From: Eledone cirrhosa
Lineage: Eukaryota
Direction of reading: 5' to 3'
Length of the DNA: 64,000 nucleotides
Assembly: GCA_964016885.1 (NCBI GenBank)
Contig: OZ024742.1
Location: 319,424,001-319,488,000 of the forward strand
Both the position numbers and the translations under genes were made by a program. Of this stretch, positions 1 to 64,000 are shown piece after piece. The first letter of the stretch is position 1; each line of letters starts with the position of its first letter. The notes beneath the pieces were generated by a model. It saw only the letters and a program-made list of their open reading frames with translations. It was not told where the DNA came from and searched no databases.

Positions 1-450
1 GTGGTGATATCTCCCCTCTTCTGTGTTCCACTTATATATCAAGTGCACTTACAAGCCTTGCTTATACTTCACAATGATAGTACTTGACCTACTAGAGATA
101 GCAGCCAAATCCTTATCAAATTATGTTGTCCAAGGTATGTGTGTGTTGGTTGGACCAGTTCCGAAGATGAGTGTTCCAGTTCGATCAATGAAATACTCTG
201 CTCTTAAAATTAACCGGCAAATTATTGAACATTCCACAGACATGTTCACCCTTAACTTCGTTGTCAGGGAGATCCAGCGTGATATAATGTGTGACAAGGC
301 TTACTCTTTGAATTATAGGTACAACTGTTTTTATGGGGGGGTCTGCGGGAATATGAAATAAAGTGTTTTACTCAAATACACAGCACACACCCTGGAATCG
401 GACTCACATCTTTACGATCATGACCTGAACACTAACCACTAAACCACGCT
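1..450 (-). mobile_element. tRNA-derived SINE (decayed)
   Basis: Reverse complement of ~350-450 reads GCGTGGTTTAGTGGTTAG (A box) ... GAGTCCGATTCC (B-box-like), then a CORE-like TGTGTATTTGAGTAAAACACTTTATTTCA. Downstream extent approximate. Confidence 0.6.
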
Positions 451-530
451 CTTTTGCAGTCCGAGTTACACTATATTTCTGCACAAATAAAATAATTATG
501 AGATTGTTTCTACTGGAACGGTTTTGATTA

Positions 531-2188
531 TATCACAAACGCTCTTTTCCTTGTACGACAACTACAGGAGAAGTACCTAGCTAAAAGTAAACCCCTCTAC
601 TTAGCTTTTATAGACCTGGAGAAAGCCTTTGACAGAGTCCCCCGCTTCATTATCTGGTGGGCTCTTAGAAAACTAGGTGTAGATGAATGGCTTGTGAGAG
701 CTATACAAGCCATGTATAAAGAAACAGTCAGTAAGGTTAGAATTAACAATGAATATAGTGAAGAATTTAGTGTAAAAGTTGGTGTTCATCAAGGCTCTAT
801 CCTTAGCCCCCTCCTATTTATTATTGCCCTTCAGGCTATAACAGAGGAGTTTAAGACCGGCTGCCCATGGGAACTCCTATACGCAGATGATCTAACGCTC
901 ATAGCTGAATCTATGGCTGAACTAGAGAAAAAATTCCAAACATGGAAGCATGGCCTTAAAGTTAACTTGTTTAAAACTAAAGTTCTAGTATGTAGAAAAG
1001 AAAATAAGGCACAGGTGCCCTCTGGGAAATGGCCATGCTCAGTGTGTAGGAAAGGAGCAGGTAGAAATTCCATTTTATGTCCCAAATGCTAACTATGGGT
1101 GCATAAAAGATGTAGTGGTATCACAGGTAAACTATCTAAGAACGAAGATTTTATATGTGGCCAATGCTCAGGTGCAATAAGTAGCAAGTGCCCACAGGAT
1201 ACTATCTCCTTCTATTGCCCAGATGGTTCTATAGAAATAGTGGACACTTTCCGTTACCTGGGTGACGAAATCAGCAGTGGTGGAGGGTGTTCTGAAAGTA
1301 CAGTAGCCAGAGTCAAAACGGGATGGAAAAAGTTCAGAGATCTTATACCGCTGTTGGCCACAAAAGGTTTCTCTCTAAAAGCGAAAGGCAGATTGTATGA
1401 TGCTAGTATACGAACAGCAATGTTACATGGCAGTGAGACATGGCCATTGTGTGCAGAGGATCTGCGCAGACTGGAGAGGAACAAAGCATCCATGCTCCGT
1501 TGGGTGTGTAATAGTAATATACACGAACGGCAAAACATAAATGAACTAAGTGAGAAATTAGGAATAAGAGGGATCAGATGTTGTTTACTTGAGAGAAGAC
1601 TACGTTGGTATGGTCACGTGATGCGCATGAAAGATGACAGCTGTATAAAAAAGTGCAGGGCGATCAAAATTGATGGTAGTTACGGAGTAGGTTAGACCCA
1701 GAAAAACATGGGACGTTTGATTAATTCCGACCTTACACACTTGCACCTCTCTAAGACAATGTCACTGGACCGAGATCTTTGGCGCTACGCAATAATATAG
1801 AAGACCCGCCTTGCCTATGTACAAAGCGAAACCTAGTTAGTAGGCACTTCTTAACCAAATATACACACCAACCCACTACCCCTACTCCATCCTCCCAACA
1901 CCACCCTTTCTCTGTAAAGTTGGTACCACAACATCCAGTCCAAATTAATGAGATAATGAGATCGAGATCGTGTAGGTGTCACAACAAAAAAGACACTCAG
2001 TCCACGCTGTAATGTGGCTGTGTAGGTAACACGGTAAAAAATTCCCAGTCCACACTGTAAATGTGGTTGGTGTTAGGAAGGGCATCCAGCCGTAGAAAAC
2101 CTACCAGATAGTCCTATACGAGCGAGACACGGTCACTCGATCGACCTTGCCTCAAATTGGGACAATTTCCGTCTAACCCATGATGATG
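531..2188 (+). mobile_element. RTE-clade LINE, 5'-truncated and decayed
   Basis: RT motifs DLEKAFDRVP, GVHQGSILSPLLF, LLYADD; PHD-like CSVC..CPKC..VHKRC; RLRWYGHV; 3' UTR ending in (GAT)n; in-frame stops. Confidence 0.93.
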
Positions 2189-2399
2189 TTGTTATGTGTG
2201 TATTCCAGATTTTAGAATAGTTACATCGTATTCCTGTGTGTTGTAAGAGATGACAAAAAGGAAGAGCATTCGGCTGTAAAACACTAATTCAAAAAGTTTC
2301 CAACCCATGCTATCATGGAAAGACAAACGTGAAAATGTTGATTATAATCATGTAACATATTTTTTGTTCCCTGGTTCTAAGTGTCATTTCATGGTTTGT

Positions 2400-5286
2400 T
2401 CATCATCATCATCATCACCGTTTTACGTCCGTTCTTCGATGCTAGCATGGGTTAGACGGGTTGTCCTGTTGTGGGAAGTGTCTGGTCGGCTGACCATGCC
2501 TTACTCATACAGGAACTGATTTGGCTTGATTTCTACAGCTGGATGCCCTTCCTAACACCAACTTCATTTACAGTGAGCGCTGGGTGCTTTTTCGTGGCAC
2601 CTACATGTCCACTTTACAGTGTGGGCTGGGTGCTTTTTTGCCGTGGCACCTCCACGACCACCTTGCGGTGGGGGATGTGGGGGCATATTGTCTATATGCT
2701 TCAGCTTGTACCCATGGGAGGTCGGGTACTCTGTATTACTGCGTGACGCCAGAGGTCACGGTCATGTGTCATTGCCTTTGAGAGGTGTAATTGGGTAAGG
2801 TCGGCTTTTATCACCTCATCCCAAGTCATCTTGGGTCTCCCCACTCCGCGGTTTCCATCGACTTCTAGTGCTCTGCACCTTTTTATGCAGCTGTCATCCT
2901 TCATACGCATCACATGTCCATACCAGCGCAACCGCCTCTCCTGCACACAGCATTTGATTCCTCTTATGCTCAGTCTCTCAATTCATTTATGCTTTGTCGT
3001 TCACGTATATTACTGTTACACATCCATCGGAGCATGCAGGCTTCGTTTCTCTCTAATCTACGTAAGTCTTCCACCTTCAGCGCCCAGGTCTCACTACCAT
3101 GCAACATCGCTGTTCGGATACACGCATCATACAGTCTGCCTTTCATTCTGAGGGAGAAGCCTTTTGCAGCTAGCAGTGGTAGTAGTTCCCTAAACTTCTT
3201 CCATCCCGTTCTTACCCTAGTTATTGTACTTTCTGAGCACCCACCTCCGTTGCTAATTCGGTCACCTAGGTAGCAGAAGCTGTCTACTGTTTCTACAGGG
3301 CCCTCCCAGAGATTGGTGGTACTTGTTTCCTGTGGCTGTTTGCTTGCTGTCCCAGCACAGCTGCTGCATGTGAATCCTACATTCTTAATTAAGCTTCCTG
3401 AGATCTCGCTACATCTCTTGTGTACCCATTGTTTGCATTTGGGGCAGAGAATGGAGTTCCTACCTACACCTTTCCTACATACTGAGCAAGGCCATTTCCC
3501 TGAGGGGATCCGGGTTCTGTTTTCTCGTCTACTTACAAGGACCTTAGTCTTTGTCATGTTGACTTTGAGACCCTTTCTTTCTAGTCCCTGCTTCCAAGTT
3601 TGGAATTTATTCTCTAGTTCTACCATAGATTCAGCTATAAGTGCAAGGTCATCAGCATACAGGAGTTCCCATGGGCATCCGGTCTTAAACTCCTCCGTTA
3701 TTGCCTGCAGGACTATGATGAACAGGAGGGGGCTAAGAACAGAGCCCTGGTGGACCCCAACCTGTACGCTAAATTCCTCGCTATACTCATTGCTAACCTA
3801 ACTTTGCTGACTGCTCCTCTATACATGGCTTGTACCGCTTTCACAAGCCATTCATCTACTCCTAGTTTTCTAAGAGCCCACCAGATTACAGCACGTGGAA
3901 CTCTGTCAAAGGCTTTCTCAAGGTCGACAAATGCCAAGTAGAGTGGCTTACTTTTAGCTAGGTACTTTTCCTGTAACTGCCTCACAAGGAAGAGAGCATC
4001 AGTGGTGCCTCTTCCTGGTAGAAACCCAAATTGCATCTCGTCTATTTTCACCCGGTCCCTAATCAACTGTGCTATAACTCTTTCTGTTACTTTCATGACC
4101 TGGTCCATCAACTTTATACCTCTATAGTTTCCTCTATCTAGTGCATCACCTTTACCTTTGTAGCAGTTGACAATGATGCTACTGCACCAATCTTTTGGTA
4201 TGACACCTTCTAGTATTACCTGGTTAACAATACGTGTGGTTATAGTGTGACCTACCGACCCAGATGCCTTCAGCATCTCGGCAGCTATACCCGATGGACC
4301 GGTTGCCTTCCCCATCTTCATATCTTTGATTGCCTTTCTTACTACGCTGCCGCTGACTTGTACTGCTGGCTCCTCTATAGGGTCTACTTGGGGTAGGGTC
4401 TCTTCTTCCCATGCATTTTCCTCATTTAGTAATCTATCATAATGACTCTTCCATGCATCTTTCTTCTCAGCACTTGTGAGGGCAAGCTCACCTTTATCAT
4501 TCCGCATACACTTCTCTCCAATGACATCACAACTCTCTCTGACACACTGCCTCGCAATCTTGAACACCTCCTGTTTCTGGTCCTCACGTTGCAAAACATG
4601 CTTGAATTTTCTATCCTCTGCTTCCCTCCTAGCTAAGTATACTTGTCGCCTAGCTTCCCTCTTGGTCTCTATGTAATGTACCCTGCTCCCCCCGTTCTTC
4701 CATTCTTTCCATGCCTGTCTCTTGGCCTTAACTGCTTCATCTACCTTATTGTTCCACCACCAAGTCACTCTCCTCCTGCTTGAGGTCTTACTCCAGCCAC
4801 AGACCTCATCCGTTACCTCTAGTAAATTATTTTTTAGGAACTCCCAGTTCTCTCTTACATTGAATGTCTCTATCTGTTCTTCTTTACTGTTGTAGGCGTT
4901 GAGTAAAATATCTTTAAATCTGTTACTGGTTGAGGGGTCTTTCAGCTTCCAGATCTTTCTTCTCCAGGTTGGCCTCTGTTTCCAGGTTCGTCTAGTTCTG
5001 ACCGTGAGGTCGCTGACAACTAAGCTATGTTGGGATGTACATTCCTCACTAGGGAAGGCTTTTGTGTTTACAACCGTCCATCTGTCACGTCCTCTGATGA
5101 GGATAAAATCTATCTGACTGGAGTGCTCCCCTGATCTATAGGTGATCAGGTGGTTGTCGGGTTTTTTAAAGTTTGTGTTACATATCGACATGTCATTGGC
5201 TTCGCAGAATTCTAGAAGTCTGAATCCTTCCTTATTTCTTGTGCCAACCCCATGGCCTCCATGTATTCTATTGAAGCCGTCGCAGT
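2400..5286 (-). mobile_element. RTE-clade LINE (part of APE endonuclease, RT, 3' UTR), frameshifted
   Basis: ORFs 3713-5311, 2970-3626 and 2701-2946 give SQIDFIL..SQH, NYRGIKL, QFGF, DLEKAFD and RLRWYGHV; a YADD codon run is readable at ~3650; (CAT)n tail at 2400-2417. Confidence 0.95.
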
Positions 5287-5308
5287 ATATGCCATTATTA
5301 TAAAAAAA

Positions 5309-7403
5309 CACTATTATTTAATCAGAAGTTTGAGTTTGTGGTCAGGAGTTTGATATTTCGAAATTTTCATATTTTTCAAGAAAAAACACATTCTTTTTAA
5401 ATTTATCAGTTCATATAATTAAATCAACAGAGTATATATTTATTTTATTACATAAGCTTATCAAAAGCAAACAAGTAAAAACAAATAACACTTATAAAGC
5501 AACTTATACACGTCAGAAATTACTGGATTTCCTGAATTTGCGGTTGTAGTCCAGGTCGCATTCCCACACTAGCCCCTAGATATAGTCCCCCATCATTTTT
5601 TCATTGTAGTGGCCCTGGTACCTCCGGTCTATCTTTTTCACATCTTGGTGGAATCGTTCGCCTTCTTCTTCTGAGTAGGCACCCATATTGTCCTTGAATT
5701 TTTCCAGGTGAGTGTCCAGCATATGGAGTTTAAGCGACATGGGATGCATCCCATGGCGCCAAAAGCCTTTATCAGATCCTGCACCAGTTGCTGGTAGTTT
5801 TCAGAAGCGACATGGGATGCATCCCATGGCGCCAAAAGCCTTTATCAGATCCTGCACCAGTTGCTGGTAGTTTTCAGAAGCGACATGGGATGCATCCCAT
5901 GGCGCCAAAAGCCTTTATCAGATCCTGCACCAGTTGCTGGTAGTTTTCAGAAGCGACATGGGATGCATCCCATGGCGCCAAAAGCCTTTATCAGATCCTG
6001 CACCAGTTGCTGGTAGTTTTCAGCTCTGTAGTTGCCCAGGAAGCCCTTAACAACTGCCTTGAAACAGTTCCATGCTGTTCTCTCAATCCTATTGAGCATA
6101 TTGGAGAACTCGGTAGACTCAAACACCTTTATCTGAGGTCCAACAAAAATTCCACCTTTGATTTTGGCCTCAGATAACTTGGGGAAGAACTCAAGAAGGT
6201 ATTTAAAAGCGGCTGATTCGTGGTTGAGTCTTCACAGACTGCTTCATCAACCCCAACTTAATGTGCAGTGGCGGCATGAGCACAATCCTGGGATCAACCA
6301 GTGGCTCCCACATGACGTTTCGGGTCCCAACTACAAATTCTGTTCGCTGCTCCCAGTTCTTTCTTTTGTAGTGGTCAGAGGTGGCTCTGCTGTCCCAAAG
6401 GCAGTGGAAGCATTGGAATTTGATAAAGCCTCCTTGGAGTCCAAGCAGGAAAGCCACCATCTTGAAGTCTCCAATGATTTCCCAATTGTACTGGTTGTAT
6501 TGCAGAGCTTCCAAGAGGACTTTCACACTGTAGTAATCTTCCTTCAGGCAGACGGAATGAGCTAGGGGCAGTGTCGGGAACTTGTTTCCATTGTGGAGGA
6601 GGACAGCCTTCAAACTTGTGGTGGAGCTGTCTATAAATAGCCTTGGCACCCCAATAACGTCAAACAGTCCAGACACGTCATGGCAGAAGCAGAGGCCATC
6701 CCTAAGAGTGTAAAAGCCTGAGAAAGGTTCGTCTCGACATCTCTGACTTGTCACCTGCACTTCTTCCTTGACCAAGTTCCACTGCTTCATCCTGGAGACG
6801 AATAGCTCTGCATTGAACTTGGTCAGACCCATATCCCTGACCAAGTCATTGACTTCTTTTTGGTTTGGGAAGTGAGGAACTTTTTCTGGTACCTCAGGCA
6901 GGTAATCGAAGTCCTCAGCATCCATCTCCTCCTCTTCATCAGAATACTTGTCTTGGAAAATAAATTTGATATGCAATACAAAATAAATATTGGAAAGGGA
7001 AATACATATTTAAATAATATAAAAGAACACTAATCATACTAATGGAAATTCGTGCTTAAAACACAACTTGCCCTTTATACAGTATCAATAAATCTCTTTT
7101 ATCCACTTTTTAACAATTTCATACTTTATTGCACTTTTATAATTTTCTTTAGGTATTACTCTTTATTTTATAATTTTAATTTAACCTGAAACATATATAA
7201 AAAAAATCATTTAACATAAGCAAATTAAACTTACATACATGGTAAAATCCAGCATAGAAATAATTCTCGTGAATAGCTTAGAATTTTTACAAACCCAAAC
7301 TTTTAACTGTTTAATAGCACTTTTTTTATTTATTTGGGACCTAAGCAACACAAAAAAAGTGATTACAAACCAGGAACAGAAAAACTTCTTTTGTTACACG
7401 GTG
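5309..7403 (-). mobile_element. Chapaev3-like (CMC superfamily) DNA transposon with disrupted transposase
   Basis: Transposase LFIDSS..LKAVLLHNGN, GDFKM..CFHCLWDSR, PPLHIKLGLMKQ, continuing out of frame to LKLHMLDTH..SEEEGERFHQD near 5640; ends CAC (5309) and GTG (7403). Family assigned from recalled motifs. Confidence 0.7.
5732..6023. repeat. 73-bp tandem repeat x4 inside the transposase gene
   Basis: Unit AAGCGACATGGGATGCATCCCATGGCGCC...TTTTCAG starts at 5732, 5805, 5878 and 5951. Confidence 0.95.
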
Positions 7404-9860
7404 TTATGTTTGATCGGACCACCTATACACTCTACATATTGCTGTAAAGGCGTTGAGAATTATCCCCCTTGTCTTGACTTCAAACTTATTGCAATACATT
7501 CTCTAAGTTTAAACTTTAAATTGTTGCTTAACCCCAGTTGAACAGACCTAGGATCAAATTTAAAGGTATTTAAACCATGACCAATCTATCTTATATCACA
7601 TTTCCTTTCTTTTTAACACAACGGAGTTTGGTGAGGGATATTTAACTGCTAGTGCTAGTCGGTCAAGCAACTACTTAAGAAGCTTCCTGCGTAGGCTTGT
7701 CCATTTGTCTACTATATATCTAAATGAAATTCTGAATACTGATATTTTTTTTGTATTAAGCATCGACAAAAAACACTGGCATTGTATGTATTTTGATATA
7801 AGAAGCTTTACTATCCTAAGCTCTTCCTATCGTTACGGGATTTTATAATATACGAATTGCTGGCGAGGTATCGGGAGTTATCTACCTTTATGTCTTCCAT
7901 GAAAGAAACGTGTTACTAATCCCGCATGTCCCATCCTTAACACTACCAGTCCGTCTCTTCGTCCTTTTTGTTTAAGCCCAGGCTTATGATAAAAAATAGT
8001 CCAGCCATGGCCATCCTGTAATTTTCTGTGCTCAGGGCATACACAGACCAATGTGTCATCCTATATTGTGTACTTTAGGGAATATCTAGCTGCTATTTTT
8101 AGCAGAGCAAGCACCAAGGAGTAGTTCTCTTGGTTTGTATTCCTTGTTCTCTCGTATGGTAAAGACTTATTATCGAAATTTCGATTGTTAGCACAGACTT
8201 TTGTCTTTCATCTAAGATCGACAATACTGTTACCAGTAATATACTTTCAGCCCCCAAATCCAAAGGCAATTTGGCCATTCTGTCATATTTTCAAACAAAC
8301 TGTTTCTAGAACTTCATTATCTAATGTATCTTTCCTCTTGCTGTATACCTCTAATTGAGGAGACTTACGATGATCACAGACGTTCCAACCATGAACATCT
8401 TGTTTTTGTGTATCTAAGATCACATTGTTCAATTTCTATTTTTTTTTTTATTGTTGGCTATCAAAGGAAGACAATATAAGGTAGAGAGGGCATGTCACTC
8501 TTACTGAGTACATGACAACTTCCCTTGTATGGATGCCACAATAAAATGCATCCAGTACATTCTGTATAGTGGTAATGCTAGTGCCCTGATAAAATACACT
8601 CAATACATTCTGTAAAGTAGTAGTGCTATTACACCCATTACACTCTGTAAGATGATTAACATTAAGAAGTGCATCCAGCTGTATAAACCATACCAAAATA
8701 TGGAACATGAACAAGATGAGGTCTCTCCAACCTGCCTGTCTTGGACTGTGACAACCTGTCCAACCCCTTCTAGTATAAAAAGTGGATGTTAAAATGACAA
8801 TGAATCATTTTCCAAATGATATATTATACATTTTTGTCACCCACTTTAGCACCACCACCTGGCCCTTGGGTGATAAATCCCTCATCCAGTTTAACACTCT
8901 TACATGGACTTTGGGTGATGCTGTTAAACTGGTGGTAGACTTAATCCACCACCAGTTTAACAGCATCACCTGGCCCTTGCTCCCTGATTAAACCATTAAA
9001 AAAAATGTAATTAATTTTGTTTATTGAAATTTCCAAGATTTGTCATTCAAATAAAAAAATATATAGCAGTATAGTTGATAGAACATGATGAATGTTGTGA
9101 AGAGAAATGGAATGAGCTGGTTGGGTCATTTGTTGAGGAAGGATGAAAGTGTCTGGATGAGATGAGTAATGGAAATGAATGCAGAAGGAAGTAGAGGAAA
9201 GAGTAGAAGAAGAAATATATGACTAAGGATGATACAAAGGATAGGGCATAATAGAGAAGCTTGTCATGGAATTTGCAAGGCTAACCCCTTGCTTTAGCAG
9301 GGAAAATGGTCTTAAAAGGCTTGTGCTGTTGTAGAACATACAGTATCTGCCATATTGAATGAGAGCAGAGTTTGTTTCAGTATTTGGAGTATGCATGTGT
9401 TGCTGGAAGATAATTATTTTAACCCATTTGATACCAAATTGTCTGAAATGGACACTAGTTTTACGATATCTGTACAAACAAAGGGAAAAACCAAAGTATT
9501 CACCAGACGTAATTTTGAACTACCAACAAGATCACTACAAAGAGACCCCATATACACAGTCTACTGACAGTTTATCATTTATATACATTTTGCCTAGTCC
9601 ACTTTTAGTTATGCACGGGTGATCAGGGTTTTCCTTACAACACTTTTTAAGTAAGAACATTTGTTATATTCTAAACACCAACTAAATGAGAGAAATAGTT
9701 ATATTATTAAATTCCTTCAAATTCTTCAGTCAATAACAGCAATCATCCAAACACTTGTATATAACCATTTATTTGATTTAGTATTTTTTTTATATATATA
9801 TATAGCTATAAGCAATGGCTTTTAATATATTTTAACTTTAATGTATTGTGATATTTGCAG

Positions 9861-9988
9861 CGCATGGACTCTGAAGGTAGTCTAATCGGAGGGTTAAAAC
9901 CAACTTCTCAAACCAGTGCAGACAAGCCACCAACAATAGCTGATGTGTTAAAAAATTTAAACAGTGTAAAATTGAAACCAATAGAACG
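9861..9988 (+). CDS. MTFR1: Mitochondrial fission regulator (MTFR1/MTFR2, FAM54 family), internal exon
   Basis: TTTGCAG acceptor, GTAAG donor; encodes RMDSEGSLIGGLKPTSQTSADKPPTIADVLKNLNSVKLKPIER, matching the family motif DVLK.(L/M)N.VKL..IERSPGG when spliced to the next exon in phase 2. Confidence 0.85.
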
Positions 9989-10434
9989 GTAAGCTCCACA
10001 GGAAATATGAATTATTCATCTTCAATTTGAAATCACTATAAATTCTAGGCATACATATATACACTTTTATATTAATTGTTTAATAATTGATCCCATAACT
10101 TTTTTTTTTTTTCAGAAAATATTTTCAGATCTCCATGTTTTAATTCTTGGAGATTACAATTCTACAAATGAATAAATAAATAAAAATAAAATTATTACAA
10201 ATTCAGTCCTCTCCTCCATTTAACTAATTTTTATTATAAATCAGTGATAATGTTTTTCGTAAATTCTCATGTTGGAGGGCCTGTTATAAATTTAGCTTAT
10301 CAAAATTGAAATCATATATTCAAATTTTACTCAACAGCAATGAGATTTTTATAAATAACGAAAAAAATAGTATTAAAAATTTCGAAGTTGTACTTGTCTG
10401 GCAGGTAACTTGATCTGAGATTGTATGTTAAAAC

Positions 10435-10658
10435 ATTGTAGAAGTCATTTATCCATTCAAAAACACACAAAGACTGTTAAATTCACTTTAGATTAGTTAT
10501 TTATTTTTTTATATCAAAATTTTCATTTTGTTTGTGACGTGGTCACTAACACAGTGGAACTGTGTGGTGAAAGTTTAACATCAAGAAATACATGATAAAT
10601 GTAAAGTGAATTTAACTGTTTTGTGTGTTTTGATTAGCTAAAATAACTCTTCGACGAT
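10435..10658. mobile_element. MITE-like element with ~55-bp imperfect inverted termini, in an MTFR intron
   Basis: AAAACACACAAAGACTGTTAAATTCACTTTA versus TAAAGTGAATTTAACTGTTTTGTGTGTTTT. Confidence 0.55.
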
Positions 10659-10775
10659 ATATAAAAAAATATTCTGTTGGTAGTCCTGATAGTGGTAATT
10701 ACAGCACCACTGCTATGATCTATAAGTAACCCTGCCACTATAACAACAAACAACTATCACCACCACCTCTCTCTA

Positions 10776-10925
10776 TCATCATCATCGTTATCACCGTTTT
10801 ACATCCATTTTTCCACGCTGACATGGATTAGACAAGTTGTCCTGTTGTGGGCAATGTTAGGTCAGGTGACCATGTCTTGCTCATACAGAACTGATTTTGG
10901 CTTGGTTTCTACAGCTGGATGCCAA
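10776..10925 (-). mobile_element. RTE LINE 3'-tail fragment
   Basis: (CAT)n followed by sequence similar to 2410-2545. Confidence 0.8.
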
Positions 10926-11116
10926 CAACATTTCTATATTTTAATTTATCCCTCTCTCTCCACACCTCATTCACCATTATCTTACTCTGTGTTACTTCCC
11001 TTAGTGTGACCAACACTTTATGTATAACTCTACTAGCATATATTTAATATTTACAATATTTTATAGGAAAAAAGACTACAATCTAAATCCCCTTTGAATT
11101 TTGTTTTTCTTTCCAG

Positions 11117-11297
11117 ATCTCCTGGTGGTACTCCTCTCAAACGGGCACCTCTGCCATGCACAACTACTGATCACCAATCTATTATCGCAAATGCTTTAAA
11201 GATGAAATTTTCTAAAATCAATCAGCGCAGCCCTGACAGTTCGAACAAACGCCGTTCCCTATCCTCCCCAAATTGGTCATCTCCTTCTCCACCCCGG
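11117..11297 (+). CDS. MTFR1: MTFR-family penultimate coding exon
   Basis: TTTCCAG acceptor, GTAAG donor; SPGGTPLKR...SIIANALKMKF...WSSPSPPR; phase-compatible with both neighbours. Confidence 0.88.
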
Positions 11298-12227
11298 GTA
11301 AGTTTTTTTTTTTCAATGCATGAACAAAGCTCATTTTTATTAACATTTTTTATACCAACCTACTTCTGGTTCTACAAAACAAAACCATCCATTTTAAAGT
11401 GTTTCTATGTATTTAAATTAAAATCTTCTAACATAATTTTATAGAAGAAGTATTTGTTATATTACAAATGTTAATTTAATAAGGAAATAATTGAAAATTT
11501 TAGTAAAAACGTCCAAATTCTTCAATTAATTGAAATGCAATGTATTTCATTAGGAATATGGCTTCAAAAAGGTTAAAATATACAAGTAAAATAAAAATGC
11601 ATTTAAAATTTGTATCACAAAGTATTGTAAATCACTATTATAGTAGGTTAAATATATATAGTAAACGAACCTCCATTGGTTTCAATGTTGAGTGTTTCAG
11701 TTGTTTGATCAATGGAACAATCTACTTGTGAAATTAAAGTGTAACTAACTAAATATTTTACAAGCACTTCTACTCTTGATATAATTTTTTGGGAGATTCA
11801 GCAGACATTCTTCAAAAGTACAAAGCAGCGCTATGACTTTTATCACATTAAAAATTAAAGTTTTTACTTTAGTTTATTGCAAATTTTTGCCACAACAATC
11901 TATCCACTAATAAACATACTACAAACATTTGAATTAATGAACCCGTTTTTATATATTTTTTGCTAAATGGTTGCAAGATGTTAAGAGTTAATAAACAAGC
12001 ATTTTAAGGTTATTTTTCTTGCTAAAGACAGGGTTAACCTTGCAGGTCCCACGATATGTTTCATACACATCATGTGGTTATTTTTTAGGCAATGTTTTAC
12101 AGTTGGGTGCCTTTTTTTGCACCAACTCTTTTAGTTGACTCTCACCATATGCAGTGATATAATGTACCTATTCTGGTGTCATATGTTGCAAAAATCATTT
12201 TTACTTTTTTTTTTTCTTCCACTCTAG

Positions 12228-12275
12228 GTCTTTGGACGTCATCTTTTGAAGAAAACTGGAACTGTACTGAACTAA
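12228..12275 (+). CDS. MTFR1: MTFR-family last coding exon
   Basis: Long polypyrimidine tract plus CTAG; VFGRHLLKKTGTVLN*, resembling the vertebrate MTFR1 C-terminal FGPHMLKPTG. Confidence 0.75.
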   Translation, partial: VFGRHLLKKTGTVLN

Positions 12276-12399
12276 ACTTTTCTTTCAAACTTTTAAAATA
12301 CTAAATTTTAAATATTTAAACAAAAGGATGCTGTCTTAGAAAATCACATTGTGTTTTTATAATATTTGATATAAAACATTAAATCTAGATATAGTCATG

Positions 12400-15060
12400 G
12401 TTTCTTCAATAAAGTTCTGTGGCTTTGGTACAGCAGATTTGGATGGAGGATGGAAACTCCACTATTCAAGTGTGGCACCAGAAAAGACTGCACTGGTAGG
12501 GGTGGAGATACTCACAATTAGAGACAGAGATCAATAATTGATTTTGTTATTGTTTCTGATCTCTTTGATTCTATGCTGGATGGTCATGTAAAAAGAGCTG
12601 AACTGTCAACTGATCACCATCAAGTTATCTGCAATCTGAGATTACCTAAAGCCCACAAAACCCACAGGTCCAGTTCAACCTACAGGATAAAGTAGAAAGC
12701 ACTGGCAGATAAGGAAGTCAGGAACAGGTATGCAGATACTATTACATCCAATTCCCTGAGCAAACTGAGGACATTGAAACGGAAAGGAGACTGTTCATCT
12801 CTAGTTTCTGCTTCAGCTGTTAAATGCTGTGGGTGAAACTGGTGCCAGGTGGCAGGAGGACCCCATGGTTCAATCAGTTGTTCAAAGATGCCATCTGAAC
12901 AAAGAAAGAGGCTTACAAAGCTTGGTTTAGAAATTACAAACAAGTGCAAAAATTTGCAGCATTTACAGTAAAGGTATCACCAAATAGAGCATTCTGGCAG
13001 ACCAACTGCCAACTTCATAAGAAGTTCTTCTCCACACCTGCTATCAAGAATACATCCAGGGTTCTCGCTTTAGAGAGGTGCATCCTCACGAGTTGAAGAT
13101 AATACTTTGCTGATCCTAAATCTGGTCACATCAGCATCTCCTGATGTACACGAGGTGCATCTGTTAGGGATGACTAACCTCTGAGGCTGAGGTCACAAGA
13201 GCAATTAGAGATCTCAAATGTGGTAAGGTTGCTGGAGAGGATAAAATTCGGCCCAAGAATTTCTTCTTCGTTCACTTATTCCTGAGAGGGTCATGGGAGC
13301 AGAGTCCTAAAACACTCCTTCCAGCGGGTCCTGTCAGAAGCAACTGTCTCCAACTGATCCGGTTGGATCTCCAAACCAGACAAGCTCAAGGATGTTATCC
13401 AACCATCTTGCTTGGGGTTTACCCCTGGGTCTCCTGCAGTGATTCTTTCCTGAGACATTCTGACAACATGCCAATAGTATCGGAGCTGTGATCTATCAAT
13501 TCAGAGAAGTAGCAGCTCTACCTGGAGTGACTCTCTGATCTCTGAGCTATGCATTCTATCGAGTAACATTACTCCAAAGACCCTTCGGAGGAACCCAATT
13601 TCAGTCCGAGAATTTAAAAACTTTAAATAGAGAAAGTATTTTCTGGAAAGGCACCTAGCTTCAGTTGGGAGTGATAATCCCAATTTTCAAAAAGGGAGAT
13701 AAAAGAAATTGCTCCAATTATAGATAGCATAGACTTTACCAGGAAGGCTTAACAAGATCTAAGTGTCTGGCAAAGAGATGTACAGATATTAAGTCCAAAC
13801 TAGTTGATGAACAAACGGTGGTTTTCACCCAGGACGCAGCATAACTGATCAAATAATCAAACCACTGCAGTAGGTCTTTGAAAAATCAAGAAGTGTATGC
13901 TTGTTTCATAAATCTCAAAATGGCATATGACCTTGTTTCATGGGACCTGTTGTGGAACATTCTGCAGGAGTATGGGATTGATGGACAGCTTCTTGCCCTG
14001 ATGTTTTTGTTTGGATAAATGGTGCTAAGTCGAAACCATTCAATGTGGGTGTCAGACTCTACTAAGTGTGCATTCTGTCACCTCTCCTGTTCATAATCTG
14101 CACGAACAGGATTAACATGTCCAACCGGGTTGGAAGTGGTATCACAACTGGCAGGTGTAGAATTAGTTGACTGGATTTTGTGGATGACATAGTATCACTT
14201 AACTTATCAGAAGGTGATTTCCGACATGCATTTAATAGGTGTGCTGGAATGAAAATCAGCTGCAAAGACAGACATTTGTCCCCTCAAGGAAGTTTGCACA
14301 GTGCACTATACATGTGAGTGGGGTTCCACTGAAGCAGGTGAAGAAGTTCAAGTAGCTGTGTTCACGATTGATGGAAGGCACAATACTGAATTAATTGCAG
14401 GAGTCTGCAGTGATGCACCAGCTTCGGCATTCGGTCATCAGAAGAAAGGAGGTAGGTGTAAAGGCCAAATTTGCTAATATTAATTTGGAATTTGTGCCAA
14501 CCCTTACCTATGGTCATGAATCTTGGGTAATAACCAGAAGTATACAAGTGACTGAAATGGGGGTTCCTATGAAGGGTCTTTGGAGTAATGTTACTTGATA
14601 GTGTGCGTATCTCAGAGATCAGAAAGTCACTACTCCAAATTAACCCTTTGGCAATTATACTGGCCATATCAAAATCTCATAGATTTGCTAATGTGAGGTA
14701 AAGCCTTTAGCACAAAATACTATAGTAAATATAGAGTAATGTAAATGTTAAATGGTTAAGAGATCTCAGCTTCAACATTACAGATGTGTGATTAGTATAT
14801 CTCAGGAAAGAATTGTTGGCTAGATTTTATGAGCAAACCTACTGGCAGTAGACCTAAAAGCAAGATGGCTGGATAATAATCATGAGCTAACCGTCTAACC
14901 CATGCTAGCATGGAAGATGGACGTTAAACGATGATGAGCTCAGCTGGTCTTGCTTGGGGATCCAGCCAGATCAATTGCAGATAGCTGATACTGACAGAAC
15001 CCATTAGGTGTGCTTAAGAACTGCCCTACAACCTTCCTAGGCATGAGTGGGTTAAGAAGA
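12400..15060 (+). mobile_element. Old, heavily decayed RTE-like LINE of a second family
   Basis: Remnants resembling IDFVIVS..STDH (endonuclease), FKKGD..CSNYR, ILSPLLFII, DFVDDIV and PTLTYGHESW; ends in (AAG)n. Boundaries approximate. Confidence 0.7.
13261..13605 (-). mobile_element. 3' fragment of a similar LINE inserted in opposite orientation
   Basis: (TTC)n tail at 13261; minus ORF EIGFLRRVFGVMLLDRMHSSEIRESLQVE. Confidence 0.65.
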
Positions 15061-17243
15061 AAATTTTAAATATCCTATTCATATTTTCTAAGTTGATGAT
15101 GCCATCAGTTTTTAACAAAAAAAAAAAAAAAAAAAAAATCATTCAACATCTTGGTGATCCAAGAGCAGTGTTATCAGCCTGGAGAGAGTAGATAAGGAAC
15201 TCTGCACATAGCAGAGTTGGCTTGATGTTGAAGAGGAAGGCACAGCAAAGTACCAATTTAGTAAATACATCTTTGTAGTTGACTAAAAGCACTACCAGCA
15301 CTGTTACAGTGTGTGTTTCTAGATTCACAACCGTAGTGATGAATAGAATGAGGAGAGCTTTTACAAGTAAGTTCAAGCTGCCGTCAGTTGGTGCAATTCC
15401 GTCTTATGACTTCATGCCCATACTCATTCAATAACAGTTTCAGAACTTGTGAACCCCAAAAGCCATAATACTTTTGTCAGGATACAAGTAGAAAATGTAA
15501 TGCAAATAGCATAATAAACACTGACACCTTCAGTAGCTTCTACACAGTTGGTTGTGATCAGAGTTAAGAATTGTGTTAATACAATGGAAACTGAAGCTAC
15601 AGCCGCTTACTTTAACTTGAGCTGTCAAAATGGTGAATCTTTACCAGTTTATGTAGGAAGAGAGTACCAGTTAATTCTACCAGCATTTTATTGAAGCAAA
15701 GAAGTGAAGGTGCTTGCTGAAGGTAGAAAGTACAAAAAGTATTGACCAACATGCTAATTTTGTCATGCAATCAATGAGTTCTTTGAGAAATACAGCACTA
15801 AGTTTGACGAATTGTGGGGCAGTCAGAACTGTCAAGACTTTCCACATGGTATCTCTTGAATTTAGTCAGTGGTGAGACCTCTAAACATGGTGTGAATGAT
15901 TTACTTTAAGAACCTAAGAAACTTTCCAGTAGGAAACAAGGATGGAGGCAACACCATTTTTATTGGCATTGATAATGGCATCTTCACCAAAGCTTAGCCG
16001 AAGAGTCTGGAACTCTCTCAGACAAGGTAATATTGCTTATCTTAATGCAATCAATATCATATGAGGTGTTTCAATAGTATCCCATCAAATATTTTTAACA
16101 CAGCAGCATTGAGCAAGGGAGACAATCTTGAAAGCAAAACTGGTTACCAAATTCACCAAATATTGTGGCATTAGTCTGAGCAAAGCTGTATAACTAAATG
16201 ATCCAGATAAGAGTCATAATTCCTCCCGAGCTGCAATGCAACTACAGTATTTGAAATTCTAAGTGAGCACATATCAGATAAAATAATTTCAAAGTGAGAA
16301 TAATGAGCTCATGTCACTTTAAACCTAAATTGATTTAATTAGCTAAGAATACTATTTTCTCAAAGGGAAACATTTTTTATGGAGTTATTGTATTGATAAA
16401 ATCTGGATGTATAGCTTCTAAAATCGTTGCATAAACGAATTTCTTTAGGCAGTGTGTCATCTATTTGTTCAAGAATTAAACTGCTTTCTCTTTAACTCTT
16501 TATTTTCCCAATAAACACTATTTCACATATCGAATCTGAGATTTTGATATTTATTTTGAGAACAATACCTTAACATGAATGGTCAGTTAAAATTGTAATG
16601 CCAAGATGAGCAGCATCGAGTGATTGTTGAACAAAAAAGATGAAGTGCCATTACCATACTTCCTGAAAAAACTGGGAGATGTTAGCCTTATGATGAATAA
16701 TCTGGTGGCTTTGATTCCTAGATCAGCATCATGCTTCCATTCCACATTGCTTTTCATAGAACTATTGCATTATCTATTTTTTTTTTTTTTTTTAAATTGC
16801 ACCTCCTTATAAGCACTTACTTCATGCTCTTTGTTCATCTTTCAAAATTACTATTCTCATTTAAACTGATTGACCTGTACTCAGAATTACAAATATGGTG
16901 AGAAGTTGCCAAGTAGCACATGTCCTATCTCTTTAGAGAAGAGATGTAACAAAGTTAATTGCTACTTTAATTTTTAAGCAAAACATCAATTATTTGTGAA
17001 GAAGTATATATGGTAGCTCAAGTGGCAATCTTGTATTTTATTAAATCAAATTTGCAATACTGTATTACAATAAAAGCCACAACTTTTGACTTAGCATTAA
17101 AGCAAATTTCAGACAGGTTTTGAAACCAAAAATTGCAGCAAATAAGAAAAAGTTAGCTTAATTCACATTTTCTTATATCTAAAACTGGTTCCATAGTCTC
17201 AATATTAGTTTTTTTTATTTTAACTAAAAATGTTTCTTCAGAA

Positions 17244-17407
17244 TTTTTGGCTCCGAATTTAACAGCCAGTACTTAGGTTATTTGCTGAAATTAAATGTAA
17301 GTAACCTTCCATTCAGTTCTTGTTTTTCTCTGACCATTGAAAGAAATTGAATAATTTCTATTTCACTTCGTAAAAAGATTTATAAAAAATTCTAAAATCA
17401 GATTTAA

Positions 17408-17481
<74 letters not shown>

Positions 17482-17669
17482 TTATATATATATATATATA
17501 TAAATTTAAATCTGATTTTAGAATTTTTTATAAATCTTTTTACGAAGTGAAATAGAAATTATTCAATTTCTTTCAATGGTCAGAGAAAAACAAGAACTGA
17601 ATGGAAGGTTACTTACATTTAATTTCAGCAAATAACCTAAGTACTGGCTGTTAAATTCGGAGCCAAAAA
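17244..17669. repeat. Perfect inverted repeat (~170-bp arms) centred on an interrupted (TA)n tract
   Basis: TTTTTGGCTCCGAATTTAAC...CAGATTTAAATT / AATTTAAATCTG...GTTAAATTCGGAGCCAAAAA; no mismatch seen by eye. Confidence 0.95.
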
Positions 17670-18710
17670 GTAGAGTTAAACCAGGCCACCAAATTAGGAG
17701 TACTACCCAAGAAGCCACAGAATTTGAACTCAGTGCTACAGTTTGATCTCATCTTGCACTATAACATTTCAGCCATTTTATTTTATCTACTCCAAGATTT
17801 GAACTCAGAGTGCAAAGAGAATAAATACAAAGCAATTTGATATTATCACATTGAATGCTGGTAGGTTAAAAGATCAAGTCTGAACCTATAGAAATTCGCT
17901 TGGTGAAAGTTTAAGCTATTTCTAACCTCTGGCCATTGAAAATTTGAATAAATCCTCGTTTTTTATCTTATAAAAGAAAAATTCACAGGTTGCCAGACAA
18001 ACTTAAGCATGCTCACTACAAGTTCTTTACAAGAATGTAACCATGCGAAGAATAACAACATTAAGAGACTTTTTAAATTTTATTAGAAAAAAAAAATTAA
18101 ATGAAAAAAAAAAAAAAAAAAGAAAAAGATTAGCACCCATTATGGCTATCGCCAAAAAAAAAAAAAAAAAAAAAAATGAAAGAAAGAAAGAAAAAAAAAA
18201 GCTACAAGTATATAAGGCCACGCCTGCTTCACTGATTTAACCTGTGGTGCAAGCAAGTTTGAAGTGCTTGATTCTAGACTCCACGTGTGAAGGTGTTGTT
18301 CGTAGAGAGGCAGCCAAAATGGCAAATGTGCAGCAGGATCACCCTGATTATCAGAGCGAGAACTCAAGAAAAATTTTTTTTTAAAGAAAAGCTGTTCAAA
18401 CTACATTGCGACGATCAGTCACTATACTGGAATGTGTGGAGAAGAGTAACTTAGTCGCTACTCGTGACATATGGTTTCTGAACCATGTCTCATAATAGTG
18501 CCACTAACTCTTAATTTTTTTTTTTTTTTTTAATTCAGGCTAACAGCGAAGTTGCCAAGAGTGACGGCAAGAGAAAAGTAAACAAAAGCCAGCCCAGGAT
18601 CTTTAATTTTTATTTGTTATTGTGATCACGATAAGTGATGTTTATTTACAAAAACATTCACCAACTTTAGCTGTTAGTACACATTAAATCAACTTAAAAA
18701 TTGTTAATAC

Positions 18711-20183
<1,473 letters not shown>

Positions 20184-20704
20184 GGTTTCTTCTCTAGACC
20201 TCTAAAAAATATTAGCCCACCCACATAAAAAATAAAACTAGTAAAAACTAAATAAATAAATAAATAAATAAAAAACTTTTGACGAAGTATGGAAGTATAA
20301 ACTTATTTTAGAAATTAATGGCCCCGAATTAATTTTAATCTGAAAATTACGGTTCCGATTCATAGCTGCAGTTACTTTTTTCCTTAAAAAGAAGTCACCA
20401 ACATAACTGATAACATACTAAGAGTCAAATAGACAAATCTTAACCTTTCATAATTATTTCATTTGTATTATTTAATCTGTTTAGCAATTCTATTATAAAA
20501 ACAATCTCCATATTAGACATTTGTTTAATAATTTTTTTTCCCCACAACGACATAGTTGGGAGCTTTATGTAATTTAACAAAAATTTATTCTAGAATACAT
20601 CTTTGTATATTACACACACACATTAATTAAATAGACATCCGTTGGCGAGTTTTAAAGTGATCATATACAGGCATCATTAAAGCTTCGTTGCTAAATAACA
20701 AGTG

Positions 20705-20782
20705 CCGTATTTGGCAATCTGGCCACGCCCATCAACAAACGTATTTACCATATTAGGAAAATATATCGTACAAGCATGACGT
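20705..20782. promoter_or_regulatory. SRF/CArG enhancer-like cluster
   Basis: Perfect CArG CCATATTAGG (20748-20757), CArG-like CCGTATTTGG (20705-20714), Sp/KLF-type GCCACGCCC, TGACGT; upstream of the actin exon. Confidence 0.6.
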
Positions 20783-21119
20783 TGCGGCTCGTTACTGGCT
20801 TCGAATGCTATTTCAAGTAGCTTAGGAATTTAAAGAAAAAAGAAAAAAAAAAAAAAAACTTTAACAATTATTAGTAGTTCCAAGCAGGCATTATTAGGTG
20901 ATGAGTAAGATATATATTATATAAAATAGTAAATATATATATATATATATCTAGTAAAAAAAAAAAAACATACTTATTACATGGATGTATCGTTTACTTT
21001 ACTTTAAAACTAAAGCGGATATTTTCTTTTCTTTCAAATAAAACATTGACACAAAAAGAGCGAAGAAAGGAAAAAAAAAAAAAAAAAAAAATCTATCTTT
21101 TCTTCACTCCTACAACAGC

Positions 21120-21291
21120 AATGACTCAGAAGCCTTGCTAACGCTATAGAGTTTATTATAAAAACATCAGATGTTTCTGTCTCACCCTTTCTTTCTCTCA
21201 CTTTTCCTCTTCACCCCCCCCCCGTCAACATTAACCAATCTGAATCAGTTCATAGTAATGACCATATATGGTAATATAATACCGTATAAGG
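21120..21291 (-). promoter_or_regulatory. Candidate actin promoter/enhancer (CArG, CCAAT, TATA-like)
   Basis: CCATATATGG (21262-21271), CCGTATAAGG (21282-21291), CCAAT (21235-21239), minus-strand TATAATAA at 21153-21160. Confidence 0.55.
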
Positions 21292-22035
21292 TAATCCCAA
21301 AATAGCCAAAGCTGAACGGTTTTCAAGGTTGCCGCCACCGCTTTAAAATGCAGACACACACACATATATATCTATCTATCTATCTATATATATATATATA
21401 CACACACACATAATATATATTAATACGTATACACATTTATAACTTTTTCCTTCATGCATCCTACCGTCATTGCAAAAACTAAAATATTACTGACATTTAA
21501 CTAATAAATGAATTATTTAAGATATCTTAATCACACCGCAGAAGCCACTTAATGTGACCCCCCCCCCCCCCTGTACGCAGCTATTCATTTCAATAACCGG
21601 CTGATGACATTAAGCAAATAGTTTAAGACACTAATTTTACATAGTGATTATAATAAGCGACACGATTCAAGAACCTTTAAATAAAAATACACACTGCTTT
21701 TATGTATCGAGTATTACAGCCGTTTATAATAATCATGGACAAAGTTACCAAACGGTTGCTATCAAACTTAGTTGGGTCTCGAACACGCCCATGTCAGGTA
21801 TATATGTACATCCACATATCAGCCGGTTTGTATTATCGAATAATAAAGTGATTATCACAATAAGCATCTTCCATAGGTAATAGAAATGAAGAAAAATTTA
21901 CTAACATGAACAATAAAAAGGTTTAAATTATTAGGAAGGAAAAAAAAAAAAGCCGTTAGACTTTTAAAGTAAAATTTATAAAAAGAAAAGACAAGTGAAT
22001 GTAACTTTATTTTTAAGGATAATTCTAGAATTAAT

Positions 22036-22118
22036 GTATATATATATATATATATATTATATATTAGATATGTGTATGTATATATATTAATGTATATATA
22101 TATATATATAGATATGTG

Positions 22119-22150
<32 letters not shown>

Positions 22151-22158
22151 GATATGTG

Positions 22159-22230
<72 letters not shown>

Positions 22231-22926
22231 TATGTGTATGTATATATATATATATAGATATGTGTATGTATATATATATATATATAGATATGTGTATGTA
22301 TATATATATATATATATAGATATGTGTATGTATATATATATATATATATATAGATATGTGTATGTATATATATATATATATATATAGATATGTGTATGTA
22401 TATATATATATATATAGATATGTGTATGTATATATATATATATATAGATATGTGTATGTATATATATATATATATATAGATATGTGTATGTATATATATA
22501 TATATATAGATATGTGTATGTATATATATATATATATAGATATGTGTATGTATATATATATATATATATATAGATATGTGTATGTATATATATATATAGA
22601 TATGTGTATGTATATATATATATAGATATGTGTATGTATATATATATATATATATAGATATGTGTATGTATATATATATATATATATATAGATATGTGTA
22701 TGTATATATATATATATATATAGATATGTGTATGTATATATATATATATATAGATATGTGTATGTATATATATATATAGATATGTGTATATATATATATA
22801 TAGATATGTGTATGTATATATATATATATATAGATATGTGTATGTATATATATATATATATAGATATGTGTATGTATATATATATATATATAGATATGTG
22901 TATGTATATATATATATAGATATGTG

Positions 22927-22962
<36 letters not shown>

Positions 22963-22968
22963 TATGTG

Positions 22969-23006
<38 letters not shown>

Positions 23007-23089
23007 GGAATACTGTTGGCTTCTTGCTACAATAATTTCTACACTTTTCATTTACACACACGTGTATATATATATATTTACATCCATAT

Positions 23090-23122
<33 letters not shown>

Positions 23123-23919
23123 TACATATATACATATACATACATACGTGTATATACATACATACACACACACATATATGTATATACATACATACATATA
23201 TATACATATATAGTTATATACATATATACATATATAGTTATATACATATATACATATATAGTTATATACATACATACATATATATACATATATAGTTATA
23301 TACATACATACATATATATACATATATAGTTATATACATACATACATATATATACATATATAGTTATATACATACATACATATATATATACATATATAGT
23401 TATATACATACATACATATATATATACATATATAGTTATATACATACATACATATATATACATATATAGTTATATACATACATACATATATATACATATA
23501 TAGTTATATACATACATACATATATATACATATATAGTTATATACATACATACATATATATACATATATAGTTATATACATACATACATATATATACATA
23601 TATAGTTATATACATACATACATATATATACATATATAGTTATATACATACATACATATATATACATATATAGTTATATACATACATACATATATATACA
23701 TATATAGTTATATACATACATACATATATATACATACATAGTTATATACATACATACATATATATACATACATAGTTATATACATACATACATATATATA
23801 CATACATAGTTATATACATACATACATATATATACATACATAGTTATATACATACATACATATATATACATACATATTTATATACATACATACATATATA
23901 TACATACATATTTATATAC

Positions 23920-23953
<34 letters not shown>

Positions 23954-23961
23954 ATACATAC

Positions 23962-24010
<49 letters not shown>

Positions 24011-24025
24011 CACATATATATACAC

Positions 24026-24072
<47 letters not shown>

Positions 24073-24396
24073 CATATACATATATACACATATATATATA
24101 TATATACACATATATATACATATACATATATACATATACACATATATATACATATACATATATACATATACATATATACATATATATATATATACACATA
24201 TATATATACACATATATATATATATACATATACATATATATACACATATATATATACACATATATTATATATATACATATATATATACATATATATATAT
24301 ACATATACATACATATATATATACATATACATACATATATATATACATATACATACATATATATATACATATATATATATATACATATATATATAC

Positions 24397-24427
<31 letters not shown>

Positions 24428-24650
24428 CACATATATATATACATATATATATATACATATATATATATACATATATACATATATACATATATATACATAT
24501 ATATACATATATATACATACATATACATATATATACATACATATATATACATATATATATATATACTATACATATATATATATATACATATATATACATA
24601 TATATACATACATATATATATATACATATATATACATACATATATATATA
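22036..24650. repeat. Compound (TA)n microsatellite/minisatellite
   Basis: GATATGTGTATG(TA)n units, then GTTATATACATACATAC units, then TA/TACA. Confidence 0.97.
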
Positions 24651-24850
24651 NNNNNNNNNNNNNNNNNNNNNNNNNNNNNNNNNNNNNNNNNNNNNNNNNN
24701 NNNNNNNNNNNNNNNNNNNNNNNNNNNNNNNNNNNNNNNNNNNNNNNNNNNNNNNNNNNNNNNNNNNNNNNNNNNNNNNNNNNNNNNNNNNNNNNNNNNN
24801 NNNNNNNNNNNNNNNNNNNNNNNNNNNNNNNNNNNNNNNNNNNNNNNNNN
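24651..24850. other. Assembly gap (200 N)
   Basis: Run of n. Confidence 1.
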
Positions 24851-25685
<835 letters not shown>

Positions 25686-25688
<3 letters not shown>

Positions 25689-28600
25689 TCATCATCACCG
25701 TTTTACGTCCGTTCTCCCACGCTAGCATGGGTTAGACGGGTTGTCCTGTTGTGGGCAGAGTCTTGTCAGCCGACCATGCTTTGCTCATACAGGAACTGAT
25801 TTGGCTTGATTTCTACAGCTTAATGCCCTTCCTACCACCAACCTCATTTACAGTGAGTGCTGGGTGCTTTTTGGTGGCGCCTACACGTCCACTTTACAGT
25901 GTGGGCTGGGTGCTTTTTTGCCGTGTGGGGGCATATTGTCTATATGCTTCAGCTTGTACCCATGGGAGGTCATGTATTCTGTATTACTGCTTGACGCCAG
26001 AGGTCACGGTCGTGTGTCATTGCCTTTGAGAGGTGTAATTGGGTAAGGTCGGCTTTTATCACCTCATCCCAGGTCATCTTGGGTCTCCCCACTCCGGTTT
26101 CCATCGACTTCTAGTACTCTGCACCTTTTTATGCAGCTGTCATCCTTCATATGCATCACATGTCCATACCAACGCAACCACTTCTCCTGCACACAGCATT
26201 TGATTCCTCTTATGCTCAGTCTCTCTCTCAATTCATTTATGCTTTGTCGTTCACGTATATTACTGTTACACATCCATCGGAGCATGCAGGCTTTGTTTCT
26301 CTCTAATCTACGTAAGTCTTCCACCTTCAGCGCCCAGGTCTCACTACCATGCAACATCGCTGTTCGGATACACGCATCATACAGTCTGCCTTTTGCAGCT
26401 ATCAGTTCCCTAAACTTCTTCCATCACGTTCTTACCCTAGTTATTGTACTTTCTGAACACCCACCTCCGCTGCTAATTCGATCACCTAGGTAGCAGAAGC
26501 TGTCTACTGTTTCTACAGAGCCCTTTCTGTTACTTTCATGACCTGGTCCATCACCTTTATACCTCTATAGTTTCCTCTATCTAGTGCATCACCTTTACCT
26601 TTGTAGCAGTTGACAATGATGCTACTGCACCAATCTTTTGGTATGACACCTTCTAGTATTACCTGGTTAACGATACGTGTGGTTATAGTGTGACCTACAG
26701 ACCCAGATGCCTTCAGCATCTCGGCAGCTATACCCGGTGGACCGGTTGCCTTCCCCATCTTCATATCTTTGATTGTACTGCTGGCCCCTCTATAGGGTCT
26801 ACTTGGGGTAGGGTCTCTTCTTCCCATGCATTCTCCTCATTTAGTAATCTATCATAATGACTCTTCCATGCATCTTTCTTCTCAGCACTTGTGAGGGCAA
26901 GCTCACCTTTATCATTCCGGATACACTTCTCTCCAATGACATCACAATTCTCTCTGACACACTGCCTCGCAATCTTGAACACCTCCTGTTTCTGGTCTTC
27001 ACGTTGCAAAACATGCTTGAATTTTCTATCCTCTGCTTCCCTCCTAGCTAAGTATACTTGTCGCCTAGCTTCCCTCTTGGTCTCTATGTAATGTACCCTG
27101 CTACCCCGTTCTTCCATTCTTTCCATGCCTGTCTCTTGGCCTTAACTGCCTCATCTGCCTTATTGTTCCACCACCAAGTCACTCTCCTCCTGCTTGAGGT
27201 CTTACTCCAGCCACAGACCTCATCCGTCGCCTCTCGTAAGTTATTTTTTAGGAACTCCCAGTTCTCTTCTACGTTGAATGTCTCTATCTGTTCTTCTTTA
27301 CTGTCGTAGGCGTTGAGTAAAATATCTTTAAATCTGTTACTGGTTGAGGGGTTTTTCAGCTTCCAGATCTTTCTTCTCCAGGTTGGCCTCTGTTTCCAGG
27401 TTCGTCTAGTTCTGACTGTGAGGTCGCTGACAACTAAGCTATGTTGGGATGTACATTCCTCACTAGGGAAGGCTTTTGTGTTTACAACCGTCCATCTGTC
27501 ACGTCCTCTGATGAGGATAAAATCTATCTGACTAGAGTGCTCCCCTGATCTATAGGTGATCAGGTGGTTGTCGGGTTTTTTAAAGTTTGTGTTACATATC
27601 GACATGTCATTGGCGTCGCAGAATTCTAGAAGTCTGAATCCTTCCTCATTTCTTGTGCCAACTCCATGTACTCTATTGAAGCCGTCGCAGTGTTTACCTA
27701 CGTGTCCGTTAAAATCTCCTGCGATGATTAGGAAGTCATTGTCATCTGTTAGAGCAGTAGTGTGCAGTAGGGACTCGAAAAACCTATCCTTAAGTTCGTC
27801 TGGCAGCCCCGATTGGGGTGCGTAAGCTGATATTATTGTGGTAATTGTTTTATTCAGGACTAGTCTGAGTTTAATGATTCTTGCATTTACCCTGTACACT
27901 GAGATTACTTTATCTACCCACTTGTCAGCTAGTAGTATACCTACACCACCCATCCCATCGTCATTTCCCACCCAGAAAAATTTGTAGCACTGACTTTTTC
28001 CTACAAGGACTCTAGCAGACTCTCCTCTCTATCTAGTCTCTTGCACACAGCATACATCAATTTCCTTTCGCTCTAGCATTTCTACGATTTCTCCTGCTCT
28101 TCCTTTCATTGAGCCTACATTGATGGTACCAACTCGGAGTTTTTGGCATTTGTCGACACTCGTAGGGAAGGGTGTCTGGATTGGCGCTTCACATGGGTGC
28201 TTGGTAGCTCGCAGATTCATATTTCATCTATTAATTCAGAGTTGCTCAAATTTATTCTCAGCTCATCCATCCATAACGGTAGGAAAATTGAGGGCTAGAA
28301 GAACAGTGGTGGGGGGGATAATGGCAGGGTGTGTTGGGCTGGGACAGGGGAGGAGAGAGTTAGTTAGATAGTAGTAGCAGAAGAAATGGCATGCTGAGGT
28401 TTGATTGGTCGAATAGGCTATGGGGGTGTGAGGGGGTGGGTGGGAGGGAAATTGTGAGGTAGGGAGAGAGGGTCGCCGTCAAGATGGATGACTGGAACGA
28501 AGCCAAATCAACTCTAGTGATTCATTTTTGCCTTTCAGAATAGAGTGTCTTATCTCTTCAATAGCTTCAAGATGAGTGAGGTGGAATGGGCGAAGAGGGA

Positions 28601-28947
28601 ACGGGAGATAATGGTTGGTTTAGAGAGAGAGATAAAGAGGGGGGGTAGCCATCACAGAGAGAGAGGGTCGCCGCATGGCAAAGTAGCCGATAGAATACAT
28701 CAACAATAATATTAATAATAATAGCCAGTCATGGCCTGAAGCCTTTGATGGGAAAATAGACAGAGACGAGGAAAAATAGACAGTCAGCATGGTAGGAGAA
28801 TAACAAAGTGGATGTGAGGTAGGGAGCTAAATACCTTCGTAAAATTTGTATGGATGGATGACTGGAACGAAGCCAAATCAACTCTAGTGATTCATTTTAG
28901 CCTTTCAGAATAGTGTCTTATCTCTTCAATAGCTTCAAGATGAGTGA
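25686..28947 (-). mobile_element. RTE-clade LINE, near full-length 5' end, internal RT deletion
   Basis: APE start LRVGTINVGSM..CVQETR (28029-28220), GGVGIL..SAYAPQ..GDFNGHVG; RT core missing at ~26517 relative to the 2400-5286 copy; (CAT)n tail; duplicated ~96-bp block in the 5' region. Confidence 0.93.
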
Positions 28948-28960
28948 ATGGAATGTATAT

Positions 28961-29878
<918 letters not shown>

Positions 29879-29939
29879 ATACTCTTTTACTCTTTTACCC
29901 TTTTCAGCCATACGGCTGAGGCCCTTGTTGCTACACATT

Positions 29940-32766
29940 TTATCTCCAGCCTGTATAGGTTGGCCACTGGTGTAAGAGGGAGTTTGTTGGTGCTGCCCTT
30001 AGGTTTCCCTCATGCCTTGCTGTGGGCTCATCCGGGATCCTGGATAACAAGGTGTCGAGATGTTTCTTGAAGACATCCACCTCCACGTCATGCAAATCTC
30101 TCAGGTCCCTCGCCAGCTCGTTGAAGAGTTGAGGGCCCTTGAATCCCAGGCTATTGTAATACCTGCTCCTTATTCTAGATATGGAAGACGGGACCTTTGG
30201 CACCACACAGTGATGTCCTTTAGCCTCTCCCCAGTAGCTTGTCTCCTTCATCGTGGCAATCCTCTTGGTGTAGCTTCGCTGGATTGCCTCAAGCTCCGTG
30301 GTTAGTTTGATACTATGGGGTGACCACAACTGGAGCAGTAGTCCAGGCGGCTTAGGACAAATGTCCTCCATAGTGTCAACATGGTGTCTCGGTCTCTTGT
30401 CCGGAAACTCCTCAAAATCCAGCCAGCGAGTCGTCTGCACATTGTCGCCACTTTCATGATGTGTGAAGAAAAAGATGCATCATCGCTCATGTCTATGCCC
30501 AGGTCTCATATCGATTTTGACATGGGGATATCGGTCCCTCCTGGTCCTGTGGTAGTTGTGTTGTATTATATTTGTGTTTGCAGGTTTGTTTGGAGGTTTG
30601 TATTGTAGGGCTTGGAATTTGCCAGCATTAAACTGCATGTTGTTTTCTTCCGGCCATTTGTATATGGCATCGAGATCCTGCTGTAAAAGGGCAGCATCAG
30701 CCGGGTTTTTGATTGCCTGTGCTACCTTAGTGTCATCAGCATAGCTAGTGAGGGATGTTGCTGTATCTACTACAGAGGGCATGTCTGAGAGAGCCACCAA
30801 AAACAGTAGTGGTCCCAGGACTGTCGCTTGGGGCACCCCACTTGTTATTGGTGTTTCCTTTGAGAGGGCCCCATTTGCTGCGACTGCCTGGCTTCTGTCC
30901 TTTAGGAAGTCATGCAGCCACTCACCTACTTTTCCAGTTATGCGGAGTCCATGTAGTTTGTGACATATCATTCCGTGGCCGACCTTGTCAAAGGCCTTCG
31001 CAAAATCAAGATATATCACGTCCACATGTGAGCTGTCTAGTAATTGTTTCAGTACCCAGTCGTAGTGATGTAGCAGCTGTGTAAAGGAGCTTCTTCCTGG
31101 GCGGAAGCCATGTTGCGTGCTAGTCAGGCAGTCATTTTCCTCGAGGAAAGTGATCAGTTTCTTTCTGACGACCCGCTCCATGACCTTAGTGATATGCGAC
31201 GTCAGAGAGACTGGCCTATAGTTTTTGCCCTCCGCTCTGCTACCTCCTTTATGGATAGGGCATATTGTGCCTTCTTTCAGCTCCCTGGGTAGTACACCGC
31301 TAGCCAAGGAGCTTCTGAAGAGCATCTTCAGTGGAGTTGCTAAGGCCCGCTTACATATTTTTAAGAGAACTGCTGGGAATCCATCAGGTCCAGCAGCCGA
31401 ATCTGTTCTAATTTCATCAATGGCGTACACCACATCCTCCTCCGTTATGTCTATGTGGTTGATGGTTGCCATTTCTTCATGTAGTGTTGTGGCATCAAAG
31501 AGCTCCTCTGGCTTCGTTATTTGCATGTGCCTCAGTGGACATGTGAACACACTTTTGTACTGTTCGTTCAGTATTTCACATATCTCTTGGGGGTTTTCGG
31601 TTAATGAACCGTCCATGTGGAAGAGTGGCCCAATCTTGCAGTGTACTGAGGCAGTTTCTTTTGCAAATTTAAAGAAGGCCCTAGGGTTTGTTTTAATGTT
31701 TTCTATGGCCCTGTTCTCTTTCTTTGCCCTCTCATTCTCATGGGAAAGCTTGAGTGCAATCTCGGTGTCAAGTAGTGCACGTTTCAAATAGGATTCCTTC
31801 TTGTTTTTGTTTTGTTGACTATTCAACTGGTTTGAGAGTTTAGTTCTACGTCTCATAAGGATTTTCCTATCTCTGGGAATAAGATTTTTGTGTCTGTTTG
31901 CCTCTTTCTCCGGGACAAACTTTTTGCATATAGTGTGTATCGTTGTCATGAAGTGTTGAAATTGTGTGGCGGTGTTTTCACTCCATGTTTGCTTCTGGAT
32001 TTCTCTCTTAATCTTTTTCCAGTTAGCCTTATAGAAGTTAAGGCTGGATAGCGTCCCGGAGCTTCTTGGTGGTTTTGTCTCTGTTGGTTCTCTTGGACCA
32101 CATATCATTAGCTCTACTTAGTTATGATCCGAGAGAATTGTTGGTGTCACCTTTACATTGTGGATGAGCACTTCGTTGTTTGTAAAACAGAGGTCCAGGA
32201 CATTTTCGCCTCTTGTTGGGAGGAGTATTGCTTGCTCCATGAACAGTCTGCGTGTGAGGGCCAGCAGGGATTCCGTCCGTCTCTGTTCTATTGACGTCAT
32301 TCCAGGGAGGAGGTGGCCCTCAGGCCATTTGACCTTTGGTAGGTTGAAGTCTCCCAGCAGTAGGATGTTGAGACCCTGGTCCAGTTTGTCAAGGACCTCT
32401 TCTATCCTACTTAGGCTATCCTCAAATTTACCTCATGACTGGGGGCATCGGGCGGCCGATATGTGACACATATTACTGTCTGTAGTTGCTTCATATGTAT
32501 TATCAGTGTGTCACAGACTGAGTTTGAATGTGTCAACAGTACAATTGGTGTGACATCTTCACGGATATACAGAGCAACCCCACCATGAGTTCTCTCCTTC
32601 CTGTCCGAACGAAATACAGTATATTTCGGTATATCTATTTCTACATCTGCTATACTGCTTGTCAGGTGCGTTTCAGTTAGTGCCATGCATAGTGCTTGAT
32701 TGCTTATGGCTAAGTCTCCCAGGTAGGAAATTTTACTCATGTTACTGAGTTTCACCAGGCCTCTGA

Positions 32767-32771
<5 letters not shown>
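29940..32771 (-). mobile_element. CR1-type LINE ORF2 (APE endonuclease + RT), frameshifted
   Basis: NVRGL..ALTETHL, YRPP, LDLCFTN..SDHN, NYRPVSLTS, YLDFAKAFDKV, SGVPQ..LGPLLF, YADDTK, LDYCS. Confidence 0.92.
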
Positions 32772-34176
<1,405 letters not shown>

Positions 34177-34333
34177 TGGAATAAATGCTCTGAAATAGCG
34201 ATATATATGTGAATATAGACATAGAATATTCGAAAATATTCTGTATGTTTATAATAAACATTTTGAAGACGTAATCGCTATAGAATAGAATACGTCACGT
34301 ATTACAATTAGATTCTCGATAAAAGCAAGGGAA

Positions 34334-34376
34334 GTAATCTACGCGTTTCATTCTCGTTAGAAATCATCAGGACTAC
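34334..34376 (-). ncRNA. Minimal type I hammerhead ribozyme
   Basis: Reverse complement is GTAGTC CTGATGA TTTCTAACGAGAAT GAAA CGCG TA GATTAC. Confidence 0.8.
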
Positions 34377-34788
34377 ATATCCAGTGCTTTTATCGAGAAT
34401 GACACAGCTAGAGACTTATAGAATACTTAGCTGTGTACAGGAACTGGTTTGAAAGAGCGGTTGCCGGTCCGGCAGAAATTAGAAATTGGAATAAATGCTC
34501 TGAAATAGCGATATATATGTGAATATAGACATAGAATATTCGAAAATATTCTGTATGTTTATAATAAACATTTTGAAGACCTAATCGCTATAGAATAGAA
34601 TACGTCAAATATAAAATATTTTCGAATATTCTATGTCTATATTCACATATATATCGCTATTTCAGAGCATTTATTCCAATTTCTAATTTCTGCCGGACCG
34701 GCAACCGCTCTTTCAAACCAGTTCCTGTACACAGCTAAGTATTCTATAAGTCTCTAGCTGTGTCATTCTCGATAAAAGCACTGGATAT

Positions 34789-34831
34789 GTAGTCCTGATG
34801 ATTTCTAACGAGAATGAAACGCGTAGATTAC
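34789..34831 (+). ncRNA. Minimal type I hammerhead ribozyme
   Basis: Stem I GTAGTC/GATTAC, core CTGATGA, stem II TTCT-AACG-AGAA, GAAA, palindromic ACGCGT, GTA cleavage triplet. Confidence 0.82.
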
Positions 34832-35098
34832 TTCCCTTGCTTTTATCGAGAATCTAATTGTAATACGTGACGTATTCTATTCTATAGCGATTAGGTCTTC
34901 AAAATGTTTATTATAAACATACAGAATATTTTCGAATATTCTATGTCTATATTCACATATATATCGCTATTTCAGAGCATTTATTCCAATTTCTAATTTC
35001 TGCCGGACCGGCAACCGCTCTTTCAAACCAGTTCCTGTACACAGCTAAGTATTCTATAAGTCTCTAGCTGTGTCATTCTCGATAAAAGCACTGGATAT

Positions 35099-35141
35099 GT
35101 AGTCCTGATGATTTCTAACGAGAATGAAACGCGTAGATTAC
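35099..35141 (+). ncRNA. Minimal type I hammerhead ribozyme
   Basis: Identical to 34789-34831. Confidence 0.82.
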
Positions 35142-35408
35142 TTCCCTTGCTTTTATCGAGAATCTAATTGTAATACGTGACGTATTCTATTCTATAGCGA
35201 TTAGGTCTTCAAAATGTTTATTATAAACATACAGAATATTTTCGAATATTCTATGTCTATATTCACATATATATCGCTATTTCAGAGCATTTATTCCAAT
35301 TTCTAATTTCTGCCGCACCGGCAACCGCTCTTTCAAACCAGTTCCTGTACACAGCTAAGTATTCTATAAGTCTCTAGCTGTGTCATTCTCGATAAAAGCA
35401 CTGGATAT

Positions 35409-35451
35409 GTAGTCCTGATGATTTCTAACGAGAATGAAACGCGTAGATTAC
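35409..35451 (+). ncRNA. Minimal type I hammerhead ribozyme
   Basis: Identical to 34789-34831. Confidence 0.82.
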
Positions 35452-35574
35452 TTCCCTTGCTTTTATCGAGAATCTAATTGTAATACGTGACGTATTCTAT
35501 TCTATAGCGATTAGGTCTTCAAAATGTTTATTATAAACATACAGAATATTTTCGAATATTCTATGTCTATATTC

Positions 35575-37006
<1,432 letters not shown>

Positions 37007-38651
37007 AGGGAGAAAAGAATAATGAATTGAGGATGAATAATCTAGCGTAAAAAAAAATGTATATGTTAACGAAGGATTTTACAAGGTGATATAGAGTAAG
37101 AGTAATGAGTAAACAAGTATTATAGAATGTATAATAACCTTTGAAATAAGGTAGAAAGATGGGTATATTTTTAAAAGAAGTGTATATATATGTGCCTTTG
37201 AGAAAAAGATTCTAAATTGATAAAGAATTGAATATTAGCTGTATACTTTGTGAAATGTCTTATGGAATTTATGCAAGCAGATAGAAAACAAATCTGTACG
37301 TCTATTTATTATAGAATCTAGATTAGAGATAATGGTAAATTTTTCATTTAGACAGAGATTGCAGATTTTGGATAGAGAACTGTTCAAGTATAAAGACGCA
37401 GAAGAAACCTTCCAAAAGATGCTATATTTAATGTTTTTGTCTTTCAAGGACCATATGAGTTCTGAGAGAGCCGTGTTGGTTCTTTTAAGTTTGTATTTAA
37501 AAGATGAATGATGGTTATAAAGACGAGCTTTAAAAGAGGTGGAAGTGGAGCCAAAATAGGTGAAGGAATTGATGTCAGTTATAACTTTACATTCGTAAAT
37601 TAAGTTTTTATCAAGACAATGGTTGTTGAGAGGACATTTATTTTTAATAGGGCAGTTGCAATTAGAGAGATTATTAATGAGTGACCTAGTGTTATCTATA
37701 GAAGGAATTGGATTGGAGAAGTTGTTTGCGATAGGAATAATAGTTTCTTGATTTAGAGTGGGATTATGAACATTTAGCGAAGTTGTGTTTGACGTATTTG
37801 GGTTTGTAGAAATTAGCCTAGGGTTTACAATGACGTCGGGAGTACTATTATTATGAAATTCAGTGTTGGAAGGAAGAGATTTAGTATTTTATTGTTGTGT
37901 TTAGAGATAATGTTGGAAATGTTGGAGGATGTAGAATAAGAAAATTTTATGGTGTGTTTGTTAAATATTTTACTATAGATATGTGAGGGAGGGAAGCATT
38001 TATTTAAGGCACTAAAGAATAATTTAGGAATATTGTTATTAATAGAGATGGAGAAAGGAGCATTATACCAGATTATGTTTTTGTATCTAGGTCTTTTATT
38101 AAAGTTATTGGAATGATCATGATTAATTATTCTACTGTAAGTTCTTCTAGAATTTGTTTCTTTACTATATTTGATTTTATCAGGATAGCCGGCTTTAGAA
38201 AGCGCGTTATTATAGTAATTGGCGTTAGCATCAAAGATGTTTTTATTAGAAGATAGGTTAGATATTCTTTTTCCAATATTACTAACTATAGCATTCTTGA
38301 TATATTAGTAGGGTTAGATTTAAAGTTAACATAATTTAGGTTCTCATTGTTTTTATGGTAAGGGTAATATAGGCCAGTGTCAAGATTAAGAGATACATCC
38401 AAGAAATTAGCTAGTTTGATACTGTTATCAAATTCAATTTTTAGGTTATGTTGGTTAAAGAGATTACGTATATTGTTCTTAATAATATTAAGGTTAACTA
38501 TATTGCAATTTAAGATAGTAAAGAGTCCATCGTCACGATAAATTCCACCGCGAAGTTGAGGAATTTTCCGACTCAAAGAGTTCAAAATAAAGATACCAAT
38601 TAAATCAGTCAATTGGGATGAATCGGATGCTCCCATTGTGATGTCGAATAA
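37007..38651 (-). mobile_element. Penelope-like element, 5'-truncated, probably Naiad-type (RT C-half + GIY-YIG)
   Basis: FDITMGASD..GGIYRDDGL..FLDVSL..YHK; linker CNCPIKNKCPLNNHC; LIYEC..YFGST..FKARLYNH..TALSELIW..CNLCLNEK. Clade label is tentative. Confidence 0.85.
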
Positions 38652-39024
38652 CCAGATCACTTTCAAGATCTCAACAGAGATTGCCCACAAGAAACTGGAC
38701 GAAAAAACGATCTAAACCTGAAAGCAAACCTAGGTCATTTTCCCAGATTGTTAAAAATAATGCTAACAGGAAGAAAAATAATATACAGAATACCAAAAAT
38801 AGGACAAAATACATAACGAAACCAAATATAATATCACAACCAAAAGTTCATCAAGCGAACACCAACAGGAATATAAATCCTGAACAGAGAAAAATCCATT
38901 TTTTAACGTCAGGACAACAAAAACCGGAAAAAGAAAAACTCCAGGAGTAAACATACACAAAACAGCTGTACACGTAGATCCTAAAATAATTAATTTATCT
39001 AAAAGAGATCTTGACAATGATGAA

Positions 39025-41205
39025 ATGCAAATTCTGTCAATGGGACTGAAATTCACACCGACTCCAACAGTCAACCACCAAGAACTGAAGGAGGATACCC
39101 AAGAATTCTGTCGAAAATTACGTCTTGTAGAATTCTTCGCTGATAAAAATAATGAGAGTGATGAATCACTAGTAAAGAATAAATCAAATTTCACTCCGCC
39201 AAAAGGAAGAAATATCTATCTCGACCAATACATTGACATCCTGTCTAAATTTCCTCTTAGACATAATACTAATGTTAGGCCAAACATTAACAAATCAGAA
39301 ATGTCTGCACTTAAACGTATACAAAATGATAAAACAATAATAATTAAACAAGCAGATAAAGGGGGTGCAGTTGTTATAATGGATACTGAATACTACAAGG
39401 ATTTGGTTGAGGAACAACTGAAAGACACAACATTCTATCATGAAATACCGTCAAATATAGACCACAACATCATGAAGAAGATCAACAACCTGGCTTCAAA
39501 ATACCACAACTCATTTACTGATAAGGAAAGAGACTACATCACCAATTTTGAGCCGAAACCCAGCAACCTGTATGGCCTACCGAAAGTTCATAAGTCAAAA
39601 GAAATACAACTGGCAGTAAGAGAACAAAACAGTGAGTACATTAAATTATTACACCCAAAAGACTTAAAACTTAGACCTATTATAGCTGGTCCAACATGCC
39701 CCACCCACCGTCTAAGCAATTTTGTTGACATTATTTTGAAACCACTATGTATTCACATACCCAGTTTCATCCGGGATGATATCGACTTCCTGTCCCATCT
39801 TCCCAAAACCACGGAAACGAATTCACTTCTACTCAGTTTTGATGTGGTAAGCCTTTACACCAACATTACACATGATTTAGGAATAAAGGCGGTTAAATAC
39901 TGGGTGGAAAAACATAGAGAAGTGATTCCCATTAGATTCACAGCGCCATTTATATTAGACGCAGTTAAACTTATTCTGGAAAACAACACTTTCTTCTTCA
40001 ATGGAAAGAATTACATCCAAATTAGAGGCACAGCGATGGGAACGAAGTTTGCTCCCGTTTACGCGAACTCTGTAATGGGATACTTAGAACAACAACTCTA
40101 CCAAGAAATAGAGGAAAAATATAGTACTGACTTTAGAAAGTACATTGAAAAATCTTGGAAGAGATACCTTGACGACTGTTTCATCATCGGGACAGAATCT
40201 CTAGATACTCTGTTCAATATCCTCCTGAATAACCTACACCTATCTCTCCAATTCACAAAAGAGATGAGTAGGACCAAATTACGATTCCTAGATATAATGA
40301 TAATCAAAAACGACACCACCATTACCACGGATATATATTATAAACACACAGACACCCATCAATATCTGAATTTTAAGTCGTGCCATCCACCTCATACAAA
40401 ACGCAACATCCCATACTGCCTAGCCAGAAGAATTTGTACCATTGTAGAAGATACGAATACCAGGTACAAACACCTCACAGAACTAAGAGAATTTTTGCTC
40501 AAACAAAACTACCCATCTCTACTTATGGAAAATGGCATACAGCGGGCTATAAAAATACCTATACAACAACTTAGAACAACCCAAGGAAGAAGAAACCAAG
40601 AACTGGTCATACCATTTATAATGACACACAACCCATGTCACCAGAATATCTTCAACACTGCCAAAGCAAACTTACCGATCATTGCTCAAAGTAATGAATT
40701 AAAAGGCTTAATCACAGATCGATCTTTGACTCTTAGTAAAAGACAGCCAAAAAATTTGAAGCAATTACTAACAAAAGCAAAGTTTGACCTTAACAACAAA
40801 GACCAATCATTCACTGTATCTAAATGTAATGATAGTCGATGCGGCACATGACAATCCATACACGCCGGTCAATATATGAAAACAAAAACTGGAAAAATAT
40901 TCCCAAATGCAAATATGAACTGCAAAAGCAGAAATCTAATTTACTGCATTAAATGCCCGAATTGTGAAGAACTATATGTCGGTCAAACTGGAAATGCACT
41001 ATCGGAACGTGCACGGGTACACCATCAACAAATCAGAGACCCAAATGTCCTTCAGATACCCCTAAGCGGCCACCTGGCAACATGTGGTCAGGGAATATTT
41101 ATAATATTCCCATTCTACAAATTACACAGCCCAAGTGAAATCAAGAGAAAAATCAAAGAAAAGAATTTTATTGATAAATTCAAACCCAAGCTAAACGAAC
41201 AATAA
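39025..41205 (+). pseudogene. Penelope RT-GIY-YIG ORF interrupted by an in-frame TGA at 40849-40851
   Basis: ORFs 39025-40851 and 40876-41205 share one frame with no other stop between them. Confidence 0.85.
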
Positions 41206-41567
41206 TAACGCTTAGGGGCATTACTTCAACTACCACTAACAACAACAACAACAACAACAACAATAATAATAAAAGTGATGTTGATGGTGATGATCAATAG
41301 AAAATGCTATTTTCATCATTTCTAAAAATAGCAAAACAATTGATGCTTTGGATATGATCATTGGTCGTTAGTATGCTCAACCAGCCGTGACGCTTAAACC
41401 AATCAGCTCTAGTAATTCAGTGAAACTACACACTGATTGGTCGAAATACAGTTTACAGGGCTTAGCATTCTGGAGCCACTTTTCTCTGTATAAAATGTAT
41501 AAAAGGTAGGAAATTTACCCATCTCATTACAGTTGAAAATTGCAAACTCGACTGTCACCACATATTA

Positions 41568-41606
41568 TGAACCTGAAGATTGCGAAAGCATGAAAGTACT
41601 TGTTCA
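41568..41606 (+). ncRNA. Minimal type I hammerhead ribozyme in the Penelope 3' region
   Basis: TGAAC CTGAAGA TTGC-GAAA-GCAT GAAA GTAC TT GTTCA; stem I TGAAC/GTTCA, palindromic AGTACT. Confidence 0.78.
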
Positions 41607-41770
41607 ATTAACACTTAGAATTTAATATTCTATCATACTATTTCATTATAATACCATTATATATTTTAAAGGATTGTAAATAAAACGAGTAAATCAGACA
41701 AAGTTGGAATTCCTCTTATTAATATAATCTTCTATACACAATCATACACACCCGTGTATATTTACCTATC

Positions 41771-41819
<49 letters not shown>

Positions 41820-41834
41820 GTATATATATATATC

Positions 41835-42691
41835 TATCTATCTAAGGCGGGTAAAATTCCCGAGATCCATGGACGAGTTCTCTCCAGCGGTCTCTGTCCC
41901 TCATTATCGCTGCCTTGTCCTGCATCTCCAACAGATCAGTGTCTGTCCTTAGGGCATCAACATACGTTAACCTTGGTCTTCCTCTTCTAGTGTGTCCATG
42001 TAGGGGCTCCCACAGGAGCACTGAGTGCAATGTCAACTCTGGATGTTGGTGAGCACGTCCAGCCAACCTCAGTCTCCTCTGTGCCACTTTTGAGCTGACA
42101 TTTGGGATGCTCCCATACAGCTCTGACTTTTTCATCCTCAGTGTATACTGATTAATGTTCAGAGCCATCCTCAGCATTCTCGTGTAGCACCCATCCACCA
42201 TCTGAGTGAGTTTCTTGGTCTGTGTCCAAGTCTCAGACCCATACAGCAGCACAGACTCCACTACAGCAATGAAGGGAGATCTCTCTAACACCAACAACTA
42301 CCGGGGGATCTCACTGACGTCACTTGTGGCAAAGACCCTCAACAGGATGATTCTTAACAGGATCCAGCCTGAGATGGAGAAGAAGCTCAGGGACAACCAG
42401 AACGGCTTCAGAGAGGGTAGATCAACCACCAGTCACATCCTGTGGGGCTGAGAATGAATGAGACTAAAACAAAATATCTGGTAGAGAATGTTGAGAAGCC
42501 AGAGGGGATCACTAATGTAGGCGGGAGGCCGCTGGGATTGGTTGAGGACTTCCTGTATTTGGGAGCAAAGATTGGGAATACGGAAGATGATGTGGTTGAG
42601 AGGAAGAGCAAGGCCTGGCCGGCGTGCCACAGCTTGAGATCGGTGTGGAAATCGGACCTTCGTAGAGACCTGAAAATCAGCCTCTTCATTG

Positions 42692-42696
<5 letters not shown>
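41835..42696 (-). mobile_element. RTE-group LINE fragment with 5' inversion, in (TA)n
   Basis: Minus part FIAVVESVLLYGSETW..RRLRLAG..RGRP plus (TAGA)n tail; plus part KGDLS..NYRGISL..QNGFREGRST joined to GLRMNETKTK..FLYLG..LFIAV. Confidence 0.88.
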
Positions 42697-42749
<53 letters not shown>

Positions 42750-42753
<4 letters not shown>

Positions 42754-44317
42754 GTTAGAATATGTGTAATAAGGCCAAGACAATGCAGATATGGACATAG
42801 AAAAAGAATGCAATAGTGAGAGATATTGATGAGAATTCGTCTTTCACCTTGAATTTATTTAAATGTCCTTAATTTTCGAGATAATATCTCTTCTTCGGAG
42901 GGAAGTAAAAGTCTCAGACCAGCGTCTAAATTTCCAATGAAGCCATGCTGACCGGAAATAGTATAGAGTTCTAACTTTAATATCAAAGAATTAAAATTAG
43001 GTGGGTAAAGAGTAGTCTCCCTTTAAGAGGGGTTTGTTTATGTTTTTGTTGTGTTTTTTAAATTTTATATGCGTGCCTGTATATGTGTGTGGGAGAAAGC
43101 ATGAAGGTGTAGGTATGTGTGTGTGTGAGTGTGGGAAGATAGGTCTAATCGTAAAAGTGGGGGGTAGGTGTTATCTGGTGTTAGAACTGGTTTTGTGTGT
43201 GTATGTGTGAGAGAGAATAAGTGGAGGTGTGTGCGTGCGTGTGTGTGGGGTGTGTAAAGTGGGGCTAGAGGCCCTATCAGGTTATAAATTGGGTGTTGAG
43301 CTCTAGTCTATTATTGATTGGTGGATGTGTTCTATCTATAATGAGTGCTTCCTTGATTCTAAGATTACCGAGGTTTCTTTCTTTAGTTTCTATCCTAACT
43401 GTTATGTTTTTATCAGTGTTTTTGCATTTAACTAGGTGTTTCTTAAATGAGGAAGCGTTAGTATTGAGGTGTTCTTTTATTCTTATGTGGAGTGGTCTGG
43501 TGGTGCTACCTACGTAGAAGTTGTTGCATTTGTCACACTCTAGTCTGTAAACTACGTAAGCCTGGTGGCATAGGTCTGTGTCGTTGATGGGGCAGTTGGC
43601 TAGTCTGCAGCAGTTGTCATGTCTGGTGGAGTGTCTCTTAGCTAGCCGTCCACGCAAAGAAGGACCCGAATGGGCCAGTTGAATATCCAGACCTTCTCGT
43701 CTGATGGCTCTGCGGATGGCTGTTGTTGTTTCTTCACTGAAGTGTGGGAGCTTCAGGAAGCAAGTGTTAGTGCCTCGGGTGTGGTGTCCTCTGTTCTTTC
43801 TGGCACGGTTTGTGGTGGATGTCGTGTATCCGTTCAGTTTGAGTACTTCCAGGAAATGTGTGGTGTGTGTGTCTCGGTCTCTGGCGTCGGTGCATTTGTT
43901 CTTGATACGTGCCAGTTCGTTCTTTATGTATCCGAACTTGGCACCGAGTGGGAGGGCCGATCTGAAATGTACGAACAGGTCCCTGCTGGCGGATTTTTTA
44001 TAGAAGCAGGTGTGGATGTTGCCTTCCTCTGTTACCCTGAGTTGGAAGTCCAGCAGGGATAGGGATCCGCGGTCATCGGGGTGTTCTATGCTGAACTTTA
44101 TACTGGTGTCCGTGCTGGAGAATGTTGTGTATATTTTCTCTGCCTCTTCACGGGATGATGTAAGGATGAGTATGTCATCTACATATCGGGTGAAGAAGGC
44201 ATGGGAATGGCAGGTGTTGAGGGCTCGGCATTCTAGCTGGTTCATGTAAGTGATGGCCAGCAGGCCAGAGAGGCTGGATCCCATGGGTAATCCTGTTGTC
44301 TGTCTGTATGTGTGACA
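42750..44317 (-). mobile_element. Penelope-like element, 5'-truncated, Penelope/Poseidon-type (RT C-half + GIY-YIG)
   Basis: YRQTTGLPMGSSLS, RYVDD, LLD, VVYRLECDKC..YVGSTTR..RIKEH, EALII..P.IN; stop at 43277. Clade label is tentative. Confidence 0.9.
42866..42903 (-). ncRNA. Degenerate hammerhead-like motif at the Penelope 3' end
   Basis: Reverse complement TCCCT CCGAAGA A GAGAT-ATT-ATCTC GAAA AT TA AGGA; CCGA core variant, weak stem I. Confidence 0.45.
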
Positions 44318-46272
44318 ACAGCTGTCGTCTTTCATGCGCATCACGTGACCGTACCAACGTAGCCTTCTCTCGAGTAAACAACATCTGATCCCTCTTATTT
44401 CTAATTTTTTCCTTAGTTCGTTTATGCTTTGCCGTTCACGTATATTACTATTGCACATCCAGCGGAGCATGCAAGCTTCGTTCCTCTCTAGTCTGCGTAT
44501 ATCCTCTGCACACAATGCCCAGGTCTCACTGCCATGCAGCATTGCTGTTCGTATGCAGGCATCGTATAACCTGCCTTTCATTTTTAGGGAGAACCCTCTA
44601 GCGGCTAATAGTGGTATAAGCTCTCTGAACTTTTTCCATCCAGTTCTGACTCTAGCTACTGTACTTTCAGAGCACCCTCCCCCACTGCTGATTTTGTCAC
44701 GCAGGTAACGGAAGCTGTCCACTATTTCTATAGAACCCTCTGCGCAGTTGAAGGAGCTAGTATTTTGTGGGCACTTGCTGCTACTTATTGCACCAGAGCA
44801 CCGGCCACATGTAAAATCTATGTTCTTAGTTAGCTTACCTGTGATCCCACTACATCTTTTATGCACCCATACTTTGCATTTGGGACATAAAATGGAGTTT
44901 CTACCTACGCCTTTCCTACACACTGTGAGCATGGCCATTTCCCAGATGGGACTGCCGCCTTATTTTCTTTCCTACAAACTAGAACTTTAGTCTTAGCCAG
45001 GTTAATTTTAAGGCCTTTTGATTCTAGGCTGTGCTTCCATGTTTGGAATTTCTTCTCTAGTTCGGTCATTGATTCAGCTATGAGCGTTAGATCATCTGCG
45101 TATAGGAGTTCCCATGGGCAGCCGGTCTTGAACTCCTCTGTTATAGCCTGAAGGGCAATAATAAATAGTAGGGGGCTAAGAACAGAGCCCTGATGGACAC
45201 CAACTTTTACGCTAAACTCTTCACTATATTCGTTGTTAATTCTAACCTTACTGACTGTTTCTTTATACATGGCTTGTATAGCTCTCACAAGCCATTCGTC
45301 AACACCTAGTTTTCTAAGAGACCACCAGATAATGGAACGGGGGACTCTGTCGAAGGCTTTCTCCAAGTCGACGAAAGCTAAGTATAGGGGTTTACTTTTA
45401 GCTAGGTACTTCTCCTGTAGTTGTCGTACAATGAAAAGAGCGTCTGTGGTACTTTTGCCTGACACAAATCCGAACTGCATTTCATCTAGATCAATTCTCT
45501 CTCTGATTAGTTGCGCTATTACTTTTTCCGTGACCTTCATGACCTGGTCGATTAATTTAATGCCTCTATAGTTACTCCTATCTAGGGCATCTCCTTTTCC
45601 CTTATAGCAGTTAACGATGATGCTGCTACGCCAGTCCTTCGGAACAACCCCATTCTGTACGACTTGGTTAACTATCCGGGTGACCATGGTGTGTCCCACC
45701 GAACCAGATGCCTTCAGCATCTCAGCAACTATTTCCGAAGGACCAGCCGCCTTACCCGTCTTCATATCTTTGATTGCCTTGCTTATTGTACTACCCTGGA
45801 CTAACACTGCTGGTCCCTCTATTGGGTCGATGTGGGGGAGACTGTCTTTCTCCCATTTGTTCTCCTCATTTAGAAGCCTTTCGTAGTGACACTTCCAAGC
45901 TACCTTCTTATCAGCGTCGGTGATGGCAAGTATGCCATCATCGTTAAGTACACACTTCTCCCCGACAATATCACGGTTTTCCTTGACACATTGCCTGGCA
46001 ATCCTGAACACTTCACGTTTTTGGTCCTCACGTTGTAGAACATGCTTGAACTTTCTTTCCTCTGCTTCCCTTCTTGCGAAGTACACTTGTCTCCTAGCTT
46101 CCCTCCTGGCCACTTGATAGTCTTCTCTACTTCCCCCATCCCGCCATGCTTTCCAAGCCTGCTTTTTGGCCTTAATTGACTCCTCCACCTTACTGTTCCA
46201 CCACCATGTTACTCTCCTCCTACCTACAGGCCTGCTCCAGCCACAGACTTCGTCTGCCACCGTCAGCAGGTT
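44318..46272 (-). mobile_element. RTE LINE fragment (RT + PHD-like), truncated at both ends
   Basis: ORF 44905-46329 with full RT motifs; 2-nt insertion near 44925; ends at MKDDSC where the Penelope sequence begins. Confidence 0.94.
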
Positions 46273-47097
46273 TGATATATGTATATATATATATGCACAC
46301 CCATCAATCCATTTAAGTAGAATGCTCAAAGAAGTTTGACTTTAAGAATCATTATTAATCATTTAATCATTTTAACATTTTTCAGACACCTGTTTTGTTA
46401 AGTTGTAATTCTCACATTTTTGATCATTTGTTGTGATCTCTCAGAGTACTTTGATCTGCCAACTTTGATATAGTTGTGAGTATAGTAGTACTCTCTCTCT
46501 CTCATTCTCTCTGTCTCTGTCCCCCCCTCTCTCATCTGCTCAAGGAAAATCATTATTGCAGAGAGAAACTGAATATCAATCATTAGAGGGGGAAAATAGT
46601 GAGAGAGAGTGCTTTGATTTGGAATTATTGCTGATCAAGATTTTGTCAGTGTGTAATGTCTAAGTTAGAAATCACCAGCTTCTCATTCAAAATGTCTATT
46701 TTTTGTTGTTGCTGTTTTGTTTGTTTATTAGTAATTTCTAATGATATTGTGTGAAAGGTAGCCGCAGACAGGTTTTCTCTCTGTCATTCCCTTCCTGATT
46801 AGTAGTTGTCATACAACAGAAAAAAAAGTACAAAGTACATCTATGTGTGGATTACTAGTGGCATACTATAGAGAGAGAAATGTTGGAAAACCAGTTGGAG
46901 GAATAAATCATATTGAATTATTGTCAGTTAGACTCCAGCTGTATTATTCGATGCTCGGCTTGCTGTATCAAACTATTTTTTAATGTGTACACATGAACTA
47001 AGAATATTCTAGTACTGTTCATTTTGTAAACTGCTTCACCCCCCCTCTCAATACTGACAAAATTTATGTGTATAAATTAGTGGAATTGTTTGTCAGT

Positions 47098-47138
<41 letters not shown>

Positions 47139-47633
47139 TTCTGCTTCGACTCCTTCTCTTTCATTTTCTTCTTTTTCTTCTTTGTCTTTTATTTCTTCGT
47201 CTTCTTCTTCTTCTCATTGGTGATTTAATCAGCACCATGTCATGTGGCTTTCGTAAATATACATCTTTTCAGTTTTATGCTATTATTTTTCATGTTTCGA
47301 TTTTACGGAGGAGCTAAGCTGTATGGGGTCTGAGGACACCTGAAGTCTCGACGGCGGCCAGTGCAAAGAGGAAGCAGCCGGAGAGCCCTTGTATTTACTT
47401 CTGTTCCTGTCCTCTACATTGTGGGTTGTGATACCGGGGTTTGTGGCCGAAGTGACTTAGTTGAGTTGGAGACTGTCAGAACATGTCACTTCCCAGATGA
47501 ACGATTTACCCCCTTCAAATGGTTGGGGCCTACTGGCTTCAGTTGTGATGGGAAGCCGGCTGCATCCAGGCCCCTTCTCATTATGTTGTTGAGAGCAGCA
47601 TGTCTACTGAGCTACAGATATTGTTTATGCAGG

Positions 47634-47656
47634 ACACACACACACACACACGCACG

Positions 47657-47754
<98 letters not shown>

Positions 47755-47837
47755 ACACACGCACACACCACACACACCACACACACCACACACACACCAC
47801 ACACACCACACACACCACACACACACCACACACACCA

Positions 47838-47875
<38 letters not shown>
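47634..47875. repeat. (CA)n/(CACCA) microsatellite
   Basis: Direct reading. Confidence 0.97.
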
Positions 47876-47877
<2 letters not shown>

Positions 47878-48668
47878 ATTATCGTCATTATTTTATGTCT
47901 GATTTTCTATGTTTGCGTGTGTGTTTAGGTTATGTGCTTTCAGTTAAAATTTAAATAATGTCATTATTGTATGTAAAATGAATCAGTACTATAATTTGTT
48001 ACCTGTAATAACTCGTTTCACTGTATTTTGTAAGCTAACATTTTAGAGTTGATTCTGATTGTTCAGCTGAGTCTTAATTTAATTTTTTATGAGTAGTCAG
48101 TCCTTGATGAAAGGTTTATTTAGGTAGGCACTACATGAATTTTTTTATGCTTAGATATCTTTTTCCATTACTGATTTATTATTTAGAGCTAGTATCATGT
48201 ATGGGTGAAGCTTCAGTTAGATTTGATAATATCTGACTGATTACACTAGTGTCATTTACTGGTCATCAACAGTTGAAGTAAGGCAAATGAAGTAAATTGT
48301 TAGAATAATTTGACTGGTGAAATATGAGATAAGGACGTACGCAGATAGACCAAAGTGGCAAATCTTCCTTACCCTATGTCCATAAAAAATATATTGTTCT
48401 GAATCCTTGGGTTATTGGGACAACATCAAAGAATCGGTCTGCTTATAATAATTGAAGGGCAAACATATCGAAAAGGTTTCCTATTGTCTTTAGCAGGTCC
48501 ATGGAAATACATGGGATCAACAATATAAGCTAAAGAATGAAACAATTCTCAATTATTTAGTACCTCTGTAGTATATATTAACTTCACACCGTACCTATTT
48601 ACAACCAGATGAACTAAGCTTTTAAAGACTCTTTGACAAAACATAACTACTGATAATAGGATACAAAC

Positions 48669-48803
48669 TGATGACATAATGGTTGGTTGTCAGGTTGACA
48701 CCTTGTTGGTTTGATGACATGATGGTTGGTTGTCAGGTTGGCACCTTGTTGGTTTGATGACATGATGGTTGGTTGTCAGGTTGACATCTTGTTGGTTTGA
48801 TGA
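48669..48803. repeat. 43-bp minisatellite x3
   Basis: TGATGACATGATGGTTGGTTGTCAGGTTGACACCTTGTTGGTT at 48669, 48712 and 48755. Confidence 0.93.
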
Positions 48804-51049
48804 GCCTCTGACTCTCACCTGTATATGTTTATTTTGCAGATACTCTTTCTAATTTTTTATTTTTTATTTCCTTGAGCCATCAATTCCTGATGAAATTGCA
48901 GGTACACTGTCATGACATACATGTCTTGGATATCCAAATTTAGTATTGTCCATGCCTTTTCCAGACCTTTCAAAAAGCCAATATCTTCTTGAGAGAAAAG
49001 AGGAAGAGAGAGGAGGTGAAATAAAATAACCCCAGTGCTGGACTGGAACTTCATTTATCCACTCTGAAAGAATAAAAGACAAAATTGACGTCTGCAGCAT
49101 TTTGAGTCCAGAGTGCAGAGAACTGGAACAAATACCACAAGTTATTTTATTCACTGCTTTAGTGACACTGCTAATTCACTGCCCTAGTTCTTAATTAGGA
49201 TTTATTCAAGAGCAGCCAACTGTAGAAAGATATGTCTGTATTTACAGAACAATAATACATCATGGAAAAATAGATATTAATTTGAAACTTTGTATATTTG
49301 GTGAAGAAGGAATGTTGTATTTGAAAGTTACTTAAAAATCATTAATTTCACTTGGATCACACCCAACATTATTAATTTCTTTTTTTAAGATATATACACA
49401 CAATTTTATTAATACTGTGTATGTGTGTGGCATTCACTCTCACTGCAGCCCCCATCTGAACACTGTAGTTTATTTCCAATTTATTCTATAAGTGCATGGT
49501 ATTGATTGTAAAATTATCATCAATAACATGAGTTGATAGGTAGTTTTGTAAATTTAGCAACTCTACTTTTGTGTCACATTGGCTCCTGCCAAATGATTTT
49601 GGTGCAAAATGCTAAATGAACAATTGTCTGTGTATCCTTAGGTCTATTTGCTGTTATGAATATTTTATTAATGAAATGATGTAAACTTCTATTTTCACGG
49701 AGATGCAATGTCTTTCTGAATAGTTTCATTAGAGAGCTAGATGCTAAACGGGTGAAAAATATTTAATAATTATTTACATCATTGAATTGTTGGCAATTTT
49801 CTATGGCAGAGTTAGCTATAGAAGGAAAGAAAGAAAAAAGTAAATGACATTAATCATTGCAAGATGCTGCACAGTGGATTGTTATAACTTGCAGTAGATT
49901 GTACCCAGACATTAACCAATGAGGGCGTTGCCAAATTCTTACACAAATTCTGAATTTCTTACTTTTGCTAACTTTATCTTGGAACTTTTATTTATAGCTG
50001 TAAGCACTGACAAGTTGGCATCAGATTTATACTGAAATTACTTGGTCATTATATAATTTATCATGCATAGTAATATTGTTGTTGTTTTGCCCTGGGTCTG
50101 CTTTGATTGGGCAGACCTATGATCAGCTGTAACCATCCCATCTTTTTTTTTTGTGTGTGTATGTGTATACAGTGTATCCAACACTACATTGTCTAATGTC
50201 TTTTTTTATAAGATAGTAAGGGTGTGATTTGAAGGGGATTTGACTTATATTTTTAGCAGGTTGAATGACTAATTTAGGTTACCTTGTTGGCTCAACTAGT
50301 ACCATAGTTTGTGTGCATGCAAAAAAGGCCAAACAGAAATCTAATTGAACTTATTTAACTTTCTGCATCATCAAAGTGTAACCAGAAAATATTTTAAAGA
50401 AAATGAAGCAGATTTTTTTACCAACACTATGCGTACTTTAAAAATTTGGAATGGACCAAAATCTGAATATTGGTGAGTTTTTAAATTTTCAAAAAATGCA
50501 TGCTATAGATAGGACAGCATGTTTGACTGAATTTTACTTTAAAAAAACAAAACAAAAGAAAACACTCAATGGTAAGTTAGCTTATAACTGAGGTCAATGT
50601 TTCGCCGATTTTCACCAAAATTTTGCATAAATAAGGTGCTAAAATATTTTTGCTTTGGAAGTGAATATTATACCAGTTTCACTTTCTACATGAAATTCAT
50701 TTTTGATGTGTTTTGAATAAATATGGCCTTCAAAGCAGTCAGATATTGGTAAAGAAAAATAATTATGTAATGGAGTTATGAAACAAAAACTATACTCTAA
50801 ATGACATTTAAAATATCAAAATATTCTCCTCTCATGAGAATTCCAAAACAATACTTTCTTGGCTTATACATGGGTTTTAGATTTTTACCCATTTCTCAGA
50901 CATAGAATGGGGAGCGAGGAGACCTATATTTGAGTATATATGCTAAGTGCCAGATTAGAAAAAAATAAATACTGGGTCGAAATGATTGACTATGATTGAC
51001 TATGCTTTAATCTGTTATTTTAATAAATATATATATATATATATATATA

Positions 51050-51992
51050 TTGATGACCGTGGATGACCGGATAAGCCTTCAGTCAGACCTACTGGCTGTT
51101 ACCCAATGGGCAGAAAAGAACAACATGTTACTGAACGAAGACAAATTCGAACTGATCCACTTTGGAAAAGAGGATGCTCTGAAACTCCCGTACTCCCTTC
51201 CCTCCGGGGAAACTCTCGTGGCATCTAACAACATCAGAGACTTGGGAGTAACCGTGGACAGCAACATAAGCTGGACGACGCATATAAGCAGCAAAGTTGA
51301 CATGGCCCGCAGAATGTGTTCCTGGATCCTCAGAACCTTCCAGTCGAGAGATTCCCGCACCATTATCCTTCTCTTCTCTACTTTCGCCCGACCACACCTT
51401 GAATACTGTTGTCCACTGTGGTCTCCCCACACGAAACAAAGTATCATGAAACTTGAAGCTCCTCAAAGGGCAATCACGAAAAAGATAGATGGCATGTCAG
51501 ACCTTGACTACTGGGGTCGATTGGAAAACCTGAAACTTTACTCACTCCAACGTCGCCGTGAGCGTTATATTATCTGCATGATGTGGAAAATGTTCCATCA
51601 TCACTGCCCAAATGATGTTGGCATCGCCTTCAAGATACACCCAAGGCTTGGGCCCCGTGCTATCCGTCCCATTCAAAAATCTAAATCGCAACTCATAACA
51701 ACAATACGGCACAATTATTTCACCTCAATCGGCCCTGCTCTCTTCAACATCACACCAGGACACGTCAAAACAGAAACTGACCACACAAAATTCAAGAAGT
51801 CTTTGGACAAATTCCTCCAAGTAATCCCGGACAAACCACCCACACCCGGATATGTCTCCGCAAACAGTAATTCTCTTCTCGAATGGGCCATGGTGCCCAA
51901 ATCCTGAATTGAAAGACTTCGCCAGGTGGTGCTATTAAGTTAGACATGGCCTGGGCCAATACTGGCCAAAACATTTCAAAGTTATTCAAAGT

Positions 51993-51995
<3 letters not shown>
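51050..51995 (+). mobile_element. CR1-type LINE 3' fragment bounded by (TA)n
   Basis: LQSDL..W...N.M..N.DK, RDLGV, RPHLEYCCPLWSP, LYSLQRRRER; 285 codons open. Confidence 0.9.
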
Positions 51996-52039
<44 letters not shown>

Positions 52040-52040
<1 letters not shown>

Positions 52041-52240
52041 GGAGATCTCTCTGCACTTGTCACATGGTACCATGGGCCCAGCACTATGTGTTAATAATTG
52101 TCACAAGTGTAGTGTTTGTACCAGAGTTTTCAAGTCGCTGGCTGGACTAAAAAGTCACATTCGTTCAGCGCATCGGTGGGGGTTCTCCTACACGCATATA
52201 AAGTAGTGGCCGTACTCGAAAACGAGTTGGCAGCCACCAT
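52040..52240 (+). mobile_element. LINE 3'-end fragment with C-terminal C2H2 finger
   Basis: HKCSVCTRVFKSLAGLKSHIRSAH between two (TA)n tracts, resembling C-termini of RTE/BovB-like ORFs. Confidence 0.55.
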
Positions 52241-52666
52241 ATATATATATATATGTAATTGTATGTGTATATATGTGTATGTATGTATAATTATTATATA
52301 TATGTATGTATATGTGTGTGAGTGTATGTATTTATTTAATTATATATATATATATGTATGTCTATGCGTAAATATATGTGTATTGCTTACCACGTGTGTT
52401 TGTTTATTTATTTGTGTCCGTTCCTGTATAGCTGTCAACGTTATAATAATTTTTATTATTTTTTATTTTCTGAAGTCGTATATTTTTTATTTTGATGTGC
52501 CGGCCTTTTGCTTTATTTTTTATTATTATTTTCTTATAATTAATTGTGTACGTGCGTATGTAGGTGTGTGTACATATATCTATATATATGTGTGCGTGCG
52601 TATGTATGCGTGTATATATGTGTGTATGTACGTGTGTATATATGTATGACTGTATGTATGTGTGTG

Positions 52667-52745
<79 letters not shown>

Positions 52746-52831
52746 GTTCTATTTAAATTGTTGAGATACAACAAGCAAATATTTTTATAACTGATATAAA
52801 GCACTCAACAAATTATTGGAGTAAAAATACG

Positions 52832-53279
52832 ATATATTAACAAATGGAAACTATATTTATAAAACCATATTTGTTTCATTATACATATTTCAGGGACACC
52901 AAGTCGAGTTATGGTGCGCTTTCATCAGATAAAATATGATGTAGATCGGTTTTATAAATAAGTATTGACGTACCCTTGAGGAATGCGACCATTTCTGTTG
53001 GAGGCTCCCGGATGGTGGGGTTGTTAAATTTGTTTAGTCTATTATGCAAATTAGTGTCGGATATACTAATTTGCATAATAGACTGGATAAATTTGGTAAC
53101 CCCACTATCCGGGAGCTTCCGACAGAAATGGTTGCATTCTTTAGGGGTGTGTCAATGTTTATTTATGAAACTGATCTGTATTATGTTTTATCTGATGAAG
53201 GCGCTCCATAGTTTGACTTGGTGTCCTTGAAATATGTATAATGAGGTAGGTATGGTTTTATAAATATAGTTTCCATTTG

Positions 53280-53288
<9 letters not shown>
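52832..53288 (+). other. Long fold-back element: 226-bp arms, 5-nt loop, G.U-rich
   Basis: Arms pair without indels around 53060; about 34 G.T pairs, one T.T, no A.C; lies in a ~540-bp island between two (TA)n tracts. Confidence 0.93.
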
Positions 53289-53350
<62 letters not shown>

Positions 53351-53433
53351 GTGTGTGTGTTTGTGTATTTATGTGTATGTATGGATATGTGTGTGTATAT
53401 ATACATATATATATTTATATGTATGTGTGTATA

Positions 53434-53505
<72 letters not shown>

Positions 53506-53576
53506 AGATCAAAAGAGTTCCAAGTACTTATCCGATATTTGCATTACTTTATTGTGCTACAATATAACTCACCTGC

Positions 53577-53641
<65 letters not shown>

Positions 53642-53747
53642 AATTAAAATACTAGAGTGCGTTGGAGTAAAACATACTCGTCATATTATAGAAATGACAG
53701 TATAGGATATAGCTCAATGTAATACAACAGAGCCGAAAAATTATAAA

Positions 53748-53768
<21 letters not shown>

Positions 53769-53783
<15 letters not shown>

Positions 53784-54131
53784 GCATCTCTAACAAAACG
53801 CACCCCCACCCCATCCACACCGCCCCTTTCAATGGAAAGTTATGTTGGTGCCACAACATCCAGGCCGAAACAAATGAGATCGTGTAGGTGTCATGACAAA
53901 AAAAAAACACAGTCCACGCTGTAATGTGGCCGTGTAGGCAACACGGTAAAAACCCTCCCAGTCCCACACTGTAAATGTGGTTGGTGTTAGGAAGGGCATC
54001 CAGCTGTAGAAAACCCGCCAGACAGTCCTATGCGAGCAAGACAACCACTCTTGCCTCAAGTGGGAAAACTCCCGTCCAAACCCATGCAAGCGTGGAACAT
54101 GGACGTTAAACGATGATGATGATGATGATGA

Positions 54132-54135
<4 letters not shown>
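53769..54135 (+). mobile_element. RTE LINE 3' UTR fragment with (GAT)n tail
   Basis: Similar to 29522-29878. Confidence 0.9.
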
Positions 54136-54168
<33 letters not shown>

Positions 54169-54471
54169 GTGTGTGTGTGTGTGTGTGTATGTATATATGT
54201 GTGTGTATATATGTATATATGGATGTGTGTGTGTGTATGTATATATGTGTGTGTATATATGTATATATGGATGTGTGTGTGTGTATATCTATATATACAT
54301 ACACATACATACATATACACATGCACACACATATATAATCATGATGCTATATAGCACAAGGAAAAATTTGATATATTCATTCACCACAAAAAACACTATT
54401 TTGGTACCTATATCTACCACCAACACTATATTAATTCACATCTAAATACACTGCTGGTTATATATTATTAT

Positions 54472-54660
54472 TGGATTGGCAGTACCGGTAGAGGGTCGGA
54501 CGCCATGCTTTGACGCATAGAGTTACGGCCCTTGCCATTCTGAGTTCAAATCCCGCCGAGGTTAACTTTGCCTTTCATCCTTACGGGGTCGATAAAATAA
54601 AGTACCAGTAATGCACTGGGTAATTGCTGGCCTTGTGCCAAAAGTAGAAACAATTATTAT

Positions 54661-54663
<3 letters not shown>
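54472..54663 (+). mobile_element. tRNA-derived SINE
   Basis: TGGCAGTACCGGTAG (A-box-like), GAGTTCAAATCC (B box), central GCCTTTCATCCTTACGGGGTCGATAAAATAAAGTACCAG, (ATT)n tail; second copy at 60680-60870. Confidence 0.85.
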
Positions 54664-54710
<47 letters not shown>

Positions 54711-55153
54711 GTATTGTAGTCAAATTAAAAAACAAACACATTTACATTTTTTTTTTTACTGTAGTATCTATATCTATGTGTGTGTATATATTTGTGAATG
54801 TTACTAATTGTATTTTAGTTCCTTAAGAGTATTCATGACCTCTGATTTTGTGCGCATAGCTTCAAGATTTGTGTTTTTGTGGAGTGTGTGGGTGAAAACA
54901 GGTATAGCAGATACTAAATAGCTGTTGCGCAATACAGTTAAATTGTCACTGTGACCCAATACAATACCAAGCAAGCTGTAGGATTTCCTGCTATACTACT
55001 GAAATAGATTTTGTTTGTTTGTTTTTCGTTATGGATAGACAAATAATGCATAATAAAATACAGTGCTGTTGGTTAGAGTAGGTTGCTCTCTTTTACTTTA
55101 GGCTTTGTGTTGAGTGGGTAAAATACATACTATTCTCTATGGAGTCAATTTAA

Positions 55154-55391
55154 CCCCTTTGTTACCATATTTCTAATGGAAGACACTGCCTATAATTTTC
55201 AAACGATTTTGAAAATAATCAAGAATTGTGAGGGATTTAGTAATATAACTAATTCTCTTATTACTAAGCTGGTGTTTGGAATAAAACTTAAAAGTTCTTA
55301 ATTAAATTTATGATGGAAGTTTTTTTTAGATAAATAGAAACACTTAAAAATAAATAGTTTTGTATCATAGAATCAGAGGTGGTTAAAGGGG
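55154..55391. mobile_element. piggyBac-type MITE
   Basis: TTAA|CCCCTTT ... AAAGGGG|TTAA; related fragments near 57270, 57725 and 60510. Confidence 0.7.
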
Positions 55392-55550
55392 TTAAAAAAA
55401 ATAAAGGTCTTATTCTCTCTTACAGGCTCTGTGAGTGAAATACAGTGCTATTGGCTAGTTTTAGGTTGCAGTCTCACTTTAAGCTTTGTGATAGAAGCAA
55501 ACAAAAAAACTTACATACTTTTTATTTTTTTCAGTTAATTTAACTCTTTT

Positions 55551-56286
55551 GAAGCTTGCATGCTCCGCTGGATGTGTAACAGTAATATACGTGAACGGCA
55601 AAGCATAAACGAACTAAGGAAAAAATTAGAGATAAGAGGGATCAGATGTTGTTTACTCGAGAGAAGGCTACGTTGGTATGGACACGTGATGCGCATGAAA
55701 GTCGATAGCTGTATAACAAAGTGCAGGGCAATAAAGATAGACGGTAGTCACGGAATAGGCAGACCTAGAAAAACCTGGGACGAGCTGATAAACTCCGACA
55801 TCACACACTTACACCTCTCCAAGACAATGTCACTGGACCGAGACCTTTGGCGGTACTCAGTAACAGAGAAGACCCGCCTTACCTAAATATATAGTAAAAC
55901 CTACTCCAGCCAGTAGGCATCTCTAACAAAATACACCCCGTCCCACCACCACCACCCCCACCCGATCCACACCACCCCGTTCTATGTAAAGTTATGTTGG
56001 TGCCGCGCCATCGAGGCCGAAACAAATGAGATCGTGTAGGTGTCACGACAAAAAAACACACAGTCCACGCTGTAATGTGGCCGTGTAGGCAACACGGTAA
56101 AAACCTCCCAGACCCACACTGTAAATGTGGTTGGTGTTAGGAAGGGCATCCAACTGTAGAAAACCTGCCAGACAGTCCTATGCGAGCAAGACAATCACTC
56201 TTGCCTCAAGTGGGACTACCCCCGTCCAAACCCATGCAAGCGTGGAACACGGACGTTAAACGTTGATGATGATGATGATGATGATG
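55551..56286 (+). mobile_element. RTE LINE 3' fragment inserted into a second MITE copy
   Basis: Nearly identical to 29160-29878; the flanks rejoin as TTAACTCTTTT|GTTACCATATTTCT. Confidence 0.92.
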
Positions 56287-59200
56287 TTACCATATTTCTA
56301 ATGCAAGAAATTATGGTTTTCAAATAATTTTGAAAATAATTATAAATTTAGTTTGTGTGGATTGTCTGATTAAGGCTGCATGTATGTGGAATATTCAAAC
56401 ACTAATATAGATTCACAATTTGGAGGTTTAGAAACAAAAGTGAATTCATCAGCATTCCTTCATTGTAAGTTAGCTAATTCTCATGGAGGTTTATGTTAAT
56501 AGATATTTTGAAATTTGCATATTGTTATTTTCAAATTTATGAAGGTACATAGCATAATAGTTAGGGTGACTCATGATCATACGGCCGTTGGTTCAATTCC
56601 TGAACTGACTGACATGTTGGGTTTTTGACACTTCATTTCATGTTACTTTTTATGATAGAACTGGGGCCCCTATCATTAAAAAAACCCGAGATGCAATCTT
56701 ATAAGAGGCCAGCTAAACCTTCATAGGTGTGAGCTGTAACAACAACAAAAACAACTTGAGCATTTACTTTGTATAATTGTAAAGACCATTAAAAAAAGAA
56801 ACTGGCACTATTTTGTTAAATGATTACTCATAATGGCATGACTATGAAAAATTATATTCAATAAGCTGGTTAGAATTTTGGAGGCTTGCCCACAGTTTTT
56901 GTCCACCCAATTTCATTCACTCAAGGTTTGAGTTGAACTGATAGTATAGTAAAGATACTTGCCCAACATGCCACACTGTGGGGTTAAAGCCAGGACCTCA
57001 TAATTGCAAAGCAAACTTCTTAACCACTCAGTTATTCCTTCATTCATTCCATTAACCCATTAGCATTTACATTACTCTATATATACTATTGTATTGTCAC
57101 AGTAAAGGATTTATCTCACATAGTTTCGAATCTGAGATTTTTATATTATTTATTTTGAGAACAATACCTTAACATAAATATGAACAGCTAATTACAGCCA
57201 GTTTGAACCGAAAGAGGTGAGAGAATTCTGGCCAGATACAGCCGGTTTAAATGCTAAATATGCCACCATATTTTTAATGAAAAACACTGCCTATGATTTT
57301 CAAATAATTTTAAATAACAAAGTTTCTTTAGTTAGAAATATAGTAACGAAAGAGATAAACACTTTAAAAGCATGTTTTCTTTTTATATCACAAAACCAAC
57401 AACAGTTTTGTATCGAAAGGGTCAAGTTATATACATACCCTGAATATAACAATGTATTTTCAAATGGCTAAAATGGCCCTGCCACTATTTCTGATTAGAT
57501 TTACTGTTAGGAGAGGCTTATTATCTGAGTTAATAGTGTAAATTGTTTAAACGCATCCTTATCATAGATGAAGTAGATTAATCTACTCACTTTAGCCTAT
57601 CCAAATGAAAAGCAGGAAAAAATAAAAAGCAAAACACTTGACCTAATAATTTTTGTTGCAGTTTGTAGACAATTTATATAATGAAGGTGACAATAGTGCC
57701 AAAAGTACAGTAATAGCATAGTATTTAACCTTTTCATTACCATATTTCTAAAGAAAACCAGTCTGATTTTGAAAATTAAAAAAATTGGTGGGATTTAGAA
57801 ATGTAATTAGCTTTCTCATTATTAAGTTGGTGTTTTATTAAGAAAGGTTTGTACACAAAATTACATTGGAAATTTTTGAGATAAATATAAATACTTTTGA
57901 ATAAACAGCTATGTGTTCTAAAACCAGAGGCAGTTTCAGGTGATTTTATATCAAAAGAATGAAGATGAATAGACTCTGAAGTAACAAAGAATTTCTCTTA
58001 GTATCAAAATGCAGATTATGTGGATGGGAGAGTGGGTGGTGAGAGCTGAGGATGTTCAAACTAGAGATGAATTAGTTTAACATCATTTGTTGGATACCTA
58101 AATCTAACCCTTTTGATACCAAACCACATGAAACCAAACCTTGTTTTATGATATAAAATGTTTATGTTAGAACCATTAAGTTATATTCCTAACACAAGTT
58201 CAATGTGAAAGTTAGTTGTACTACTAAATACTTTCAACTTCTTAATTACTAAATTAATTGGAAATTATAGGCAATATCTTTCACAAGGAATGTTACAAAA
58301 TGGTAAACATAGAGTTGGAGAGAACTCATATTTGGCAAGAAGTTATTAGGTTGGATTGAGGAACATTGGTCTTCATAGATGTAAAGGATTAAGATCTATT
58401 CAGATAATCTGTTGTATGTAAAATTGACATAGTATTGATGAACATTTTAAAACCTAACTTTAGATTAGGAATAACAATGCAAATGAAAACTATAGATGAA
58501 AATATTTAAGAGGATTGACTAAATTTGGTGGTTTATTGATAAAAAAATTTCAAGTAACTTGTATTTAATCCTTAATAAATTTGGAATATTTAATTTTGAA
58601 AGACATGGCATTATGCTTGGAGAGTTGCCTTTGTTCATTATCTTCTTTTGACCTTCCATTACCAAAATTCTGTCTTTCAATGTTATTATCTTAAACTGCT
58701 ATCTTAACTGACCTTAACTCTCATTGCTGCAGGTTATAAACTCTAAGTGGAAGCACATGACAAATTCACATTGATTCTGATTGTTATGTTAAGTACTCAC
58801 CTACTAGACACTTGCCAAATAAGATTTTCTTATAAGTGTAGTTTCAGTTGTTTTGTCCTGTGTCTAGCATTATTACAATGATTTTTTTCTGTTGTTATGG
58901 GTTTTGTTACTTTTGTAATTTATTTTATTTTCATTAATAGATTATTCAATTATATTATTATGATCCCTTTAGAATGGGTATTTTAACAATAAAAAAGAAG
59001 TCAATCAGCATTGTTCTAAAGATAACCACTGACTAAGCTATATAAGTTTCATTTTCTAGATTCATAGAATTAACTATTGACAGTTTTAACAATTATCTAT
59101 TCAAACTTTCTTAGTTTATTTGTCTTTGTAACTAGATTACCACAAATAAATTTTTTTTAAATTTAAAAGCATAATTTGTGGGAAATCTGGATGTTATTTT

Positions 59201-60679
59201 TAACAGGTTGTTGTCTCATACATTTTAAGCATTTTGGGGGCAAATTTGATAATTTACCACTTTTGAAGCAAGTGTTTGAACAGTTATGTACTTTTTCCAA
59301 TAGTTAACACAAAGTTGTACCTGTATTGAGATAGACAAAAATGAGTAAAGTACTGTTTTCCCGAGATCAATGATGACATTTTTATAACTAAAATAAGTAA
59401 AAAAGTTGACTGTATCTTAAAGGACGAAGGTTACATTTTTCATGAGCCAATTTTAACCAAAGAGAAAGATTATCTAAGCTAGACAGTTATCTAAACTTCT
59501 GTATATGACCTCTGAGATAGCAAATAAACAAAAAGTATTATAAAAAAGACAGGTAAGTGTTGAATTCATTTCCTTATTGGTAGGCCAGCCTCCTAACTAT
59601 TAGTAATTTACATGCATCTCAGTTTTATCTTGGTGAAGTATGTGAAAATGCTAAGACCTTTTAATATATGATGGGTTTCTTTACAATTTCTGTCTACCAA
59701 ATTAACTCACAATGCCAATTGGTTGGTCTAAGGTGGGATGGAAACAGAGATAACATCGTTGCAAAACAGTCGTCTTAACCACACAGTAATATGCATGTAT
59801 ATACACGAAAGGTTTCTGGCTACTCACAATGCATAATGTTTTTGTTTTTTTTAAATTATCTATTTTTTCTATGCTAGGATGGATTGTATATTTCTGAAAA
59901 TAGAGATATTTCCATATATTTTTGGGCAGATCAATCAATAGATTATTGGTTAGTGTGTTGAGGTTTTGGTGATTGAAATGACTAATTTTCTTTGGAATAG
60001 TAGCAGCTTAAACTAATTGATTTCCCCCACCCCCACATGGCATGGAGCCTTCAGTTAGATTGAGGTACCTTTACTATAACACAATAACTTTCTTTACAAA
60101 GAAATAAATCTGGGGGAAATTTTGTATTTGTTGAATACAAATATGTACAAACATATATTATGTAATTTGTTGCATTGCAGGTCTGCAGGGAATGTGAGTG
60201 GAAGTGTCTGTTGGTTGTCTGTATTTGTGTTTGTATATGTGTACAGACACACACACACCACACACGTGTAATATGTGAATATTTCTGCAATAATCTATAA
60301 AAAGAAAATGTTAGCCAATATCTCACTTATTCTGTAAGAGCAAAACCTCAAAATATCTTCACTGCATAATATATATTTCTAAATCATCATTTTTCTTATT
60401 AAACTTCCTTGCTATTCTGGGGATTTTTATAACTGTGCTACACTATTCTGAAGCAGTAATTATTATTATTCTTATATTGAAACACATAAATGATGAGAAT
60501 AATTCTTATCCTTTTGTTAACATATTTCTAAAGAAAGACACTGCCTATGAATTTCAGATAATTTGAAAATAATCAAGAATTATAACTAATTTTCTGATTA
60601 TCAAGATGGTGTTTGGAACATAACTGAACAAAGGTCTTTATATAAAACCATTTTTGTTTTTTATTTTAAAAGTCTGTCA

Positions 60680-60870
60680 GTTAATAATTGTTTCTACATT
60701 TGGCACAAGACCACCAATTATCCCAGTGCATTACTGGTACTTTATTTTATCGACCCTGTAAGGATGAAAGGCAAAATGAACCTTAGCAGGATTTGAACTC
60801 AGACCGCAAAGGGCTGTAATTCTATGCGTCAAAGCATGGTGTCTGACCCTCTGCCAAATCGCTGCCCTCC
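60680..60870 (-). mobile_element. tRNA-derived SINE, same family as 54472-54663
   Basis: Reverse-complement match including GGATTTGAACTC and CTGGTACTTTATTTTATCGACCC. Confidence 0.85.
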
Positions 60871-61762
60871 ATGATGACAATAGCAAAGGTGGCATTATCT
60901 CTGATTTTGACATAAATTTGAGGGTTGATGGTGGTGCTTTATTTATCAACCACAGAAAAATGAAAGGCAATGTCCATCCCACAGGATTTGAATTTTGAAT
61001 GTAAAGGGATAAAACACAATGCTGCCAGCCATTTTCTCTGTAACTCCTGTATAGAATGAAAGCAGCCAGTTTCTTGTTTTCAGTTTATTGCTTATGAAGG
61101 CAAGTGGTGTTGATTTCTTAGAGAGGCACCCATAGGCATTGAGGAGTGTTATTTGACCTCTTAAGTCAAGTGTGTGTGTGTGTGTGTGTGGAAACTAATG
61201 AAAATAGCCATCAACTCATATTGTGGAAGTTGATCAGGTAATTGACATAATTCTCCATGCCATGAAGACAGTCTTGTTTGTTTTTTATTTATTTATTTAT
61301 TTTTTTGGTTGAAAACTCCACCTGGATAAAAAGGCCCCATCGTGCTTAGATGTGAGTATGGGAGCAACCAACTCAGCAGGGGCTACAGACCTGATAGGCT
61401 TGTATATACTCCAGAAACTAATAAAATGGTTTCCTGCTCTCAGAAGGCCTGTATAGAGATGACAGACTCATAACTCTTACCGGACCGGGTATGGCATCTC
61501 CAGATATTCTACCTAAATAGTAAACAGGTGTGGGCGCTGTTTGTGAGGCAGGCCTTTCTGTAGCTTGTCTCTTTGCCTGATCTGCAGTCCTGGGTCAAGA
61601 AGGGACTGAGACTGGGTGCCTGGCATCTGGAATGTTGCCAGACGCTCACTGCCTTCTACCAGGCAGGAAATGCGGCCAGTGGAACTTCCACTCCCGAGTT
61701 CTATAGGATTAATGGTGGGCAAGTGCGACGACATACTCGGAGAGGGTCTGGGAGTGGTGGTG

Positions 61763-62392
61763 GTGATGATCCGCCGCCGTTTAACGTGCGGGTTCCACGC
61801 ATGCATGGGTTTGGACGGGGGTAGCCCCACTTGAGGCAAGAGTGATTGTCTTGCTCGCATAGGACTGTCTGGCAGGTTTTCTACAGTTGGATGCTCTCCC
61901 TAACACCAACCACATTTACAGTGTGGGTCTGGGAGGTTTTTACCGTGTTGCCTACACGGCCACATTACAGCGTGGACTGTGTGTTTTTTTGTCGTGACAC
62001 CTACACGACCTCATTTGTTTCGGCCTGGATGGCGCGGCACCAACATAACTTTACATAGAACGGGGTGGTGTGGATGGGGTGGGGGTGGTGGTGGTGGTGG
62101 GACGGGGTGTATTTTGTTAGAGATGCCTACTGGCTGGAGTAGGTTTTACTATATATTTAGGTAAGGCGGGTCTTCTCTATTACTGAGTACCGCCAAAGGT
62201 CTCGGTCCAGTGACATTGTCTTGGAGAGGTGTAAGTGTGTGATGTCGGAGTTTATCAGCTCGTCCCAGGTTTTTCTAGGTCTGCCTATTCCGTGACTACC
62301 GTCTATCTTTATTGCCCTGCACTTTGTTATACAGCTATCGACTTTCATGCGCATCACGTGTCCATACCAACGTAGCCTTCTCTCGAGTAAAC
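61763..62392 (-). mobile_element. RTE LINE 3' fragment
   Basis: [13 protein letters not shown]...EKTRLT plus 3' UTR, close to 55650-56270. Confidence 0.92.
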
Positions 62393-62402
62393 ATAGATAT
62401 GT

Positions 62403-62651
62403 CAATGACAGAACAGTCCACACTGTAAGGTGGCCGTGTAGGAGACACGGTGAAAAGGCTCCCAGTCCACACTGTAAATGTGGTTGGTGTTAGGAAGGGT
62501 ATCTAGCTGTAAAAAAAACCTGTCAGACGCTTCCATGCGAGCGAGACATGGTCTCCTGACCATTCCTGCATCAAATGGAACAAAACCGTCTAACCCATGA
62601 TAGTGTGGAAGCTGGACGTTAAACGATGATGATGATGATGATGATGATGAT
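62403..62651 (+). mobile_element. RTE LINE 3' UTR fragment with (GAT)n tail
   Basis: Similar to 2000-2188. Confidence 0.85.
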
Positions 62652-62817
62652 GTTATATTGTTATATTTGGGGAGGGTCATATTGTTATAATATTGCCAGA
62701 AATAATAATAAAACACACTGTTTGGTTTGGATTGGTTTTCACTTCTGTATCTTTTATATCTCCATAGTTAATTTATCTGGCAATCATTGTTTATTGATTG
62801 ACCATATATATATATAT

Positions 62818-64000
62818 CATCATCATCATCATCACCGTTTTACGTCCGTTCTTTCACGCTAGCATGGGTTAGGCGGGTTGTCATGTTGTGGGCAGTGTCT
62901 GGTCGGCTGACCATGCCTTGCTCATACAGGAACTGATTTGGCTTGATTTCTACAGCTGGATGCCCTTCCTAACACCAACCTCATTTACAGTGAGTACTGG
63001 GTGCTTTTTCGTGGCGCCTACACTGTCCACTTTACAGTGTGGGCTGGGTGCTTTTTTGCCGTGGCCCCTCCATGACCACCATGCAGTGGGGGGTGTCGGG
63101 GCATATTGTCTATATGCTTCAGCTTGTACCCATGGGAGGTCGGTACTCTGTATTACTGCATGACGCCAGAAGTCACGGCTTTTGAGAAGTGTAATTGGGT
63201 AAGGTCGGCTTTTATCACCTCATCCCAGGTCATCTTCGGTCTCCCCACTCCGCGGTTTCCATCGACTTCTAGTGCTTTGCACCTTTTTATGCAGCTGTCA
63301 TCCTTCATACGCATCACATGTCCATACCAACGCAACCGCCTCCTGCACACAGCATTTGATTCCTCTTATGCTCAGTCTCTCTATCTCAATTCATTTATGC
63401 TTTGTCGTTCGCGTATATTACTATTACACATCCATCGGAGCATGCAGGCTTCGTTTCTCTCTAATCTACGTAAGTCTTCCACCTTCAGCGCCCAGGTCTC
63501 ACTACCATGTAACATTGCTCTTCGGATACACGCATCATACAGTCTACCTTTCATTTTGAGGGAGAAGCCTTTTACAGCTAGCAGTGGTAGTAGTTCCCTG
63601 AACTTCTTCCATCCCGTTCTTACCCTAGTTATTGTACTTTCTGAACACCCACCTCCGCTGCTAATTCGGTCACCTAGGTAGCAGAAGCTGTCTACTGTCT
63701 CTACAGAGCCTTCCTAGAGATTGGTGGTACTTGTTTCCTGTGGCTGTTTGCTGCTTGCTGTCCCAGTACAGCTGCTGCATGTGAAGCCTACATTCTTAAT
63801 TAGGCTTCCTGATATCCTGCTACATCTCTTGTGTACCCATTGTTTGCATTTGGGGCAGAGAATGGAGTTCCTACCTACACCTTTCCTACATACTGAGCAA
63901 GGCCATTTCCCTGAGGGGATCTAGGTTCTGTTTTCTCGTCTACTTACAAGGACCTTAGTCTTTGTCATGTTGACTTTGAGACCCTTTCTTTCTAGTCCCT
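62818..64000 (-). mobile_element. RTE LINE 3' portion, runs off the window
   Basis: Close copy of 2400-3590 with a (CAT)n tail. Confidence 0.94.

What the first reader, a model, noticed from the sequence alone, without database searches (positions are those of the whole stretch)
52832..53288. 226-bp hairpin whose arm differences are almost all G.U on one strand, with an ADAR-like neighbour bias
Seen: the arms pair with no indel around a 5-nt loop (53058-53062). By hand I count about 34 G.T pairs, one T.T and no A.C on the + strand, with wobble Gs on both arms. Neutral transitions in DNA should give G.T and A.C about equally. No wobble G has a Watson-Crick-paired G on its 5' side, and in G runs the wobble G is the 5'-most. 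Established: ADAR edits A in long dsRNA, avoids a 5' G and favours a 3' G, and coleoid cephalopods edit heavily. Inference, three options: (a) a hyper-edited hairpin RNA was reverse-transcribed back into the genome; (b) a long hairpin RNA gene (hpRNA/endo-siRNA-like) selected to keep pairing; (c) a fold-back mobile element that moves via a single-stranded intermediate and targets (TA)n. It has no ORF and no match elsewhere in the window.
Basis: partly seen in the sequence, partly recalled or inferred. Interest (0 to 1): 0.85.

Follow-up and report, generated by a model that had tools for sequence, protein, structure and literature searches.

The report
RNA editing fossilised in the genome
This hairpin lies in a 2.1-kb copy of a nearby stretch and differs from it by 30 one-strand A-to-G changes, most likely because the RNA-editing enzyme ADAR rewrote the transcript before a retrotransposon likely copied it back into the genome, and more than a dozen other places in this genome carry the same mark.

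Summary
In detail: 226 pairs, 34 G.T, 1 T.T, 0 A.C. The hairpin is an ordinary inverted Penelope-like insertion with hammerhead motifs; the wobbles are what is unusual.

Window 52034-54139 copies a donor 14.9 kb downstream, just outside the window. In the hairpin all 30 differences are donor A to window G on the + strand. Outside it there is one clear substitution in about 1.6 kb. The edits avoid a 5' G (0/20) and favour a 3' G (8/17), the ADAR signature. The copy is 5'-truncated, ends at a LINE (GAT)n tail and sits in (TA)n, as retrotransposition would leave it.

It is not a one-off. I found 14 more loci with such one-strand clusters, including three copies of a second unedited source whose edits sit in its stems (39/103 vs 4/510). 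Sister copies differ in a TA/TG microsatellite at 49 sites, all A/G.

Best reading: ADAR-hyper-edited RNA written back into inherited DNA by LINE reverse transcriptase. No DNA or RNA reads could be checked. The hairpin-RNA-gene and fold-back-transposon options are not supported.

The parts
52034..54139 (+). Whole copied segment (inferred retrocopy) of the donor at G000:C3:319490947-319492998 (L018/L002), same strand, 14.9 kb downstream; the ends include 4-5 nt of TA microhomology
52832..53057 (-). Left arm: 5'-truncated 3' end of a Penelope-like element, inverted; carries 15 A>G changes on the + strand
53058..53062 (.). 5-nt loop at the inversion junction
53063..53288 (+). Right arm: 5'-truncated 3' end of the same Penelope-like element; carries 15 A>G changes
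52742..52831 (-). One-sided terminal extension of the Penelope-like insertion; unpaired and unedited
   Evidence: one side only in 13 of 14 hairpin loci, both sides in 0
53184..53248 (+). Minimal type I hammerhead motif in the right arm; sequestered in the long duplex when the + strand folds
52872..52936 (-). Mirror hammerhead motif in the left arm
53780..54135 (+). 3' end of a LINE (RTE-like; label recalled) ending in (GAT)8 where the donor has (GAT)10; the inferred priming end of the copy
52034..52238 (+). 3' end of a second LINE family, cut at its 5' side in the window copy but continuing upstream in the donor and in a third copy
51993..52033 (.). (TA)n tract upstream of the copy, following the 3' end of an unrelated LINE; half of the inferred target site
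54136..54166 (.). (TA)n tract downstream of the (GAT)n tail, absent from the donor; other half of the inferred target site

Best explanation
The segment 52034-54139 is a copy of a donor 14.9 kb downstream whose hairpin carries 30 one-strand A-to-G changes, likely made by ADAR on the folded transcript, which a LINE reverse transcriptase then likely wrote back into a (TA)n tract of inherited DNA. Step 1 (shown): a Penelope-like element left a head-to-head inverted insertion at the donor. Step 2 (inferred): the donor was transcribed on the + strand and folded into a 226-bp duplex. Step 3 (inferred from spectrum, confinement and neighbours): ADAR deaminated 30 of 157 stem adenosines. Step 4 (inferred from the junctions): an RTE-like LINE protein primed at the (GAT)n tail of the LINE fragment further down the same RNA, read inosine as G, ran through the hairpin and stopped at a TA microhomology. 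Step 5 (inferred from presence in the assembly): the insertion is inherited. The hairpin itself has no function that the data require; it is a record of editing.
For: All 30 differences in the hairpin are donor A to window G. Outside it there is 1 clear substitution (C>T at 53999) and one A/G-G/A pair at a slipped (GT)n tract, among 525 A. A is the commonest base in family copies at 30 of 30 sites (2072 A, 31 G, 8 other). 5' G 0/20 edited (p=0.015), 3' G 8/17 (p=0.005), AAG 5/6; the same bias is described for ultra-edited RNA (PMC3197674 passages). The 52 other family alignments are balanced: A>G 55, T>C 68, C>T 56, G>A 60. Direction is shown independently: the donor continues 5' in the same LINE fragment, the copy is cut. 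The copy's 3' end falls in the (GAT)n tail, and 4 other tails of related LINE copies in the 144-kb region also abut (TA)n. An ADAR2-like deaminase domain is in the genome. Repeats of the process: 10 of 30 loci fetched with an edited bait are hyper-edited LINE 3' ends, 17-85 A>G each against 0-10 T>C, pooled 504/1194 A, 5' G 16% vs 58% for 5' A or T, p=3e-23. A second unedited source (L176) has three edited copies on other contigs, with 39/103 stem A vs 4/510 non-stem A changed. Two more edited small hairpins and two antisense-edited LINE pieces were found.
Against: The copy landed only 14.9 kb from its donor, which random retrotransposition in 3.0 Gb would do with probability about 1e-5; the three copies of the second source are dispersed, so this is unexplained. 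No target-site duplication can be read inside (TA)n. The basal 38 bp (0 of 27 A, p=0.002) and apical 21 bp (0 of 15 A, p=0.035) of the stem are unedited. Four pure (TA)n tracts of 24-72 nt in the same copy, which could self-pair as RNA, are unedited. Transcription and editing of the donor were not observed. The 10 sense-strand cases were found with sense-edited baits, so their strand is partly by construction, and an antisense test also found 2 cases.
Confidence: 0.85

Rival explanations
1. The same ADAR-edited RNA, but written in by RNA-templated repair of a break in a nearby (TA)n tract (nascent transcript as template, TA microhomology at both ends) rather than by LINE target-primed reverse transcription.
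For: The insertion is 14.9 kb from the donor, there is 4-5 nt of TA microhomology at both junctions, and no readable target-site duplication.
Against: The 3' end falls exactly in the LINE (GAT)n tail, with a shorter tail than the donor, although many TA-rich ends were available. Most edited LINE copies also end at this tail, and three copies of another source are dispersed across contigs.
Confidence: 0.09
2. Assembly or sequencing artefact, for example edited RNA reads used in polishing, or base-calling error on hairpins.
For: No read-level check was possible.
Against: The donor and 12 other hairpins of the same family in this assembly are unedited. The copy has its own junctions and no gap. 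Fourteen other loci on several contigs show the same signature, some with insertion junctions and differing edit sets from one source.
Confidence: 0.03
3. DNA-level hypermutation: C>T on the - strand of the donor, a single-strand DNA deaminase during fold-back transposition, or TpA-directed mutation of duplex DNA.
For: 14 of 30 edits have a 5' T; TpA-directed mutation on both strands is noted in other genomes of this scan (unchecked notes).
Against: The family base is A, so the window is the derived copy. 13 of 30 edits have a 5' A. There are no T>C changes on the + strand, so the process is one-stranded. Changes stop at the ends of the intramolecular duplex.
Confidence: 0.02
4. A long hairpin RNA gene (hpRNA / endo-siRNA-like) in which selection kept G.U pairs and removed A.C.
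For: All new mismatches preserve pairing on the + strand.
Against: The flanks are almost identical to the donor, so there was no time for 30 substitutions plus selection (30/451 vs about 1/1600, p=2e-19). All are A>G and none C>T, though both would give G.U. Both AAG test sites are G in 1 of 841 family copies.
Confidence: 0.01

Closest known systems
ADAR A-to-G hyperediting recorded in avian retroviruses (RAV-1, Felder 1994; avian leukosis virus, Hajjar and Linial 1995; seen only as cited in PMC8586724, passages)
   Same: Clustered A>G from ADAR on an RNA that is then reverse-transcribed into DNA.
   Different: Here the substrate is a host read-through transcript with a Penelope-derived hairpin, the copier is inferred to be a non-LTR LINE acting in trans, the product sits in an animal reference assembly, and the unedited donor lies beside it.
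APOBEC 'DNA-edited' LTR retroelements fixed in vertebrate genomes (PMC4866542, passages)
   Same: A deaminase burst during retrotransposition preserved as a hypermutated genomic copy, detected by comparing source and copy.
   Different: That is G>A on the sense strand made on cDNA. That screen covered LTR elements (DNA transposons as control), called other mismatch clusters negligible and found 19 invertebrate genomes empty. Here it is A>G, confined to RNA duplexes, in non-LTR copies.
Hyper-edited / ultra-edited RNAs in inverted repeats (PMC3197674, passages)
   Same: Dense A>G in long duplexes, deficit of 5' G and excess of 3' G.
   Different: Those are transient RNA-versus-DNA differences; these are DNA-versus-DNA differences between genomic copies.
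Penelope-like element inverted pLTR insertions with minimal hammerheads (PMC8557442 passages; PMC4209133 first quarter of text)
   Same: 5'-truncated inverted copy, tail on one end only, (TA)n targeting, minimal hammerhead, parent with RT and C-terminal GIY-YIG.
   Different: The one-sided tail is about 90 nt here rather than 30-40. The wobble pairs are not a property of the family.
Processed retrocopy mobilised through an embedded retroelement 3' end (PMC5199112, listing and start of abstract only, for Alu in 3' UTRs; LINE flank transduction from my own knowledge)
   Same: An embedded retroelement end lets upstream host RNA be copied by LINE machinery.
   Different: The cargo is non-coding repeat sequence, priming is at a (GAT)n tail, and the RNA was hyper-edited first.

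Membership tests
ADAR hyper-edited cluster | Changes are A>G on one strand only | tested here: met
   30 of 30; family base A at 30 of 30
ADAR hyper-edited cluster | Confined to a long duplex | tested here: met
   30/157 stem A vs no clear case among 525 outside; second source 39/103 vs 4/510
ADAR hyper-edited cluster | 5' G avoided, 3' G favoured | tested here: met
   0/20 and 8/17; pooled LINE copies 38/245 and 121/226
ADAR hyper-edited cluster | ADAR gene in the genome | tested here: met
   PF02137 hits at four loci; one matches human ADAR2 at E 3e-102; double-stranded RNA-binding domains not checked
ADAR hyper-edited cluster | Editing seen in RNA of the donor | not testable with these tools
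   no RNA holder listed
LINE target-primed retrocopy | 3' end at the element's tail | tested here: met
   ends in (GAT)8 of the LINE 3' piece
LINE target-primed retrocopy | 5' truncation relative to the donor | tested here: met
   donor continues in the same fragment, copy is cut at a TA microhomology
LINE target-primed retrocopy | Target-site duplication | tested here: inconclusive
   both flanks are (TA)n
LINE target-primed retrocopy | Young autonomous family able to supply reverse transcriptase | tested here: inconclusive
   tail family joins an RVT_1 ORF, many copies are 98-99% identical and 22,511 match one motif; no intact full-length copy was examined; 'RTE' is a recalled label
Penelope-like element inverted insertion | Parent encodes RT followed by GIY-YIG endonuclease | tested here: met
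   upstream of the arm family in several loci: RT with YRDD (RVT_1 E 1.6e-4, below cut-off) and GIY-YIG (E 0.009, below cut-off)
Penelope-like element inverted insertion | Inverted truncated copies with a tail on one end, in (TA)n | tested here: met
   13 of 14 hairpin loci have the tail on one side, 0 on both; flanks
Penelope-like element inverted insertion | Minimal hammerhead motif | tested here: met
   core conserved; 95.8% of cells paired, 6 of 20 pairs with two-sided change, 0/500 shuffles on covariation, 19 related rows that I chose; no Rfam hammerhead hit
Penelope-like element inverted insertion | Hammerhead self-cleavage | not testable with these tools
   needs an assay
hpRNA / endo-siRNA hairpin gene | G.U pairs accumulated under selection and conserved | tested here: not met
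   arose in one very recent copy; 1 of 841
hpRNA / endo-siRNA hairpin gene | Phased 21-22-nt small RNAs | not testable with these tools
   no small-RNA data
MITE / fold-back DNA transposon | Terminal inverted repeats of a DNA-transposase parent | tested here: not met
   the arm is the 3' end of a Penelope-like retroelement; most copies are single arms

The most novel reading that the evidence does not exclude
ADAR editing plus LINE reverse transcription is a standing mutational route into this animal's inherited DNA, and it also rewrites self-pairing (UA)n RNA into TG-interrupted tracts, making it a real source of the genome's abundant one-strand (TA/TG)n compound microsatellites. For: two sister copies differ in a gap-free 450-nt tract at 49 sites, all A/G, against 2 of 548 in the adjacent unpaired LINE piece. 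TG share rises from source to copy (50/238 to 96/250, p=3e-5; 53/190 to 80/220, 95/220 and 81/229, p=0.07, 0.001 and 0.11). Tracts next to edited copies have TG on the edited strand in 17 of 19 cases against 4 of 12 next to unedited copies (p=0.002; 14 of 15 after dropping two sister copies). Against: short (TA)n tracts in the window copy are unedited, one LINE family makes regular (ATGT)n tails by itself, source-to-copy tract alignments also show G>A, and edited LINE copies are rare (at least 10 among some 22,500).
Probability: 0.35. Interest if true: 0.88.

Novelty: new variant of a known kind. Interest (0 to 1): 0.76.

Why it matters
A-to-I editing is usually treated as a transient change to RNA. 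Here the edited molecule and its unedited source sit 15 kb apart in one assembly, so the path from RNA editing to inherited DNA change can be read base by base. Each such copy is a single-molecule record of ADAR activity in cells that pass DNA on, which is hard to measure directly. It gives a simple genome-only screen (A>G-collapsed self-alignment) for how often editing feeds back into genomes, an ADAR counterpart to the known APOBEC scars. It also shows that a LINE reverse transcriptase likely reads through a 226-bp inosine-containing duplex. If the microsatellite reading holds, it offers a mechanism for one-strand TA/TG tracts. Practically, such copies would be mis-called as editing sites or mis-dated as old repeats. 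The rate is low, so the effect on genome composition outside microsatellites is small.

Tried and rejected
Public runs: no run held more than 6% of the edited hairpin's sampled words and no RNA holder was listed; this is no evidence either way. No reads were laid, so the read-level check is open.

Rfam on 50000-56000 gave only sub-threshold miRNA-type hairpin hits and no hammerhead. A whole-window inverted-repeat scan was swamped by microsatellites.

Other hyper-edited copies in the window's own Penelope family: two motif searches found only the window copy (denominator 841), and an edited-arm DNA search gave unedited copies. These tests have limited power.

A scan of 126 inverted-repeat alignments in sequence fetched up to then flagged several G.T/A.C-skewed pairs. 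Six alignments at five loci that I inspected were microsatellite effects; the window's long TA tracts were not printed and L070 repeats L054.

Tails of the second LINE family: 36 of 38 fetched copies were scored; TG 888 vs CA 188, TG-dominant in 21 of 24. I reject this as proof of editing because many tails are regular (ATGT)n.

The antisense motif search was meant as a strand control expected to be empty. It gave 2 hits with T>C clusters (13 in 229 bp; 7 in 155 bp), so it does not show strict sense-strand restriction.

The edits of copy C403 are nested in those of C13 (16 of 16), so those two may not be independent events; C22 and C13 differ both ways (4 and 9). No nearby donor with shared flanks was seen for the other edited LINE copies examined within about 13-28 kb (both outputs partly cut). 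The first coding exon of the actin gene was not found with a recalled motif, so no host transcription unit was identified.

Literature: ten full-text searches listed no paper describing ADAR-edited non-LTR retrocopies fixed in a nuclear genome. Passages of PMC3983040, PMC8897444, PMC2724483 and PMC5974252 held nothing relevant; a term search in PMC5199112 gave no hits.

Full report
1. Observation. The stem about 53060 has 226 pairs: 191 Watson-Crick, 34 G.T (17 per arm), 1 T.T, 0 A.C, with no indel. The + strand folds as one rod (-337 kcal/mol, z -40). No wobble G has a Watson-Crick G 5' of it.

2. What the hairpin is. The window is G000:C3:319424001-319488000 in a 3.0-Gb assembly. The arm is a repeat: 3533 candidates, 841 exact matches to one degenerate 35-base motif. 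Following longer copies upstream leads to reading frames with an RT (YRDD motif; RVT_1 E 1.6e-4) followed by a GIY-YIG-type endonuclease (E 0.009); both are under Pfam's cut-off. The arm holds a minimal hammerhead whose helix II covaries across 19 chosen copies (95.8% paired, 6 pairs with two-sided change, 0/500 shuffles; related sequences, so not a probability). Head-to-head copies in (TA)n are common and carry a ~90-nt extension on one side only (13 of 14 loci, both sides in none). Inverted truncated copies, a one-sided tail and (TA)n targeting are described for Penelope-like elements (PMC8557442, passages), and minimal hammerheads, including pairs on opposite strands, in PMC4209133 (first quarter of the text). 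So the hairpin's shape is ordinary Penelope-like insertion anatomy.

3. Where the wobbles come from. A second copy lies 14.9 kb downstream, just outside the window. Window 52034-54139 aligns with it end to end. Inside the hairpin there are 30 differences, all donor A to window G on the + strand. Outside there is one clear substitution (53999), one G/A-A/G pair at a slipped (GT)n tract, and microsatellite length changes; 14 further mismatches in the printed alignment lie past the end of homology. The donor stem has only 4 G.T and the T.T. In family copies A is the commonest base at all 30 sites, and 52 other family alignments show balanced transitions. So the window is the derived copy and the polarity is A>G. 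Of 157 stem adenosines 30 are changed: 0 of 20 after G, 8 of 17 before G, 5 of 6 in AAG. This is the bias reported for ultra-edited RNA (PMC3197674, passages). The genome has adenosine-deaminase-domain genes at four loci, one matching human ADAR2 at E 3e-102.

4. How it got into DNA. The donor continues 5' within a LINE fragment that a third copy also holds, whereas the window copy is cut there at a 5-nt TA microhomology and abuts (TA)n. The 3' end falls in the (GAT)n tail of a different LINE 3' piece (8 units against 10 in the donor), followed by (TA)n not present in the donor. That tail family joins an RVT_1 reading frame; I call it RTE-like from memory. The tail makes the + strand the RNA strand, which is the strand showing A>G. 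A 5'-truncated copy ending at a LINE tail inside a microsatellite is what target-primed reverse transcription leaves (established knowledge). These steps are inferred: no RNA was seen and no target-site duplication can be read. One substitution in about 1.6 kb makes the event very recent. Unexplained: the landing site is 14.9 kb from the donor (about 1e-5 by chance), and the basal 38 bp and apical 21 bp of the stem are unedited. Hyperedited RNAs are reported to be retained in the nucleus (PMC9148063, one passage), which could favour capture near the source; that is a suggestion only.

5. It is a process. A motif with both AAG sites set to G in the LINE 3' end gave 3 hits among 22,511 copies, each with further A>G. 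With one of them as bait, 10 of the 30 loci fetched were hyper-edited: A>G 75, 71, 29, 41, 59, 85, 77, 32, 18 and 17, against T>C 0-10. Nineteen had 1-5 A>G and one did not align. Pooled, 504 of 1194 A are changed, 16% after G against 58% after A or T (p=3e-23) and 54% before G. Nine of the ten alignments run to a (GAT)n tail, nearly all inside TA/TG tracts. Three of them (C403, C13, C22) derive from one composite source, found unedited at C3:374565589-374567604. Against that source, 39 of 103 adenosines in two short stems but 4 of 510 outside are changed, and the LINE piece has 17, 41 and 32 A>G with one other change each. Inverted partners for that piece lie 4.0 and 8.7 kb upstream. These copies end at the second LINE family, so two LINE families appear to do it. 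A second hairpin family gave 2 more edited copies beside the bait among 25 loci (12 wobbles on one strand against 0 and 2). An antisense motif gave 2 more (13 T>C in 229 bp; 7 in 155 bp, the weaker case). The total is the window plus 14 loci, a lower bound, with three sharing a source and two of those possibly serial. The baits select for these cases, so the counts are not rates. This recurrence, with distinct junctions and edit sets, is my main argument against an artefact; reads were not checked.

6. Microsatellites. Sister copies C403 and C13 share a gap-free 450-nt TA/TG tract and differ at 49 sites, all A/G, against 2 of 548 in the adjacent unpaired piece. TG share is higher in copies than in the source for internal tracts, and tracts beside edited copies have TG on the edited strand in 17 of 19 cases against 4 of 12 beside unedited copies. 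(UA)n is self-complementary, so ADAR could edit it. Against: the window copy's four pure (TA)n tracts of 24-72 nt are unchanged, the second LINE makes (ATGT)n tails unaided, and source-to-copy tract alignments are ambiguous and include G>A. Long tracts are strongly one-sided in general (64 tracts, median 99%), which fits but does not prove the idea. I hold it as the novel case at 0.35.

7. Comparison with what is known. It works like ADAR hypermutation fixed in avian retroviral DNA (two 1990s reports, seen only as cited in PMC8586724, passages) and like APOBEC scars in endogenous LTR elements (PMC4866542, passages). That screen covered LTR elements, called other mismatch clusters negligible and found none in 19 invertebrates; its supplementary note on invertebrates was not read and may bear on this. 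Ten full-text searches listed no description of ADAR-edited non-LTR retrocopies fixed in a nuclear genome; the library lacks most subscription journals. Unchecked notes from this scan report the same signature in L1, LINE and provirus copies of other genomes. They are leads, not support, but they suggest the phenomenon is general rather than peculiar to this animal. The host is not identified.

8. Verdict. Real, and explained with good confidence (0.85) as an ADAR-hyper-edited transcript written back into the genome, most likely by LINE machinery. A new variant of a known kind, with an unusually clean source-copy pair, evidence of recurrence, and a testable extension to microsatellite origin. 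Interest 0.76.

Noticed in passing
window 18711-19778 (-): Large actin coding exon (Pfam Actin E 6e-133); the first coding exon was not found in the 144-kb region and may lie in the 200-N gap at 24651-24850.
   Followed up: partly
window 22231-23004, 23085-24650, 24852-25685, 32770-34173, 35574-37007: Long TA tracts with one-sided interruptions (TG/CA: 74/0, 2/194, 92/0, 104/0, 141/2).
   Followed up: partly
L176 (C3:374565589-374567604) with L099, L091, L095: A composite source retrocopied at least three times to other contigs, each copy with its own A>G set; the C22 copy has a rearranged 5' part with a duplicated and inverted insert.
   Followed up: yes
L088 (C1:71323787-71324103): Extreme case: 75 of 95 A changed to G with one other difference; an inverted same-family copy lies about 560 bp upstream.
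   Followed up: partly
L198 (C1:284011309-284014343): Antisense-edited LINE piece; neighbouring short hairpin and TA tracts on one side also look T>C-shifted (tract 2-353: CA 66, TG 0).
   Followed up: partly
L199 (C8:34959321-34962355): An edited LINE fragment directly inverted against an unedited 99% copy; only one arm is edited.
   Followed up: no
donor, positions equivalent to window 53086 and 53121: The donor itself has 2 A>G relative to the family in its right arm: earlier edits or ordinary mutations.
   Followed up: no
window 37235-38711 (-), 38884-40851 (+), 43277-44959 (+); L018 1420-2560 (+): Further Penelope-like reading frames; the last lies about 400 bp upstream of the donor on the transcribed strand and could supply read-through transcription.
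   Followed up: no
L171-L173 (C1:136463560, 136474100, 136484632): Three copies of the second LINE 3' end about 10.5 kb apart with the same downstream flank, suggesting a tandem array.
   Followed up: no
window 6203-7009 (-): 268-aa frame that looks like a decayed transposase-type protein (recalled resemblance, not scanned).
   Followed up: no
L073/L074 (C6:13644405-13646174): ADAR2-like deaminase domain encoded in two large exons; three other deaminase-domain loci on C1 and C25.
   Followed up: partly
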